Shown: in pieces, positions 1 to 64,000 of the stretch
How positions within the stretch are numbered: position 1 is the stretch's first letter
Layout of the letters: each line of letters opens with the position of its first letter
Assembly (NCBI GenBank): GCA_036338695.1
Contig: JAYZBQ010000042.1
Location: forward strand, 1 to 64,000
From: Myxococcota bacterium
GTDB taxonomy: Bacteria > Myxococcota > UBA4151
Reading direction: 5' to 3'
DNA: 64,000 bases
Position numbers and translations under genes: made by a program
Notes under the pieces: model-generated
The model's input: only the letters and a program-made list of their open reading frames with translations
What the model was told of the DNA's origin: nothing
Database searches by the model: none

Positions 1-71
1 GGCGGGGGGGGGGGGCGGGGGTCTGCTCCCCCCCCCCCCCCCCCGCGGCGCCCCCGGGGGGGCGCCCCCCC

Positions 72-152
72 CACGACACCGAGATCCTTCGACGCTTTCC
101 CCACCCAACGTATCACCTCGAGGGCGGGCAGTTGGAGCGCCGAAGCGGATGA
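72..152 (+). CDS. ftsE: C-terminal fragment of cell-division ABC ATPase FtsE (5' part lost in low-quality window start)
   Basis: Frame 72-152 reads HDTEILRRFPHPTYHLEGGQLERRSG*, matching the ABC H-loop and terminal 'xxLExG' strand. Its TGA overlaps the ftsX ATG (ATGA). Confidence 0.65.
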   Translation, partial: HDTEILRRFPHPTYHLEGGQLERRSG

Positions 153-1006
153 TGTGGAACTTTAAAGAGGCTTTGCTTGTGTTGCGCCGGCGGCCTTGGA
201 CGCACAGCGCATGGCTCCTAGCGCTGACCCTCTGCTTAGGCTCCATTGGTTGGGTTCGAGCGCACGCAGCAGGGACACAAGAGATCCTGCAGCGGCTCGA
301 GCCAGCGGGTGAGGTCTGGGCCTTCCTCGATGAGCAGACCGCCACCGAGCCCGTCGAGCAGCTCATGGCTCGCCTCGAGGCGCTGCCCTCCGTTCGCCGG
401 GCGCGCCTGCTCGCCCCCAAAGAGGTCCGCAAGCGCCTTGCGACCGAGCTTCGGGACACCGAAGCGGCGCGCGCCATACCCGACGAGCTGCTGCCACGAT
501 CCATCCATATCGTCCCGCCGGAGGGCGAACAGGTGGCGCCTGCAGCGATCACCATCCTGCGCGCAACGCCCGGTGTTGAGTCGATCGACGCCGGCGCACG
601 CGAGCTCCTAGCGACCCGCGCACGCGTCCGCCAAATTCACCTGGGCGCTCACCTACTCAGCCTGCTTTTGACGCTCACCGTCGTCATCCTCGGCGTGGCG
701 CTCGGGCGACTCGTGATGAGCCTACGGCGCGACGAGATCGCTGTGTTTCGCCTGTTAGGGGCGACACGAGACCGCCTGATCCTGCCCCTGCTGCTGACCG
801 GCGTGATGGTCGGGCTGGTCGCCGGCCTCGGTGGTTATGCGCTGAGCGTTGGGCTCAGCTCATGGATGCGGCAAGCGACCGACCTGGTGGTCTCAACGCC
901 GGCATCCCTGGCGGTTCGGCTGATGCTGCTCGGCGCGTTGACACAGGTTGCCGGGACCGGGCTCGGCATGCTCTCCGAAATTCAACGGCCGGAGATCGAA
1001 CAGTGA
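149..1006 (+). CDS. ftsX: Cell-division permease FtsX
   Basis: N-terminal TM, periplasmic loop, 'RRDEIAVFRLLGAT' FtsX motif and three further TMs. Lies between an ftsE-like fragment and an EnvC-like gene. Confidence 0.85.
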   Translation: MMWNFKEALLVLRRRPWTHSAWLLALTLCLGSIGWVRAHAAGTQEILQRLEPAGEVWAFLDEQTATEPVEQLMARLEALPSVRRARLLAPKEVRKRLATELRDTEAARAIPDELLPRSIHIVPPEGEQVAPAAITILRATPGVESIDAGARELLATRARVRQIHLGAHLLSLLLTLTVVILGVALGRLVMSLRRDEIAVFRLLGATRDRLILPLLLTGVMVGLVAGLGGYALSVGLSSWMRQATDLVVSTPASLAVRLMLLGALTQVAGTGLGMLSEIQRPEIEQ

Positions 1007-2109
1007 CGCTGACGCTCCTCCTCGCGCTCTCCGCAGCGCCTCAGCCAAAGTTGCAGCCCGTTGGCGATCAGCAGGCGGTCCGGATCACGCTTGAGAAGCT
1101 CCAAACGCTAGGCGATCGCCTGTCGCAGCGCCAGGCGAGCTCACGCGACCTCGCTGAACAGGAGAGGCAGATGGTCGGGACGTTAGCCGACCTGCAGTTT
1201 GCGCTCGACGAAGCCAAACGGGCCACCCGGCTCGCCAGCCAGCGGGTCCGAGACACCGAGGAGCAACTCGACGAGCTCGAGAGCCAGTCGATCGGTCTGC
1301 AGCGCACGACGCGGCGCGCCCGGCACCAAGCTCAGCGAGCGCTCGGGCTGCTGCTTCGAGCGAACCATGTCGGCATGGATAAGCCGGTCTTTCGCGCCCT
1401 AGAACGCCAGCGCGTCGCGCGCGCCACGGCGCTCTGGCGCCGCGCCCAAGCCAGCGCCCAAGCGCTCAAAGCGAACCAAGCCGAGCTCGCGCAGCTGCGC
1501 AGTGACCAACAACGGCTCAAGGCGAGCTTGAACCAGCTGCTCACGGCACGCCAGCAGGTCAAAGGGCTGGCGAGCCAGCGCTTGGAAGAGGTCCGCCGGG
1601 ATCGCCGGCGCGCTGCCGCGCACGCCAAAGCGCTCGAACAACAACGCCTGGCGCTTGCGGCGTGGCTTGAACAGGTCAAGCCGATGCTCAACATGCCCCA
1701 TCAAGGGATCAAGCGCGGGCGGCTCGTGCCACCGGTCGCTGGGCGCGTCGTCAACGGCTATGGCTGGCAAGAGGCGAAGGATAAGCTCACCCGCTGGCGC
1801 AACCGAGGCATCGACCTCGAGGGGCTGGCGAGCGCGCCGGTGCTCGCTGCAGCCACCGGGCGCGTCGCCTTTGTGGGCCGCTCGCCGGGGCTCGGCTTAG
1901 CGATGGTCATCGACCACGGCAGGGGGTGGCGAACGATCTACGGCGGCCTCTCGGAGGCGAAGGCCCTTGTCGGCGAAGACCTCCAGGCGGGCGCGGTGGT
2001 CGGACTCCTCGGCGACGCCGGCGTCCTCCACTTTGAGCTCCGAAGCGAGGCGCTCGCGGTCAACCCGACGCGGTGGTTCCAAGCGCCGCTCGATCGGACC
2101 CGGAATTGA
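1003..2109 (+). CDS. envC: EnvC-like murein hydrolase activator (coiled coil + degenerate M23/LytM domain)
   Basis: GTG at 1003 overlaps the ftsX stop and gives a signal peptide. Long coiled coil, then an M23 fold with degenerate Zn ligands (NRGID, YGGL, VLHFE). ftsEX context. Confidence 0.8.
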   Translation: MTLTLLLALSAAPQPKLQPVGDQQAVRITLEKLQTLGDRLSQRQASSRDLAEQERQMVGTLADLQFALDEAKRATRLASQRVRDTEEQLDELESQSIGLQRTTRRARHQAQRALGLLLRANHVGMDKPVFRALERQRVARATALWRRAQASAQALKANQAELAQLRSDQQRLKASLNQLLTARQQVKGLASQRLEEVRRDRRRAAAHAKALEQQRLALAAWLEQVKPMLNMPHQGIKRGRLVPPVAGRVVNGYGWQEAKDKLTRWRNRGIDLEGLASAPVLAAATGRVAFVGRSPGLGLAMVIDHGRGWRTIYGGLSEAKALVGEDLQAGAVVGLLGDAGVLHFELRSEALAVNPTRWFQAPLDRTRN

Positions 2110-2909
2110 TCGCGCTCGCTGTCCTTCTCGCAAGCACCGGCGCAACCCCCGAAGCCTATGACAGCGTCAGCGACGTGGCGCGGGTCCTCGGGGGCGTCCT
2201 CAAGGAACACATCGACGGAGACACACCGAAAGCGCTCGCCGAGCGAGCGATCGACGCCATGCTCAAGGAGCTCGATCCATGGAGTCGGCGGATCACACCG
2301 AGCGCGACCGAACCCGAGAGCAAGAGTTTTGTGTGCCTGGTCGACCGCGGCGTCCTGCGCCTCACCATCCGCCGATTCAATGGTGACGGTCGGCGCTGGA
2401 TCAAGGAGTGTCCTGCGCTCGACCAGAACCTACCTGTTCTGATTGATCTGCGCGACAACCCGGGTGGCGAGGTCGCCGATGCGCTCGGTCTCGCCAGTCT
2501 GTTCGTGTCCAAGGTCGATCTGCTCGTCGAAGAGCGGCGCTCGGGTCAACGCACCCGGCACCGAGCCTCTCCGCAGCGCGTGCGTCACGCCAGCCTAACC
2601 GTCCTCGTCAACCAGCAGACGGCGAGCGCAGCCGAGCTGATCGCGGCGGCGCTCGAGCGCTCAGCGGGGGCGCACGTCCTAGGGGAGCGCACGATGGGAA
2701 AGACCACCGTGCAAACCGCCATCTATCTGAGCACCGGTGACGTCGTCCTGCTCACGACGGGACGCTTGTACCTCCCTGATGGGCGAGCGCTCGAGGGCGC
2801 AGGTCTCGTTCCAAAGCAGCCGGTCCCGACCACGCCGAGCGCTTACGCGTGCCGTCTGGCGAAGCGGATGTGGTCACCCGACGGGTGCCAAAGGTCCGAC
2901 GCGCCGTGA
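2106..2909 (+). CDS. S41 family carboxy-terminal processing protease, apparently lacking the PDZ domain
   Basis: DLRDNPGG, TASAAE (catalytic Ser) and GERTMGK (catalytic Lys). TTG at 2106 overlaps the envC stop and gives a signal peptide. Confidence 0.85.
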   Translation: MIALAVLLASTGATPEAYDSVSDVARVLGGVLKEHIDGDTPKALAERAIDAMLKELDPWSRRITPSATEPESKSFVCLVDRGVLRLTIRRFNGDGRRWIKECPALDQNLPVLIDLRDNPGGEVADALGLASLFVSKVDLLVEERRSGQRTRHRASPQRVRHASLTVLVNQQTASAAELIAAALERSAGAHVLGERTMGKTTVQTAIYLSTGDVVLLTTGRLYLPDGRALEGAGLVPKQPVPTTPSAYACRLAKRMWSPDGCQRSDAP

Positions 2910-3005
2910 TCCAGCGAAGCTCTTTGTTCGGAAAGATTGTGTCGCGGGTCGATCCGCGCTTACCATGGGGTCGCACGGAACCCGGCAGGGTACAGGAAGA
3001 GTCAG

Positions 3006-4721
3006 TTGGTCTTTCAGGTTGAGATCGAGGACGACGAGGGAAATCGCTCGGTAATACCGGTGACTCGCTCCGAAATCACGATTGGCCGTCAAGACGGCAA
3101 CGTCATCCGTTTAACCGACCGAAACGTCTCTCGTCGCCACGCGGTCCTCTATTCAAACCAGGACAAACTCCGGCTCGAGGACCTCGAGAGCTACACCGGG
3201 ACACAGATCAACGGTCGCCCGCTCGAGGGGACCAGCCCCCTTGGGCTGGGCGATGTCGTCAGCATCGGCGACTACGAACTGCGCATCCTCGGCGAAGGCG
3301 ATCACGCCCTCGAGCCCGACGACTCTCAAGTCACCCAGATTGACAACACGGTCCCGAGCGCTGCGGAGCCCATCGCGGCGGCGTCGCCGCTTCTAGACGA
3401 TGACGAAGACCAAGATCCCACAGCGGTCATCAACCTGCGTGCGGGACTAGGTAGTCAGATCCGTCAGGGCACGTACGAGGGCCTCCTCAACGGGCCGCCG
3501 GCCCGTCTCGTGGTGGTCTCGGCGCAGCTCGCGGGGACTGAGTACACGATCGATCGGTCGCCCTGCCGCATCGGCCGCGGGGCGGAGTGCGAGGTCAAAG
3601 TCGAGCACCGCTCGATCAGCCGACACCATGCGACGATCGAGGTCCAAGACAATCAGTTCGTGATCAAGGACATCGGCTCCGCCAATGGGATCCAGGTCAA
3701 CGGCGAGAGCTACGCCAGCACGCGCCTGCAGCCTGGCGATCGCATCGACATGGGGCACATCCAGTTGCGCTTCTTTGCGCCGGGTCAGATCCCTGAGTTT
3801 GCCGAGCTGCTCAGCCGGCAGCGGCAGCCAGCGAACAACCTGTTCCCAACCGTTCTCTTGATCTTCATGGTGCTTGCGCTGGCGGGAGGCTCTTGGTGGG
3901 CGCTGAGTGGACGCCAACCCGCAGACGCCGAGGCAGCGACCGCCTCGACGGACCCGAGCTTATGGCGAGCGACGCTCGATGAGCTGCGTGAAGCGCAGCG
4001 TTGGGCGGAGGCGCTGCGTCACCTCGACCAGGCACCCGCGCAGGTTGCGAGCGGAGAGATCGTCTCGCTCAAGGCGGTCCTGGCGAACGAGCGCCGCTAC
4101 AAAGAGAGCCTCGACGAGGCGCTCGCAAAGATCGCTCAAAAGCAATGGTCTGAAGCGCTCGAAGACCTCCAAGCGATCCCGAAAAACTCCGTTTATTTCG
4201 ACGAGGCGGAGCGTCACCGCGGCGAAGTTCGAAACGCCTTCGTCCAGCTTGAGCTCGACCTCGCCGCAGCGGCGCTCGATAAAAACCAAGCGACCAAGGC
4301 GGCGGGCCATCTCGGCAACGCCGAGATCTATGCGCCGGATCGCCGAGACGTGCGTGCCTTGCGGGCTCGACTCGCTGAGACCCTCGCCAAGGCTGAGCCT
4401 CGCCGTGCGAGCAGCAACCGAAGCGGTCGCGGCCGCAAGGCGGGCAAGTCCAGCGCAGGCGGCGGGCAACTCACGGCGGGTCAGCTGCTGGCGCAGGCCA
4501 ACCAAAAGCTCATCAAAAACCAACCCAAGGCGGCGCTTCCGCTGCTCCTCAAAGCGCTCAAGCGAGCGCCAAAAAATGCTCAGATTCATCGGGGTTTAGG
4601 GATCACCTACGCCAGCATTCAGCAAAACGAGAAGGCGCGTAAACACTACATGGAATACCTCCGGCTCGCGCCCAACTCGGACGAGGCGCCCCAAGTGCGC
4701 CGCATGCTCGGGCTCGATTAG
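3006..4721 (+). CDS. Double-FHA, single-TM, periplasmic TPR protein
   Basis: Two FHA motifs (ITIGR..NVSRRHA; IGRG..SISRHHA..SANG), hydrophobic LFPTVLLIFMVLALAGGSWWAL, and a C-terminal TPR. TTG at 3006 follows AGGAAGA. Confidence 0.85.
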   Translation: MVFQVEIEDDEGNRSVIPVTRSEITIGRQDGNVIRLTDRNVSRRHAVLYSNQDKLRLEDLESYTGTQINGRPLEGTSPLGLGDVVSIGDYELRILGEGDHALEPDDSQVTQIDNTVPSAAEPIAAASPLLDDDEDQDPTAVINLRAGLGSQIRQGTYEGLLNGPPARLVVVSAQLAGTEYTIDRSPCRIGRGAECEVKVEHRSISRHHATIEVQDNQFVIKDIGSANGIQVNGESYASTRLQPGDRIDMGHIQLRFFAPGQIPEFAELLSRQRQPANNLFPTVLLIFMVLALAGGSWWALSGRQPADAEAATASTDPSLWRATLDELREAQRWAEALRHLDQAPAQVASGEIVSLKAVLANERRYKESLDEALAKIAQKQWSEALEDLQAIPKNSVYFDEAERHRGEVRNAFVQLELDLAAAALDKNQATKAAGHLGNAEIYAPDRRDVRALRARLAETLAKAEPRRASSNRSGRGRKAGKSSAGGGQLTAGQLLAQANQKLIKNQPKAALPLLLKALKRAPKNAQIHRGLGITYASIQQNEKARKHYMEYLRLAPNSDEAPQVRRMLGLD

Positions 4722-4775
4722 GCGTCAGGCCGCTTTTCGTTTTGACCCACGCTGGGTCCAGATCTATCTGCCCCT

Positions 4776-5747
4776 ATGGGGCAGGAGGTCATCATGTGGC
4801 GTGAGCGTCGGATCGGTGTGTTGGCGGGCGGCTTGAGCGAGGAGGCGAAGGTCTCGCGCGCCAGCGGCGTCGGCGTCATGGAAGCGCTCAGCCAGGCTGG
4901 CCTTGATGTTCACTTGGTTGAGCTCACCGATGATGCGCCTTGGCGACAGATCGAGCGCGCCAAGATCGACGTCGCCTTCCTCGTCACGCACGGCGTCTAC
5001 GGCGAGGATGGCTGCCTCCAAGGGATGCTCGAATGGATGGGGATCCCTTACGTCGGCAGCGGCGTCCTTGCGAGCGCGCTGGCGATGAACAAAGAGGTCG
5101 CCAACCGGATCCTTCGGCTCGCCGGCCTCCCCGTGCCGCTCGGCGTTTGCGTCTCAACGGGTGACTCGAACGCCGTCGAGACCATTCAGCGCGTTCTGGG
5201 TGATCGCGCCGTCTGCATGAAGCCCAATGAGGGCGGCTCAAGCGTCGGTGTCGAACTGCTCGAAGCCGGCGATGATCGGGGCGCAGCGCTGGCGCGCCTT
5301 CGAGCTGTCGCCCAGCAAGTCCTCGTCGAAGAGCGCGTCGGCGGCGTGGAGATGACGGTCGGTGTGCTCGAGGGGCGTGCGCTCGGCTCCACGGAGATCG
5401 AGCCGCTCACCGGGTTTTACGATTTCAAGAACAAGTACACCTCCGGCGCCAGCCGGTACCACACCCCAGCGCGCGCAACCGACGAGGTGATCCAATCCCT
5501 TCACGAGCTCTCAGAGCAAGCGGTTGAGGCGCTGGCATGCCGTGGCGGCTGTCGGGTCGATTTCCTCGTCGAGGGCGACGCGATCACACTTCTTGAGGTC
5601 AACACGCTACCGGGTATGACCGCAACCAGCTTGCTCCCCAAATGCGCATCGCTCGCAGGGCTGAGCTACACGGACCTGTGCCTCCGAATGCTCGACGGTG
5701 CGCGCCTCGACCGGCGACCGCGTCACGCTCCTGCGCTCGGCGCATGA
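4776..5747 (+). CDS. ddl: D-alanine--D-alanine ligase
   Basis: GGLSEEAKVS, HGVYGEDG, GSSVG, YDFKNKY and LEVNTLPGMT motifs. Confidence 0.95.
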   Translation: MGQEVIMWRERRIGVLAGGLSEEAKVSRASGVGVMEALSQAGLDVHLVELTDDAPWRQIERAKIDVAFLVTHGVYGEDGCLQGMLEWMGIPYVGSGVLASALAMNKEVANRILRLAGLPVPLGVCVSTGDSNAVETIQRVLGDRAVCMKPNEGGSSVGVELLEAGDDRGAALARLRAVAQQVLVEERVGGVEMTVGVLEGRALGSTEIEPLTGFYDFKNKYTSGASRYHTPARATDEVIQSLHELSEQAVEALACRGGCRVDFLVEGDAITLLEVNTLPGMTATSLLPKCASLAGLSYTDLCLRMLDGARLDRRPRHAPALGA

Positions 5748-7117
5748 AGTTTCACCCGCTCGCCCACCCCAACCCCAAAGAGGCTCGTCCCCAGGCGGCG
5801 GTCTCGGTCTCGGAGGTGGTGTTCCGCTGGAACCAAGTCTTGCGCGAGCTTGGCGCCGTCCAGGTGATGGGCGAGCTCAGTGAGTGGTCGGTTGCGCGTT
5901 CGGGGCATGCGTACTTCACGATCTCGGATGGGCGCTCGTCGATGCGCTGTATCCTCTGGAAGGATCGGTTACGGTCCCTCGCCTGGCAGCCGCAGGCTGG
6001 TGAGCAGGTTTTGATCAATGGGCGGGCTCAGGTCTACACCAAGAGCGGAAGCGCCAGCTTTGAGACCTACGCCATGTTCCCAGCTGGCGAGGGCTTGCAA
6101 GCGTTGGCGCTCAAAGCCCTCGAAGAGCGCCTGGCGGCGGAAGGCCTCTTCCACCCGGACCTCAAAAAGCCACTCCCACAGTTCCCGCGCACGGTCGGGG
6201 TCGTGAGCTCGTCGCGCGCCGATGGGTTGCGCGATTTCTTGCGCTCACGGGCGCTGCGCGCACCCGGCGTCGCCATCCTCTTCGCCGAGGCATCAGTCCA
6301 AGGCGCCACGGCTGCCGAGGAGTGCGCTGCGGCGCTCAAGCGCCTCGATGAGAGCGGGCGCTGCGACGTCCTGGCGCTGGTGCGCGGCGGCGGCGCTGCG
6401 TCGGATCTGCTCCCCTTCTCCGAGGAGGTTCTGGTCCGAGCGGTCGCCGCGACCCACACGCCGGTGGTCGTCGGCGTAGGTCACGAGCCTGACCACCCGA
6501 TCGCCGAGCGCGCCGCCGACGCCGTGGCGCATACGCCCACGCACGCAGCGGAGTTGATCTTCCCGGACCTACGCGCCCACGCCGAGCGGCTCGACCATCT
6601 TGGCGAACGGCTCGGGCGTCCGCTCCGGCAGCTTATCGCCTCCGAGCGACAACGTCTCGTGATCGGCGAGCATCGCCTCAGAGGAGCGACCCTCGACCGC
6701 CTGAGCGACGCTCGTCGCCGGCTCAACGCACACAACGACCGCCTCACACAGGCACACCCCGCACAGCGGCTACGGAGGCGCCACCACCAGCTCGCTGCGC
6801 TGGGGCAGCGCCTCGGTCAAACGTCACCCGATACAGGCCTTGCATCAGCAAGGGGCCAGTGGAAATTAATCAAGAGTCGAATGAACCGAGCAGGGCAGCA
6901 GGTTCGTCAGCGATCCGGCGACCAGATCGCTCAGCTCGCCAGGCGCCTCGAGGCGGCGTCACCTAAGGCGGTGCTCGAGCGAGGGTACGCCCTGATCGTC
7001 GATGAGTCGGGTAAGCCGCTGACCTCAGCGCATGCGACATCAAGCGGGCAAGCCGTCCGTCTGCAGTTTGCGGACGGCGAGCGGCGAGCGCGGATCGAAG
7101 GAGATGATGATGTCTGA
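5744..7117 (+). CDS. xseA: Exodeoxyribonuclease VII large subunit
   Basis: GELS..SGHAYF OB fold, VRGGG, GVGHEPD, TPT and C-terminal SPKAVLERGYA. ATG overlaps the ddl stop. Confidence 0.95.
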   Translation: MKFHPLAHPNPKEARPQAAVSVSEVVFRWNQVLRELGAVQVMGELSEWSVARSGHAYFTISDGRSSMRCILWKDRLRSLAWQPQAGEQVLINGRAQVYTKSGSASFETYAMFPAGEGLQALALKALEERLAAEGLFHPDLKKPLPQFPRTVGVVSSSRADGLRDFLRSRALRAPGVAILFAEASVQGATAAEECAAALKRLDESGRCDVLALVRGGGAASDLLPFSEEVLVRAVAATHTPVVVGVGHEPDHPIAERAADAVAHTPTHAAELIFPDLRAHAERLDHLGERLGRPLRQLIASERQRLVIGEHRLRGATLDRLSDARRRLNAHNDRLTQAHPAQRLRRRHHQLAALGQRLGQTSPDTGLASARGQWKLIKSRMNRAGQQVRQRSGDQIAQLARRLEAASPKAVLERGYALIVDESGKPLTSAHATSSGQAVRLQFADGERRARIEGDDDV

Positions 7118-7331
7118 CCAGAGGACCTATGAAGACCTTGTGCAGCAGCTCGAGGCGACCGTGGGGCGCCTTGAGAACGAGTCCCTTGGATTAGAGCAGG
7201 CGCTTGAACTGTACGAACAGGGGCACCATCTCTTGCGTCAGGCGCAAGAGCGGCTCACCGGACTAGAAGGTCGGATGGAGAAACTGCTGGCGGACGGCAG
7301 CCGGCAACCCGCCGACCTAGATGGGATTTGA
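7110..7331 (+). CDS. xseB: Exodeoxyribonuclease VII small subunit
   Basis: TYEDLVQQLEATVGRLENESLGLEQALELYEQG. RBS GAAGGAG; follows xseA. Confidence 0.93.
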   Translation: MSDQRTYEDLVQQLEATVGRLENESLGLEQALELYEQGHHLLRQAQERLTGLEGRMEKLLADGSRQPADLDGI

Positions 7332-9256
7332 TCATGCTCAAGCACATCAGCTCACCCGAGGACGTCAAGGCGCTCCCCGCCCACCGACTCGATGATCTGG
7401 CGCAGGCTATTCGAGACGAGATCATCGAGGTCTGCGCCCGCAACGGCGGTCACCTCGGCGCATCGCTTGGCACGGTCGAGCTGTGCATTGCGCTTCATCG
7501 GGTGTTTCACAGCCCGCACGACGCCTTGGTCTTTGACGTCGGACACCAGGCTTACGCGCACAAGCTGATGACGGGTCGGCGCGACCTCTTCCAGGGGCTG
7601 CGGCAAGCCGGGGGTGCGTCGGGCTTCCTGAACCGGGCCGAGTCCGAACACGACCACTTCGGCGCCGGGCACGCCTCAACCTCGATCTCGGCCGCGCTCG
7701 GCATCCTTGAGGGGAACCGGGTCACGGGGCACAGCGGCCGCGCCGTGGCGGTGATCGGCGACGGCGCGATGACCGGCGGGCTTGCGTTTGAGGCGCTCTT
7801 CAACGCCGGCAACCTCGACTCGGGGTTGATCGTCGTCCTCAACGACAACGACATGAGCATTGCGCCGAACGTGGGCGCCATGAGCAGCTGGTTGAGCCGG
7901 AAGTTGACCATCGGTGACACCTACCTCGGCGTCAAAGAGGGGATCAAAGGTGTCCTGTCCAACATCCCCCAAGGTGACCGGATCAAATCACTGCTCAAGC
8001 ACACGATGGAGAGCACCAAGGCGATGCTCACCCCAGGGATCCTCTTTGAGGGGCTAGGCTTCGCCTATCTCGGTCCAGTCGATGGGCACGACATCGCTGC
8101 GATGGAGGAGATCTTTGAGCGGGTCCGGCAGTTGGACGAGCCGGTCCTGGTGCACGTGATGACCACCAAAGGTAAGGGCTACGAACCGGCGGAGCGCGAC
8201 CGGCTCTGTATGCACGGTGTCAGCGCGTTCAAACGCGACGAAGATGGGAACCCTGTCAACGCGCCCAGCAAGTCGGGGCTGCCCAAATATCAAGACGTCT
8301 TCGCACGCGCCCTGATCGCAGAAGCAGAGCTTGACCCGCGCATCGTGGCGATCACCGCAGCGATGCCCGATGGGACGTCCCTAGGTAAGTTTGGCAAGGT
8401 GTTCCCCGACCGCTTTTACGACGTCGGGATCGCTGAGGGGCACGGCGTGACCTTCGCCGCCGGTCTAGCGGCTGCGGGCGCTCGGCCGGTCTGCGGGATC
8501 TACTCGACCTTCCTCCAGCGCGCCATCGACGCCATTATCCACGACGTGGCGCTCCAAGAGCTCCCCGTTGTCTTTGCCATGGATCGTGCGGGGCTGGTCG
8601 GCGCTGACGGCGCCACCCATCAAGGCGTCTTCGACATCACCTACCTGCGGATGATCCCCAACATGATCTGCATGGCGCCTAGCGATGAGAATGAGCTCGG
8701 CGGGGCGCTGGCGACGGCGCTGGCACAGCCCGGTCCGACAGCGCTTCGCTTCCCGCGTGGCACCGGGCCTGGCGCAGCGGTCGACACCCACCCGGAGGCT
8801 TGGCCGATCGGTAAGGCGCGCTGGCTCAAGGCGCACGATGACGCCCGCGTCAGCGTCCTTGCGCTTGGCCCCACGGTCGCCAACGCCGAGCGCGCCGCAG
8901 AGCGCCTCGCAGCGGAAGGGATCCAGGTCAACGTGCTGGATATGCGCTTCATCAAACCCTTAGACGAGGAGACCATTCAGACCCTCGCTCAAGACGGCGA
9001 GATGGGTTTTGTCACCCTCGAAGAGGGCGTGCTTGCAGGTGGGTTCGGCAGCGCAGTGCTTGAATACCTGAGCAACGAAGGCTTCTCGAACCGAGTCCAG
9101 CGCGTAGGGCTGCCGGATGAGTTTATCGAGCATGGAAGCGTCGCCAAGCAATACGCCGAGGCAGGCTTGGACGTAGACGGCATCGTCGACACCATCCGCT
9201 CGTTGCTGCCTGCTCCAGAGAGGCGGCGGCGCGCGAAAGACGAGCTAGCGCACTGA
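7328..9256 (+). CDS. dxs: 1-deoxy-D-xylulose-5-phosphate synthase
   Basis: GGHLGASLG, FDVGHQAY, GDGAMTGG..NDN (TPP motif), DVGIAE, YSTFLQRA and DRAGLVGADGATHQG. Start is TTG 7328 or ATG 7334. Confidence 0.97.
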   Translation: MIMLKHISSPEDVKALPAHRLDDLAQAIRDEIIEVCARNGGHLGASLGTVELCIALHRVFHSPHDALVFDVGHQAYAHKLMTGRRDLFQGLRQAGGASGFLNRAESEHDHFGAGHASTSISAALGILEGNRVTGHSGRAVAVIGDGAMTGGLAFEALFNAGNLDSGLIVVLNDNDMSIAPNVGAMSSWLSRKLTIGDTYLGVKEGIKGVLSNIPQGDRIKSLLKHTMESTKAMLTPGILFEGLGFAYLGPVDGHDIAAMEEIFERVRQLDEPVLVHVMTTKGKGYEPAERDRLCMHGVSAFKRDEDGNPVNAPSKSGLPKYQDVFARALIAEAELDPRIVAITAAMPDGTSLGKFGKVFPDRFYDVGIAEGHGVTFAAGLAAAGARPVCGIYSTFLQRAIDAIIHDVALQELPVVFAMDRAGLVGADGATHQGVFDITYLRMIPNMICMAPSDENELGGALATALAQPGPTALRFPRGTGPGAAVDTHPEAWPIGKARWLKAHDDARVSVLALGPTVANAERAAERLAAEGIQVNVLDMRFIKPLDEETIQTLAQDGEMGFVTLEEGVLAGGFGSAVLEYLSNEGFSNRVQRVGLPDEFIEHGSVAKQYAEAGLDVDGIVDTIRSLLPAPERRRRAKDELAH

Positions 9257-9522
9257 AACTCAAGCTCTTTACGGGGACTCTGCTCATCGTCGCTGCGGGG
9301 TGTCAGACCACGCCGACTCCCGCGGTGAAGCCGGAAATGAAGCAAAAGGCGCCGATCAGCGTCTCCTCTACCGCTGCGCTGGTTCGGGTGGCGCGCGCAC
9401 GCCTGGCTGAGCAAACGAGCGACCTGCGCAGGGCGCGCCGTGAGCTGAGCCTCGCTGCCGATCAACTCCCGCTCGATCACTATCTGAAGGCAGCGCTCAA
9501 GGAGCTGTTGGAGTCGCCATGA
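9253..9522 (+). CDS. Small putative lipoprotein (89 aa if CTG-initiated)
   Basis: Extending the 9325..9522 frame upstream gives (M)KLKLFTGTLLIVAAGC, a clean lipobox, from a CTG overlapping the dxs TGA. Its stop overlaps the next ATG. Confidence 0.6.
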   Translation: MKLKLFTGTLLIVAAGCQTTPTPAVKPEMKQKAPISVSSTAALVRVARARLAEQTSDLRRARRELSLAADQLPLDHYLKAALKELLESP

Positions 9523-10235
9523 ACCGTCGCTTTGGGGTCTTGATGACGGCGTTGATGATCAGCGCCTGCAGCACCTGGCAACGTGCGCAACTCCCCGCTC
9601 AAGACAACGCCTTCGCGCCTCCTGCCTCGTCGCCAGGATTTTACTTCGCGACCGTCAACGCGACCTATTTTGGTGGGCAAGGCCGGCTCAAAGGTGAGCT
9701 CGGAGTCATCGTGGCGGCGCCCAACAAACTGCTGCTCGAGGTCCGAGGCCCCGGCGGGACGCCGGTCTCAACCTTCGCCTGTGACGGTGAGACCGTCTCC
9801 TTGTTTGAGCTCGAGGGGCCGCGCTTCTACACCGGCGCAGCCTCACCGCTGAGCATGGCGCGTCTGCTCCCTCTGCCGGTAGAGCCCGAGGTCGCCGTCG
9901 ATCTGTTGCGCGGTCGTCTGACGCTCCCTCAGACGGAGTTATCCTACGAGGTCAAAGGCAAAGCCAACCGACTCAGCGGCGTCCACCCGCTGCTCGGCAA
10001 CGTGGTCATCGAGCGCCTCAGTCAAGACCGGTGGGTCTGGTCGCTGCCCGACGAGGCGGTGCGTGTCGAGCTCAGCCGCCGCTCGCCGCAAGGGGTCTTC
10101 CAGGATCTGATGATCCAGGCAGGTCGTGAGCAGGTTCGGCTTCGGTTCAGCGAGCTGGACACCACCGGGGATCCGCCCGAAGCCGAACTCTTCAAGCTGA
10201 CGCCGCCGCCAGGGGTCACGCCGCAGCGACTTTAG
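9519..10235 (+). CDS. Lipoprotein, possibly LolB/DUF4292-like fold
   Basis: Lipobox MISAC; beta-rich, with 'PNKLLLEVRGPGG' and 'RLLPLPV' patterns reminiscent of LolB-like proteins. Confidence 0.55.
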   Translation: MNRRFGVLMTALMISACSTWQRAQLPAQDNAFAPPASSPGFYFATVNATYFGGQGRLKGELGVIVAAPNKLLLEVRGPGGTPVSTFACDGETVSLFELEGPRFYTGAASPLSMARLLPLPVEPEVAVDLLRGRLTLPQTELSYEVKGKANRLSGVHPLLGNVVIERLSQDRWVWSLPDEAVRVELSRRSPQGVFQDLMIQAGREQVRLRFSELDTTGDPPEAELFKLTPPPGVTPQRL

Positions 10236-10240
10236 TTGCT

Positions 10241-10540
10241 TTATTCGCGCACGGTCGCGGCGAGGAGCAGTCGGGCGAACGCTCGCCAGGTCGCTGCCTC
10301 CGAGCCACCTCGGAACTCTTTGAGGTCCTCACTGGCTTCACTCAAACCGCTCAAAAACTGCTCGAGGTCATCGTTCGGCCACTCCTCGAGCGCGTCGTGG
10401 TAGTCGGCGCGCAGCTCACGGACGAACAAGCAAAAGCTCTCGAGGTCACGGATCCGCTTAACCTCCTCCTCGAGGTCGTACGGAGGCTTCGTATCCTGCG
10501 GTAAAGCGATCAGTCTAAGTTGCGGTGTACGCCGAGGCAT
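10241..10540 (-). CDS. Small helical hypothetical protein (99 aa)
   Basis: ATG at 10540 after GAGGGAG. Sequence F..FV.EL..D....EEW.N..LEQFL....W..FA.LL.AA..E resembles a conserved small DUF (DUF7660-like, from memory). Confidence 0.6.
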   Translation of the reverse strand: MPRRTPQLRLIALPQDTKPPYDLEEEVKRIRDLESFCLFVRELRADYHDALEEWPNDDLEQFLSGLSEASEDLKEFRGGSEAATWRAFARLLLAATVRE

Positions 10541-10601
10541 CGGTTGGTTCGCTCCCTCACCTCGCCCGGCATATCGGCCCGCCTGTCGGCCAGCAAATCT
10601 T

Positions 10602-11309
10602 TTACAGTTTCCTGAGCACCAGGTCGTAAAACGAGCCCAGCGGCGCCAAGGGACGAGCCAGACCGTGCTCCAAGGTCTGCAGCGCATCGGCTACCAGCGG
10701 CAGCTTATGAAGCACCGGAAGAGGCGTCACCACCCGCAGACCATACGACTCCACCCACTCCATCCCTTCCGGGAAATAGCCGCGCGCCTGCCGCGGGGTG
10801 TCAAAGCGGACATAGACGTCGCGCTCGGACTGCCCATCGCCGCCTGTTTTGCCGCCCTGCTTGACGCTCCAGATCGCACCCCGGACCGAGCGCGGGTTGT
10901 AAAACTCGGCGATCAGCACACCGCCAGGCTTGAGCACACGCGCCATCTCCAGCGCGGCGCTGCGGATCCCTTGGACGTGCGCGAGCACCTTGAAGCTGCA
11001 CACCAGATCGAACGAGGCGTCCTCAAACGGGAGCTGCTCGGCGCTGCTTTGCTCGACCGTCAAGCCACGCGCCCGGGCTCGCTCCAGCATGCCCTCGCTC
11101 AGGTCGACCCCGACCACCTCATCAAAGTCATGCCGGAGCCGCTCAAGGATAAGACCGGTCCCACACCCCACCTCAAGCAACCGACCACCGCTTGCGTGGC
11201 GACGGACCAGATTCGCCTGCGCGTCGTCGAGCCACGCATGATAACCGGCGCCCCGGCGGTCTTCGTAGCTCTTGGCAAATTCATCGTAATAGCTCGCATT
11301 ATCTTTCAC
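10602..11309 (-). CDS. Class I SAM-dependent methyltransferase
   Basis: LLEVGCGTG, GVDLSEGML, LPFEDASFDLV and RVLKPGG. Confidence 0.92.
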   Translation of the reverse strand: MKDNASYYDEFAKSYEDRRGAGYHAWLDDAQANLVRRHASGGRLLEVGCGTGLILERLRHDFDEVVGVDLSEGMLERARARGLTVEQSSAEQLPFEDASFDLVCSFKVLAHVQGIRSAALEMARVLKPGGVLIAEFYNPRSVRGAIWSVKQGGKTGGDGQSERDVYVRFDTPRQARGYFPEGMEWVESYGLRVVTPLPVLHKLPLVADALQTLEHGLARPLAPLGSFYDLVLRKL

Positions 11310-13969
11310 GGCTTCTGCTCTTTCTTTTCCTTGGCGGCGGACGCCTCCTTGCGCGCCGCCTCGATGGCGCGCATCTGCTCTCGGCGGAGCTGGTCACGTT
11401 CGACGGCCCACTTCATGGGTACGATCAGCTGGCGATCAGCCAGGACCACGCGTGTGCCCGATTTGCTGAGCTCGAGCGCGCCGTCGGGCTGCGGCTGCAG
11501 GCGCTCGTCCCCTGCGTAGAAGCCGAGGGTCAGCCTCCAATGTGCAGACGGAAACTTACTCATCGTCCCAAGAATCACAGGGTCCTTGATGATAACCCCA
11601 GGCGGCCAGCGGTTGGTCGGGAAGTAACTTCGCCCGGGGAAGTGATCTTTGTTCATGGCGCGTGGACCGCTCAGCCCGAAGGCGACGCGCCATGAGGTGT
11701 CCATTCGCTTGATGGCGCGCAGATACAGAGTCGCGACATGCTGTGGTTTTTCCGCGTCGCCCCCTTGCCCGAACTCATAACCGATCAGCTCGATGCTGTC
11801 GCCGAAACGCACCGGGCGCTCCAACAGGGCAGCGTCAGGGACGCGATCAGCGATCAGGTCACGCACCTGCATCCCGCGACGCACAAAGGTGCCCCCTCGA
11901 TTCATCAGGGTCAGCAGCCTCCCTCGCATCACGTCGACCTGCTTCGAGTTGACGGGCGCTAAGTTGTTGAGCTCCATGCGGTCGAGCTGCGCATTAAACA
12001 GCTCATAGCGGTTCTGGTCGAGGTGATAGAACAAGCGCCAATCCGCCGTGCTCACCGAGAAATGCTGCCCGCGCCGGTAGCTCTCGGTCAAAACGGCCCG
12101 ATCCAGCTCCTCAGCCCCTCCGCGCAAGGTCTCGAGTAGGCTGAACCCGGCGCTCGGCTTTGGCTGCAGCGCCGCCATGTTCAGCAGCGTCGGGGCGACA
12201 TCGACCAAGCTCACGGCGCCACGCAGTCGCCGTGGCTGAAACCCCGGACCACGCCAAGCCATCACCACCCGCGTCTCGTGCCGGTGGAGGTTGTAGCCGT
12301 GACCAAACTTCCCCTTCTCGCCTAAACTCTCACCATGATCAGAGACGATCAGCGTCGTCGTCTTGGGCTGCGCCGAGAGCTCATTGAGCAGCCCACCTAG
12401 GTGCTGATCCATGAACGCAATCGAGCTGGCATAGCGCGCCTTGGTGCTACGCCCGAAGTTCGGCTGCACGCCATGAAAGTAAGGGTCATGCGGGTCGAAG
12501 TAGTGCAACCATAACAGGCGCTTGCCGCTCGGATTGGCTGCCAGCCAGGCGCGCGCCCGAGCGGTCACCTGATCGGCGGTGTCCAGGCTCCGCGTCGTCA
12601 CGACCTCCGCCTCGTCGAACCCCTGGTCAAAATCGTTGAGGCGCACGTCAAACCCAGAGACGATGGCGTGGGTCTTATAGCCCGCCGACTTGAGCCCCTC
12701 CGCCAAGGTGTCGACGGAGGCGGGCAGCTTCACCGTGGGCGACGACAGCCGCTCCTCAAAGAGATCACTGATGTAGCCCGGCATCTGGCCCATCCCGAGC
12801 CCCGTCAGCAAGCTCGGCATCGCGATGGTGGTGTACGGTCCGGTGGTGTACGCCGAATCAAACACCACGGCTTGGCGCGCCCAACGATCGAGCTTCGGCG
12901 TGGTGGGGTGCTTTGAGTAGCCGTAAAAGCCGACAAAGTCCGGGCGCAACGCATCCACCGAGACCAGCACGATCAGCTCAGGTGCTGCGTCCTTTGTTTG
13001 TGCCGCATACCGAGGGTTCAGATCCAAGCCCTCTTGGCGACTCGAGAGGTCGCCAGCGAAGCAGTCCTGATCGATGCCGTCGTCGGGCAGATCGATGGCG
13101 CCTGGAAAGGTCATGGGGTCGCTGGGACCGCAGTCTCCGCCGCCAAACCAAGCGCTCACCCCATCGCCATCCGCGTCGATCCGGCTGCGCAGTTGTTGCG
13201 CCACCAAGCTCGAGAACGAGAAGTGTCCGCTCAGGCTGGTGGCGCTGAGCGGGGAGCGGCCGAATCCAACGACCAACACCGCCGTAAACGCTATCGACGC
13301 GAGGACGGCGACCGGCGACGCCGACCGGAGGCGGTCACCGAAGAGGCCGATCACCACCGCCGAAGCGCCGATCAGCGCGACCGCCATCAGCGGCCAAGGG
13401 TCGATCTCCTTGAACAGGAGATCCCGCTGCCACCATAAAGCGAGGTAGAGCATCGCCCCCAAGCCGCCAGCGCCGAGCGTGAGGTAGGCTGGGCTGAGCA
13501 ACTTGACGCCTTGGATGGGGCGAAGCATGGCGCCGACGCGGCGCCCGATCAACCACCCCAAGCCGAGGGACGCGATCACCGCCCCGACGCTGATCACCAC
13601 GTTGTAAAGAGGCGTCGCGACGACGTCGCTCAGGGCCGGAATCATGCTTAAGGCGAGCCCGCCCCCCGCCGCGAGGCCAGCGAGCTGTGCGATCAGGTTC
13701 AAGCCCGCCCCGGTCTGATCCGGCTCGGCGCGCCTCGCCCACAGGTCCAGCACCCGCTCGTCGAGCGCCGCTGCCTTGGGGATCATGATGAGCGCCACAC
13801 AGCTCGCCCCGAGGCAAGCCGTCTGAATCAGCCCAAGCGCAACGAGCGCGCCGATCCAGCCGTGCTCCGGCCACCCTTGCCGCCACGCGCCGAGCCCAAC
13901 CTCGATGCACCAAATCGGAGCGGAGGCGAGCAGCGCAAGCGAGATCACGCTCTGCAGCCGGGTCATCAT
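11306..13969 (-). CDS. Membrane-anchored sulfatase/alkaline-phosphatase-superfamily enzyme (Thr-type), paralog 1
   Basis: About 7-8 N-terminal TMs, DxDGDG..DC..PGA..PDDGIDQDC metal-binding motif, SVDALR, YTTGPYT, HYFDPH, SDHGE, and a C-terminal beta domain. Confidence 0.85.
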   Translation of the reverse strand: MMTRLQSVISLALLASAPIWCIEVGLGAWRQGWPEHGWIGALVALGLIQTACLGASCVALIMIPKAAALDERVLDLWARRAEPDQTGAGLNLIAQLAGLAAGGGLALSMIPALSDVVATPLYNVVISVGAVIASLGLGWLIGRRVGAMLRPIQGVKLLSPAYLTLGAGGLGAMLYLALWWQRDLLFKEIDPWPLMAVALIGASAVVIGLFGDRLRSASPVAVLASIAFTAVLVVGFGRSPLSATSLSGHFSFSSLVAQQLRSRIDADGDGVSAWFGGGDCGPSDPMTFPGAIDLPDDGIDQDCFAGDLSSRQEGLDLNPRYAAQTKDAAPELIVLVSVDALRPDFVGFYGYSKHPTTPKLDRWARQAVVFDSAYTTGPYTTIAMPSLLTGLGMGQMPGYISDLFEERLSSPTVKLPASVDTLAEGLKSAGYKTHAIVSGFDVRLNDFDQGFDEAEVVTTRSLDTADQVTARARAWLAANPSGKRLLWLHYFDPHDPYFHGVQPNFGRSTKARYASSIAFMDQHLGGLLNELSAQPKTTTLIVSDHGESLGEKGKFGHGYNLHRHETRVVMAWRGPGFQPRRLRGAVSLVDVAPTLLNMAALQPKPSAGFSLLETLRGGAEELDRAVLTESYRRGQHFSVSTADWRLFYHLDQNRYELFNAQLDRMELNNLAPVNSKQVDVMRGRLLTLMNRGGTFVRRGMQVRDLIADRVPDAALLERPVRFGDSIELIGYEFGQGGDAEKPQHVATLYLRAIKRMDTSWRVAFGLSGPRAMNKDHFPGRSYFPTNRWPPGVIIKDPVILGTMSKFPSAHWRLTLGFYAGDERLQPQPDGALELSKSGTRVVLADRQLIVPMKWAVERDQLRREQMRAIEAARKEASAAKEKKEQKP

Positions 13970-16545
13970 GGCTTCACCTTCCGCCGATTGAATTGCCCCC
14001 AGATCAAGGGCTTGAGCTTTTTGAACTCACGCACGATCACACGCGTACCGCGCTCGTTCTGGCGAAAAGCCCCTTGCGCCGGCAGGAGCTTATCGGTGCC
14101 GCTGTAGACGCCGACGCTGATCGAGCGATCTTGAACCCCGAGCTTGTCCAGGCGACCGACGACGACCTGATCCTCGATCACCTGCCCGACCGGCCACTGA
14201 TTGGTAGGATAGGTCCCCCGCCCCGGGACGTAGCCATAGCCGGGCGTGTGGTCACGGTTCACCGAGCTCTTTCCGGAGCGAATCCCGACGGCGATCCGCC
14301 ACGAGCGCTCCATCTTCTTTAGGGCGCGCCAATACAAACTCAGGATGTACTCCGGTTTGTCGGGTGACTTCCCACCGACGAACCAGCGCACCCCGACGAG
14401 CTCCAAGGCGTCACCAAAGCGTTGCGGCTCGGCCAGCCGAACACCCGGAGGCAAAACCTGGGTCAGCATCCGCTGAACGGTGAGCCCGCGCCGAAGCAGC
14501 ACACCCTTGGTGAGGTGGTTGTAGAGCTGCCGCTCGAGCCGCTCATCCGCCACCGGGTCGCGCCCAAACAGGTCGGTCAACTCGGCGGGGTCTTCGACGA
14601 TGTCGTAGCGCTCATAGCGCGCCTCATCTTGAAAGTAGATGAGCCGCTGTGTGCCCGTGGATAAACCGAACAGTTGCCCCTTGCGATAGCTCTCGGTGAG
14701 CACACCGCGAGCCAGATCAGCGGGCTCCCCGAGCAGCTGCGGGACCAAGCTCTGACCGAAGCCCGGGGCGCGCGCTGCACCCGCTAACTGCAAGAGCGTC
14801 GGCATGACGTCGAGGATGCTGACGGCGCCCTGATGGCGCTGCGCTGACGCCCCACCCCAGCGGATGATCATCGGGATCCGTGCGTTCTCCCGATAAATGT
14901 TGGTCCCGTGGTTGGTGGCGCCATGCTCACCGAAGGCTTCGCCGTGATCGGCGACCAAAGCAACGACGTGATCGGGGTCAGACGAGATCTCCTCGAGCAG
15001 CGGCCCGAGGTGCTGATCCATAAAGGCGATGCTGGCGTCGTAGCGATCGACCGGGGCGGCACCGAAATCAAAGCCCTTTTTGCGCTGATACGGGTCGTGT
15101 GGGTCAAAGTAATGAAGCCACAAAAAGCCTTCTCGATCCCCCGTCTTCTTGAGCCAGTGCCGAGCGTAGCGCGTCACCGCGTCGGCGGTGTCCGCCTTGC
15201 CTTTGGTGACGACTTTGAGGTGATCTAAGCCCTGACCAAAGCCGTTGCCTCTCGGGTCAAGACCGCTGGTCACGGCGCCGGTGCGGTAGCCCATTTTGCG
15301 CAACAGTTCAGGCAGGGTCTTGAGCTCATCGGCGAGCTTGTAGCTTCCTTTTTCAGCGATGTAATTGGGGATCTGAGAGATACCGCGTGCGGTCAGCAGC
15401 CCTGGGATCGCTGCGATCGTGTACGGCCCGGAGGTGTACGCGTTGTCAAAGACCACCGCCTCGCTCGCCCAGCGGTCTAGGTTCGGCGAGGTGGCGTGGC
15501 GCGTGTAGCCGTAGGCGCCTAGGTGATCCGGTCGCAGGGCATCGATAGACACCAACACGATCTTTTTGGGGCGACGCAGGTTCCCGACCGCCGGCAGGTC
15601 GTTCTCGCGGTCCACCGCGACGTCCGTGCTCTTGAGGTCACCTCGGTAACAGTCTTGGTCCACACCGTCGTCGGGAAGATCGACTGAGCCAGGGAAGATG
15701 CGCGGGTCAAAAGGGGCGCAATCCTTGGCGCCGAAGTGACTCGCCACGCCATCGCCGTCCCAATCGGTGAGCCGATCGAGTGCGCGAACGACAACGCCTG
15801 AGCCGGGCGCACCACGCCGTAGCATCGGCGCTGCGCTCGTCCAGTCTCCAACCCAGCCGACCACCAGCAGCGCCGCAGCCGCCACCACAAGGCTCGCTCG
15901 CACGCGCTGCGCCGGCGCCGGCCACTGAGCGAACAAAGCCCCCCATAAGGTGACGCCGAGCACCACGCCGATCGCAGGTGAGATCTCCTTGAAGAACAGG
16001 TCTCGCCAGATCCAGAGCGTTGCGTAAGCCAAACAACCAAAGGCTGCGGCGAGACCCAGGACCCGTGCACGCGTCAGCGGACCGCGCTGAGGCAGGCGGC
16101 GCAACCCAAAGGCGATTCGCCAAGCCACGCCCCCCGTGAGCGTCAGCGCTGCCACGACCCCAACTACCTGCAAAATATGCTCGTAGAGCGCCGTCGCGAA
16201 GCGCCCCTGCAGCGCCGCGAAAACGACCGCGCTGAGCGCCCATCCAGCCGGTACAGCGAGCGCCCAGACCACCCAAGCCAGCGCCGCGCCAAGCTCACCG
16301 TCACCGCCCGAGGCGCTGTCACGCACATCACGCCACCAGGGCGCCATCCGGTCACCGAGCTCCGGCGCCATCAGCCACACAAGCGCCGCCAGGCTCACCG
16401 CGATCAGCTGATGCAGCGCCACCACCACCAGCACCCCTGCGAGGTGGCCGAGCGAGAGCCCAAGCGAGGTCAGCCCAAAAGCGGCGTCAAGCAGACCGCT
16501 GCCCAAGCCAATCCAAAGCGCTTTCTCGAGTCGTGCCATCATCAC
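13966..16545 (-). CDS. Membrane-anchored sulfatase/alkaline-phosphatase-superfamily enzyme (Thr-type), paralog 2
   Basis: Same architecture as its neighbour: DWDGDG..PDDGVDQDC, SIDALR, YTSGPYT, HYFDPH, ADHGE. Confidence 0.85.
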   Translation of the reverse strand: MMMARLEKALWIGLGSGLLDAAFGLTSLGLSLGHLAGVLVVVALHQLIAVSLAALVWLMAPELGDRMAPWWRDVRDSASGGDGELGAALAWVVWALAVPAGWALSAVVFAALQGRFATALYEHILQVVGVVAALTLTGGVAWRIAFGLRRLPQRGPLTRARVLGLAAAFGCLAYATLWIWRDLFFKEISPAIGVVLGVTLWGALFAQWPAPAQRVRASLVVAAAALLVVGWVGDWTSAAPMLRRGAPGSGVVVRALDRLTDWDGDGVASHFGAKDCAPFDPRIFPGSVDLPDDGVDQDCYRGDLKSTDVAVDRENDLPAVGNLRRPKKIVLVSIDALRPDHLGAYGYTRHATSPNLDRWASEAVVFDNAYTSGPYTIAAIPGLLTARGISQIPNYIAEKGSYKLADELKTLPELLRKMGYRTGAVTSGLDPRGNGFGQGLDHLKVVTKGKADTADAVTRYARHWLKKTGDREGFLWLHYFDPHDPYQRKKGFDFGAAPVDRYDASIAFMDQHLGPLLEEISSDPDHVVALVADHGEAFGEHGATNHGTNIYRENARIPMIIRWGGASAQRHQGAVSILDVMPTLLQLAGAARAPGFGQSLVPQLLGEPADLARGVLTESYRKGQLFGLSTGTQRLIYFQDEARYERYDIVEDPAELTDLFGRDPVADERLERQLYNHLTKGVLLRRGLTVQRMLTQVLPPGVRLAEPQRFGDALELVGVRWFVGGKSPDKPEYILSLYWRALKKMERSWRIAVGIRSGKSSVNRDHTPGYGYVPGRGTYPTNQWPVGQVIEDQVVVGRLDKLGVQDRSISVGVYSGTDKLLPAQGAFRQNERGTRVIVREFKKLKPLIWGQFNRRKVKP

Positions 16546-17642
16546 ATCAAGCCCAGCTCTCGGTACACCGAAGCGTAGTCCTTGGCCATGCGTTTTGGCG
16601 TAAACCGACGAGCGTAGACCGAGCGCGCCACGTCTCGATCCAGCGCCGCCATCCGCTCCACCGCTTGCGTCACCGCAGACACGTCCGCAATCGGCGCTGA
16701 CGCCAACACGGGCTCGTCGAGATCTGCCATAGGGCTGTTATCGGCGACCACCGCCGGCACGCCCGCTGCGAAGCCCTCGAGCACGACCAGCGGCCAGTCC
16801 ATCTTACCCGTCAAATCGGTCGCCGGGAGCAGCTGTGCGCGCGCCGCGCTCACCAAGTCACCGATCCAATCGATCCGCCCGAGCACGTGAACATGCCCGA
16901 AGCTCTCTTCTCGCAGCCGGCGCTCGAACGCCGCCCGGCGCTGCTCATCGGCGGGGGTTTTTGCGCGGCAGGCCAGGACCAAGTTGAGCCCATCCGGCAG
17001 CTGCTGCGCCACAGCGAGCGCCACCTCAGCGCCACCGCCTGCGCGCCAATCGCCCGCAAAGAGAACATAATCACCGAAGCGCTCACGGCAGCGAGCGCGC
17101 CCCGCGTCCGAGCTCTCAAGAGGCAACACCGCGGGCTCGATCAGCTGCGCCTCGACCCCTTCCGCTGCGAGCCGGCGCTGCGCCCACGGTGAGACCACCA
17201 CGTGGCGCTCGGCAAAGAGGCTCGGTTTGACGCCGACCCCAACCGCCGGCAACGAGCAGAGCGTATGGACGCTTGGGCGCCGGCAGATCCAGCGAGCGCA
17301 GCGCGCCGCCATCGCCGTGCGCGGATTGGGCGCAAAGAAGAAGTGCCGCCCGCGCTCACCCTCGGTGCGCAAAAGCCTGAGCAAGACCGGCAGGTTCTGC
17401 CGCAGACCGGGCGCAAAATTCCCCGCGTCGCGGTAGATCCGCTCCTCGGTCAGCCCGCTCAAACCGCTCGGGTGGCTCCCAACCATGACCCTCAGCGCCG
17501 GCGCATCCTCACGGTCAAGCAAGCCCGTCACGAGCGCACGGGCCAGCCCGCTCGAGCTGTCGTGCCAGGGTGGCGCAAACGGTTTGGTGACCATCAAAAC
17601 CGACAACGAGCGTCTCCAAATCGTGCCGATAGCCCAAATCAA
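16542..17642 (-). CDS. GT4 family glycosyltransferase
   Basis: VLFAG, VHVLG and 'DWPLVVLEGFAAGVPAVV' GT-B C-terminal motif; exact start uncertain. Confidence 0.85.
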   Translation of the reverse strand: MIWAIGTIWRRSLSVLMVTKPFAPPWHDSSSGLARALVTGLLDREDAPALRVMVGSHPSGLSGLTEERIYRDAGNFAPGLRQNLPVLLRLLRTEGERGRHFFFAPNPRTAMAARCARWICRRPSVHTLCSLPAVGVGVKPSLFAERHVVVSPWAQRRLAAEGVEAQLIEPAVLPLESSDAGRARCRERFGDYVLFAGDWRAGGGAEVALAVAQQLPDGLNLVLACRAKTPADEQRRAAFERRLREESFGHVHVLGRIDWIGDLVSAARAQLLPATDLTGKMDWPLVVLEGFAAGVPAVVADNSPMADLDEPVLASAPIADVSAVTQAVERMAALDRDVARSVYARRFTPKRMAKDYASVYRELGLM

Positions 17643-17675
17643 CTGACGTGGAAAGAAGCGAAGCCGCTCAGTCCG

Positions 17676-18689
17676 CTAGCGCATCACCCAGTCACAAAAA
17701 GCGCCCCAAGCCGACGCCCCCGACCGCGCGATGGCAGGCGCTTGGCTCCAAGTCGTAGCCTGATACGCACGCTCGATCGCTTGAGCCCACCGCGGGGGAT
17801 CAAAGCCCTCAACGATCCAGCCATCAACGCCCTGCTCGACGCGCTGCCTTAGACCGTCAACCGATGACACCACCACCGGCACACCCGCAAGTCGTAGCTC
17901 GTCCACAACCAGCGGAGCGCCCTCAGCGCTTCGGGACAAGCACACGCCGACGCCGGCGCCGACCTCGGTAGGCCAAACCGACGGATGCTTTGCGCCTAAA
18001 CACCGAATCCGAGGATCGCACGCAAGCTGCGGGCGCAAGGGACCGTCTCCGACGACCACCGCCTCCCAGCCCGGGAGTTGATCGAGCAGCTCCGGCAAGA
18101 GGTCACAGCCTTTTTGTGGGATCAACCGCCCTACAAAGATCAGGCGCTGCGCCGGCGGCTGCGGTGGCTGAGCCACACCCTCAATCGGCACGGGGATCAC
18201 CCGAGCGCTCGCTTGAAAACGCGCCGGCAGGCGGCTTCGCTGATGCTCGCACACCAACGCCACCGAGTGGGTTCGCCCGAGCAACCAACCAGCGCCTGGC
18301 AGGCGCAGATCCGAGCCATGGCACCAGGAGCGGAGTCGCTCAGCGGGGACACCCTGCGCCTGCGCCATCAAGGCGAAAGGAACCGACCAATGGCAGACCA
18401 CCCGATCCGCTCGGCGCCACGAGCTACGGCGTGCGATCAGGCGGCTCATGAGGCGCGTCGCGAGCCACGGCTGGCGACGCAACGTCGGCATCAACCCACC
18501 GCCGGCTGTGGCGAGCGCCCCGCCCAAGGGCTCAACGCGGGCTCCATCGAGCGAGCGCCCAGGCTGCAGCGGATACACCTCAAGCGTGCAGCCGGCTGCC
18601 TGCAGCACCTGACAGCTTCGATAGACAAAAGCGCCGCCAGGATCCTGCTCATCCAGAGGCCATGAGCTGGTGAGGACGGCGACCCTCAC
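17676..18689 (-). CDS. GT4 family glycosyltransferase
   Basis: GTG 18689 gives MRVAVLTSSWP..GAFV; HGSD, FVGRLIPQKG, VGDGP and EGAPLVVDE motifs. Confidence 0.85.
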   Translation of the reverse strand: MRVAVLTSSWPLDEQDPGGAFVYRSCQVLQAAGCTLEVYPLQPGRSLDGARVEPLGGALATAGGGLMPTLRRQPWLATRLMSRLIARRSSWRRADRVVCHWSVPFALMAQAQGVPAERLRSWCHGSDLRLPGAGWLLGRTHSVALVCEHQRSRLPARFQASARVIPVPIEGVAQPPQPPAQRLIFVGRLIPQKGCDLLPELLDQLPGWEAVVVGDGPLRPQLACDPRIRCLGAKHPSVWPTEVGAGVGVCLSRSAEGAPLVVDELRLAGVPVVVSSVDGLRQRVEQGVDGWIVEGFDPPRWAQAIERAYQATTWSQAPAIARSGASAWGAFCDWVMR

Positions 18690-19366
18690 CGAAGACGCTC
18701 GAAGCAAGCGTGTAAGAGCGCCATCGCGATCGCCGGTGCGCGATGCAGCCCGTGGTGGCTCACGCCGTCGGCTGGGTAGTGCGCAGGGACCGGAACATGC
18801 ACGATCCGCCCGCGACGCGCAGCGACCGCTGCGGACAGATGCATGGGATAACCAAAGCCACGCCAGAGGTGGCGAGGGAGTACGCTCAAGCGCAGGGCGA
18901 CGAAGCCGCTGAGTGGGTCTCGGATCCGCGTCCGAGCGCACCAGCTCGAGGGCCACGAAAGGATGCGGGCGGCGATGCCCCGAAACCAAGGCATCGGGTC
19001 GCCACCGCTGCTCGTCTCGAGACGGCTCCCGCGCGCCAGATCGGCTTCGTGTCGCTCGAGCGCCTCAATCAGCGCAGGGATCTTGCGGGCGTCCATCTGA
19101 CCGTCGGCGTCGACCACCACCGCCCACAGCGCGCCGGTCGCTTTCGCCTGCCTCAAACCGTTGAGGACTGCGCCGCCTGGCCCTCGACGACGCTGCCGAA
19201 TCACGGTGGTCTTGACCATCTGCCGAGCGACCTCGGCGGTGCCGTCGGTCGAGCCGTCATCGACGACGATGATCTGGTCCACAAAGGGCGCAAGCTGCCG
19301 CAAGGTCTCACCGAGACGAGCCGATGCGTTGTAGGCAGGGACGACGGCGCAGCGAAGGACGCTCAT
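18686..19366 (-). CDS. GT2 polyprenol-phosphate glycosyltransferase (DPM-synthase-like)
   Basis: VPAYN, VVDDGSTDGT, DADGQ, GSR and DPLSGF. Confidence 0.88.
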   Translation of the reverse strand: MSVLRCAVVPAYNASARLGETLRQLAPFVDQIIVVDDGSTDGTAEVARQMVKTTVIRQRRRGPGGAVLNGLRQAKATGALWAVVVDADGQMDARKIPALIEALERHEADLARGSRLETSSGGDPMPWFRGIAARILSWPSSWCARTRIRDPLSGFVALRLSVLPRHLWRGFGYPMHLSAAVAARRGRIVHVPVPAHYPADGVSHHGLHRAPAIAMALLHACFERLR

Positions 19367-20991
19367 CGGATCCGCTTCGGCTTGGGGATGTCCCAGAGCA
19401 AGATGCTGTGACCGAACTGCCCGATCGGCTCATAGCGCTTCAACCAATCCAAACAGCCCACTGGGACATGCCGCTCAGGCCGCTGAAGCTCGATCACATG
19501 CGCCGCCACGTAGCCGCTGACCAGACGACACGGCGGCTTCCGGAACCGCACCCCCCAGGCTTTGGGTTGCCCGTGATAACGCGCGTACCAGATCAACGGG
19601 ATCCCCTCGGCTGCCTGCCAGGCGCCGAGCTGACGCTGCCCTTGTCCCCAGTCCTTACCGTGGACCAGATGCGCCCACCCTCGCTCAGGGCCGCCGGCGA
19701 GCGCGTTGAAGTACATCAGATAATCAGGCGCCACGCGGTGCACGGACAGCGCCAAGATCAAAAGCGTCGACGCGACCGCTGGCGGTCCGAACTTGGCGCG
19801 CCTCCACCCCCACGCAAGGCACACGCCGAGGTATCCGGTCCACAGCGGCAGCGCCGGCAGGAGGTACTTGAGACCGCCTTGAGCCGGCGTCATCCATGAG
19901 AAGTAGATGAACCACCAAAGGGGCAGCACCAGCAGCGCGTAGGCTTTGAGCTCAAGCCGCCTGCGGATCAGCAACAGGCCGCCAAAGAGGGCCAACGCCA
20001 AGCCTGCGAGCGGGGTCTCATAAGCGATGGAGTAGAGGTAGAAGGTCGGCCAGCCTCGGTGCCGCACCTCGCCGTTGAGGAAGCTGTGGTGTCCGCCGCG
20101 CGCATGCAGCGCCTGAAACCCCACGCCGGAGAGGTAGTCATAGAGCGGGACGACGAGCCCCGACTCAGGGACAATGGCACGCAAGACGCGCCGCCCACCC
20201 ACCAGCTTACCGAGGTCGTCGTGCAGGCCGGTCTCGAGCGCCGCAGGTGTGACACGCACCAGCTGGAAGTCGTAGCTCGCCCAGAGGGTCAGCGGTGTCA
20301 GGAGACACCCGATCACGGCGAGCTCAGCGATCGGGCGGCGCCAGTTCCAGCCCTTGCGCGCCCGCCACAGCACGACCGCCAACGCGGGGATGGGCAGGAT
20401 CAAGGCGGTGCTCTTAGCTAACATGGCGAGGCTGAGCGTGATCGCTACGCCGACAGCTCGCACACGCCCGGGGCGCTCCAACCACTTCCAAAAGGCGATG
20501 ACGACGAGGAGCGTGGTGAGCGCAGCGCCGGCGTCGAGCGTCGCCACGCTCGAATGCGCCAAAAAGAGTGGCGAGCAGGCGAGCAGGCCGGCGCTCAACA
20601 GACCGCTGAGCGCGCTGAACTCGAGGGTCAAAAATGCAAACAGCACCAGCGATGTCAGGACCGACAAGGCGATGTTCACGCGGCGCGCCGCCAGCAGGTT
20701 GCGCATCATCCGCTCAGGCGGATGGCCCCACAACGAGTCCTCCCAGCTGTCGCCCTTTCCCGATCGAACCGCTGGCTCGACTCGATCCAGCGCAGCCGCC
20801 ATCAACCACTTCGTCAGAAGCGGCTGTTCGCGGTTGATACGATCCCGACCAAAACGCACGATCCGCGTGGCCCCGGCGAGATAGGTCGACTCATCGACCG
20901 TGTCACTGTGATGAGCCGCCGTGTAGTCGAGCACACCGACCTGAGCAACGAGCACGACGCAAAGCGCCACGCCGATCCACACCCGCTGCAT
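19363..20991 (-). CDS. ArnT/PMT-like (GT-C) lipid-carrier-dependent glycosyltransferase
   Basis: TVDE motif after TM1, NREQPLLTK, many TMs, AK motif and C-terminal YFN..GG..DWGQ. Confidence 0.85.
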   Translation of the reverse strand: MQRVWIGVALCVVLVAQVGVLDYTAAHHSDTVDESTYLAGATRIVRFGRDRINREQPLLTKWLMAAALDRVEPAVRSGKGDSWEDSLWGHPPERMMRNLLAARRVNIALSVLTSLVLFAFLTLEFSALSGLLSAGLLACSPLFLAHSSVATLDAGAALTTLLVVIAFWKWLERPGRVRAVGVAITLSLAMLAKSTALILPIPALAVVLWRARKGWNWRRPIAELAVIGCLLTPLTLWASYDFQLVRVTPAALETGLHDDLGKLVGGRRVLRAIVPESGLVVPLYDYLSGVGFQALHARGGHHSFLNGEVRHRGWPTFYLYSIAYETPLAGLALALFGGLLLIRRRLELKAYALLVLPLWWFIYFSWMTPAQGGLKYLLPALPLWTGYLGVCLAWGWRRAKFGPPAVASTLLILALSVHRVAPDYLMYFNALAGGPERGWAHLVHGKDWGQGQRQLGAWQAAEGIPLIWYARYHGQPKAWGVRFRKPPCRLVSGYVAAHVIELQRPERHVPVGCLDWLKRYEPIGQFGHSILLWDIPKPKRIR

Positions 20992-20993
20992 CG

Positions 20994-22520
20994 TCAGCGC
21001 CCGGCGACGCGCCGAGCCAGCGCTAGATCCTCGCCGCCGAGCTCACGCGTGAGCACGAGAAAGACCAAGTTAAAGCTCGCCACCACCGCAAGCGCAGCCA
21101 CCCCTTGGACCAAGCCGCTCGGCTCCCACACGATGGGGATCAGCAGCGTCAACGCCACTCCAGCGCCGACCCTCAGCGCCGTCTTGAGCGAGAGTGAGGC
21201 GCCAAAGATGCGCCACACCATCACCAAAGAGACCAAGGCGCCGAACCAGAGCGCGCCGATCGATGCAGACGCGGCGGCGCGCACGTCCCCCGTCCCCACG
21301 CCGAGCGGAACGACGACCGCTGCGAGCCCTGCGATCAAAGCGACCAGTCCCCAGGCCACCAGAGGTCGCCCGGACGCGTTTAAGATGTTCATGGTGATGG
21401 TCACGAGCGCAAATGCCATCTGTCCGAGGCAGAGGATCCGAAGGATCGGAACCGCAGGCTCGTAGGCTGCGCCAAAGAGCACAGGCAAAAGCGCGGGCGC
21501 AGCGACAAAGATGCCGGCGCTGGTGACCGCCGCCAAGCCAAAGGTAAAGCGGGTGGCGTTGTGGATGTAACGCTTCACCGCCTCGGTGTCGCCCGCAAAG
21601 GCGACGGTGCTGAGCATCGGAAAAAGCACCAAGCTGATGCCCATGACCAGGAAGTAAGGCACCCGCGCAAAGTCCATCGCGGCGCTGTACTGCCCGACCA
21701 TCACCTGCCCAAGCTCTTCGCCGCCGAGGACCGCTGCGTTGCCTTTGACAACCAGCAGGTCGACCTGCTTGAGCAGCTCAAAGGTCAGGGTGTAGAGGAT
21801 GATCCCCCCGGCAAACCGCAGGATCACCTGCCCATCGATGCTCCGAGGCGCCCTCGCCTCTCGACGGACGCGTCGCGTGGCAAAAAAGGCGGCGGTACAA
21901 ATGATCGCAGCAGCGCTCGCCCAGCCAAGCAGCCCGCCCACAGCCGCTGCGTTCGCCATGGTCACCCACTGCGGCAGCAGCAACGCGCCCGCCACGATGC
22001 AGCCCAGCTTCAAGAAGCTAAAGGAGCCGTCAAGGAGCGCCTGAACGTTGAACGCACGCACCCCGTTCACGGTCCCGAGCAGATGGGCGTACAGGCCGTA
22101 AAAGACAGGGATCAGGAAGGCGGCGCGCAAGAGCGGCACCAGCGCCGGATCGTTCAAGCTCGCAGCGATCGACGGCGTCAACAGCTGCGCAGCGACGCCG
22201 ATCGCAAAGACGAGCGGGACGGCGCGGCGAGCCACGTAGCCTACCAAAACACCAGCGGCGGCGCGCTGTTCGGCGCCAAACTTTGAGACCACCTGAAGGA
22301 TACTCAGGAGAACCGCCTGAGCCAAAATCGACATCGTCTGCGCCGAGACGCGGTAGCGACCAAACTGAGCCGGGTCCTGATCACCCGCAGCATCCAGGAT
22401 GATGCGCGGCATGATGAGGGTGAGGCCTAAACCCGAGACAAGAAAAGTCGCCTTGGCAGCGGCGATGGCGAGCGCGCCTCGTCCCGCCTGCTTGACGACA
22501 TCATCGGCCGGCTGACTCAT
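20994..22520 (-). CDS. MOP-superfamily oligosaccharide flippase (Wzx-like)
   Basis: About 14 hydrophobic segments with FGRY, VGQYSAA, VLFPMLS and LFGAAY patterns. Confidence 0.8.
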   Translation of the reverse strand: MSQPADDVVKQAGRGALAIAAAKATFLVSGLGLTLIMPRIILDAAGDQDPAQFGRYRVSAQTMSILAQAVLLSILQVVSKFGAEQRAAAGVLVGYVARRAVPLVFAIGVAAQLLTPSIAASLNDPALVPLLRAAFLIPVFYGLYAHLLGTVNGVRAFNVQALLDGSFSFLKLGCIVAGALLLPQWVTMANAAAVGGLLGWASAAAIICTAAFFATRRVRREARAPRSIDGQVILRFAGGIILYTLTFELLKQVDLLVVKGNAAVLGGEELGQVMVGQYSAAMDFARVPYFLVMGISLVLFPMLSTVAFAGDTEAVKRYIHNATRFTFGLAAVTSAGIFVAAPALLPVLFGAAYEPAVPILRILCLGQMAFALVTITMNILNASGRPLVAWGLVALIAGLAAVVVPLGVGTGDVRAAASASIGALWFGALVSLVMVWRIFGASLSLKTALRVGAGVALTLLIPIVWEPSGLVQGVAALAVVASFNLVFLVLTRELGGEDLALARRVAGR

Positions 22521-24610
22521 CGGATGTCCTGGGTCGATGCATGCACCACGCGCGCCGAGAGGTTGACGCTCTCAAGGCGTACCGTCAGCGGATCCCCGAG
22601 GGTCATCGTCGCGCCCGATCGCAGGGTGAGGCGTTGATGGGCGACGTCAAACTCAACCCGTTGCCTCGGGAGGTCCTCGCGCGCCACCATCACCGTCACG
22701 GGCGGATCGAGCAGGCGGACGTAGATCCCCTTGGCGGCCACGCCATCGATCACCCCCTCAAAGGTCTCGCCCTCTCGCCCCTGAAGCAGACGACAGGCGT
22801 AGAGTCGATGCGCGGCTCGCTCCGCCGCGACGCTACGCGCCTCACAGTTGGACGCCTCTTCACAGAACCGATCGAGCGCCTCCCCCTGCGAGAGCGCCGC
22901 GCCACGATCGCCGAGGTGATAGCGCACGGCGCGATGGACCAGGAGATCGGGGTAACGGCGAATCGGGGACGTAAAGTGGAGGTAATGCTCCGAGCTTAAA
23001 CCCCAATGCCCCATAGGCTCCGCGTCATACTGCGCTTTGCTCATCGCGCGCAGGAGAACCTGACTCAGCACCGGCTTGAGCGGATCGCTGCCGAGCTTGG
23101 CCATCATCTTGTTCAACTTTGCCGGCGTCGGCGCACCCGTCGGCTTTCGCAGACCAAGCCCGCTCGCCAGCGCCAGAAAACTGCTCAAGCCGGACGCCGA
23201 CGGCGGCTCGTGCACCCGCCAAGGGACCTCGGTCTCCGCCTCGAGCAAGCGCCGGCCGACCTCCTCGTTTGCGGCGATCATACACATCTCCACAACCCGC
23301 TCGGCGAAGCGCTGGTGGCGCTCGACGACCCCGGTCGGCTCGCCGTCTTGATCGAGCTGGAACCGGAGCTCTCCGCCTGCGATTTCAAGCTGACCCTTTC
23401 GCCCACGAGCGGCGAGCAGCATCCGCGCCGCCTCGCTCAACACGGTGGTCGACTCGCGCAGCGCCTGATCGTCCGGCAGCGCCTCTGCGTCTCCGTCGAT
23501 GTACGCCTGGACCTGGTCGTAGTTGAGGTCCGCACGCGACCGGATCGTCCCGAGCCCCCAGTCGCTGCTGATGACGTCCCCCTGATAATCGATCTCTAGA
23601 CGCACGAACACGACCGGCCGATCGACCCCGGCGCGCAGCGACGCCGCATCGGCGCTCAACCACTCCGGCAACATGGGCAAGACGCGATCCGGCAGGTACG
23701 TCGAGCAGCCACGTCGCGCCGCGTAATCGTCGAGCGCCGATCCAGGCCGGACAAACCCGGCCACATCGGCGATGGCCACGGTGACCTCGGCGCCTCGATC
23801 CGTCCAGCGAGCGCAGAGCGCGTCGTCGTGATCGCGCGCATCAGCCGGATCGATCGTTGCGAACGGCAGATGGGTCAAATCAAGGCGCGGCGCGCCCCCA
23901 TCTTCACAAGCGAGCGCGCCGGGCTCGGCTTCCTGGCTCACCCACTCGAGGCCATGCTCGGCGAGTAAACGCTCGACCTCTACAGCGAAGCCTGCGCCGT
24001 GCTCGAAGACCTTCTCAAGCTCGGTGACCAGGGTCGAGGTGCCCCCATCCCAGCGCGGCGGCTCGACGCCGGTAATGCGTGCGCGGACCATCTGCCCGCT
24101 GCGCAGGTCATCTCGATCCGTGCGCACCTCAATCGGCAGCTCGAGGCGACGGTCCTGTGCGTCGAGGATCCAGCGCTCATAGCCCTCAACCAAACGACCG
24201 ATGATACGGGTCCGGTGCCTCTTGACCAGCTGAAGGTTGACCCCTTCGGGACCTTTTCGGCCGGGGACGAGCTCGGCCTCGACCTCGTCGCCGTCGAGGA
24301 GCCCCTCAAACGCCCCTGGAGCCACAAAGGCAGAGTCGCCCCCGCGCCCGTCGATGAAGGCGAAGCCCCTCGGCGAGACCTTGAGCCGCCCGCGCAGCAC
24401 CTTGCGCCGCCGAGCCCGAAGACGCTGCGCCTCCCCCTTACTCAAGACGCCTTGGCGCTGCTGCGCCTTGAGCCAAGCTCGAAACGCCCGGCGGGCGCCC
24501 GGCGCAATCTCCATCGCGTGGATCCGCTGCGCCGGGGTCATGCCGTAGCCGTCCGTCTGCTCGAGCAGCTCGAGCAGCCTTTGGCGGTCAAATGATGATG
24601 CGTAGCTCAC
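22517..24610 (-). CDS. rnr: Ribonuclease R (RNB family)
   Basis: CSD (RGFAF), TIDPADARDHDDA, HFTSPIRRYPDLLVHR and C-terminal S1. Confidence 0.92.
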   Translation of the reverse strand: MSYASSFDRQRLLELLEQTDGYGMTPAQRIHAMEIAPGARRAFRAWLKAQQRQGVLSKGEAQRLRARRRKVLRGRLKVSPRGFAFIDGRGGDSAFVAPGAFEGLLDGDEVEAELVPGRKGPEGVNLQLVKRHRTRIIGRLVEGYERWILDAQDRRLELPIEVRTDRDDLRSGQMVRARITGVEPPRWDGGTSTLVTELEKVFEHGAGFAVEVERLLAEHGLEWVSQEAEPGALACEDGGAPRLDLTHLPFATIDPADARDHDDALCARWTDRGAEVTVAIADVAGFVRPGSALDDYAARRGCSTYLPDRVLPMLPEWLSADAASLRAGVDRPVVFVRLEIDYQGDVISSDWGLGTIRSRADLNYDQVQAYIDGDAEALPDDQALRESTTVLSEAARMLLAARGRKGQLEIAGGELRFQLDQDGEPTGVVERHQRFAERVVEMCMIAANEEVGRRLLEAETEVPWRVHEPPSASGLSSFLALASGLGLRKPTGAPTPAKLNKMMAKLGSDPLKPVLSQVLLRAMSKAQYDAEPMGHWGLSSEHYLHFTSPIRRYPDLLVHRAVRYHLGDRGAALSQGEALDRFCEEASNCEARSVAAERAAHRLYACRLLQGREGETFEGVIDGVAAKGIYVRLLDPPVTVMVAREDLPRQRVEFDVAHQRLTLRSGATMTLGDPLTVRLESVNLSARVVHASTQDIR

Positions 24611-24628
24611 TGGTCGATCAGTTCCCGT

Positions 24629-24657
24629 TTGACAGGCTCAACCCCAAAGTCTAGTTG
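24629..24657 (+). promoter_or_regulatory. Putative sigma-70 promoter for tRNA-Leu(CAG)
   Basis: TTGACA-17 nt-TAGTTG, ending 29 nt before the tRNA. Confidence 0.55.
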
Positions 24658-24685
24658 AGCCCCCACCGATGGTTCCCCCGGGTAT

Positions 24686-24772
<87 letters not shown>

Positions 24773-24774
24773 GC

Positions 24775-24808
24775 AAAGCGGCGAAGCATCGCCGCTTTTG
24801 TTGTTTTT
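24775..24808 (+). terminator. Intrinsic terminator after tRNA-Leu(CAG)
   Basis: AAAGCGGCGA-AGCA-TCGCCGCTTT followed by TGTTGTTTTT. Confidence 0.8.
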
Positions 24809-24841
24809 ACACCAAAGGGCAAGGCTCGAATCACGGCGGCG

Positions 24842-25264
24842 CTAGAGCGCGTAGCGTGAAGTGATCATAGCCAGCGTGCCAAATACAGCGGCGATCCCGA
24901 CCACGACCAGCGCCACCAACAAGGGGCTCCCCTCGCGCCCCCAATCGTAAATTTTAGGTCCTAGCACCGCAGGAACCAGCGCTGTGAGCCACCACGGCTC
25001 ATGAAACACCGCCGGCTCGGTAGCCGTCGAGAGCCGAAAGAGCTCGGTCACGATCACCACGGCGAGCGGTCCGGACGCGTGCCCGAGCAGGACACTAAAG
25101 TACGGATTCGGTAAGCTCGAGATGCTCAAGACGATGAACCACAGCGCAACCCAACCCATGACCAAGGGGAACGGGAGCTCGAGCGCGCTCATGTTCAGGA
25201 GTTGTTGGTACCCGCCAGGGGTCTCCATGAGCTGCTTGAGCAGCTCGATCGTTGATTCAAGCAC
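24842..25264 (-). CDS. Hypothetical membrane protein (about 4 TM)
   Basis: 140-aa ORF filling the gap between two tRNAs, with four hydrophobic segments and GGAGG upstream. Confidence 0.65.
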   Translation of the reverse strand: MLESTIELLKQLMETPGGYQQLLNMSALELPFPLVMGWVALWFIVLSISSLPNPYFSVLLGHASGPLAVVIVTELFRLSTATEPAVFHEPWWLTALVPAVLGPKIYDWGREGSPLLVALVVVGIAAVFGTLAMITSRYAL

Positions 25265-25374
25265 GCGCAGCCTCCGGCGAACAGCATAGGCTAATTTCGC
25301 GTTCTAAACATCTTTCACGAACGGTCCTTCTGCCCTAAAGGCTGAAGTGTCGCTGCCGCAGGTGCAGCGGCCGC

Positions 25375-25463
25375 GCTCACCTGGCGGAATTGGTAGACGC
25401 CGGAGACTTAAAATCTTCTGGGCTTGATAGCCCGTCCGGGTTCGAGTCCCGGGGTGAGCACCA
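25375..25463 (+). tRNA. tRNA-Leu(TAA)
   Basis: Acceptor GCTCACC/GGTGAGC, anticodon loop CTTAAAA, long variable arm, GGTTCGAGTCC, encoded CCA. Confidence 0.96.
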
Positions 25464-25524
25464 ACTTGAGACGTAAGCCGACGCGTGCCCATGGGGTGGG
25501 GCGGCTTACTGTCTTATTTGGTGA

Positions 25525-28416
25525 CTAAAGCGCCGATCGAGCCTCGGCGATGAGCAGCATCAGCTCTGAATCCGCAGCTGCGCCTAACTGCTCACCAATG
25601 GTCTCCGCCTCAACGAGTGCTTTCTCGGCTTGGTCTCGAGCCCCTGCTTTTGCTTCGATCAAGCCGCGCCGAGACAGCAGCAACCCCAACTGGAGCGTAT
25701 GAACCCCACGCAGTTGCTGCTCACCGTGATTGAAAAGTTCTCGAGCTTCGACGAGCTGACCACTGTCGGCTCTCATCATGGCGAGTATCGAGCGGAAAGC
25801 AGCCGATGCAGGGTGGCTAAACTCATCGCATTGCTCGATGGCTTGTATCAAATAATACTGAGCATTTACTGGCTCATTATGTTCATAGAGCGCTGAGCCT
25901 AAGTTGCCGCTAAATATGGCTGAATTAAGAGGGTTGCCTATTTCTTTGGATAAGCTGATCGCCTGGTGAGCATACTCCAAACATTCGCTTAATCGATCTT
26001 GGTGTTTCATCAAGACGCTGATGTTATTGAGTAAGATCGCTTTCGCTCGCTGATCATGTAACTGCTCATAGATTGCTTTCGCGTCCAAATAAGTGCTTTC
26101 AGCGTATTCAAATTGCCCCAAGTCCGTATAAATAATGCCTAGATTATTAAGGGCGGTCGCTAGAGCGCGATGGTCCTGAGTCTGTCTCGCCAACTTACGT
26201 GCTTGCTCAAGCGTGGCTATCGATTGCTCAGGGGCTCCATTAAACTTCTCTAGGTTGGAGCGAAGAATCCAGAACCGCGTTTGAAAGAAGTCGTCACCTG
26301 AAACCGCAATCAGTTGTTCTGCACGGCGAATCAGCTGGGTACATTTATCCATCTCACGGTTTAGTTCACCAGTTACACTGAGTAAGTAGAGCGCTTCGAT
26401 CTCAAGAGTCTGGACCGATAAACTTTCTGCTCGTTTCAGCGCGTCAGAAACCACTTCGACAGCTTGCAAGGTACGCGAAGCGCGTATGAGAATGTCGGCG
26501 AACAAAAACTGCAGACGCACTCGCGCAGAACCCTCAGGAACCATACCGATGAGATTTTCAAGCCAGTCTGCGGTCAAACCAAAGGGTCCGCGCCAAAGAG
26601 CACCGTGCCCGACGACCAACGCGCAACCACAAGCCGACTCGAAGTCTGCGACCTGCAGCGCTGCCTGCACCGCAGTTCGGCAGTTGTTAACCTCGAGTAG
26701 CGCCTCGCGAGATCGGTCCACATTACCCATGGAGCGAATCGATTCGAGCGTTCCAAGCTGGGCATAATATTGGGCATGACGGCGGCGAACATCGTGCTCA
26801 TCAACACTCTTTTCGAGCGCATAGATTTGAACACTCTTCGTCATCTGATAGCGGACGTGCCCCTCAATCGGCTCCACACGACGCACGAGACTATGATCAA
26901 CGAGTTTTTCAAGCACGTCCATGATCCAAAGATCCGGATCAGTAGCCTCTAAATCAATGACCGCCTCGGCCGCTTCAAGCGTACAGCCCCCCTCAAAAAC
27001 AGCCAGTTGGCTCAGCGCTAACTGCTCAACGGGCTGCAACAAACTCCAAGACCAATCGATCGCCGAGCGCAACGTCGCTTGACGTTCGTTTTGCCGCTTA
27101 CGCGAGCCTTTCAACAACTTAAAGCGCTGACCTAAACGCTCTAGGATCTGCTCTGCAGACAGCATACGAATACGCGCCGCAGCCAACTCAATAGCGAGCG
27201 GCATCTGATCAAGCTGCTCGACAATCTCTCGTACAACGGTCTCGAGTTCAGGGGTACGAACAAAGCGCTTTTGAATCGCCGATGCGCGATCAAAAAATAG
27301 CTCCATTGCATTATCGACACTCAGCGGCTCGATATCGAAAATATCTTCACCCTCAACCCGAAGAGCGACTTGTGATGCGACTAAAAATACAGCGTGCGGC
27401 GCCCTACGCAGCCAGTCATTTAACGTTTCGCCAGCGACTTGAATGATCTGTTCAAAATTATCAAAAATGATCAAAACGCGCTGGCGACCGCGGATGGCAT
27501 AACTCAGCTGTTCTTGTGGATCGGCTTCGGATAACTGCACATCAAGTGCCGCTGCTGTGGCGACCAATACATCCACAAGAGTTTCCGCACGACTCAGGTC
27601 AACAAACCACACGCCACCAACAAATTCAGCCAACATTTGATGTCCGAACCGCTGATAAAGGCTCGTCTTACCAACACCGCCAAGGCCTAAGCCAGTGATC
27701 AGCCGATGCCCCTCAGCAATTCGTCGTTTTAGTTCATCTAGATCGTGTACACGGCCGACAAATCGATCCACTCGATGAGGCAAATTGGTCTTCTTTAGGT
27801 CAACGGTTTTGATCTTCGGAAAACGTCGTCCTTTAAGACCGTTTGGCAAAATCTGATGCAGATGCTCGTGCTGCTCAAGCCCCTTTAGCCGGTGTTCGCC
27901 TAAGTCGACTACGTCACCACTATCGCTCCGATAGACAACCGACCCGCTGACGAGAACCTGACCCCCATGACCTGCCCCACCAACACGGGCAGCTCGATTG
28001 ACCATCCCACCAAAATAATCCATCCGTCCGGTGTTCGGGTCTGGCTGACAAATGGGGTCGCCAGAATGGACGCCCATCCGCACGCGCAAGCCGCGAAACA
28101 AGGGTTTTCCATCCTCGCTGAGGTGCTCCGAAGCCTCCTCTTGAGACAGGATCGCTTCCGGCCACGGAGCCTGCATCAAACGCTCTTGGACACGCAGACA
28201 CCAATCAACGGCTTGCTGACCTGTGCTAAACGCAACCATGAAGGCATCGCCTTCAGTTTTCACTTCGTAGCCGCCTGCGGCTAGCAACGTGGCTCTCATC
28301 ATCTCATCATGAAGCGCGAGCGCTTGCCTCATAGCACCCGGAACACGATCCCACAGCGCCGTCGAACCCTCGACGTCAGTGAATACGAGAGTAACTGTAC
28401 CAATCGGTGCTTCCAT
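25525..28416 (-). CDS. Class III adenylate cyclase - STAND P-loop NTPase - wHTH - TPR protein
   Basis: FTDVEGST, KTEGDAF, RVRMGVHSG and DYFGGMVNRAAR (cyclase); GLGGVGKT, IFDNFEQ and PLAIELAAAR (STAND); ALNNLG TPRs. Confidence 0.92.
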   Translation of the reverse strand: MEAPIGTVTLVFTDVEGSTALWDRVPGAMRQALALHDEMMRATLLAAGGYEVKTEGDAFMVAFSTGQQAVDWCLRVQERLMQAPWPEAILSQEEASEHLSEDGKPLFRGLRVRMGVHSGDPICQPDPNTGRMDYFGGMVNRAARVGGAGHGGQVLVSGSVVYRSDSGDVVDLGEHRLKGLEQHEHLHQILPNGLKGRRFPKIKTVDLKKTNLPHRVDRFVGRVHDLDELKRRIAEGHRLITGLGLGGVGKTSLYQRFGHQMLAEFVGGVWFVDLSRAETLVDVLVATAAALDVQLSEADPQEQLSYAIRGRQRVLIIFDNFEQIIQVAGETLNDWLRRAPHAVFLVASQVALRVEGEDIFDIEPLSVDNAMELFFDRASAIQKRFVRTPELETVVREIVEQLDQMPLAIELAAARIRMLSAEQILERLGQRFKLLKGSRKRQNERQATLRSAIDWSWSLLQPVEQLALSQLAVFEGGCTLEAAEAVIDLEATDPDLWIMDVLEKLVDHSLVRRVEPIEGHVRYQMTKSVQIYALEKSVDEHDVRRRHAQYYAQLGTLESIRSMGNVDRSREALLEVNNCRTAVQAALQVADFESACGCALVVGHGALWRGPFGLTADWLENLIGMVPEGSARVRLQFLFADILIRASRTLQAVEVVSDALKRAESLSVQTLEIEALYLLSVTGELNREMDKCTQLIRRAEQLIAVSGDDFFQTRFWILRSNLEKFNGAPEQSIATLEQARKLARQTQDHRALATALNNLGIIYTDLGQFEYAESTYLDAKAIYEQLHDQRAKAILLNNISVLMKHQDRLSECLEYAHQAISLSKEIGNPLNSAIFSGNLGSALYEHNEPVNAQYYLIQAIEQCDEFSHPASAAFRSILAMMRADSGQLVEARELFNHGEQQLRGVHTLQLGLLLSRRGLIEAKAGARDQAEKALVEAETIGEQLGAAADSELMLLIAEARSAL

Positions 28417-28560
28417 CAACCGTCTCCACGTGATGCATAATCTATCTCGGAAGTCCGTGTTAAGCGTCCATCACCTGACCAAAAATTTTGAAGGTAATCG
28501 CTTGCTTGTGAGCTATCACACCGTCAACTTCGACGCTCGCTGCTTCTCTTGATGAACCAC

Positions 28561-30141
28561 ATGATGACCAACACTTTTCCAAAGACCGACCTAGCAACAC
28601 ACGACGTCACCAACCAAGCCGAGGGCTTCGAAGGGGTCTCGCTCTACGAGAGTGACCCGCGCCTAGCTGCGTGGCTGCGCGGGCGCACTGACGAGGCGCA
28701 GCGAGAGCAGATCGAAGCCTTCGGTCAAACCCTCGGGCGCCATGAGTCCTGGCAGCTCGCAGAGCAAGCCAACCGTTTCCCTCCCGAGTTAGCCACCTTC
28801 GATCGCTCCGGACGCCGGCTCGATGAGGTCCGCTATCACCCGGCCTACCACGAGCTGATGCGGCTGGGCTGCGAAGCGGGCGTTGCGAGCTTGGCTTGGC
28901 GCAGCGGCTCCGGCGGGCATCAAGCGCACGCTGCGCTCGAGTACATGCTCATCCAGGTCGAGCCGGGCGTCTGCTGCCCGCTGACGATGTCCTACGCCGG
29001 CGCGCCGGTCCTGGCTCAATCTCCCGAGCTAGCGGACTTCCACGAGCGACTGATCACCCCGAGCTACGACGCGAGCAGCCGCCCCTGGCAAGACAAACGC
29101 GCCGTCACGCTCGGTATGGCGATGACCGAGAAGCAAGGAGGCAGTGACCTGCGTCAGACGCAAACGCGCGCCGAGCGCTGCGCGGACGGCTACCGATTGA
29201 CCGGGCACAAGTGGTTCTGCTCAGCGCCGATGTCGGACGCCTTTTTGATGCTGGCGCAAACGGCCGAGGGCTTGAGCTGCTTCTGGGTGCCTCGCTGGCA
29301 ACCCGACGGACAGCGCAATGGGATCGAGCTGCAGCGCCTGAAAGATAAGCTCGGCAACCGCGCCAACGCCTCGAGCGAGATCGAGCTTCAGCGAGCCTAT
29401 GGGATCTTGATCGGCGAGCCCGGCCGGGGGATCGCCACCATCCTTGAGATGGTCCATCACACCCGGCTCGACTGCGCCGTGGCGGCAGCCGGCTTGATGC
29501 GCCAAGCCGTCGTGCGAGCGATCCACCACGCACGGCAGCGGCAAGCCTTCGGTAAGGCGCTCATCGAGCACGACCTGATGGCGCGGGTCCTGGCGGCGAT
29601 CGACCTCGAGGCTGAGGCCGCCACGCTGCTGAGCCTGCGCGCCGCAGAGCTCTGCGATGCAGGGCCAAGCCCGCTGGCGCGGCTCGGCGTCGCGATCGCA
29701 AAGTACTGGAACAACAAACGCTGCCCGTTGGTGGTCGCCGAAGCGATGGAGGCGCTCGGAGGCGCTGGCTACATCGAAGCGTCCGTGATGCCTCGGCTGT
29801 ACAAAGAGGCGCCCCTCAACGGCATCTGGGAGGGCTCTGGCAACGTGATCTGCCTGGACATCCTCAGGACCACCCGGCGCCTGCCTGAGGTCGTCGACGC
29901 CCTGCGGAACGAGCTGGGCGCGCAGGGAGAGTCCGTGCTGGAGTGGCTCCCCTCAGCCGAGCCCGCCGACGCCCGGGCGCTGGCGGGCCAGCTGGCGCGC
30001 GCGTGGCAACGCAGCCTGCTCGAGCGCCACAGCGTGCCTGGCGCAGCCCAACACCTGAGCAGCGCAGTCGGCGCTTTTGGAGAGTGCTTCCCTGTGGCGG
30101 GCGCAGGCGCTCGCTTGCGAGCGAGCTTACCGGAGCTCTAG
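28561..30141 (+). CDS. aidB: AidB-like acyl-CoA dehydrogenase family protein
   Basis: THDVTNQ, YHPAYH, CPLTM, GMAMTEKQGGSD, GHKWFCSAPM, KDKLGNRANAS and IWEGSGNV. Confidence 0.85.
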   Translation: MMTNTFPKTDLATHDVTNQAEGFEGVSLYESDPRLAAWLRGRTDEAQREQIEAFGQTLGRHESWQLAEQANRFPPELATFDRSGRRLDEVRYHPAYHELMRLGCEAGVASLAWRSGSGGHQAHAALEYMLIQVEPGVCCPLTMSYAGAPVLAQSPELADFHERLITPSYDASSRPWQDKRAVTLGMAMTEKQGGSDLRQTQTRAERCADGYRLTGHKWFCSAPMSDAFLMLAQTAEGLSCFWVPRWQPDGQRNGIELQRLKDKLGNRANASSEIELQRAYGILIGEPGRGIATILEMVHHTRLDCAVAAAGLMRQAVVRAIHHARQRQAFGKALIEHDLMARVLAAIDLEAEAATLLSLRAAELCDAGPSPLARLGVAIAKYWNNKRCPLVVAEAMEALGGAGYIEASVMPRLYKEAPLNGIWEGSGNVICLDILRTTRRLPEVVDALRNELGAQGESVLEWLPSAEPADARALAGQLARAWQRSLLERHSVPGAAQHLSSAVGAFGECFPVAGAGARLRASLPEL

Positions 30142-30641
30142 ACTTGGGTCTGGAGCGTCTGCTTGACGCCGCTCGTCGCCTTCTCGACGACCTTCGAGGT
30201 CAGCTCGAGCTCCTGGCTGAACTTGTATACACCCGCCTGAACGGCGAGCAGCTCGGTGGGGCTAAACGAGCGCCCCGACGTGGCGAGCTTGATGATCTTA
30301 TCGAGCTTGCCCTGGCCATCCATGACGCCGCCAAAGAGCTTCTCGATGCCGGCTTCACCCGCCTTGCTGGGGGCGTTCACCTTGGCGCCGCGACTCTCGA
30401 TCAAGCTCCGGACCTTGTTCATTCGCGTCGACTCGGTCTTTTGCGCCTGCTGGACGATGTCCATCCCTTGGATTTTATCCGCCTGTTGCGTCGCCTCGGC
30501 ACCGCCGGCCTTGTTGACCATATTGGCGAAATTCGCTTGTCCGGTTCCCTGGGCTTGCTCAGCTTGCGCCGCCTGCTGCTGAATCTGTTGCAGCTGTTGC
30601 AGCATCTGCGAGGGATTTCCGCTTCCAGTGATTCCAGACAT
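30138..30641 (-). CDS. T3SS inner-rod (SctI/HrpB2-like) protein
   Basis: Gln-rich disordered N-terminus and C-terminal SPTELLAVQAGVYKFSQELELTSKVVEKATSGVKQTLQTQV, typical of rod proteins. Strong RBS. Confidence 0.75.
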   Translation of the reverse strand: MSGITGSGNPSQMLQQLQQIQQQAAQAEQAQGTGQANFANMVNKAGGAEATQQADKIQGMDIVQQAQKTESTRMNKVRSLIESRGAKVNAPSKAGEAGIEKLFGGVMDGQGKLDKIIKLATSGRSFSPTELLAVQAGVYKFSQELELTSKVVEKATSGVKQTLQTQV

Positions 30642-30682
30642 CTCCGCCTCCTTCGAGCGACACGACGCGCCGCTACGTAAAC

Positions 30683-30710
30683 CCTTATCGGCTCCCGATT
30701 ACCAAGGTTG
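30683..30710 (-). promoter_or_regulatory. Sigma-28-type promoter upstream of the rod gene
   Basis: Minus strand CAACC-N14-CCGATAAGG, containing a perfect GCCGATAA -10. Confidence 0.65.
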
Positions 30711-31410
30711 TGTCATTTAAACGTTTTTCCAACATCTGCCGCAAGCGACCGATCGCTTGGGCGTGCTTGCGGCTCATCCACGACTTGGAGATCCCCATCT
30801 CTTCGCCGAGCTCTTTGAGCGTACGGTCTTCGAAATAGAACCCAAGGATGATGGTGCGATCCTCCTCCTTCATCTCATCCATCACCTCACGGACGATCCC
30901 CACCATCTGGCGTTTCTCGACCTGGCTGTGGATCTTAGCGCCGCCGTCGTGGCTTGGGTCAAACCCCTCGATGCCCTCGAGCGAGGTCACAAAGACGGTC
31001 ACCAAGTTGGCGATCACGTCGGCGGAGCCTTGCACCTGCTCCTCCAAGGTGCGCTTGTCCTCACCGAGGACCGACGCGTGGCGGTCGGATTCGTACGTGA
31101 GGTAGTCGGACGCGCCGCGCTCGGCGCGCACGTGCGCGTACTCGGCGCGGTTGAGCCAACCGAATTTACGCAAGCCGTCATAGATCGCGCCCTGGATGCG
31201 GTAATACGAGTAGGAGGAAAAGCGCGCCCCTCCCTCGGGGTCGAAGCGCTGCGACGCCTCGACGAGACCGACCATGCCATAAGCGATCAGGTCATCGAGC
31301 TCGAGGTTACGCGGCAGCTTACGGCTGATCTTGTGCGCGATCGCTCGCACGAGGCCTTGATGCTCGTTAACCAGCGCTCGCTGTTCTGCCTCTGTGGTCT
31401 TGGCGCTCAC
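30685..31410 (-). CDS. FliA/WhiG-family RNA polymerase sigma factor
   Basis: DDLIAYGMVGLVEASQRFDP..FSSYSYYRIQGAIYDGLR (region 2) and TLKELGEEMGISKSWMSRKH (region 4). Confidence 0.9.
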   Translation of the reverse strand: MSAKTTEAEQRALVNEHQGLVRAIAHKISRKLPRNLELDDLIAYGMVGLVEASQRFDPEGGARFSSYSYYRIQGAIYDGLRKFGWLNRAEYAHVRAERGASDYLTYESDRHASVLGEDKRTLEEQVQGSADVIANLVTVFVTSLEGIEGFDPSHDGGAKIHSQVEKRQMVGIVREVMDEMKEEDRTIILGFYFEDRTLKELGEEMGISKSWMSRKHAQAIGRLRQMLEKRLNDTTLVIGSR

Positions 31411-31793
31411 TTTTTACCTCGCTCCGCCAAGCGACGAAACTGATCCGCGAGCCGATCCGCCATGCGTGGGTCGTCATCGAGCACGCGCGCAACCTGATCC
31501 TCGATTTTGCGCACGCCCTTACCCTGCAACCCTTTGAAGCGGTCCTTAATCACCGCCTGGACCGCCCGGCGGATCGCTTCGCGACGATCTTCGATACCAC
31601 CGTCGCGCAGCTCCTCAGCGATCTGTTGCCAAGCCTCTGAAAGCGCTGAACGCGCCTCGTCTGGGTCGAGCGCGGTCGTTTTGTCGACCTGCTCGACCTT
31701 GAAGGTCTTGGACGCCTTCCCAGTCTGAGCGGGGCCTTTGACGCCCTTTGGTCCTTTCGGCCCTCGAGGACCGCTACCTCCACCTACTCGCAA
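31407..31793 (-). CDS. Hypothetical protein coupled to the sigma gene
   Basis: 128 aa with a Gly/Pro/Lys-rich N-terminus and helical C-terminus; its stop overlaps the sigma GTG. Confidence 0.7.
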   Translation of the reverse strand: MRVGGGSGPRGPKGPKGVKGPAQTGKASKTFKVEQVDKTTALDPDEARSALSEAWQQIAEELRDGGIEDRREAIRRAVQAVIKDRFKGLQGKGVRKIEDQVARVLDDDPRMADRLADQFRRLAERGKK

Positions 31794-31795
31794 AG

Positions 31796-32212
31796 CTAAT
31801 CCTCCACATCAAAGCAGCCCAACTCTTGGGCTTCTATGAGGTTCGACGCAAACTTCTTGGCGGATCGGTCGGCGCCCGCAATCGAGATGGCGTGGCGACA
31901 GGCTTCGAGCCCCTCGTCGACCTGACCACCCCAGAGCAAGGCTTCGCCGAGATGCGCCCAACAGGCAGCCCGGTCCGGCTCACGCGCCACGGCGTCGCGC
32001 TGGGCTTTCTCGGCGAGAGCGAGCTTCCCCTTGGCGAAATGAAGGTTGCCGAGCAGCATCGGAGGGACGCCGGAGTGCGGCAGCAAATGCCCCACACCAT
32101 CGAAGACGTCGCTGGCCGGCTTGTGCCGACCCATCTGCGCGAGCAGCTGCCCCGCCTCGAGCAGGAGCGCCACCGTCTGCTGTTCGACCTCAACAAGTCC
32201 CTGTATTTTCAT
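31796..32212 (-). CDS. TPR chaperone-like protein (SctG/CdsG-like)
   Basis: 138 aa, LLEAGQLLAQMG..ASDVF..LLP..LGNLHF with three TPR-like units; directly downstream of the needle-like gene. Confidence 0.7.
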   Translation of the reverse strand: MKIQGLVEVEQQTVALLLEAGQLLAQMGRHKPASDVFDGVGHLLPHSGVPPMLLGNLHFAKGKLALAEKAQRDAVAREPDRAACWAHLGEALLWGGQVDEGLEACRHAISIAGADRSAKKFASNLIEAQELGCFDVED

Positions 32213-32238
32213 CGATTGATTCCTCTTCGCCCTGCGCC

Positions 32239-32283
32239 AAAAAAGGCATCGGCGGAGACTTCATAGCCTCCGCCGTGCCTTTT
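32239..32283 (-). terminator. Intrinsic terminator after the needle-like gene
   Basis: AAAAGGCA-(T)CGGCGGAG...CTCCGCCG-TGCCTTTT inverted repeat with a T-run on the minus strand. Confidence 0.75.
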
Positions 32284-32313
32284 GACCATCTACGCGCTGT
32301 GGCTTGTGCCAGC

Positions 32314-32823
32314 CTAGCGGATGTTGTTGATGCTGTTCTTCGTCGTGTCGTGCTTCGTCTTCAGGACGTTCGAGATCGTCGAGAACTGACGGTTCTCACC
32401 CTGCATCTTCTGCTGAAGCGTGAGGTACTGAAGGTTAAAGCTCATCTGCATCTCTTGAAGCTGCTTGGTCTGGTTCATCAGATCCTGCTGGGCGTTCCCC
32501 GTGCTCGCTGGCGCCTGGCCGTTCTGGCTGGTGACGCCAGGACCGGTACCGGGGATGTTCATGGTGCCGCCCTGACCGTAGTCACCGACGCTACCAGCTG
32601 CCGAGTTCGCAGCCCCTGCCATACCCTGCGCTGCTGCGTTCACGACCGCACCACCTGGGACGTAAGGCGCTGCCACCGCCGTCGCACCCGCCATGGCGTT
32701 GGCGCCTGCTGCGACGCCACGGCTAACCATCGACCCGAAGTCGTTACGAGGGGTTTGTCGGTTGACCTGCGGCTGGTTGTTGATTCGAACAGACCCACCG
32801 TTGTTGAGACGATTCACAGACAT
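32314..32823 (-). CDS. T3SS needle/filament (SctF-like) protein with N-terminal extension, 169 aa
   Basis: C-terminus QYLTLQQKMQGENRQFSTISNVLKTKHDTTKNSINNIR matches the needle polymerisation helix pattern. RBS AAGGAG, own promoter motif and terminator. Confidence 0.7.
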   Translation of the reverse strand: MSVNRLNNGGSVRINNQPQVNRQTPRNDFGSMVSRGVAAGANAMAGATAVAAPYVPGGAVVNAAAQGMAGAANSAAGSVGDYGQGGTMNIPGTGPGVTSQNGQAPASTGNAQQDLMNQTKQLQEMQMSFNLQYLTLQQKMQGENRQFSTISNVLKTKHDTTKNSINNIR

Positions 32824-32868
32824 GGCATTCTCCTTCTTACACAGTTCCGGCTCATCGCCGTTCACAGA

Positions 32869-32896
32869 CCTTATCGGTGAGCCTACTCCCCGGTTG
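32869..32896 (-). promoter_or_regulatory. Sigma-28-type promoter upstream of the needle-like gene
   Basis: Minus strand CAACC-N14-CCGATAAGG, the same motif and spacing as at 30683-30710. Confidence 0.65.
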
Positions 32897-33122
32897 CGGC
32901 CTCGTTGCTCATTTTTTCGCGCAATTCGAACAACTCGTCGAAAAGAGCACGCGCCCGGCGAACCGCCAACTGCGCTCTGCGGGCGCCGGCCTTGGCTTTC
33001 GGGTCTCCGGAGCGCATCAGCTCATCGAGCGCGTCCTCCAGCGGCTGAAGTTGGTCATTAATCCCCGCTTCATCGCCCTCAAGGGCAGCCTCGATACGAG
33101 CAAAGATACTGTCGTCAGCCAT
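32883..33122 (-). CDS. Small two-helix protein (possible SctE/YscE-type needle co-chaperone)
   Basis: 79 aa, predicted helical, located immediately upstream of the needle-like gene. Function inferred from position only. Confidence 0.55.
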   Translation of the reverse strand: MADDSIFARIEAALEGDEAGINDQLQPLEDALDELMRSGDPKAKAGARRAQLAVRRARALFDELFELREKMSNEAATGE

Positions 33123-33634
33123 TAAGGTTCTCCCGATTGTTCGGCGATGAGTGGCTCGCGCCCTTCATTACAGTATTCCGCCAAGTTTTCCATCCCGTCA
33201 CCGTCGTTATCGCAGACGCTAAAGTTGATCTCGGCCGGCTCAAGGTTTCCGAGACATCGCCGCGTGGCGAGCGCCGGCTGGATGACGACGTTCTGGCGAG
33301 GTTCCTCCACCGAGGTCAAATCGATCCGGCCGCCTTGCTGGGCGAGCACCAGCAGCGCGCCGTCGATCAGCACAAAGTACTCGAGCACAACGGAGCGCTC
33401 CAACCCGGCGCTGATCTCATCGCACTCACCGAGCACCCGGTCCTGCTCACGATCGATGGACAACGGGCAGGCGAGCGCATGGCCGCTCACCCGCAAGCGC
33501 GCCCCGGCGTTTGAGAGGTCTCGCGCACACTCAAGCTTGAGAAAGTCAGGGACCGAGACGCCCGTGGTCGCCACCGACGGCGCCCCGCCGCAAGCGATCA
33601 TGAGGCCCATGAACACCATCCACCCCGCCCTCAT
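33122..33634 (-). CDS. Hypothetical lipoprotein
   Basis: ATG 33634 gives MRAGWMVFMGLMIAC lipobox; paired Cys and a DNDGDGMENLAE Ca-binding-like motif. Confidence 0.7.
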   Translation of the reverse strand: MRAGWMVFMGLMIACGGAPSVATTGVSVPDFLKLECARDLSNAGARLRVSGHALACPLSIDREQDRVLGECDEISAGLERSVVLEYFVLIDGALLVLAQQGGRIDLTSVEEPRQNVVIQPALATRRCLGNLEPAEINFSVCDNDGDGMENLAEYCNEGREPLIAEQSGEP

Positions 33635-34194
33635 GGCGACGCGCTCGCGCTGACCGGGACCAAGGTGACGCTGCTCACCGGACGCGCTCGAAAGAGGGCG
33701 TAGGACCCCCACGCGACTCCGGTCACGGCGAGGGTGCCCACCGCAGCGGTCAGCCAGCGTCGGGGCGGTCGCCGCTGCCACCAGGGCGTCGCGACGGTTG
33801 GCGGAGGCGCCTGAGTGAGCCCATCCCATGGCCGAAGCGCAGGTAAGACCCCGGTCGGCACGTTCAGCACAAAGGGCACCTCGGCTGAGCCGACACGCGT
33901 CGGGCCGTTGCCGTGCTCATCAAAAACCTCGAAAAAGTAGCGCAGCCCCGCGCGTGCGGGGACCACCGCCTCGAACCAGCCCTTGGCCACCTCATCGGGC
34001 TCGATGGTCTTCCATTCCTCCGTCTCAGTGCGCACGTAGAGTGCCGCTCCGAACAGGGGCGACTCATCACGCACCTCAAACCAGAGCCGCCAATTCCCTT
34101 GAGCGTCCGCCATCGTCGGCGGCTCGTGCACCACACGCGGAGGGTTCAGGTCGGCCGCAGGCGCAGCCCAAAGGATCAGAGCGAGTACCATCAC
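33631..34194 (-). CDS. Exported Ig-like protein with C-terminal TM
   Basis: Signal-like N-terminus, DLNPPRVVHEP..YFFEVFDEHGN Ig-like pattern and a C-terminal hydrophobic helix. Confidence 0.65.
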   Translation of the reverse strand: MMVLALILWAAPAADLNPPRVVHEPPTMADAQGNWRLWFEVRDESPLFGAALYVRTETEEWKTIEPDEVAKGWFEAVVPARAGLRYFFEVFDEHGNGPTRVGSAEVPFVLNVPTGVLPALRPWDGLTQAPPPTVATPWWQRRPPRRWLTAAVGTLAVTGVAWGSYALFRARPVSSVTLVPVSASASP

Positions 34195-34256
34195 AAGCAG
34201 CGCTTACGCCAAAAGGGTGCGTCGTGACTACCGGTCGCACCCGGGCATCACGCCAG

Positions 34257-36038
34257 CTAAGGTCGCTGATGGACAAGCTTGAGACGAAACTCGCCATGGC
34301 TCGGGTGCCGAAACCGCAAGGTCTCGGTGGCGCCGAGGGAGAGGCTCAGACTCCGCTCCGGTGGGGTTCGCCCCAGCGCAGGCCCTGACTTTCGATAGAC
34401 GATCGCCCAAGGCGCCGCGCGCACCACGAGCTGCATCTGCTGGGCGATGCGGCGCCAGCGCACGGTCACGCGAAACGCGCCCGCACGCGCCGTGAACGTC
34501 CCGCTTTTTTGACGACGCGCTTCGACGCTCAACCCGCTCACCGTCAACGAGGTGCTGCTCGCCACGAGGAAAGAGGTCTTTGCGCGCGTAGGCTGAGTAG
34601 GTCGTACCCGCGCCTGAGGAGCAGGCGGAGGAGGCGCTTTCGCTCCGGCGTCTACTGTCGGCGGCGCAGCCTGAGCGGTTGCGCCGGCGTCCGGCGATGG
34701 GACCGGAACCGATGCTTGGCTGGCCCCCTCATCCGGTGCGGGCGCGATGCTTTGCGGCGGTGAGTTCTCAGGCTGCCGGAGCCCCCACAGAAGGACGGCT
34801 GCGGCGATCACCATCACGACCACCCACAGTCTTCGCGACTGCACCACCGCGGCGCGCACAAAGAGACTCGTCGTCAAACCGCTCGGCTCAGGCGACCGGC
34901 TGGGGGTGGCGCGTGCGACCTCGGGCTGCGGAGCGTCCTGCGGGTCTGCGCGCTCGCTTTCCTCGCTCTCGTCACTCCCCTCACGCCAAAAATCGGTCCA
35001 CCCGTCAGGCTTCTCCATACCAGCCGGCAAGGTCGGTAAACTCTCAACAGGAGGATGGGTCAGCCGATCGAGTCGCTTGAGCTCGCCCGGGTCCGCCTCG
35101 GCGAGCACCTGGGTGATGTAGTCTTGCTCCTCGGCAAAGAGCGAGCGCATCAGCTCAGCGATGGAGTCGGCTCGCGGCAACTCCTTGGCGACCCGCCGCA
35201 GCGCATGGGCGAGTTCATCCCCGTCATGATACCGCGCCGCGTTGCTCTTGGCCATGGCTCGCTGCAGGACCGGCTCAAGCGCAAACAAGACAGGGTCGAT
35301 CATCGGCGGTAACTCGTCACTCTGGATCGCAGCGAGCGTGCGCGCCAGCGACCCTCGATCAAAGGGGTGACGCCCAAGCAGGGTCTCGTACAAAACAATC
35401 CCGAGCGAGAAGAGATCCGTCGAGCCGTCGACCGGTTTACCCTCGCTCTGCTCGGGCGACATGTAGAGAAACTTCCCCTTGAGCAGCCCGGTCTCCGTTT
35501 TGCCGTGGTGGAGCTCGCTTTTGGCGATACCGAGGTCGATAATCTTTACCTCGCCCGCCCACGAGACGAGCAGGTTGGCCGGGTTGATGTCGCGATGAAC
35601 CAGATTGAGCGGCTCACCGCCGTGGTCGGTGGCTCGGTGCGCATAGGCGAGCCCCTCGGCGGCTTGCGCAATGAGCTCGCAGGCGATCGCAGGGGGCAAA
35701 GGGCGGCCTTGCGCCTCACAACGCTGCAGCAAGACCTTAAGATCGACCCCGCTGACAAACTCCATCTCCAGATAGAACTCATCACCGATCCGTCCGGCGT
35801 CGTGAACCTGGACGATGCGATCGTGATGGAGCCGAGACGCCAGCCGCGCCTCGGCAAAAAACATCTCTAAGAAGTCGGCTCGATCCGCCAGGTGGCTGAG
35901 CATGCGCTTGACGACGACATGACGACTAAAACCTTCGGCGCCCTCTTTGCGGGCAAGAAAGACCTCACCCATACCGCCTTGAGCGATTTTATGCAGGAGC
36001 AGGTACGGTCCGAACCGATCCCCAACGCGTGCGGGCAC
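34257..36038 (-). CDS. Membrane-bound Hanks-type Ser/Thr protein kinase
   Basis: IAQGGMGEV, VVKR, HRDINPAN, DLGIAK, GKFLYMSPEQ and DLFSLG; TM followed by a Pro-rich periplasmic region. Confidence 0.95.
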   Translation of the reverse strand: MPARVGDRFGPYLLLHKIAQGGMGEVFLARKEGAEGFSRHVVVKRMLSHLADRADFLEMFFAEARLASRLHHDRIVQVHDAGRIGDEFYLEMEFVSGVDLKVLLQRCEAQGRPLPPAIACELIAQAAEGLAYAHRATDHGGEPLNLVHRDINPANLLVSWAGEVKIIDLGIAKSELHHGKTETGLLKGKFLYMSPEQSEGKPVDGSTDLFSLGIVLYETLLGRHPFDRGSLARTLAAIQSDELPPMIDPVLFALEPVLQRAMAKSNAARYHDGDELAHALRRVAKELPRADSIAELMRSLFAEEQDYITQVLAEADPGELKRLDRLTHPPVESLPTLPAGMEKPDGWTDFWREGSDESEESERADPQDAPQPEVARATPSRSPEPSGLTTSLFVRAAVVQSRRLWVVVMVIAAAVLLWGLRQPENSPPQSIAPAPDEGASQASVPVPSPDAGATAQAAPPTVDAGAKAPPPPAPQARVRPTQPTRAKTSFLVASSTSLTVSGLSVEARRQKSGTFTARAGAFRVTVRWRRIAQQMQLVVRAAPWAIVYRKSGPALGRTPPERSLSLSLGATETLRFRHPSHGEFRLKLVHQRP

Positions 36039-36063
36039 TCAGCGGTCCCCCATCACCGGCTGA

Positions 36064-39000
36064 TCAGCGGTAACGGAGCAGAGCGTCGAGCTCGGCTTGT
36101 GCGCGCTCGCTGAATTCACCCCGAGGGTCGACCTTCAAGCTCTCGCGCAGCGCCTTCTCGGCTTCGTCGTAGTTCCCTCGCTCTTTCTGAAGCATGCCAA
36201 CGCTCAGGTGCCCGCTGCCCGACTTCGGCTCGTACTGAACGCAGCGAGAGGCTGCACGCATAGCCTGTCGGAAACGCCCCCGATCGATCTGAAGCTCGGC
36301 GATGCGGCAATACGACTTCCCCATGCGCCGGTTGACGCGCACCGCCTGTCGGTAGGAGCGCAGCGCGTTGCGGGTCTGCTCCTTGCCACCCCAGCGACGA
36401 TAGACCTCCGCCTTGTCGTAATAGAGCCCGGCGTTGGCACCCCGGATGCGAAGCGCTTGGTCGAGATCGAGCAGCGCCTCCGGGTACTGACCTTGGTCAC
36501 GGTACGCTCGGGCGCGCCACTCGCGCGCCTCTGCGGAGGCAGAGTCTGCCTGGATGGATTCCGTCAGCGCGTTGATGGCGTCGAGCAACTGGTTTGAGCG
36601 ATAAAATGCCTCGCCCATCGACAGCAGCGTCGGCCCGTGTTTCGGGCGCAGCTGATCGGCCGTTCGCAAGTAACCGAGCGCCTTGTCGGGTTGCTTCTCG
36701 ACGAAGGTGACGCCGAGCAAATACGGGATGTTGCCGTTTTTGCGGTCGATACCCGCCGCCGTTGCGAGATAATTGCGCGCCTCGGCGACGCGCTCACGCT
36801 TGAGCAAGGTCAAGGCGAGCTGGACATAGAATTCGTCCTCCTCCGGCATCAAACGGATCGCGCGTTTCATCAGGTTCGCCGCCTCATCATGTCGCTTCAA
36901 CCGGTCGAGAATGCTCGCCTTTTGCACCATGTACTTGGGGTTTCGCTCCTCGATTGAGAGCGCCGTTGCCGCCTCCTTCAGCGCCTCCTCGACGCGCTTT
37001 TGCTCAAGCAGCGCCTTCGCAAGCAGGTAGTGCGCCCGCGGCTCCTTCTCGGCGCGCCGGATCGCCTCACGGTACTCGCGCTCGGCGAGCTCAAAGTTGT
37101 CTTGCGTTCGGTAAAAGTCACCGAAGCCAATATACACCCACGGGTTCTCCGCATCGATGCTACGCGCCGTCTGAAGGCGGCGCGTCGCGACGTCGAGGTT
37201 GCTGTCTTGGATGTCGATACGCGCCATTGCCACGAGCGCCCGCACGAACTGCGGGTCCGTGCGGAGCACCTTCTCGTACATCTCGCGCGCCTCCTTGCGC
37301 TCGTTCATGAGCCACAAGAGCTCGGCGTGCCAGAACTGCGACGCAGCCGACGGTTTCGCCTGCTTGCTGATCAGCTCACGGATGCGCGCTGCGCCGCGCT
37401 CGTAGGCTGCGGTCTGAATAAAGACATCGGCGAGACCGACGATCCCCGCTTCGCTGTTCGGCGCCATCTTGAGCAAAGCCTCCCAAGTGGCCATCGAGCC
37501 GCTGAAGTCGCCGCCCAAACGGAGCACATGCGCGACGCGCTCCACCAGCACCGTGTCCTTGGGCAAGAAGGTGCGCGCCTTCTCGAGAAACTTCGCCGCA
37601 GCGCCAAAATCGGAGCGGCGAAGCTGGATCTCGCCGAGGATCCGAAAGATCTCTGCCTTCCATTGCTTATGGCGCCCGAGCGAGTCGATCTGACGCCTAG
37701 CCTGATTCAGGGTCGACTCGATGGGCTCGAGCTGCTCCTCGGTCAACTCTCGAGGGTCGATCTCTTCAATCTGCTTCCAGGCGACGCGGCTCTGTCCGAG
37801 CCAGGCGTCGGCGCGCGTCGAGTCTCCATCCGTGACCTTAGCGTAGGCCTGACGCGAGAGCTCATGTTCATTCATCCGCTCATACGCTCGCGCCGCCGTG
37901 AAATGGGTTCGCTCGACGTAACCCGGACCGCCTGCCTCCAGCGCCATCTCCCGGCGTTGCTCGAGGAGGTCTTTATCGCCGGCCGCCGCCGCCACCAAAA
38001 TCGAAAGCTGCAGCGCCTCGACGTCCTTCGCCTTGATGTGCTTGGCGAGGTACATCTCCATCTGCCCCTCGTTACGGTTCGCCAGCGAGGCGCAAGCACG
38101 GGCGATGTCGAAGGCGTTGCCTCGGATCATCTCTTCGGTCATGCCTTTGAGCGCGTTGGTCATCTTCATGCGCTCGAGCGGCAGATCAAATCGCACGAAC
38201 AGATCGCAGGCGATTCGAGCCGAGGCGACCCTCGCCTCGAGGTCCTCATTTGAACTCTTCGTCACGGCGTTGCGCAGGAGCGTGCCTCGCTTCATGATCG
38301 CAGCCAGGCGATCTTCTTTAAGCACATCGTTGATGCGCGCAAAGCGAGACGAGGTCGTCGCCACGCCGGCGCGGCTGCGCGGTGCGCTCGTGCCTGCGGC
38401 GCCTCCACCCGAGCTGTCCAAAACGCCCAGCTGCCATGCTGCCACACCCCCCAGCACCAAGATGCTTGCGGCGCCGATGAGCAGCTTACGACGCCCGCCC
38501 GAAGCCTTAGCTGGCGCCTCTTCATGCATCACCTCGATCTCTGGGCTGTCGTCCATGACGCGCACCTGCACGCCCACGAGCTCCGGCAGGTCTCCCTGAT
38601 CGGTGGCGCCGCTTGCGAACTGCGGCGCGTCATCCACTGCGCTCGAGAAGTTGCCACCATCGACGAAGGCTGAGAACTCAGGGTGGGCGCCCAGAGGCTG
38701 CCAGTCCTGACCGTCTGCGCTGATCTCCTCGTTGCCTAAGAGCATCCCAGTGCGCAGCATGTTCTCGACGCGATCGCCCATGTAGGGGCCTACGACGTCG
38801 CCTGTCGCCATGCGCAGGTGGTACATCATCTGGTCCGGCTCTTCGAGGAACTCTTCGAGCTCGCCGCCGAGTACGTTCAGCAGCGGATCATCGCCCTCGT
38901 CCAACGAGAAGCTGAAGTCATCGGACCCGCCATCAGCGATCTCCGTTTCGACGATATCCGGCGAATCAAAGCCGTCGTCATCGAAGCCCTCGAGTGGGTC

Positions 39001-39609
39001 GTCGTCAAAGCCTGCGAGCGGATCGCTCGACGTCTCGGGTGAGACGACGGTTGCGACCTCGTCAACCGCGACAGGAGCGCTCACCTCCACGACGGGCGCT
39101 GGCGCCTCAGCCTCATCGACGTCACCAAAGAGGGCGTCGAGATCTTCCTCCTCAAGCGACGACGCCTCGCCCGTTCCGGGCAACGCGATCAGCGCGTCAT
39201 CATCGTCATCAAAGAATCCGTCCAGATCGAGGCTGTCGTCGCTCTCTACCGCCTGCGGCGGGTTACTCGAGGGCAGCGGCACGCGCTCCTCACCGTCCAC
39301 AACGATCGTCGCCGCGAGGTCGAGGTCGTCCTCGCCGACGCTGACCTCATCGGCCGAAGCAGCCAGCTCCGGCGCGTCGTCATCGCCGAAGAGGTCATCA
39401 AGATCGACCTCGCCGCCGGCGTCACCGCCGTCGCTTTGCCCGGGTAGAGGGATGAAGTCATTGGTCCCCAAGTCACCAAAATCGCCCAGATCCTCGAACA
39501 GATCCTCCTCGGAGACCGAGTCACTAGCGAGCGAAGCGCCACAAGCTGGGCAATCGACCAACTCGGGATCTTCAACCAACGTTCCGCACGACGGACAGTT
39601 TCGCTCCAT
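36064..39609 (-). CDS. Zn-ribbon / acidic linker / GYF-like / TM / multi-TPR protein
   Basis: CPSC..CPAC N-terminus, long Asp/Glu-rich tract, 'VVGPY..ML..G.L....IS.DG..W.PL..HPEF' GYF_2 motif, one TM and many TPRs. Confidence 0.85.
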   Translation of the reverse strand: MERNCPSCGTLVEDPELVDCPACGASLASDSVSEEDLFEDLGDFGDLGTNDFIPLPGQSDGGDAGGEVDLDDLFGDDDAPELAASADEVSVGEDDLDLAATIVVDGEERVPLPSSNPPQAVESDDSLDLDGFFDDDDDALIALPGTGEASSLEEEDLDALFGDVDEAEAPAPVVEVSAPVAVDEVATVVSPETSSDPLAGFDDDPLEGFDDDGFDSPDIVETEIADGGSDDFSFSLDEGDDPLLNVLGGELEEFLEEPDQMMYHLRMATGDVVGPYMGDRVENMLRTGMLLGNEEISADGQDWQPLGAHPEFSAFVDGGNFSSAVDDAPQFASGATDQGDLPELVGVQVRVMDDSPEIEVMHEEAPAKASGGRRKLLIGAASILVLGGVAAWQLGVLDSSGGGAAGTSAPRSRAGVATTSSRFARINDVLKEDRLAAIMKRGTLLRNAVTKSSNEDLEARVASARIACDLFVRFDLPLERMKMTNALKGMTEEMIRGNAFDIARACASLANRNEGQMEMYLAKHIKAKDVEALQLSILVAAAAGDKDLLEQRREMALEAGGPGYVERTHFTAARAYERMNEHELSRQAYAKVTDGDSTRADAWLGQSRVAWKQIEEIDPRELTEEQLEPIESTLNQARRQIDSLGRHKQWKAEIFRILGEIQLRRSDFGAAAKFLEKARTFLPKDTVLVERVAHVLRLGGDFSGSMATWEALLKMAPNSEAGIVGLADVFIQTAAYERGAARIRELISKQAKPSAASQFWHAELLWLMNERKEAREMYEKVLRTDPQFVRALVAMARIDIQDSNLDVATRRLQTARSIDAENPWVYIGFGDFYRTQDNFELAEREYREAIRRAEKEPRAHYLLAKALLEQKRVEEALKEAATALSIEERNPKYMVQKASILDRLKRHDEAANLMKRAIRLMPEEDEFYVQLALTLLKRERVAEARNYLATAAGIDRKNGNIPYLLGVTFVEKQPDKALGYLRTADQLRPKHGPTLLSMGEAFYRSNQLLDAINALTESIQADSASAEAREWRARAYRDQGQYPEALLDLDQALRIRGANAGLYYDKAEVYRRWGGKEQTRNALRSYRQAVRVNRRMGKSYCRIAELQIDRGRFRQAMRAASRCVQYEPKSGSGHLSVGMLQKERGNYDEAEKALRESLKVDPRGEFSERAQAELDALLRYR

Positions 39610-39748
39610 CACACCCTCACGAACCAATATCTGCGCTAGTCCATCATGCGCGGGGCCGCAGGTCAATTTTGCTGCTCACGACCTCCTGTGAGCGCACAGC
39701 CTGCGCGGCTTTTGTTGGCTTGACCGCTCGAGTACGCAGCGCCACACT

Positions 39749-40645
39749 ATGACCATGCGATGTGCCCTTTTGTTCCTCAGTCTATCCGGTCTGGCTTGCG
39801 GTGACGGCGAGACGCTGATCGCCAACCGCTCCCCCCAAGCCTTTGCGGGCTTCGACCAAATCCTCGTTCAAGGTGGCTCCCTGCTCTTGGACGGGAGCCA
39901 CAGCTTCGACCCCGACGACAATGGGCTCACCTACCGCTGGTCCTTGATCAGCGCGCCAACGGGCGTGACGCTGAGCGGCGACGACGAGGCGCAAGCCGAG
40001 CTCAGCGCCACCGCTCAGGCGCAGGGGACGGCGATCGTAGCGCTCGAGGTCAGCGATGGTCCGACCTGGTCATCCCCCGATTGGCTGCAGGTGCGTATTA
40101 TCGCGCAGAGCGAGCGAGCGCGGCCAGTGGCGAAAGCCGGCTTTAATCGACACATGCGTTCCGGTGAGCCCGTGATCCTCGACGGCGACGCCAGCCAAGG
40201 CTCCGTCGACACCTACCGTTGGGTCCACCTGCGCAGCCCCGACGGCGATCATCGGGTCATACCGGATGGCGTCACGGCGCTCGTCAGCGACCTTGAGGTA
40301 GGCTTACACGTCTTCGGCTTGAGCGTGGCCCAATCTGGGCGCTGGTCGGTCATGGACTGCGTCTCGATCATGGTCTCTCAAGACGGCGGTCAGACGGCGT
40401 TTCCCGAGGTGACCGTCGAGCAGCAGTCCGACGGCTCGGTCACGCTCGCTGCAGCCTCGGACACGCAGGTCAGCTGGGCGCTCGTCAGTGACCCGGCTGG
40501 CGCCTCGACTCAGCTTGACGGAATAGGTGACAACGGGACCCGTCTGGAGTACCGGTCGAACGCAAACGGAACGCATCTTTTCTCCGCAACCCTGGCAAAC
40601 GGACTCTCGGACTGGGTAGCGGTGGAGCTGGAGAATACCCCATGA
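39749..40645 (+). CDS. Lipoprotein with PKD/Ig-like repeats
   Basis: LAC lipobox; P.A.AG.D..LDGS.SFDPD..LTYRW motif present twice. Confidence 0.8.
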   Translation: MTMRCALLFLSLSGLACGDGETLIANRSPQAFAGFDQILVQGGSLLLDGSHSFDPDDNGLTYRWSLISAPTGVTLSGDDEAQAELSATAQAQGTAIVALEVSDGPTWSSPDWLQVRIIAQSERARPVAKAGFNRHMRSGEPVILDGDASQGSVDTYRWVHLRSPDGDHRVIPDGVTALVSDLEVGLHVFGLSVAQSGRWSVMDCVSIMVSQDGGQTAFPEVTVEQQSDGSVTLAAASDTQVSWALVSDPAGASTQLDGIGDNGTRLEYRSNANGTHLFSATLANGLSDWVAVELENTP

Positions 40646-41862
40646 CGACCCTCAGCTTTGTATTGTTGGCGCCGATCTTTCTGACGCCCAGCGAGGAGGG
40701 CCCCGCCGTCGTCACCCCAGACGGTCTGGCGTGGCACCAGCTCGAGGCGAAGGCTCAGCGAGACTTCACCGTTCCGCGTACAGGTCAGCTCGTGCTGCTG
40801 GTGCGTCGCCTCGACCCAAAGCAAGGACCGGAGACGGTCAAGGTCGCCGTGACCCAAGGTGAGACAGCCATCTGGGAGACCGCGCTCAAGCAAGGGCGAG
40901 GGACCCAGCTGGGCGGCGTGGTCGCAGGGCGAGCCCAGCGCGGCACCTCCAAAGAGATGGTGCAGCAAGGCGTCATCACCGTGAATGTCCCGGATGAAGG
41001 GCATGCCGGCGTGCTTGTGCAGATCGAGTTAATCCCCGATCTCGGTGAGCCCGCCCAGGATGCTGCCACCGCAAGGCTCGAGGCGGGCGCCAACCCGTCG
41101 GCGACACCGGCGCTCAAGGCTCCACAGCCTGCGCTGATCCAGCCCGGAACCCCGGAGCCAACGAGCGGTGCCATCACCGTCGCCAAAGCGGCGGTCCCCC
41201 CCCAAGGCACGCCGATCGCTGCGGCACCAGCGGCGCCGGCTGCTTCGACGCCCGAAGCCAAACCGGCGCTCCCGCCAGCGGCTGACGAGGTGATGCCAGC
41301 GCCTGCGAGTGCATCCAAGAAGCCCCTACCGGTCAGCGGCGTCGACGGCGGCGTCGGCTTCCGGCAAGCGGTCGGTGGGATCATGCAGAGCAACGCCAGC
41401 TTCCGGCTTGGTACCGATCTTCGCCAGGAGCTGCTCCCCAACATCAAAATGGGTCTGGAGCTGCGCCTCTCGTTCCTCGGTGCCCAGGGCAACGCCGCCA
41501 TCCCGATGGCGGGGATGGTGAGCACCTCCGGCGTCACCACCCGTGAGGTTCAGGTCAGCGGCTGGAGTCTGCCGGTGCTGGTCCGGCTCACGCAGGCTGG
41601 CAACAGCGCACTGCAGACCATCCTGCTGGTCGGGCCTGCCTTCGGTGGCTTGTCGGTCACGCCAGGCTCACGTGCGGCACAGAGTCACAGCATGGCGGGC
41701 CTTGCAGGCATCGTTCGCCTGCAACCCAAAGAGGGGATCGCGCTCGGCCCCACACAGCTCCGGATCGGCGCTGAGCTGGGCTGGCAGGGTCTCTGGTCCG
41801 ACAAGGTAAGCGCAAGCCGCGGCTTTGTCGGCGTGGACCTCGGGTTTCCCTGGAGCCTGTAA
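40642..41862 (+). CDS. Exported protein with Pro/Ala linker and probable C-terminal outer-membrane beta-barrel
   Basis: Alternating amphipathic strands in the last ~180 aa, ending GFVGVDLGFPWSL. Confidence 0.6.
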   Translation: MTTLSFVLLAPIFLTPSEEGPAVVTPDGLAWHQLEAKAQRDFTVPRTGQLVLLVRRLDPKQGPETVKVAVTQGETAIWETALKQGRGTQLGGVVAGRAQRGTSKEMVQQGVITVNVPDEGHAGVLVQIELIPDLGEPAQDAATARLEAGANPSATPALKAPQPALIQPGTPEPTSGAITVAKAAVPPQGTPIAAAPAAPAASTPEAKPALPPAADEVMPAPASASKKPLPVSGVDGGVGFRQAVGGIMQSNASFRLGTDLRQELLPNIKMGLELRLSFLGAQGNAAIPMAGMVSTSGVTTREVQVSGWSLPVLVRLTQAGNSALQTILLVGPAFGGLSVTPGSRAAQSHSMAGLAGIVRLQPKEGIALGPTQLRIGAELGWQGLWSDKVSASRGFVGVDLGFPWSL

Positions 41863-42281
41863 TGCGCTGGGCTCTCGTCAGCATTGCGCTCCTCACGGCG
41901 TGCGCTCCTGAGGCGACGATCGAGGTGATCGCTCCACCGTTTCTGGTGGATAGCTACCCGGGTAATGGCAGCGTCATCCCCGCCGATCAGGCGAGCCCGC
42001 TGCTGTTTCGATTCTCCAAAGACATTGCAGACGCAGCGACCGCTAATCAGCACATCACGCTGGAGGTCATGGGCGATGGCAACGAGGCGACGGGCACACT
42101 TCCCGTCGGTTCGTGCAGCACGCCCACCCAGCCGATGTTGCTCGAGTGCTCGATCGATGCGGCGCTCGATGCGGGGACCCGCTACCGAGTCACCATCGGC
42201 ACCGGGCTGAACTTCCTCACCGGAGAGGCGCTGCTAAGCCCCCACCAGCGCTGGTTCCAGACGCTCCCGAGCTCGGACTAG
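41862..42281 (+). CDS. Lipoprotein with bacterial Ig-like (Big_5-type) domain
   Basis: LTAC lipobox; PPFLVDSYPGNG..FRFSK..LDAGTRYRVTI..GL..F.T. Confidence 0.75.
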   Translation: MRWALVSIALLTACAPEATIEVIAPPFLVDSYPGNGSVIPADQASPLLFRFSKDIADAATANQHITLEVMGDGNEATGTLPVGSCSTPTQPMLLECSIDAALDAGTRYRVTIGTGLNFLTGEALLSPHQRWFQTLPSSD

Positions 42282-43057
42282 TCGACACGCAGCTGTGTGA
42301 AGCGCACGGCACGACGCATCGAGTTCGAGTGGCTTGCGGCGAAGAGGACGAGCCGTCCGCGTGCGAATCCGAGGGACGCCTTGACGCTCACCGGCGCCCT
42401 CCCCTCCTCTTCGATGCGGATCAAGTCTGCGCTCACCACCAACCTGACGGAGACGCTCTTGAGGTGACGCCCCTCTCGCTCGACCTCAGGCCAGCCCTCG
42501 GTATCCCGCGCCAGCTCCTGCCCTTGTCGCTGGACCAACAGCTCGCGGCGCGCCGTCGCGCCAGGACCGACCCCGATAAAACTCAGGTGCGTGACCTTAG
42601 GTAGGTCGCGCGGGTCGCCTTTGAGTTCAGCATCTTCGGGGACGATCGCTAAGCCCGCCGAGAGATACGATGCGTTGCTGTCTTCAAGCCAGTCGAGCTC
42701 GACCGTCATCGTCTGGGCTTGCGCCGAAAAGTCGAGCGCTTCCTTCCAGGCGGCGGCGGTGACGCTCACCTCTGCGTGCGGCCTCCCGTAGGTCTCGAGT
42801 TCCATACGCAGCCCGCGCTCATCCAAACGAATTTCACCTTGTTGCGCATCCAGCTGATGCGTCCAGGTCACCCAGTCGCTCGTCAGCGGCTGATCAAAAC
42901 GATGAACCCATCGCGCCGAATCAGCGCCTGCATCCGGCGCAGCCGGAGTTGCGGAGGCTTCCTCGACAGGCTCTGCTACCGGACTCGGCGCCTGGGCGGA
43001 GCCGCAGTATGAACAGCCGCTAAGGGCGAGTCCCATGAGCGGCCACCAGCCCCTCAC
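42278..43057 (-). CDS. Hypothetical lipoprotein (beta-sandwich-like)
   Basis: LSGC lipobox, Pro/Ala linker and a beta-rich remainder. Confidence 0.65.
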   Translation of the reverse strand: MRGWWPLMGLALSGCSYCGSAQAPSPVAEPVEEASATPAAPDAGADSARWVHRFDQPLTSDWVTWTHQLDAQQGEIRLDERGLRMELETYGRPHAEVSVTAAAWKEALDFSAQAQTMTVELDWLEDSNASYLSAGLAIVPEDAELKGDPRDLPKVTHLSFIGVGPGATARRELLVQRQGQELARDTEGWPEVEREGRHLKSVSVRLVVSADLIRIEEEGRAPVSVKASLGFARGRLVLFAASHSNSMRRAVRFTQLRVD

Positions 43058-43063
43058 GATGAT

Positions 43064-43894
43064 CTACTTGGCGAGCATCATGTACGCGCCCGCACCAGCG
43101 ACGGCGATCCCCGGAAACATCAACAGGTCAGCGATCAGCGCGGTTTCTTTCATGTCGGAGACCTTTGCCTCCCGGTCTGACTCGCTCATGGGCTCGGTGA
43201 GCTCATTGTGGAGACCCAGCGCGCTCATACCGAAATACGCACCGCCCCCGATCATTGCGACGCCGCCGCCGATCAAAGCGTACGACAAGGTCTTATCGCT
43301 CGAGGCGGTTGTGGCAGGCGTTGCGACGGCTGGCGCTTGCTCAGGCGCTGCCGCTGCAGCCGCCTCTTCAGCGGGGGCAGCCGGTTGACCTGCAGCCGGC
43401 GCCTCAGCCGCCTTGGGCGCTGCCTCGGCGGCAGCCACTGCTGGCTCCGGTGCGGGCTCCGGTTCAGGTGCTGGGGCGGGGATGGCTGCGACGAGCGCTT
43501 CACCGAGCTTGTCATCAATCGGACCGCTCGCCCCACCGATTTTCTTCATGGTGGCGAGATCGAACAAGCCGACCTCACCCAGGCGCTTGTTTTTCAACGC
43601 CCACACGACGATCACGACGGCGTAGCCCAGCTTACCCGCGGCGATCTTCGCCAAACAATCAACGTTGCCTTTGCACGCCAGCGCCTTCTTCCCCGCGTCG
43701 CCACCGAGCGCCGTGAGGTTGTGTCCCGCCTTCTTGGCGGCGGCCTGAACGATCTTCTCAAGTTGAGCGGCAGCCTTCCAGTCAGCACCCTTCGCCTTCT
43801 TGCCGGCGACGATAGCTGGGATTTGGGACAACTCGGCAGCTCCTGCCGGGACCGCTAAACTGAGACTCAAAAGCGCGAACGCACAACGCATCAT
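43064..43894 (-). CDS. Exported protein with Pro/Ala/Glu linker and C-terminal hydrophobic helices
   Basis: MMRCAFALLSLSLAVPAGA signal, CKGNVDCLAKIA motif and two C-terminal Gly-rich hydrophobic segments. Confidence 0.7.
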   Translation of the reverse strand: MMRCAFALLSLSLAVPAGAAELSQIPAIVAGKKAKGADWKAAAQLEKIVQAAAKKAGHNLTALGGDAGKKALACKGNVDCLAKIAAGKLGYAVVIVVWALKNKRLGEVGLFDLATMKKIGGASGPIDDKLGEALVAAIPAPAPEPEPAPEPAVAAAEAAPKAAEAPAAGQPAAPAEEAAAAAAPEQAPAVATPATTASSDKTLSYALIGGGVAMIGGGAYFGMSALGLHNELTEPMSESDREAKVSDMKETALIADLLMFPGIAVAGAGAYMMLAK

Positions 43895-43940
43895 GAATGG
43901 ACTCCGATCATCGTTGAACCCCCATACCTTTCGCGCCACC

Positions 43941-43971
43941 AAAAGGAAAAGCCGGCATCGCCGGCTTTTCC
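43941..43971 (-). terminator. Intrinsic terminator of the giant-protein gene
   Basis: GGAAAAGCCGGC-ATC-GCCGGCTTTTCC perfect hairpin, followed by TTTT on the minus strand. Confidence 0.8.
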
Positions 43972-43998
43972 ACAAATCATGATGATTTGTTCTCGCTG

Positions 43999-46900
43999 CT
44001 ACTGGCAGTATTCCGCCTCGTCGATCTCCGCCAACAGCGGATCTTCTTCGTCGTACCAGTAGCGGTTGTACAACCGAACGATACGACAGCGGTTCGCCAT
44101 GTAGCGGTTGAGCGCACCATCGACGTCACCGCTCTGCAACTGCTCCATCCCAGCGCGCCACTCGGCGATACCGGTCAGAGCCATCTGATCTTCACGGTAA
44201 TCCAGCTCGTCTTCCTCATCACCGTCGAAGGTGGTGAGGGCGTTGAGGCTGTAGTGCAACGACACATCGAGCATGGCGTACACGGTGTGCGCCAGCGTGG
44301 TGCGCCAGTGCGTCGTATCCACCAACGCGCTCTGGATCTCACGGAAGTAGTCCACGACCTCGACGATGTTCAGGTAACACAAGGTGAACTGGCGATCGTT
44401 GAGGCCCTGAAGGATCAACTGGTCAGTACACCGGGTCACGTTGCCCATCTTCTCGATGGCGCCTTGGAGCTGGGTGTAGCCCACTCGGCTCACGTCTCGA
44501 GCCGTGCGCAGCTGCTCACGGAAGACCCACTGAAGGAATCGCTGGATCGCAACGGTCAGGCCGATGCGAGCCTCGTCGAGTTCTTCGGCATCCGAGTCTT
44601 CGTTCCCAAACACGCTCATCGCCGTCTGGCGAGTCTCTTGAACACGGGAGTACAGATCGTACTCGAGCTCGTAGAGGTGAGCGAGCAGGTTGTAACCGTC
44701 ACGAGCCCGTGCAGCCTGGACCGAGCCGATGTTGCTCTGACGACCGCTCGCCAGCTGAGCGTTCGCACGGCCGATGTAGTTGCTCCACCACTCGAGGGCG
44801 AGATCGCTCTCGGAGCGCAGCTCCTCCATCGTGCTGACATACATCGTCATCTCACCCAACATCGCCGAGCCGATGTCCTTGGAGAACGTCGACAGGACCC
44901 GAGGACCGTCGTTGCGACGGGCAAGCAGCAAGGTGTTCGCTGCGTTGACCGCACGGCTAAAGCTCGGGCTCCAAGCGATCTGACGATCACGGAAACCAGG
45001 CCCAGCGTTTTCACGAGTTCGTGCGTCCCAGTAGCCGAGCGACTCGGTCAAGTGCGTCACCGTGCTGTTGAGGTCATCTTCGTAGTCCTCGCCACCGGCA
45101 CCCTCGAGCATGGTTTCGACCCGTGCTTTCACGTCGACCAGGCTGCTGCGGTAGTCACGCAGCAGGAAGTATCGGTCGGTCGTGTTCACGTTGCCCGCGA
45201 AGTCACGAATCTGCAGCCGCAAGCGGTGCTGGTTCGTGCGGTCGTCGTCGAAGGTCCGCAGTCGAGCCATGTCGAGATACGGACGTTCGTTCGCCGTCAC
45301 GCAGATCTCGGAGCCTGGCACGCAGTCCAGACCCGACACCTCACGCGAGCCAGTGATGAGCACGCCACGACCACGGACCGTGTGCCGAAGCAGGTTCGCC
45401 TCACCGCCCCACGGACGGCCTGGGTCACCCGGGTTCAAGATCATCGTGATCGACTGAATACCCGAACGCTCGTCGTTCATCGTCACGCCGCCCAAGTCGA
45501 GTCGGTTCCCGACGAACTGGCGCAGGAAGGTGTCGACATTGTCCGGATCCACGGCGTTGTTGATGAGCTTCTCGAAGTCATGCGTTGGCGCAATCGTGTC
45601 GATGCCGAAGCTCAAGTCCGGTATGAGCGCAAACTCGTCACAGTGCCAGACCATCACGTAGCCGCCGATGTAGTTCCCGTCCTCGGCGAAGATACCGGTG
45701 AACAGGTTCTGATTCGGCTGTTGGATCACGCGCGTCGGGATCGGGATCCAGTCCCATTGCCCGGTGCGTGGGTCCTCGTTACAGTTCTGGTTACGAGTCA
45801 ACAAGGTGACCTGGACCGAGACGTCGTCACGGACGTAGGTGCCCATCTCAACTTCAGCTCCGCCGCTGGTGACGCGCACTCGAGCGGTGAGCGTCGGGCG
45901 CCGCACCTCAACACGCATGTTGGTGCTGCGGCTGTTGCCCTGCGGATCGGCGATCGTCCAGCGCACGGTGTGCACGCGGATGTCGCCTTCCATGACGCCG
46001 CCTTCGTTCCAACATGTGCCACCCTGATCTTCCGGACCGTCCGGATGCGACTTGGTCAGCGTCAGGCGGTTGTTCGGGTAGCTGTTGTCGAGCACGCTCG
46101 GCCGCGGCAGGTACGCCGTCACGCAACCATCACGCAGACCCACGATCGCACGCGGCACCAAGGTAAAGGTCGGCGCCGTCGTATCGACGATGCGGACCGG
46201 GTAGGTGCCCACGGTCATGTTCCCCGAGTCATCACGCACACGGACACGGACGGTGTGGTCACCCACGCCATCCGGGTTCGTCGAGCGAGCGAAGCGGTGC
46301 GTCGCCGCCGAGACGTAGCGTCCGTTGACCAAGGTCTCCTGCGTCACGTCGAGGCGTGCATCGCAAGCATCGGTCGCTTGGAAGTTGTTGGCATCCGGCG
46401 CGTTGGTCGTCAGGTTCTTGAGCGTGACGATCGTCCCAGCGACGCTCTGTGCTTCGACGATCTTAACCGGTCCGCCGCTGTACGCCGGGCGGGTCGTGTC
46501 ACGCACGTCGAAGCGCTGGAAGGCGCTGAAGCCTTCGTTGCCCGCCGCATCCACGCCGCGCCAGCGGACGTAGTGCGTACCCTTCTGACGGAACGCCGAC
46601 TCGTCCCAAGCCACGCAGCTCTGAGCGACCTGTCGTGGGCAGTAGAACGGCGTCGCCACCAGGCTGATCCCTTCCACAGCGTCGTCGACGCGCGGGGTAC
46701 CCAAACGGGCGATCGCGATCCGGCTACCCGCTTGCACGTCCTGCTCGTACACTCGGTACGAAGGAGGCGTCACGCGCGGCGCCGTGCGGTCGAAGACGAA
46801 GTGGCGAGAGGGACCTTGGATCACGGTACGCCACGGCTGCCCACGGCTGTGCTCCGCGACCACGCGCCAGCAGTAGTAGGTGTTGTCGTTGAGGTTTGCG

Positions 46901-49900
46901 ATCCTCGCCGTGTGCGAGCCACGCGAGTCGCCCGTTGCGAGCGTCTGCCAGTTACCCCCAGCGCATCCGGTGAACCGGTTGGTCCCAGCTGCTCGATACT
47001 GAACCGAAGCGTGAGCGTCCGGCGCCACCGAGAAAGCCAGGCTGGCGGTACGGTTCGCTTTGTCGATCGAGACGACGCGCTCGCCGCTGATCGCCGGGAA
47101 CCGGCGTTCGATCCAAGGCGTGCTCGCCTGCCCCGCAAGGTTCGTCGCCGTCATCCGGGTGAAGTACGGCCGCCCCGCCGTGATGGCGTTGCTTCGGATC
47201 ACACGGTTCCCCGTGCCGGTGTTGCGAACCTGACCGGCGTTGTCGGTCGCGATCACGTTGTTCGTGGTCGGCGCAGCGACCTGCGTGACCACGCCCACCG
47301 TGGTGTTCGGCTGCATCGACCAGGTGACCGTACCGGTGCTCCCGGCTTTGACGTACGGACCGTCGACTTCGTACCAGTCGACGACCGTGTTTCGGTCACC
47401 GCGTCCGAGGCCGTCCGGATTCCCGCCACAGCCACCGCACCAGTCGTTGTCAAAGCGAGCGCGGAAGGTGTGACGACCCGCCGTGACGTTCGCCACCACC
47501 TGAAGCTCGTTGAAGTCAGACTGGCTCGTCGAGAAGAGCTCTCGCCGACCGATGCTCTGCCCATCGAGCTCGAAGGTGAAGTGTGCGTTCTCGGGGCCTG
47601 CCTGCGTCGCGGAGGCGCGCAGCTTGAAGACGTACTGTCCCTCTTCAGGCGCCGTGAAGGTGTAGACACGACCGCCCGCGCCGCACTGGTGAATGTTGCC
47701 GTTGACCGGAGTACATTCGCCATCACCTGCCGGGAGCGTCTCAATCTGGACACGGCGTTGTGTTGCGTTCGCCGTGGCAGCGAGGCGCACGTCGTTGCGC
47801 AGGATCCTCGGGATCAGCTGCAGCTCCGGCGTCACCACTGCGCCAACACCGGTTCCGGCCGTGTTCTCGGACTGGACACGGACGCAGTAGGTCGTGCCTC
47901 GAGTCAAGCGGGTGAAGTTGTGGGAGATCGACGTCGCCCGACCATTGGTCCGGTACGCCGCATGGAACGCCCCACCAGCGCAGGCGTTGCCGCCACCGCC
48001 ACGGTAGATACGAATCTCCATGTCACCCGGTACGTGCGAGCGACCTGAGACCTGCATCGACGCTTGCGGGTGGTTCAGCACCGCAGTGACCCCGCTGACG
48101 CGCGGTAGTTCTTCTTCGTACCGCGGGTTGCGCATCGAGACGACGGCACCCGACGAGACCGCTGCCGGCAACAACCGACCGTTGAGGTTCACGCTGTTGT
48201 TGCCCGAGCTCATCCCCTGCTTGACCCATCCGCCGCCACGGAAGCGGGCGAAGTGGACATCACGATAGCGGTAGATGATGTGGTTGCGACCGCGAACGAA
48301 GACCGTCTGGAACTCGACGCGCGAGCCATTCGCACGCTCACGGCAGTCCCAGCTGATGATGAAGCGTTCCGGCGCGCCGCGCAGGTGCTTCCACATCAAC
48401 CGGTTGCAGTAGAGGTTCGCAAACATCGGCGCGATCAGGTTGTTGGGATCACCCGGGCTGCCGAAGTTGGCTGGTGCGGTGTCGACGCCAATGTTGGCGC
48501 CGCCCATCGACATCCAGCCGTCGGTCGAGGCGACCAAGCGGTTGTAGATGGTGCCGAAGTAGATGAACTTGAACGGTAAGCCGATGTTCACCGTGCGGTC
48601 GTCTTGATTCACGATCTGGCTCGGGCGCAGGTCAGCGATGTTGTCCCAGCCGCGCGAGTTGTTGATCGTGGCGGTGTAACCCGCCGACGAGACCGTCGCC
48701 GCGAAGGCGTCGACGTTCGCAGCCTGGGACACCGAGAGCGGTCCGTTGATCGCACGCACCTTCACGCAATGCGTCGTGCCCTGGCTGACCGGCGCCGTGC
48801 GCCAGTCTAGGAAGCCTGCGTTGCCGGTGCGGTTCGCGATACGCGATCCTGAGCAGTTACCGCCCGATGCGCTGCCGCGGTAGACCTCAGCCTCCCAGCT
48901 AGCAGCATGACGGAACTGCGAGGCAAGGTGGATGCCCATACCCGCTTGGTTACCCGTTCCTTGGAAGAAGGTGATCTGCGGGTAGTGCAACACGAACTCG
49001 GTGCGCAGCGAGCGCCGATCACCGCCCGTATTGAGCCGCAGGATGATGCAGTAGTGGTAGCCGCGCGCGACCGACCACGTGCGGTTCATGCTGCCTTCGC
49101 TCGGGAAGGAGCTGCTCGCCTGCAAGCCCTGCGTGTTGTTGCAGCCACCGTTTGCCGGCGAACCACCGCGGTACAAGTGCACCGTGTACGCCGAGCTGTA
49201 GGTCCAGTCAGCCGTGACATTAATACGGCCGCTGTACTGGTTCACGCTCGCACGCATCCACTGAATCTCGGGATTAAACAGGGTCCCCAAGTTGGTCGTG
49301 CGTACATCTTGCCCCAGCGCCAAGCGGGCGCAATACTGATAGCCACGCCGAATACCGGGTGTGTTCCCTGGCGTGAAGGTGTAGTCCAAGCTGCTCTGAC
49401 GGTTCCAGGCGATCGGCACGACCTTGATCGGCCCGCCCGTGCAGTTGCCGTTACGATACAGCGACAGGTTGGCGTCGGCTGCGGCGTATCGGCGCCAGCG
49501 GGCGCGGACCGTAAAGCTCGCCGCTTCCTGGTTGATGCTGCCCGTCAGGCTGTGCGGTGTACCGCGACTGCTACGTACCATATGTCCTGCGACTCGGTTT
49601 CCGCCGTCGCGCGTCACCGCCTGCAAGCAGTAGTTCGTGTGCCGCGCGATGCGTGGCCACGCGTTCGTGTTCGTAAACGTGCGGGTGAACGAGCTGCTCG
49701 CCCCATAGCGCTGCCGGAACACCTCCTGGCCGTTGACACAGCGACCGTTCGAGAGCGCGCCGCCTTTGTACAAATACATATCGATCGGCGCCGCAAAGCT
49801 CGTGTTCACCTGAGCGCGAAGCTGTGGATAGTCCGGGTTGATGGCGTCAAGCCGCACATTCGTGAGGCGAGCGTAATCCACGACAGGCGTCATCCAGGCG

Positions 49901-51054
49901 TGCTGATACTCACGCCCTGGCCCACGATAGTTGACCAAATGAACGCAGTAACGATGCCCGCGGTACAAGCCGCTAAAGTCGTAACTAAACGACGATCCCG
50001 AGAAGTTAACCTGCCAGTAGCTACCATAGCCAGACCGGACGGGGTGTGAGTAGTCACGGCACGCGTTGCCGCTCCCGTGCGAGTAGGTCCGCCCGCCTCG
50101 ATACAGCCGAACGTAGCCGGACGACGGCCTGTCGAGGTTGATACGCACCCTGACGGTCGCTCGCGGTCCATCCACGGATATGTTCCTGCTCGTCACCCTG
50201 TTTCCAAGGATCGGCGAGGTCATGCCCGACCAAACCGTTCTATGACCGCCATCGAAGTTGCGTATGTGTACGCAATATCTTTGCCCCGAGTAGCGACCAT
50301 CTGACGACCACCCTAGACCGCCAAAGGTCTGGTTGATGCTCGAACTTGTGGTCGTCCAAGTCTGCCTGTGCGAGCCACGGTGACAGTAACCGCCCGAGGC
50401 TGACCCGCCACGGTATATGTAGACCCTTGAGGTGGGATCTCCATAACCCGCAGTATAGTAGTGTCTGTACGCCTGCTGATATCTCTGTTGGTACGCCTCA
50501 AGGTAGCGCTCGCGGTAAGCCACCCTAACACGCACCTGGCGCCTCCTAAGCACCGCCACGTAGACACGCCGGAGCTCGCGCCGGTAGCCCCAGCTCCAGT
50601 AGTAGTACCAGTAGCAACGCGTGTAGCAGTAGGTTCGCCAACCGCAGCGACGCCACCACCAGCCACCCCAGCAAGAGTAGCGGCGGTAGCAGTAACGGTA
50701 GCAGCGGTAGCCACGTCTCAGCACCCGGTAGCGAACGTACACCCAGCGATACTGCCACTCATAGGACCAGTAGTACTGCCAGCGGTATTCCCAGCGGTAA
50801 GACCAGCGATACGCCCAGCGGTATGCGGTGCGATACGCCCAGCGATAACGGATCTCGTAGTTCCGCTTGGTACCCCGGTTGAAGTTGTACCGGACATTAA
50901 GCCGCATGTTGTGTTGATCATGACTAACCCGGACGCTGCTAATATTCGGCGCAGGCTCCCACCACCACGCGTCCGCATCACCCGCCCAAAGACAGATCAC
51001 AAACGCCGCCGCTATGGGTGCGCTACGAACTATCGATCGTGCCAAGTTAACCAT
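43999..51054 (-). CDS. Giant (~2350 aa) secreted multidomain protein: R/Y/W-rich Cys-ladder insert, 8 FN3/Ig-like repeats, NIDO-like, CBM-like, HYR-like and helical C-terminal domains
   Basis: Uninterrupted ORF; GAGGAGG lies 9 nt before ATG 51054; signal peptide ending ADA; repeated YRGG..C / YC motifs; downstream terminator. Confidence 0.85.
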   Translation of the reverse strand: MVNLARSIVRSAPIAAAFVICLWAGDADAWWWEPAPNISSVRVSHDQHNMRLNVRYNFNRGTKRNYEIRYRWAYRTAYRWAYRWSYRWEYRWQYYWSYEWQYRWVYVRYRVLRRGYRCYRYCYRRYSCWGGWWWRRCGWRTYCYTRCYWYYYWSWGYRRELRRVYVAVLRRRQVRVRVAYRERYLEAYQQRYQQAYRHYYTAGYGDPTSRVYIYRGGSASGGYCHRGSHRQTWTTTSSSINQTFGGLGWSSDGRYSGQRYCVHIRNFDGGHRTVWSGMTSPILGNRVTSRNISVDGPRATVRVRINLDRPSSGYVRLYRGGRTYSHGSGNACRDYSHPVRSGYGSYWQVNFSGSSFSYDFSGLYRGHRYCVHLVNYRGPGREYQHAWMTPVVDYARLTNVRLDAINPDYPQLRAQVNTSFAAPIDMYLYKGGALSNGRCVNGQEVFRQRYGASSSFTRTFTNTNAWPRIARHTNYCLQAVTRDGGNRVAGHMVRSSRGTPHSLTGSINQEAASFTVRARWRRYAAADANLSLYRNGNCTGGPIKVVPIAWNRQSSLDYTFTPGNTPGIRRGYQYCARLALGQDVRTTNLGTLFNPEIQWMRASVNQYSGRINVTADWTYSSAYTVHLYRGGSPANGGCNNTQGLQASSSFPSEGSMNRTWSVARGYHYCIILRLNTGGDRRSLRTEFVLHYPQITFFQGTGNQAGMGIHLASQFRHAASWEAEVYRGSASGGNCSGSRIANRTGNAGFLDWRTAPVSQGTTHCVKVRAINGPLSVSQAANVDAFAATVSSAGYTATINNSRGWDNIADLRPSQIVNQDDRTVNIGLPFKFIYFGTIYNRLVASTDGWMSMGGANIGVDTAPANFGSPGDPNNLIAPMFANLYCNRLMWKHLRGAPERFIISWDCRERANGSRVEFQTVFVRGRNHIIYRYRDVHFARFRGGGWVKQGMSSGNNSVNLNGRLLPAAVSSGAVVSMRNPRYEEELPRVSGVTAVLNHPQASMQVSGRSHVPGDMEIRIYRGGGGNACAGGAFHAAYRTNGRATSISHNFTRLTRGTTYCVRVQSENTAGTGVGAVVTPELQLIPRILRNDVRLAATANATQRRVQIETLPAGDGECTPVNGNIHQCGAGGRVYTFTAPEEGQYVFKLRASATQAGPENAHFTFELDGQSIGRRELFSTSQSDFNELQVVANVTAGRHTFRARFDNDWCGGCGGNPDGLGRGDRNTVVDWYEVDGPYVKAGSTGTVTWSMQPNTTVGVVTQVAAPTTNNVIATDNAGQVRNTGTGNRVIRSNAITAGRPYFTRMTATNLAGQASTPWIERRFPAISGERVVSIDKANRTASLAFSVAPDAHASVQYRAAGTNRFTGCAGGNWQTLATGDSRGSHTARIANLNDNTYYCWRVVAEHSRGQPWRTVIQGPSRHFVFDRTAPRVTPPSYRVYEQDVQAGSRIAIARLGTPRVDDAVEGISLVATPFYCPRQVAQSCVAWDESAFRQKGTHYVRWRGVDAAGNEGFSAFQRFDVRDTTRPAYSGGPVKIVEAQSVAGTIVTLKNLTTNAPDANNFQATDACDARLDVTQETLVNGRYVSAATHRFARSTNPDGVGDHTVRVRVRDDSGNMTVGTYPVRIVDTTAPTFTLVPRAIVGLRDGCVTAYLPRPSVLDNSYPNNRLTLTKSHPDGPEDQGGTCWNEGGVMEGDIRVHTVRWTIADPQGNSRSTNMRVEVRRPTLTARVRVTSGGAEVEMGTYVRDDVSVQVTLLTRNQNCNEDPRTGQWDWIPIPTRVIQQPNQNLFTGIFAEDGNYIGGYVMVWHCDEFALIPDLSFGIDTIAPTHDFEKLINNAVDPDNVDTFLRQFVGNRLDLGGVTMNDERSGIQSITMILNPGDPGRPWGGEANLLRHTVRGRGVLITGSREVSGLDCVPGSEICVTANERPYLDMARLRTFDDDRTNQHRLRLQIRDFAGNVNTTDRYFLLRDYRSSLVDVKARVETMLEGAGGEDYEDDLNSTVTHLTESLGYWDARTRENAGPGFRDRQIAWSPSFSRAVNAANTLLLARRNDGPRVLSTFSKDIGSAMLGEMTMYVSTMEELRSESDLALEWWSNYIGRANAQLASGRQSNIGSVQAARARDGYNLLAHLYELEYDLYSRVQETRQTAMSVFGNEDSDAEELDEARIGLTVAIQRFLQWVFREQLRTARDVSRVGYTQLQGAIEKMGNVTRCTDQLILQGLNDRQFTLCYLNIVEVVDYFREIQSALVDTTHWRTTLAHTVYAMLDVSLHYSLNALTTFDGDEEDELDYREDQMALTGIAEWRAGMEQLQSGDVDGALNRYMANRCRIVRLYNRYWYDEEDPLLAEIDEAEYCQ
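50741..50850 (-). repeat. 12-bp tandem coding repeat (YRWx tetrapeptides)
   Basis: Recurrent CCAGCGRTA units on the + strand encoding YRWA-YRTA-YRWA-YRWS-YRWE-YRWQ-YYWS-YEWQ-YRWV. Confidence 0.85.
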
Positions 51055-51091
51055 GTCTCTCATCCTCCTCTTTGCGCCTACCGCTAAGCGC

Positions 51092-52468
51092 CTAAGGGCA
51101 ATCTGCCGGGATGCGGCAATGCCCTTGAATACCTTGTCCGTTCGCCACACAGCATGAGCCTGCGAGCTCATTGGTGCAGGTGGCTTGATTCTGCGTCACG
51201 CAAGCGAGCGTGCAGTACCATCTCGTGGGGTCATCAACACCCTGCAAGCACACCCCGCCACGCTGCTGACACGCCATGGGGTTGTTGCGAAACTCTGTGC
51301 AATCCGTGCCGATGAAGACACGCGGCCCAGCATCGTCGGGAGGCGGCGTTGCGTCAAAGGCGCCAAGATCCGGAATAGGACCGTAATCGAAGTTTGACGC
51401 GTCCGGCCTTGGGCCCTGACCAAAATCTGGAATCGGTCCGTCAAAGCCTGGAGGCAGAGTGTCGCCGATGATCTGAGCATCTGGCAGCGGCGGGGGCGGC
51501 GCGCCGTCTGGACATTCCCGAGCGTCTGCACACCCAGTACCCCACCAACCCATGTCTGGCTGAGGACCTGCGTCCTCGTTAAACCAACCGTAATCCGGGC
51601 GCGGCCCAATGTCCGCAGGCGGTTCGGCGTCTGGGAAGCCCAGATCCGGCAAGCCACCCTCGGGCGGGCCTTGATTGCCAATGTCTGGAAAGGGACCCAG
51701 GTCCATCATGCCAGCATCCGGAGCCCAGAGGTCATCCACCGGAACGTCTGGCAACCCACCGTCAGCGTTGCCGATGTCGAGCCGCGCACCGTAGTCGGGG
51801 ATACCGCCGTCGGCGAAGCCGTAGTCAGGAAGACCGGGACCATCAAAAACGCCCACATCGTTGTAGCCGCCAAGGTCCATACGTCCCGTATCGATCATCG
51901 CAACATCGCCCGTGTCCCAGACCAACACATCCGGTAGCGCATCCACGTCGCGCCCGAGCATGAACTCCCCCGTGGTGTTGATGGCGGCCACGAACTCGCC
52001 GTCAACGTAGGTCGACTCCACGGACTCCCACAGCTCACCGGCTTGGCTTCGATGCCACACCTTATAGCGCGCCAGCTCACCGACATCGAAGTTGTCCGGA
52101 ACAACGATCGTGACCGTCGCCTCAACCGTGAGGCTCATGAAGGGGCGGACTCGCCACCCGTTGCCCTGGTGCACCACACCGACGGTTGGCGGGTTGTCCC
52201 AAACGGGGAAGGTATCGATAAGGCAATCGATCTCGTCGATACTGTGATACTGGATCCGAAACACGCCGCCCGCCGCAGCGCAGGCCTTGAAACCTGCGTC
52301 GTTCGCTCGGTTCCGCGGATCCGGCTCACCAGCAGCGACACAGCTACCGTCTCGGCAAATATACCCCGGACGGCAGTCTCCAGCGCCGACACACGTCCCT
52401 GAGCTGCCTACTGTGCAGCCTGCTCCAGCACCTAACATTGCGCTCAACACCACCAGATTGCGCAGCAC
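51092..52468 (-). CDS. Cys-rich lipoprotein with acidic PDxG/DxG repeat linker
   Basis: GAGC lipobox, C....DC..GY.C..G.C motif, many (P)D[YLIAMF]G units and a C-terminal Cys-rich domain. Confidence 0.8.
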   Translation of the reverse strand: MLRNLVVLSAMLGAGAGCTVGSSGTCVGAGDCRPGYICRDGSCVAAGEPDPRNRANDAGFKACAAAGGVFRIQYHSIDEIDCLIDTFPVWDNPPTVGVVHQGNGWRVRPFMSLTVEATVTIVVPDNFDVGELARYKVWHRSQAGELWESVESTYVDGEFVAAINTTGEFMLGRDVDALPDVLVWDTGDVAMIDTGRMDLGGYNDVGVFDGPGLPDYGFADGGIPDYGARLDIGNADGGLPDVPVDDLWAPDAGMMDLGPFPDIGNQGPPEGGLPDLGFPDAEPPADIGPRPDYGWFNEDAGPQPDMGWWGTGCADARECPDGAPPPPLPDAQIIGDTLPPGFDGPIPDFGQGPRPDASNFDYGPIPDLGAFDATPPPDDAGPRVFIGTDCTEFRNNPMACQQRGGVCLQGVDDPTRWYCTLACVTQNQATCTNELAGSCCVANGQGIQGHCRIPADCP

Positions 52469-52514
52469 CTTTGCCCCTTTCGTCGAACTCGACGGACGCG
52501 TTCACGCCCAATAA

Positions 52515-52530
52515 TGCACAAACCATGCCG
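52515..52530 (-). promoter_or_regulatory. Possible sigma-54 promoter for the lipoprotein/giant-protein operon
   Basis: Minus strand CGGCATGGTTTGTGCA (GG-N10-GC); palindrome TGTGCA-N5-TGCACA at 52603-52619. Confidence 0.45.
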
Positions 52531-52648
52531 GCCTAAGCAGGCGAGCACAAGCCGTCCACACCCCTTATTTACGCTCATCGACACAATCGCGACGACGTCC
52601 GCTGTGCAAATCCTGCACATAGGTCAGCGCAGAATGCGTCGATACGGC

Positions 52649-52685
52649 AAAAAAAGGAAACCCCCGCCGAAGCGAGGGCTCCTTT
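52649..52685 (-). terminator. Intrinsic terminator of the 1029-aa lipoprotein gene
   Basis: Minus strand GGAGCCCTCGC-TTCG-GCGGGGGTTTCC followed by a T-run. Confidence 0.8.
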
Positions 52686-52704
52686 CTGCCGTGCCGTCGC
52701 AGAC

Positions 52705-55700
52705 CTACGGCGCGCTGACCCCGTAGAAGACGTCCTTGTCGTCTTCACGGTTCGCCCGCTTCTCCCAGACGGCGTGAATCGCGCCCCCCGGATCCACAGC
52801 TGCGCTCGGCTTGTAGTCGTCTTGCTGGTCGTTGTCCTCGCCGTCGCGAGACTCAGTCATCACGACCACAGCCGGCTGCTCTCCGCCACCATCATAGCTG
52901 CGATCGTAACGCCGTAAGACGATGTCCTTGTCGCCGCCTGCGCCGCGCGTCGGCGCGTCGGTTTGCCAAATCACCGAGACGGTCTGCGTCGTCATGTCGC
53001 CTTCGACGCTGTGCACCACGATCTCCGGGCGGCGGTTAGCCGCGGTCGTGAACTCATCGCCTGCCGACGCCAGGAACGCACCTTCACCGTCCGTGCCACT
53101 CGTAAACGGAGCGCCCTGCTCGGTGTAGGCCCAGCGTACCGCTGTATTTTGACCGGCGCCACAACCGCCCTCAGCTAGCCACGCCACGTAGGCTCGCCCG
53201 TTGGGGTCCTCGGGATCAACAGCGACCACAGGGCTCGAGGTCTCCCGGATCGGGAACCCGTCCTCATCAAGGTTGCCCGCCTGACCGCAGTTTCCGTTGA
53301 CCAACAGCGCCTCATTCCCAACGCCCGTATTCACGTAGAGGATGTCCACGTCATTCTCAGCGTCGCCGTCGAGGTCGCCATCATCTTCCCACACGACGTG
53401 CGCAGCGCCTGAACCGTCCATCGCGATGTCCGGCTTGTCAGCGCCGTCTTCGCCGCCAGCCGTGTTGTCCGAGATGATCTGAGGCGTCCAAGCGCCTTCT
53501 TGGCTGGTCGCTAGGTACACCTCATACGCGCGCCCGGTGTTCTCGGACTGCGTGTCCACAACAAAGACGACCTGCGGCCCCATCGAACCAACGGCGATGC
53601 GCGGGTAGGTGGCGTCCATGCCAGAGATCCCTTGGGAAGTCAGCGAGGTGACATCCCCGAGACCGCCCTGAGCCTGTATAAACCCAGCCCAGCAAACACC
53701 CGGCGTCTCAGGACTCTGCGGCTGCGGCGTCGCTCCCGCGTTGTTGCAGCTTGTATCGGAGATCGTTGGCGCTGTACCATCCCACGTCGTGTAGACGACA
53801 TTGGCTGATCCGTCGCGTCCACCGACACGCCCGGAGTCCGTCCAGACAAAGTGCCCGACCCCGTTTTCGTCGACGGCGACGTCCGGGGTGCTCCCATTCG
53901 CCGAGTTGCGGACGTTGAGGATCACGGGGTCGCCCCACGTCCCATCCTCACCCAAGTGAGCCGCAGCGATCAACTCCATCTCACAAGCGTTCAGCCCGAT
54001 ACAGGTTTCCCACGTCGCGTAGACATCACCGTTCGGACCCACGCCGATGCGCGGCACCTGCGAGTTCCAGCTGTCTTGCTCGTTTGAGACGATCAACGGC
54101 TCGCCGCTGCGGAACACAGCGATCTCGGAGCGGGTCTCCGTCCCTAAGCCGTCCGCTGCCACCACCCAGAGTTCGATACGAGCACCCTCTTCCGGGATCT
54201 GAATCACGCCAGTGTAGCGGCCGTCGTCTTCACCGGTCGGCTCAAGCGCCACGCCGTCACCTTCGCCGATTCCGACCCGGACGCTGTCGACGCCATTGTA
54301 GGCGTCATACGCCTCCACCACGACGTTCGTGGCGCCCGTGTTGACCCACGAGTTCGCCCGGGGAGTGATCCACGTCACCACCGGGCCGGTGTTGTCCACG
54401 TTGAACAGACGCGCCGGGTTGTCTTCCTCGGCGGAGACGTTGCGCGCCATGTCGATCGCCGACAGGTAGATGTTGTTGTCGCCCTCAGCGAGGTCTACCG
54501 TCAGGCAGAACGCGCCGTCTGCGTCAGCGCTCCCCGAAGCCTGCGCTTGAATCACGCCGCCGGTGTCGGTGTTCTCGAGGCTCACCTCAGCATGCGGCTC
54601 CGTCGTCCCGCAGACCTCAATCGAGGCACCCGCCGTCGAGGTGGCATCTTCAGCGATCGGATTGCCGTCTTCATCTTTGTACACCACATCGGAGAAGGTT
54701 GGCGGGGTGAAATCCGTCGTAACCCACACATGCCGCTTACGCGTCTCGCGCTCACCTAAGACCGCCCAGACGCGCACGTGCTGAGTGACCTCTGCCGTGT
54801 CATCCGCAGCGTCGCAGGTCGTGCACTCCTTGGTGATATCCTGGCTCCACTGCACCTCATCGATCGCCTCGCGGAACTGCAACTCTGAGCTTCCATCGAT
54901 GCTCCCCTTGACCTCGGCGTCTTCACAGACCACCCCGATCATCGGGTACATCGAATAGCGATCATCGCCGGCGCCACCGACTAAGCTTGTCCAGACACAC
55001 AGACCAGCCTGTTCTTCACCGTCGACCGTCTTGGTGCAGTCCTTCTCGCTGTACTCGAGCGGTCGATTCTGGCGAATATTTCCCTCGCCGTCATAGGTCC
55101 GGTTGGCGATCGTCAACTGGCAGCCTACGTCATCGTAATCGACCTCTTTCGAGATCGGCGCCGAGCGCACATTCTGGGCGGTGACCGCAAAGAAGGTGAA
55201 GTTGTTCACATTCCGCGCTGGGTCGTCGGTGGTCTGGAGGTTCGCTCGCGCTTCCCAAGTCGTCGCCGCGTCTGGCGCCACAAGCAATGCATCGACCACG
55301 ACCTCGCCCTCAACCTGCTGGACCATGTAGACGCCAGTACCAGCCGGCTTGGTGCCGCCCCAGGTGATGCTCTGCTCTGCATACACAAAGACATCGCTGA
55401 CCTCCGGAGCCGTGACGGTCACGGGATCCGGACGTACGGCGAGCAGGATCTCTACGCGTGTCTTTTTGCTTTTGTTGCCCGCGTTATCCACTGCGCGCAG
55501 CTCGAAGCTGTTCATCCCTTCAGCGAGCGTCACCTCGAAACTGAACTCGGTGGTCTCATCGAGCGGGGTCACCTCGGTGTCGCCGTTGTGGACCGCAACG
55601 CTGGCCTGCTTGATGCCAAAGATCGTGACCACGTCAGCGCAGCCGTCCGCTTCGCATTTGATCACGACGGAGGGCACATCCGGCGATACGATCGGCGCTT

Positions 55701-55794
55701 CGGGCGCCGAGTCATCGACCGTGCTATCGCCGCAGCCTGCGACGAGGGCAAATGGTGAGATCATTAAAGACAGCTTTAACAGGCGCCAGTTCAT
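52705..55794 (-). CDS. Large acidic lipoprotein with Ig-like domains and probable C-terminal beta-propeller
   Basis: ATG 55794 gives VAGC lipobox; L.EG.N....A.D.AGN Ig motifs; repeated P.(I/V)AVD..G..H.VW blades. Confidence 0.8.
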   Translation of the reverse strand: MNWRLLKLSLMISPFALVAGCGDSTVDDSAPEAPIVSPDVPSVVIKCEADGCADVVTIFGIKQASVAVHNGDTEVTPLDETTEFSFEVTLAEGMNSFELRAVDNAGNKSKKTRVEILLAVRPDPVTVTAPEVSDVFVYAEQSITWGGTKPAGTGVYMVQQVEGEVVVDALLVAPDAATTWEARANLQTTDDPARNVNNFTFFAVTAQNVRSAPISKEVDYDDVGCQLTIANRTYDGEGNIRQNRPLEYSEKDCTKTVDGEEQAGLCVWTSLVGGAGDDRYSMYPMIGVVCEDAEVKGSIDGSSELQFREAIDEVQWSQDITKECTTCDAADDTAEVTQHVRVWAVLGERETRKRHVWVTTDFTPPTFSDVVYKDEDGNPIAEDATSTAGASIEVCGTTEPHAEVSLENTDTGGVIQAQASGSADADGAFCLTVDLAEGDNNIYLSAIDMARNVSAEEDNPARLFNVDNTGPVVTWITPRANSWVNTGATNVVVEAYDAYNGVDSVRVGIGEGDGVALEPTGEDDGRYTGVIQIPEEGARIELWVVAADGLGTETRSEIAVFRSGEPLIVSNEQDSWNSQVPRIGVGPNGDVYATWETCIGLNACEMELIAAAHLGEDGTWGDPVILNVRNSANGSTPDVAVDENGVGHFVWTDSGRVGGRDGSANVVYTTWDGTAPTISDTSCNNAGATPQPQSPETPGVCWAGFIQAQGGLGDVTSLTSQGISGMDATYPRIAVGSMGPQVVFVVDTQSENTGRAYEVYLATSQEGAWTPQIISDNTAGGEDGADKPDIAMDGSGAAHVVWEDDGDLDGDAENDVDILYVNTGVGNEALLVNGNCGQAGNLDEDGFPIRETSSPVVAVDPEDPNGRAYVAWLAEGGCGAGQNTAVRWAYTEQGAPFTSGTDGEGAFLASAGDEFTTAANRRPEIVVHSVEGDMTTQTVSVIWQTDAPTRGAGGDKDIVLRRYDRSYDGGGEQPAVVVMTESRDGEDNDQQDDYKPSAAVDPGGAIHAVWEKRANREDDKDVFYGVSAP

Positions 55795-55972
55795 AGGAAA
55801 CGCTCCAAGGCCTAATACCATTGGGGTGGAGTTTGTCAGGCGAAGTCCCGACGCGCAACCCATCCCGTGATGTCGTTGTGAACCAGTGAGCGACATGACG
55901 CCGACAAACCTTTAGCTCGAAAGGTCACGGCGAGTCCTTCACGAACGCTCTTGTCTTCAGTACATCTACCCT

Positions 55973-57874
55973 ATGAGCGACCACGTCTTTCTCATCATCG
56001 ACGGCCAAACCAAAGGCCCCTTCTCGCAGCAGCAGATCCGCGACGGCCTGAGCTCAGGCACGATCAACCCCCAGACGCTCGGAGCACTCAGAGGCGGGGC
56101 GGAGTGGAAACCGGTCGCCGAAGTGCTCGACGACCTCGCTCAAGGTGCCGGTGCGCCCAGCGCGACGGAGAACCTGCTCGCTGCGCTGCGCGACCGGCTC
56201 CGTCAGCAAGGCCCGCTCGAGCGGCTCGGCTTATCAGGCGATCCTTCGCCGATGGTTGTCGACAAGACCTACCAACGCCTCAAGGCTCAACTCAAAGAGC
56301 GCTTAGCGAGCTCGCCCACGCCGCGCGGTAAAGCGCTGGCGAAGGAAGCGCTCACGTACCTGAAAGCGGCGGTCGAGCAACTGCGCGACCCGAAAGAGCG
56401 CTTCATCCTCAAGCGCGCTGCCGATCTGGGAGTGGATCCGGCGAAGGATGAGAACCGCAGCTACCTCTCCACGCTCTACTACCGCGACGAGGCTCAGGCG
56501 GCGTTTGATGCAGGGCGTATGAGTGAGGCGCTCGGCTTGTTCGACCAGCTGCTTGAACTCCAACCCGACAACGCTGACGCCGTCTGGCAGCGCGCCCTCG
56601 CCCTGTACCGCAGCGACCCACTGCGCACGCAGGAAGCGCTCAGCGAGCTCAAGCGCTGCTCCAGCACCTGGCCCGACAAAGTGGAGCCGGTCCGTAGCCT
56701 CGCCACCTTACACCTCGAGCTCGGACGGCGCGACGAGGCGAAATCGCTGGCGCGCTCGGCGCTCGAGATCGCCCCGAACGACGCAGAGTCCAAGCGACTC
56801 CTCGATATCCTCTCGGGTAAAATGTCCGCCAGCGCGGCGTCGTCCAGCGGACAACCCGACGTGTCGGGCGAGTTCGCAAACATCAAAGGTGAGGCCGCGA
56901 CCAAGTCGAAAAAGCAACGTAAAAAGGGCTCAAAAAAGGCACCAAAAACGAAGGGCTCAGGGGGCGAATCATCGACAGACTCTCTTGGCTTTGCAAAAGT
57001 CGCGGTCGTCTGTGCGCTCGTGTTCGGCGGGCTCTTCCAGATGGCGCACCAGACCCCGGACTCATGCTTTCCACAGGGCGACCAAGAGTACTTCTTTCAG
57101 CCGGACACCTATTACGATTTTCGAGACCTGCAAGCCGAACAGCTCCCCGGCCAGGCCTGCGCGCCGAGCCTTCACCCCCCTGAAGGCAGCGGTTACTTTA
57201 TCCAGTTCGAAGCGCAGCTCGCGTGTGAGGAGAATCTGGAGGCGGACAACCCGTCCGTGTCTGCGGAGGCGGTGGCAGCCGAGTGCACCTCCATCCCCGT
57301 CGCATCGCCTGGCCACCCGCGGTCATCGGAGACCTCGTTCTTTTACGTTCGCCGCGGCATCTTACTCGGCGCCGGCATCTTATGCATTGCGCTCCTCGGA
57401 TCCGGACGAAGCATCGGCGAGCGCTTTAAAAATCTAGGTTTTGAGCTCGACGGAACGGTGGGTGTTGCGCTTGGGTTCGGCCTGCTTGTCGGCTTTTTCT
57501 CCCCGCTCCAGTTTACCCTTGCGCCCCTTGGCACCTTGCTGGCGCTGACCGCGTTTCATGTGCTGTGCGAGGAGATATTTTTTCGAGGGTTTGTGACCCG
57601 CAAGCTGCTCGACAGCTTTGCAACGCCGCTTGCGCCGGTGGTCCTATCGGGGCTGCTCTTCGGTGTGTACCATATCACCTTCACCAGCTTTTGGTGGATC
57701 ACCCCGATGGCGATCCCAGCTTGGGTCGGGATGGTCACAATCGGCGCCGGTATACCGTACGCAGCCTTGTATGCGCGAAGTAACTCGATCCTGGTACCGC
57801 TGGCAGCTCACCTCTGCGTCAACCTCTTGATGATGTTCCGATCACACGGCGCCGTGAGCGGCCTGTTGGCATAA
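55973..57874 (+). CDS. GYF_2 - J-like - TPR - CPBP (CAAX/Abi) intramembrane protease fusion
   Basis: DGQTKGPFS..W GYF motif, TPRs, a Cys-containing periplasmic loop, and CPBP motifs EEIFFRG, FGVYH and AHLCVN. Confidence 0.85.
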   Translation: MSDHVFLIIDGQTKGPFSQQQIRDGLSSGTINPQTLGALRGGAEWKPVAEVLDDLAQGAGAPSATENLLAALRDRLRQQGPLERLGLSGDPSPMVVDKTYQRLKAQLKERLASSPTPRGKALAKEALTYLKAAVEQLRDPKERFILKRAADLGVDPAKDENRSYLSTLYYRDEAQAAFDAGRMSEALGLFDQLLELQPDNADAVWQRALALYRSDPLRTQEALSELKRCSSTWPDKVEPVRSLATLHLELGRRDEAKSLARSALEIAPNDAESKRLLDILSGKMSASAASSSGQPDVSGEFANIKGEAATKSKKQRKKGSKKAPKTKGSGGESSTDSLGFAKVAVVCALVFGGLFQMAHQTPDSCFPQGDQEYFFQPDTYYDFRDLQAEQLPGQACAPSLHPPEGSGYFIQFEAQLACEENLEADNPSVSAEAVAAECTSIPVASPGHPRSSETSFFYVRRGILLGAGILCIALLGSGRSIGERFKNLGFELDGTVGVALGFGLLVGFFSPLQFTLAPLGTLLALTAFHVLCEEIFFRGFVTRKLLDSFATPLAPVVLSGLLFGVYHITFTSFWWITPMAIPAWVGMVTIGAGIPYAALYARSNSILVPLAAHLCVNLLMMFRSHGAVSGLLA

Positions 57875-57918
57875 ACGAAGATTGTGCTTTGCTATGAAAC
57901 GCGGCAACAGGCGCTCAA

Positions 57919-57993
57919 GGGCCGGTAACTCAGTGGTAGAGTGTCGCCTTTACACGGCGGGTGTCGCTGGTTCGAACCCTGCCCGGCCCACCA
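57919..57993 (+). tRNA. tRNA-Val(TAC)
   Basis: Acceptor GGGCCGG/CCGGCCC, anticodon loop TTTACAC, GGTTCGAACC, encoded CCA; one T:T mismatch in the T stem. Confidence 0.95.
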
Positions 57994-57999
57994 GGCTGG

Positions 58000-58812
58000 T
58001 CACGCTCGGCGCTCAGCGAGGCGTCGAGCGATGACCGCCATCCCAAAGACAGCGATCGCAAAGACGACGTAACCGGGTAGGTCGTGGACCCATCCGTCCC
58101 ACGGGCCGCGCGCCACCCACCGACCGATCCAAACCGACAACGCAACGCGCACGCCGTTGACGACGACAGCTAGGACCGGCGCAGCCGCCAAAAAGATCAG
58201 GTCATGACGCCAACTCAAGCCCGTGCCCAACAACAACAAGACCGCGCCCGTCAAAGCGAAGAGGCCTTCGACCTGATTGAGGCCAGCGCACTGCTCGTTG
58301 ATACGAAGTGGTTCGTACCCCACCTGTCCGGCCGCCACGTTGTGGTGCGCAATGTCGCAAAAGCTCGCACAAGGGATCTTTAGATAGACGGTATCGCCGT
58401 GGAGCGCGTGGTTCAGCTCGTAACTCGGGTCAATCCCAGCCAGCGCACCACCGAGCTCGGCTGTAACCACCTGCAGCGGCCACTGAACAGACGCCGCGAT
58501 CCACGGGTCCCAAGGCAGCGCAAGCAGCGCCATGACCACGGCAGGCCAGCGCTCGATGCGTCGCCATGCGATCCAAGCGACCGAAAAAACAGCGGCGGGC
58601 ATCCAGAAGATGCCCGCAACAGTCACCAAACTGACCACCCCTCCCGGGATGGCGCTGGAGCGGTCCGAACCAGGCGCCCTGACCACGATCACGAGCAGTG
58701 CAAGCACCACCGCGATGCGAAAGGTCAGCAGCGGGTCGGCCGGCTCGAGCCAAATATGCCAGATCGTCGCCCCGCAGGCGACCATCCACTCAGCGAGCTG
58801 GCGGAGGCTCAG
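58000..58812 (-). CDS. Exosortase/archaeosortase-family protein
   Basis: Multi-TM with the Cys-Arg-His triad in family context: INEQCAG, VVNGVR, WVHDLPG. Start ambiguous (CTG 58812 overlapping the upstream stop, ATG 58785, or GTG 58857). Confidence 0.88.
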   Translation of the reverse strand: MSLRQLAEWMVACGATIWHIWLEPADPLLTFRIAVVLALLVIVVRAPGSDRSSAIPGGVVSLVTVAGIFWMPAAVFSVAWIAWRRIERWPAVVMALLALPWDPWIAASVQWPLQVVTAELGGALAGIDPSYELNHALHGDTVYLKIPCASFCDIAHHNVAAGQVGYEPLRINEQCAGLNQVEGLFALTGAVLLLLGTGLSWRHDLIFLAAAPVLAVVVNGVRVALSVWIGRWVARGPWDGWVHDLPGYVVFAIAVFGMAVIARRLAERRA

Positions 58813-58976
58813 CGGCGAGCAGCCCAGAGGCTCGCTGCGCCAACGCCAAGCAGCCACAATGCGGCCGGCTCAGCGCCACCACCGCCGCCACCGCCGCCGC
58901 CGCCGCCGCCTGCAAACGCAGCAGCCGAGACAAGGACCAGCGCAAAGCCGAACACGGGTGCAAAGGTGCGAATCAT
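58809..58976 (-). CDS. 55-aa poly-glycine mini-protein with PEP-CTERM-like sorting signal
   Basis: Hand translation: MIRTFAPVFGFALVLVSAAAFA-GGGGGGGGGGGG-AEPAALWLLGVGAASLWAARR*. RBS GAGGAG; below the ORF-track cutoff. Confidence 0.85.
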   Translation of the reverse strand: MIRTFAPVFGFALVLVSAAAFAGGGGGGGGGGGGAEPAALWLLGVGAASLWAARR

Positions 58977-59045
58977 GAGAACTCCTCTTCCGGCTTGTCT
59001 TGAGAGACATGCCCGTCATGTTTGGTCAACTGTTTCCTCTACGCC

Positions 59046-59061
59046 GCAAGACTTGTGCCAG
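59046..59061 (-). promoter_or_regulatory. Sigma-54 (-24/-12) promoter for the mini-protein/exosortase pair
   Basis: Minus strand CTGGCACAAGTCTTGC = TGGCAC-N5-TTGC, 70 nt upstream of the ATG. Confidence 0.8.
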
Positions 59062-59117
59062 TGACGCAATTATGACGAAACCCCCCTACAAATGGGGTTC
59101 GAGTCCGACCCTCGACA

Positions 59118-59146
59118 CTCAAGTTGACAGAATTCGTCAACTTGAG
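59118..59146. promoter_or_regulatory. Perfect 11-bp inverted repeat: candidate enhancer-binding site (or lon terminator)
   Basis: CTCAAGTTGAC-AGAATTC-GTCAACTTGAG with no U-tract; 57-85 bp upstream of the -24 box. Confidence 0.55.
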
Positions 59147-59148
59147 GC

Positions 59149-61482
59149 TCAAGCATCGACAGGCTCAGGCGCACGCACCGCTCGACTCGTGGGGTCACCC
59201 CATAACACCTCGAGCGCTTCGAAGTAGCTCGCCACAGGGACAAGCTCGAGCGTCGTCGTCAGCTTCTTTGGGAGCGCAGCGACCTCCGCTTGATTTCGCT
59301 CGGGATAGATCACCCGAACCAAACCTTGCCGCTGCGCAGCCAGCAGCTTCTCCCGCAAGCCACCGATGGGCAGAACCAAACCCGTCAGCGTGAGCTCGCC
59401 AGTGATCGCTGTATCGAGGGGTAAGGCTCGATCGCTGAACGCGCTCCAGGCGGCGAGCGCCAACGCGAGCCCGGCGCTTGGCCCCTCCTTAGGCTGCGCC
59501 CCTTCAGGCAAGTGATAGTAGAGGTCCAAGGCGCCAAAATTGACGTCGCTTAAACCCAGCCGCTGCGCGTGAGCACGCAAGAAACCCCACGCGAGCTCCG
59601 CCGACTCGCGCATGACCGCGCCGAGACTACCTGTGGCGTGGAGCCGACCGCTGCCAGCCACTTGCGCCACCTCAACGCGTAGCACGGAGCCGCCGATCTC
59701 GCTCCAGGCAAGCCCGAGTGTCACCCCAGGCACCTGACCACCGCGCTGAGGAAGACGCATCGGCTTGGGCACCCCGAGGTATCGACTCACGCGCGCCAGG
59801 CTGAGGGTCTGTCGACCGTGTGTGCTGACGTGATCGCCGCCCCCACGCTCCAAGCACTCGACCGTTAAGCGACGCGCACAGCGGGCGAGCGCCCGATCCA
59901 ACTGTCGAACCCCCGCCTCCTCGGTGTAGGCGCGTACGATCTGAATGAGCGCCGGCTGCGTGACGTGAACTTGTCCCGGCGCAAAGCCCGCTTCACGAAA
60001 CTGCTTGGGCAGGAGAAAGCGCCTTGCGATCGCTACCTTCTCATCCTCTGAGTAGCCCGCTAAGCGCAGCACCTCGAGCCGGTCCAAGAGAGGCGGCGGT
60101 AGCCGAGACTCCTGATTCGCTGTACACAAGAAGACCACCTCGGACAGATCGACACCGAGCTCAAGGTAATGATCTCGGAAGCTGTGGTTCTGCTCCGGGT
60201 CCAGCACCTCGAGCAACGCCGAGGCCGGGTCACCACGCCGGTTCTGATCGAGCTTATCGATCTCGTCGAGCAACAGCACCGGGTTGCGGCTGTTGGCGCG
60301 CTGCAAAGCGGCGACGATGCGCCCTGGCATCGCTCCCACATACGTGCGGCGGTGACCACGGATCTGTGCTTCATCCGCCACTCCCCCTAAGGCGACACGA
60401 ACAAACTCTCGCCCCATCGCCTCTGCGGTCGACCGCGCCAGCGATGTTTTGCCTACACCGGGCGGTCCCACCAGGCACAACACCGGGCCGCCCGCCGTCG
60501 GGCTCTGTGAGCGCACCGCGAGATACTCAAGAATACGGGCCTTGGGCTCGTTGAGCCCATGATGTGCGCTATCCAAGATGGATGAGGCTTCGTCGAGCGC
60601 CAGCCGGTCCTCCGTGCAGCGCGCCCAGGGCACCTGCAAAACATGCTCAATCCACTGCCGCAGAATGTTCGCCTCAGCGCTCATGTCGTGCATGCGCTCA
60701 AGACGCCGGAGCTCTCGCTCAACTCGATCGCGCGCCGCATCGGGCAGCTCGGCCTCTGCAACCTCCGCCCGGAGTTCGTCCAGCTCGTCGCCTGGCTCAC
60801 GCTGGTCTGTGCCCCGCTCACGCCCCCGAGCTGCTCGTCTGCGCGACTCGGCGCGCCGCTGCTCTTGCCGGTGTGATGCGAGCTCAACCTCCAGCGCTAA
60901 AGCGACCGCCCGTGCACGCGCCGCCAAGTCGAGCTCCTCCAGCAGCTCCTGACGCGCCAACGTGTCGAGGTAGAGCATCTGACACCCCCGGTCGATGACG
61001 CGGTCAAAACGACTCTCCGAGACCAACTCCACCGTTGCATAGCGTTGGCTCACCAGACGATTCACCTCGTTGAGCTTGCTGATGATCAAACGCCGGGCGT
61101 CGCGACCTTGCGTCAAGGGAAGCGTCCCCTGCTCCAATCGCTCCACCATCGCAAAGTATCCGGCTGGGTCGCGATCAAACTCAGCCAGACGCAGCCGCCG
61201 CTCGACCACCAACTCGACCTCACGTGCCCCCTCGGCCGAGTCAGCGTCCACAACGCGGGCGATCCGAGCCTGTACACCGATCGTAAACACATCGGCAGCA
61301 ACCGGGTCATCGACCCTGCGGTCCACCTGCGACACCAGCGCCAGCCTGTGCGTCTCGCTTACGCTCGCTGCGGCCAGCGCCTCGAGCGAAGCCTGACGCC
61401 CCACCCGCAAGGTGGCGGTGGCACCCGGGAACAGCACCAGCTCGCGTAAGGGCAGAACCGGCAAACGCTCCGTTGCCGTCAT
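59149..61482 (-). CDS. lon: ATP-dependent protease La
   Basis: LPVLPLR N-domain, [36 protein letters not shown] (Ser) and IGGLREK (Lys). Confidence 0.95.
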
Positions 61483-62723
61483 ACGGCCTCTGCGAGCTCT
61501 TCCCGAATCACAACCGGCGCTTCTTGCTCCAGCACCGTGCCCGGTGTGACCACCAACTTGGACACCGTCGGATCGCCCGGAAGATCAAACATCGGCTGCA
61601 TCAGCGCCTCCTCGAGGATCGCTCGAAGCCCGCGTGCGCCCGTGCCGCGATCAAGCGCCTTCTCAGCGATCGCTTCGCAGGCTTCGTCGTCCACGACGAG
61701 CTCAATCTCATCCATCTCAAACAGCGCCTGATACTGCCGCAGCAGCGCGTTGCGCGGCTCGCGCAGGATCCGCACAAGCCCCTCTTTTTGGAGCGGCTCA
61801 AGCGCCGCTGCCACCGGCAACCGGCCGACAAACTCAGGGATCAGGCCATAGGCTAAGAGATCCTCTTGCGTCACCTGGGCGAACAGCTCTGTGGAGGCTT
61901 CGACGCGCTTCGATTGGGCTCCAAACCCGATCTTAGCTCCGCCTAAGCGGCGCGCAATGATCTGCTCAAGCCCCGAAAACGCACCGCCGCAGATGAACAG
62001 GATCTGCGAGGTGTCCACGCGAAAAAAATCGCCATGCGGATGCTTGCGGCCGCCTTTTGTCGGGACCTGAGCGATCGTCCCTTCCATGATCTTGAGCAAC
62101 GCTTGCTGCACGCCTTCCCCGCTGACGTCACGGGTGATCGACGTATTCTCAGACTTACGCGCCACCTTATCGATCTCATCGATGTAGACGATGCCACGCT
62201 CTGCGCGCGCCACGTCGCCATCCGCTGCGTGCACGAGCGCGCCGATCACATTCTCCACGTCGTCACCAACATAGCCCGCTTCCGTCAGAGACGTGGCGTC
62301 AGCGATCGCAAAGGGGACGTCAAGGAAGCGCGACATCGTCCGAGCGAGATGGGTTTTCCCCGTGCCCGTCGGACCGATCAGTAAGATGTTGCTCTTTTCG
62401 AGCTCGACGTCGTCTTCGTCGGGCTCTTGCAACAGCTTGAGCCGCTGATAGTGGTTGTGCACCGCCACCGCGAGCACCTTTTTCGTGTGATCTTGACCGA
62501 CCACATACTCATCGAGCGCCGCCGTGATCTCAGAGGGCGGCGGCAGATCGCTCAGGATGTCTCGTTTTGCCGACGCCTCGGACCCAGAGTCCTCCAGCAA
62601 GTCGGCGCAGAGTTGAACGCATGAATCACAGATCTGAGCCCCTGGCCCGGCGATCAAGTGACGAACTTCAGCCTGAGCCTTTCGGCAGAAGCTGCAGGTC
62701 TTGGCGCGCCCTTCCTCGGTCAC
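61479..62723 (-). CDS. clpX: ClpX ATPase
   Basis: CSFC..ICDSC Zn finger, [25 protein letters not shown] and IGF loop. Confidence 0.98.
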
Positions 62724-63322
62724 GACGCCTCTTCCTCGTCACGCCGTGCGATCACTTGGTCGATCAAACCGTACGCTGCAGCCTCTTCCGCGCTCATGTA
62801 GTAGTCGCGGTCAGAGTCTTCATGGATCTGCTCCACCGTCTTGCCGCTGGCTTCGGCGAGCAAACCGGCTAAAATTTCTTTGAGCTTCTGGATCTCTTGC
62901 GCCTGAATCTGGATGTCCGACGCCTGCCCCCGGGCACCTCCGAGCGGCTGGTGGATCATCACGCGGCTGTGCGGCAACGCCGAGCGCTTGCCCTTGGTAC
63001 CTGCTGCGAGCAGCACGGCGCCCATCGAGGCGGCCTTGCCGTAACAGATCGTTGCGACGTCCGGCTTGACGTAGTTCATCGCATCGAGGATCGCTAAACC
63101 GTCGTCGACCACGCCGCCCGGGCTGTTGATCATCATGGTGATGTCGGCCTTCGGGTCCTGACTCTCCAAAAACAACAGCTGAGCGACCACCGAGTTGGCG
63201 ACGTGTTCGTTGATGGCGCCGCCGATAAAGATCAGCCGATCCTTGAGCAAGCGCGACCAGATGTCATAGCTTCGCTCGCCGCGGTGGTCTTGTTCAATGA
63301 CGATAGGGGTCAACAGGCTCAT
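62720..63322 (-). CDS. clpP: ClpP protease
   Basis: [24 protein letters not shown] and MIHQPLGG. Confidence 0.98.
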
Positions 63323-64000
63323 GCTTCTTCTTCCTCGCTCGACTCGGCGGGCTCTTCGGTCGCCTCGGCGGCCTCACTCGGGCGGGCAGCGTCGAGCACG
63401 AAGGCCAGCGCCTTTCGTTGACGAAGCTCACCGACGATTTGTTCCATCACCTCAGGCCGGCGCAGCTGCGCCTGCACCTTCGCGAGCGGCTCGCCGCTGC
63501 GCTGGGCGAGCGCTACCATCTCATTAGCGACGTCCTGCGGGCCGGGCTGCAGGTCCTCGGCGTCTGCGATCTCGTCGAGCAGCAGACCCGCCTGGACCGA
63601 GCGAAGCGCCTGTGGCCGCATCTGGTCACGGAACGCGTCGAGGTCCACGCCCATGTCTTTGAGCTGGTCTGGGCTGACGCCTGGCATGGCGCGCGCCAAG
63701 CTGGAATCGAGCTGCCGCTGCACCAGCCCCATCGGCACCTCAAAGGGGTTCGCATCGATCAGCGCCTCGAGCACTGCGTCCTCGAACTGGCGCTCGCTAT
63801 TTTGCTTCGCCATCGCCTCGAGCCGCTCCTTCACGGCGGTCGTCAGCGCCTCCAAATCCTCCGCCTCAAACCCCTTGGCGAACGCATCATCAAGCTCGGG
63901 CAAGGTGGCCGTCTCGAGCTTCTCGACGGAGAAGCTGTGCTTGACGACTTCGCCCGCAAGGTCAGGGTTGGCGTTGTCCTCGGAGAAGGTGATGTCGGCT
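63319..64000 (-). CDS. tig: Trigger factor (5' end beyond window)
   Basis: [15 protein letters not shown]-terminal domain; frame open to the window edge; tig-clpP-clpX-lon synteny. Confidence 0.93.

Follow-up and report, generated by a model that had tools for sequence, protein, structure and literature searches.

The micro-precursor gene and its exosortase

The stretch analysed here (the window) comprises 64,000 nucleotides of contig JAYZBQ010000042.1 from a Myxococcota genome (assembly GCA_036338695.1, 3.36 Mb, 93.6% complete; G000 in our genome set). Its minus strand encodes a 55 aa protein (58809..58976), recognised as a gene by its translation, conservation and excess of synonymous substitutions. 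A first-pass annotation had described the layout as a ribosome-binding site GAGGAG (58987-58982, minus strand; GGAG-type sites occur in relatives), 22 residues ending in AFA, exactly 12 glycines, AEP, a hydrophobic helix and RR, and all of this was confirmed, the helix being a stretch of 16 uncharged residues. The first 22 residues form a predicted signal peptidase I signal without a lipobox (58911..58976, minus strand), its cleavage site being read from the terminal A-x-A pattern and hydrophobicity; mean hydropathy over the best 11 residues is 2.4-2.9, and A(-3) and A(-1) are invariant in all nine aligned sequences. The Gly12 passenger follows (58875..58910, minus strand), with Gly+1 as the proposed acylation site, and then a PEP-CTERM-like sorting tail made up of the AEP motif, a hydrophobic helix and RR (58812..58874, minus strand). 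The Gly12 run is the sole one among the 62,789 six-frame frames of the assembly, and its codons are a mix of GGC and GGT, as first described. GGT enrichment (38 of 78 tract codons versus 22% genome-wide) was considered as a sign of high expression and dropped, because other long Gly runs in the genome are also mainly GGC and GGT. The frame had been called unannotated, which does not hold: the ESM Atlas has an exact-letter copy, and relatives are stored as hypothetical proteins.

The tail has the motif-helix-basic form of a PEP-CTERM tail, as the annotation proposed, but scores below the cut-off of both PEP-CTERM models, with 19.1 bits on Pfam PF07589 (cut-off 20.7) and 12.9 bits on TIGR02595 (cut-off 16; relatives' tails 13.0-15.5). 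In one genome scan it reached 21 bits, only with neighbouring residues included. A tail profile searched against the genome retrieved its own copy at 56.2 bits and everything else at 11.4 bits or less, so there is no second copy.

Directly downstream lies an exosortase of about 270 aa that belongs to no named subfamily (58000..58812, minus strand). It passes the exosortase signature TIGR04178 (50.9 bits, cut-off 23) and PF09721 (57.8 bits, cut-off 25.7), and falls short of the XrtA/EpsH models (37.1 bits, cut-off 208; 41.2 bits, cut-off 105.55). Sortase models did not match it, which sets it apart from sortase-fold/LPXTG enzymes, and a PDB fold search gave no match at E<=0.001. The Cys/Arg/His triad is intact, as the annotation stated (Cys 58290-58288, Arg 58149-58147, His 58086-58084), and is invariant in 12 of 12 aligned relatives. 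The predicted structure is helical and of membrane type (mean pLDDT 83.9). A predicted complex of the enzyme with precursor residues 23-55 scored 0.27, below the mark of 0.32 and too low for a verdict.

The annotation also had the precursor's stop overlapping the start of the exosortase. The first ATG (58785) is not conserved and lies 24 nt past the micro-ORF stop, but an exosortase-frame CTG overlapping the TGA is common to all 11 distinct loci described below and is the likely start. It is rated no higher than likely, because CGC is the most frequent Arg codon and, of the 203 frames that end in Arg, 39 close with CGC-TGA. Fusion of precursor and enzyme by a -1 frameshift was set aside because that frame has a stop two codons upstream (G004 and G005) and no slippery run is visible.

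Our searches of the source genome turned up a single exosortase and a single tail of this type, and the relatives G002, G004 and G005 have one exosortase apiece. Together with the conserved adjacency, this bears out the dedicated one-to-one enzyme/target pair that had been suggested.

Recurrence, promoter motifs and neighbouring genes

The same micro-ORF was present upstream of homologous exosortases at 13 of the 15 loci examined; without two duplicates these amount to 11 distinct loci in about seven lineages, with enzymes down to 38% identity. Of the two misses, one is a contig that begins within the exosortase gene (L020) and the other an E=4e-5 match that has no exosortase frame (L023). Likewise, a suspected loss of the cassette in G001 was rejected, as that contig ends inside the signal. 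The passenger is 11-12 residues long at all 11 loci, and one lineage has three polar residues after its first Gly. Substitution in the micro-ORF is strongly synonymous (pS 0.56 versus pN 0.064; 21 pairs, seven lineages), and conservation is highest in the tail (67-100% identity), against 29-100% in the signal and 38-100% in the enzyme. In the exosortase tree, the seven lineages of this system form one branch with support 100/98.

This recurrence excludes chance or the collapse of a longer ordinary gene, which the annotation had named as what would undo its proposal. Logan contigs from four runs do break at the repeat, none of them confirming its length; nevertheless, the length is equal in separately assembled loci from seven lineages with scrambled third positions, and one separately assembled metagenome contig (L015) carries the same 12 glycines with one synonymous difference. 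We consider an artefact, whether a slippage repeat or a collapsed gene, scarcely credible. A Gly6-AEP DNA pattern matched in 52 of 401 genomes in all, and none of the 30 such loci that were read outside the home family encodes a signal-Gly-tail precursor.

Upstream of the gene, a sigma-54-type (-24/-12) motif, TGGCAY-N5-TTGC (59046..59060, minus strand), is found at 10 of the 11 loci, and a palindrome, TGAC-N7-GTCA (59125..59139), is conserved at 10 of 11 across both genera, the remaining locus having just 94 nt of upstream sequence. The palindrome is likely an activator site of the enhancer-binding kind, and its distance to the sigma-54 site is 62-64 nt in the source genus and 114 nt in the other. 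The genome has only eight TGGCAY-N5-TTGC-type sites, two of which precede pilin-like and flagellar-rod-like genes (identities read from motifs), and among 29 loose sigma-54-type sites this alone has the full palindrome within 220 nt. The genome encodes rpoN above the model cut-off, PrsR and PrsK both score below theirs, and a sigma-70 promoter scan of the locus found none. Expression would be inducible through sigma-54 at this locus; the site was not found at the five sister loci checked. No RNA run was listed as a carrier of the gene among 24 runs, which speaks neither for nor against expression.

The plus strand next to the exosortase carries a tRNA-Val(TAC) (57919..57993), in the same place in G004 and G005, and a conserved GYF-TPR-CPBP (Rce1-like) intramembrane protease gene (55973..57874; PF02517, PF14237, TPR). 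An integrated island at the tRNA was rejected: there is no clear GC step, and lon and the CPBP gene remain syntenic with the locus from genus to genus. Homologues of the CPBP protease occur in 12 of 151 genomes and lie within 2-6 kb of an exosortase in G057, G060, G075 and G095, and the protein is possibly a further component of the system. It scores 18.6 bits against the myxosortase core model (cut-off 100). A second, short CPBP protein was found in five relatives and none in this assembly.

A divergent Lnt paralogue and Gly-first precursors

The source genome encodes a canonical Lnt (245.5 bits, cut-off 132.9) and, separately, a divergent second one (contig C48, 116609-118027), which is unlinked to the exosortase and comes after an unrelated small ORF. 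Its closest solved structures are Lnt, and the Glu/Lys/Cys triad is invariant in 12 of 12 paralogues. A search with one query, chosen regardless of peptides, found the paralogue in 14 of 151 genomes, and a profile run over 401 Myxococcota genomes returned the same 14 at 200-643 bits versus 159 or less for all others (the profile was built with 12 of the 14, and four candidates were scored per genome). The paralogues form one side of a branch with SH-aLRT 94, a value below the level we star in the tree, and on long branches. A plasmid search with the paralogue retrieved weak ordinary Lnt matches only. A suspected link between an Lnt paralogue and MYXO-CTERM was dropped, there being no occurrence of it in PMC11980579.

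Gly-first precursors are encoded in 11 of the 14 paralogue genomes; in the other three, the contig ends inside the signal (G001) or inside the enzyme (G002), or the assembly is 59% complete (G003). A(-1) and G(+1) are invariant in all 13 aligned precursors, which, like that of G057, have Gly+1 at the signal site read from the sequence and no lipobox. By way of background, the 112 rough signal predictions made for the source genome include 15 with Gly+1, and 20 other small exosortase targets, read by eye, include 5. Ten of the 11 positive genomes supplied the sequences for the peptide profile, which overlooked G057 at E<=0.001, so that paralogue-negative genomes may encode Gly-first precursors that it likewise overlooked.

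Outside the home family, the paralogue abuts the exosortase in six of eight genomes (G006, G057, G060, G073, G075 and G121), spanning four families; in G060 and G121 precursor, exosortase and paralogue form one contiguous cassette. Paralogue and exosortase are not adjacent in G095, in G100 or in any of the six home-family genomes. We would like to note that the 14 genomes come from five families of related marine lineages, and the co-occurrence may partly reflect shared ancestry. The neighbourhoods of 16 other Lnts gave no precursor-profile match within 1.5 kb and one motif-only match, a control that is weak because the same profile missed three of the six known adjacent cases. The home-family exosortase branch is not joined to the enzymes of the other systems, a single clade being unsupported, and a profile of 10 sister enzymes scored G073 at 21.5 bits and G057 at 40.2, below some unrelated enzymes.

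Two genomes served as out-of-sample checks of the link between paralogue and Gly-first precursor. G057, which has the paralogue and no adjacent peptide, encodes, some 7 kb upstream and in the same orientation, a Gly-rich precursor that starts with Gly and has an APEP motif followed by a helix. In contrast, G045 has a related exosortase, the paralogue was not found in it, and its similar precursor begins Leu-Leu. This pair, the adjacency in four families and the invariant Gly+1 all argue against an ordinary private exosortase system, in which the peptide would keep a free N-terminus and be cut and lipid-anchored or released at its C-terminus while the paralogue serves other proteins. Such a system is nevertheless familiar in the phylum. 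Private exosortases accompanied by tiny low-complexity targets abound in Myxococcota (20 such targets were read, with passengers down to about two residues), as do XrtE-like enzymes, and the paralogue is unlinked in the home family and might have other substrates beginning with Gly, of which the source genome offers 15 rough candidates. We regard this explanation as unlikely.

The sister systems also bear on whether the precursor might instead be a subunit or pro-segment, a two-helix hairpin with a Gly loop that regulates or completes the enzyme, the peptide then being no functional product. In G073, precursor and exosortase are a single 300 aa frame followed by the Lnt paralogue, and one role per enzyme fits such a fusion as well as it fits a bulk product; in G075, G095 and G121 the two share a frame with one stop between them, and G060, G121 and G006 have short exosortase frames of 216-248 aa. 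However, the exosortase of the window is predicted to have the full helical set already at about 270 aa, the strong ribosome-binding site and promoter stand on the precursor whereas no standard start codon is conserved in the enzyme, and the G057 peptide gene is some 7 kb from its enzyme. On balance this reading appears distinctly improbable.

Proposed product and relation to known systems

With the sole exosortase adjacent and a spare lipid-transfer enzyme co-occurring, the product is likely a tiny lipid-capped Gly peptide. We tentatively favour, at a little under an even chance, a route of signal removal, N-acylation of Gly1 and exosortase cleavage, the last likely with lipid transfer. The 55-residue precursor would be exported, signal peptidase I would remove its signal, and the divergent Lnt would attach a fatty acid to the amine of the newly exposed Gly1. 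The adjacent exosortase, presumably kept at low output by a CTG start coupled to the precursor stop, would likely cut at the AEP/helix boundary and pass acyl-Gly12 to a membrane amine, probably phosphatidylethanolamine (the genome encodes a phosphatidylserine decarboxylase), yielding a short envelope lipopeptide. A mature product of about a dozen glycines, as the annotation had it, is supported by the conserved pair and the 11-12-residue spacer, and its lipid-anchored polyglycine tag agrees with this route. Fully extended, the product would measure some 40-50 angstrom by standard peptide geometry, and its most likely role would be an inducible surface coating or a short membrane-bridging lipid, not folded cargo.

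Both ends of the proposal lean on analogy. PMC7943197 describes AatD as an Lnt homologue that palmitoylates the N-terminal Gly left by signal peptidase I cleavage, with extra glycines raising the yield. The C-terminal acceptor is suggested by archaeosortase and rhombosortase; for the archaeosortase ArtA, PMC7157517 reports that cleavage requires PssA/PssD and proposes an ethanolamine lipid. According to PMC11980579 and 10.1101/2023.06.07.544157, the cut site and acceptor of exosortases and archaeosortases are unsettled even in model enzymes. A more specific version, which we hold to be possible though unlikely, is a ribosomally encoded lipid. Signal peptidase I, a Gly-specific Lnt and the private exosortase would produce a Gly12 chain that is capped by a fatty acid at its N-terminus and joined at its C-terminus, by transpeptidation in the exosortase, to a phospholipid or a cell-wall amine. 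Such a two-tailed lipopeptide or mini envelope tether would owe its length to the number of glycines in the gene.

Alternatively, the exosortase may move N-acyl-Gly12 onto an amine of peptidoglycan, polysaccharide or protein and so lipid-anchor it in the manner of a mini Braun's lipoprotein. A tight spacer would suit this (11-12 residues here; in the sister systems the signal site and the helix are about 14-19 residues apart), exosortases are suspected transpeptidases (10.1101/2023.06.07.544157), and PEP-CTERM proteins have been proposed as links between surface and polysaccharide (PMC12188702). Against it, no polysaccharide or cell-wall genes were seen adjoining the locus, and the best-studied relatives suggest a lipid acceptor (PMC7157517), which makes such a tether quite doubtful. 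The annotation had drawn on the oligoglycine nucleophile of sortase A; on that idea a free Gly1 would resolve the exosortase thioester to give cyclic or oligomeric Gly peptides, or would accept other sorted proteins. The invariant Gly+1 would suit either role, nucleophile or acyl acceptor, and sortase A makes cyclic oligomers from peptides of <15 aa in vitro (PMC5614665). The co-occurring Lnt paralogue would likely cap that amine, though, no other protein of the genome has this tail, the exosortase and sortase folds are unrelated (10.1101/2023.06.07.544157), and our literature search found no link between exosortases and cyclic peptides; we think ligation, cyclisation or polymerisation very improbable.

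As an adjacent one-to-one enzyme and small target, the pair belongs with the dedicated tiny-target exosortase systems, a kind that XrtJ and XrtE already represent in the catalogues, so its presentation as a new system stands only in part. Compared by model names and lengths only, XrtJ with PExPT-CTERM (TIGR04199/TIGR04200; PF27850, 'XrtJ-associated TM-motif-TM protein') shares the private exosortase and a signal-spacer-tail target of about 55-60 residues (TIGR04200 models the whole protein in 57 positions; the XrtJ-type Atlas cluster is 56 aa). Unlike XrtJ, whose model has 522 positions, the enzyme here has about 270 aa, the passenger is pure Gly, the tail is AEP, and an Lnt paralogue co-occurs; neither TIGR04199 nor TIGR04200 matched at E<=10. 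On the same basis, XrtE/protease with VPEID-type targets (TIGR04162, PF27847) is similar in its one-to-one pairing, its small low-complexity targets, its frequency in Myxococcota and the presence of a CPBP protease, which is part of the XrtE enzyme and encoded by the neighbouring gene here. However, that neighbour scores 17.4 bits on TIGR03008 versus 67-114 for XrtE-like proteins, our enzyme has no fused protease, sits on a separate tree branch and gives no TIGR04162 match, which places it outside the CAAX-fusion/VPE[IL]D group, and XrtE passengers vary freely and are mostly not Gly-first.

PEP-CTERM/XrtA (EpsH) with PrsK-PrsR (PMC1569441) shares the motif-helix-basic tail, the Cys/Arg/His enzyme and a sigma-54 site with an enhancer motif about 63 nt upstream; here there is one target instead of many, without Ser/Thr cargo or a polysaccharide locus in view, and the enhancer motif is TGAC-N7-GTCA, not the TTTACA-ending one. 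AatD/CexE (PMC7943197) resembles the system in its general features: an extra Lnt homologue with an intact triad beside the canonical Lnt, and a substrate with a signal peptidase I signal, no lipobox, an invariant Gly+1 and a Gly-rich start. CexE, in contrast, is folded and secreted through its own transporter, and the substrate here has about 12 residues plus a C-terminal processing signal. ArtA/PGF-CTERM (PMC7157517) has a homologous enzyme family and cleavage coupled to lipid attachment, and differs in its large S-layer cargo, archaeal lipid and several targets. Our literature search, mostly of titles and abstract openings in journals open without subscription, found no exosortase with a Gly micro-substrate or an Lnt paralogue. 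What is new across the Myxococcota genomes covered by our genomic-context surveys is a divergent Lnt with an intact triad that co-occurs with exosortases and Gly-first precursors.

With one enzyme serving one target, and a predicted product of 12 residues that lacks glycosylation sites, exosortase chemistry would become reducible to a single mass measurement. If the Lnt link is false, the system is one more unnamed tiny-target exosortase. If it is true, Gly N-acylation reaches beyond the enterobacterial Aat system, two unrelated protein-lipidation routes meet on one peptide, and marine Myxococcota would possess a new class of small envelope lipopeptide.

A micro-precursor directly upstream of an exosortase

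The 55-aa ORF at 58976-58809 (-), which translates as MIRTFAPVFGFALVLVSAAAFAGGGGGGGGGGGGAEPAALWLLGVGAASLWAARR, was read where the first-pass annotation had placed it, with the ribosome-binding site GAGGAG 5' of it at 58987-58982 (-). Its Gly12 run was the sole one in a whole-assembly search, and an assembly search found one tail of its type (AEP, hydrophobic helix and RR). The frame after the precursor, whose stop lies at 58000, scores above the cut-off of the exosortase signature TIGR04178 (50.9 bits against 23) and above that of none of the named exosortase subfamily models searched; its Cys, Arg and His are unchanged in an alignment of 12/12 relatives, in agreement with the intact triad described from the sequence. 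It is the only exosortase in the assembly (93.6% complete). Sequencing runs containing the stretch are marine or estuarine.

The upstream micro-ORF recurs beside homologous exosortases, directly 5' of the enzyme in 13/15 loci examined (11 after removal of two duplicates, from about seven lineages and two genera); it is absent only from a contig that is truncated and from a weak match that is unrelated. The lowest identity across loci is 38% for the enzyme, 29% for the signal and 67% for the tail. The passenger is 11-12 residues long at all loci and is glycine throughout, save three polar residues behind Gly1 in one lineage. In 21 non-independent pairs of 7 lineages, pS and pN were 0.56 and 0.064 for the glycine tract and 0.77 and 0.20 for the tail. 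Logan contigs break off at the glycine repeat; a separately assembled metagenome contig (L015) again has Gly12, with one synonymous change. Judged from sequence, the precursor gene is real and under constraint, and artefact as its explanation is exceedingly improbable.

A sigma-54-type site, TGGCAY-N5-TTGC (59060-59046 (-)), and a palindrome, TGAC-N7-GTCA (59125-59139), are each present at 10/11 loci, the 11th being too short to cover them. The genome has only 8 exact sites of this type, including those ahead of one pilin-like gene and one flagellar-like gene; among 29 looser sites the full palindrome lies beside only the precursor's. RpoN is present in the genome; PrsR and PrsK fell below cut-off in a model search of it. 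The layout is similar to that of the proteobacterial PEP-CTERM promoter as presented in the accessible text of PMC1569441, but the enhancer differs. Two tandem copies of the palindrome are also found between genes on contig C4 of the assembly (about 36635-36672), where no sigma-54-type site was found nearby.

All 11 precursors end in CGC-TGA, and the enzyme frame runs on from an overlapping CTG; in 4/11 loci its first ATG, GTG or TTG is 33 codons downstream, past conserved sequence. The enzyme likely starts at this CTG, coupled to the precursor stop, and given such a start the precursor is likely made in much greater amount than the enzyme.

Tiny exosortase targets and sister precursors

Exosortases were found in 98/401 Myxococcota genomes. 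Scanning 72 loci gave an enzyme frame in 65 and, at 20, an adjoining small signal-spacer-tail ORF with a passenger of about 2 to 50 residues. Three enzymes scored 137.6-154.3 on the exosortase E model (cut-off 150), one small target matches the 57-position XrtJ target model (23.5 bits), and the Atlas clusters closest to the precursor peptide, which are leads only because fewer than 170 features are shared, hold 52-72-aa PEP-CTERM, XrtJ-target, VPEID and VPDSG proteins at 0.88-0.91. Micro-targets served by a private exosortase thus belong to a kind already known; the Gly12-AEP enzymes make up a separate branch (7 rows, support 100/98). Titles and abstract openings yielded no publication on the pairing; the Haft 2012 supplements may list related systems. 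In another Myxococcota genome, G006, a 60-aa target with about two residues from signal to tail, an almost zero-length passenger (L108:1147-1329 (+)), lies 5' of an enzyme resembling exosortase E, which scores 148.1 bits on that model against a cut-off of 150.

Homologues of a GYF-TPR-CPBP protease, encoded in the window at 55973-57874 (+), occur in 12/151 genomes, and tracing them reached exosortase loci of other families. At six of these (G006, G060, G075, G095, G100 and G121) a 55-65-aa precursor lies directly 5' of the exosortase; its A-x-A site is followed by Gly8 or by a Gly-rich 8-12-mer, and its tail differs from that in the window but again comes with a helix and basic residues. In G073 a precursor-like segment is joined in frame to the exosortase, 300 aa in all (L202:3970-4872 (+)), and the Lnt paralogue described below comes next; the joined frame may reflect a genuine fusion or the loss of a stop in a MAG. 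A precursor serving as subunit or pro-segment is the reading to weigh beside this frame, and we hold it to be quite unlikely.

All 13 aligned precursors have A(-1) and Gly(+1); the rough background for Gly(+1) is 15/112 in the window's genome and 5/20, read by eye, among other small targets. A protein search with this alignment returned 24 proteins, of which 23 are precursors of this kind. Two genomes served as checks outside the training set. In G057, a Gly-first precursor of 70 aa whose tail is of APEP type is encoded about 7 kb 5' of that genome's Lnt-exosortase pair. G045, in which no Lnt paralogue (see below) was found, has an 83-aa signal-Gly-rich-helix precursor starting Leu-Leu (L240:1474-1725 (+)) and an exosortase related to the sister enzymes (82.7 bits on their profile); this precursor adjoins a flagellin-like gene and is unlinked to the exosortase.

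The window's CPBP protease is the only Rce1-like gene in the assembly, in which five MYXO-CTERM proteins score over cut-off; it may represent a myxosortase type that has no name so far, or else belong to the precursor-exosortase system as an additional component. CPBP homologues lie near exosortases in several families, relatives carry a second, short CPBP, and families f23 and f24 share, between their CPBP and exosortase genes, a conserved gene of 234 aa that matches peptidase M48 weakly (L167:1235-1942 (+), L172:8539-9243 (+)). Elsewhere in the window, the first 250 residues of a 2390-aa protein (43999-51171 (-)) form a quasi-repeat that is rich in Tyr, Arg and Trp and contains Cys pairs; behind it, fibronectin-like, CBM60-like and HYR-like matches score under or close to their cut-offs. 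A 458-aa lipoprotein-like ORF (51092-52468 (-)), which carries Asp-Gly/Pro-Asp-rich repeats and is Cys-rich at its end, matched none of the family models searched.

An Lnt paralogue and the proposed product

Several sister exosortases adjoin a gene for a 460-aa Lnt-type carbon-nitrogen hydrolase, present besides the canonical Lnt. One query found this paralogue in 14/151 genomes, and a profile search over 401 genomes (12 of the 14 in the profile; 4 candidates per genome scored) placed the identical 14 above a score gap. In the tree, which has long branches, a single branch with SH-aLRT 94 has all the paralogues to the same side, and Glu, Lys and Cys are kept in 12/12. Gly-first precursors occur in 11/14 paralogue genomes, the remaining three being broken or incomplete at the locus. 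Among 137 paralogue-negative genomes, the peptide profile (E<=0.001) gave six matches, G045 and five that on reading were not such precursors, a weak negative because the profile also missed G057.

The paralogue abuts the exosortase in G006, G057, G060, G073, G075 and G121, and does not in G095, G100 or 6/6 genomes of the window's family; that of the window's genome lies unlinked on contig C48 (116609-118027). This unlinked gene and the kinship of the genomes speak against a paralogue-precursor link, as does the exosortases' failure to form a demonstrable common clade by tree and sister-profile scores. A plain peptide processed only at its C-terminus, which would leave the paralogue aside, is unlikely in our estimate. 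In the window's family a 150-180-aa ORF with no Pfam family lies directly 5' of the paralogue (L207:4377-4829 (+), L206:4793-5341 (+)), and G057 likewise has a short ORF there.

In the accessible text of PMC7943197, the Lnt homologue AatD N-palmitoylates a CexE glycine exposed by signal peptidase I, one Gly being enough and three better. The available portion of PMC7157517 couples lipid attachment to cleavage by ArtA, with an ethanolamine lipid proposed as thioester resolver, and that of PMC11980579 has rhombosortase possibly attaching phosphatidylethanolamine, the exact site and lipid remaining unclear. Combining these precedents, we tentatively favour, at slightly under even chances, a route in which the precursor would be exported, its signal removed, Gly1 acylated by the Lnt paralogue, and the peptide cut near AEP by the exosortase and transferred to a membrane amine. 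An alternative in which the acceptor would be the cell wall, a polysaccharide or a protein seems a little less credible than the subunit reading. Cyclisation or ligation through a free Gly1, as the first-pass annotation had proposed (compare the accessible part of PMC5614665), ranks low against the N-acylated reading and is very unlikely. The product may be a gene-encoded two-ended lipopeptide, a possible if doubtful outcome.
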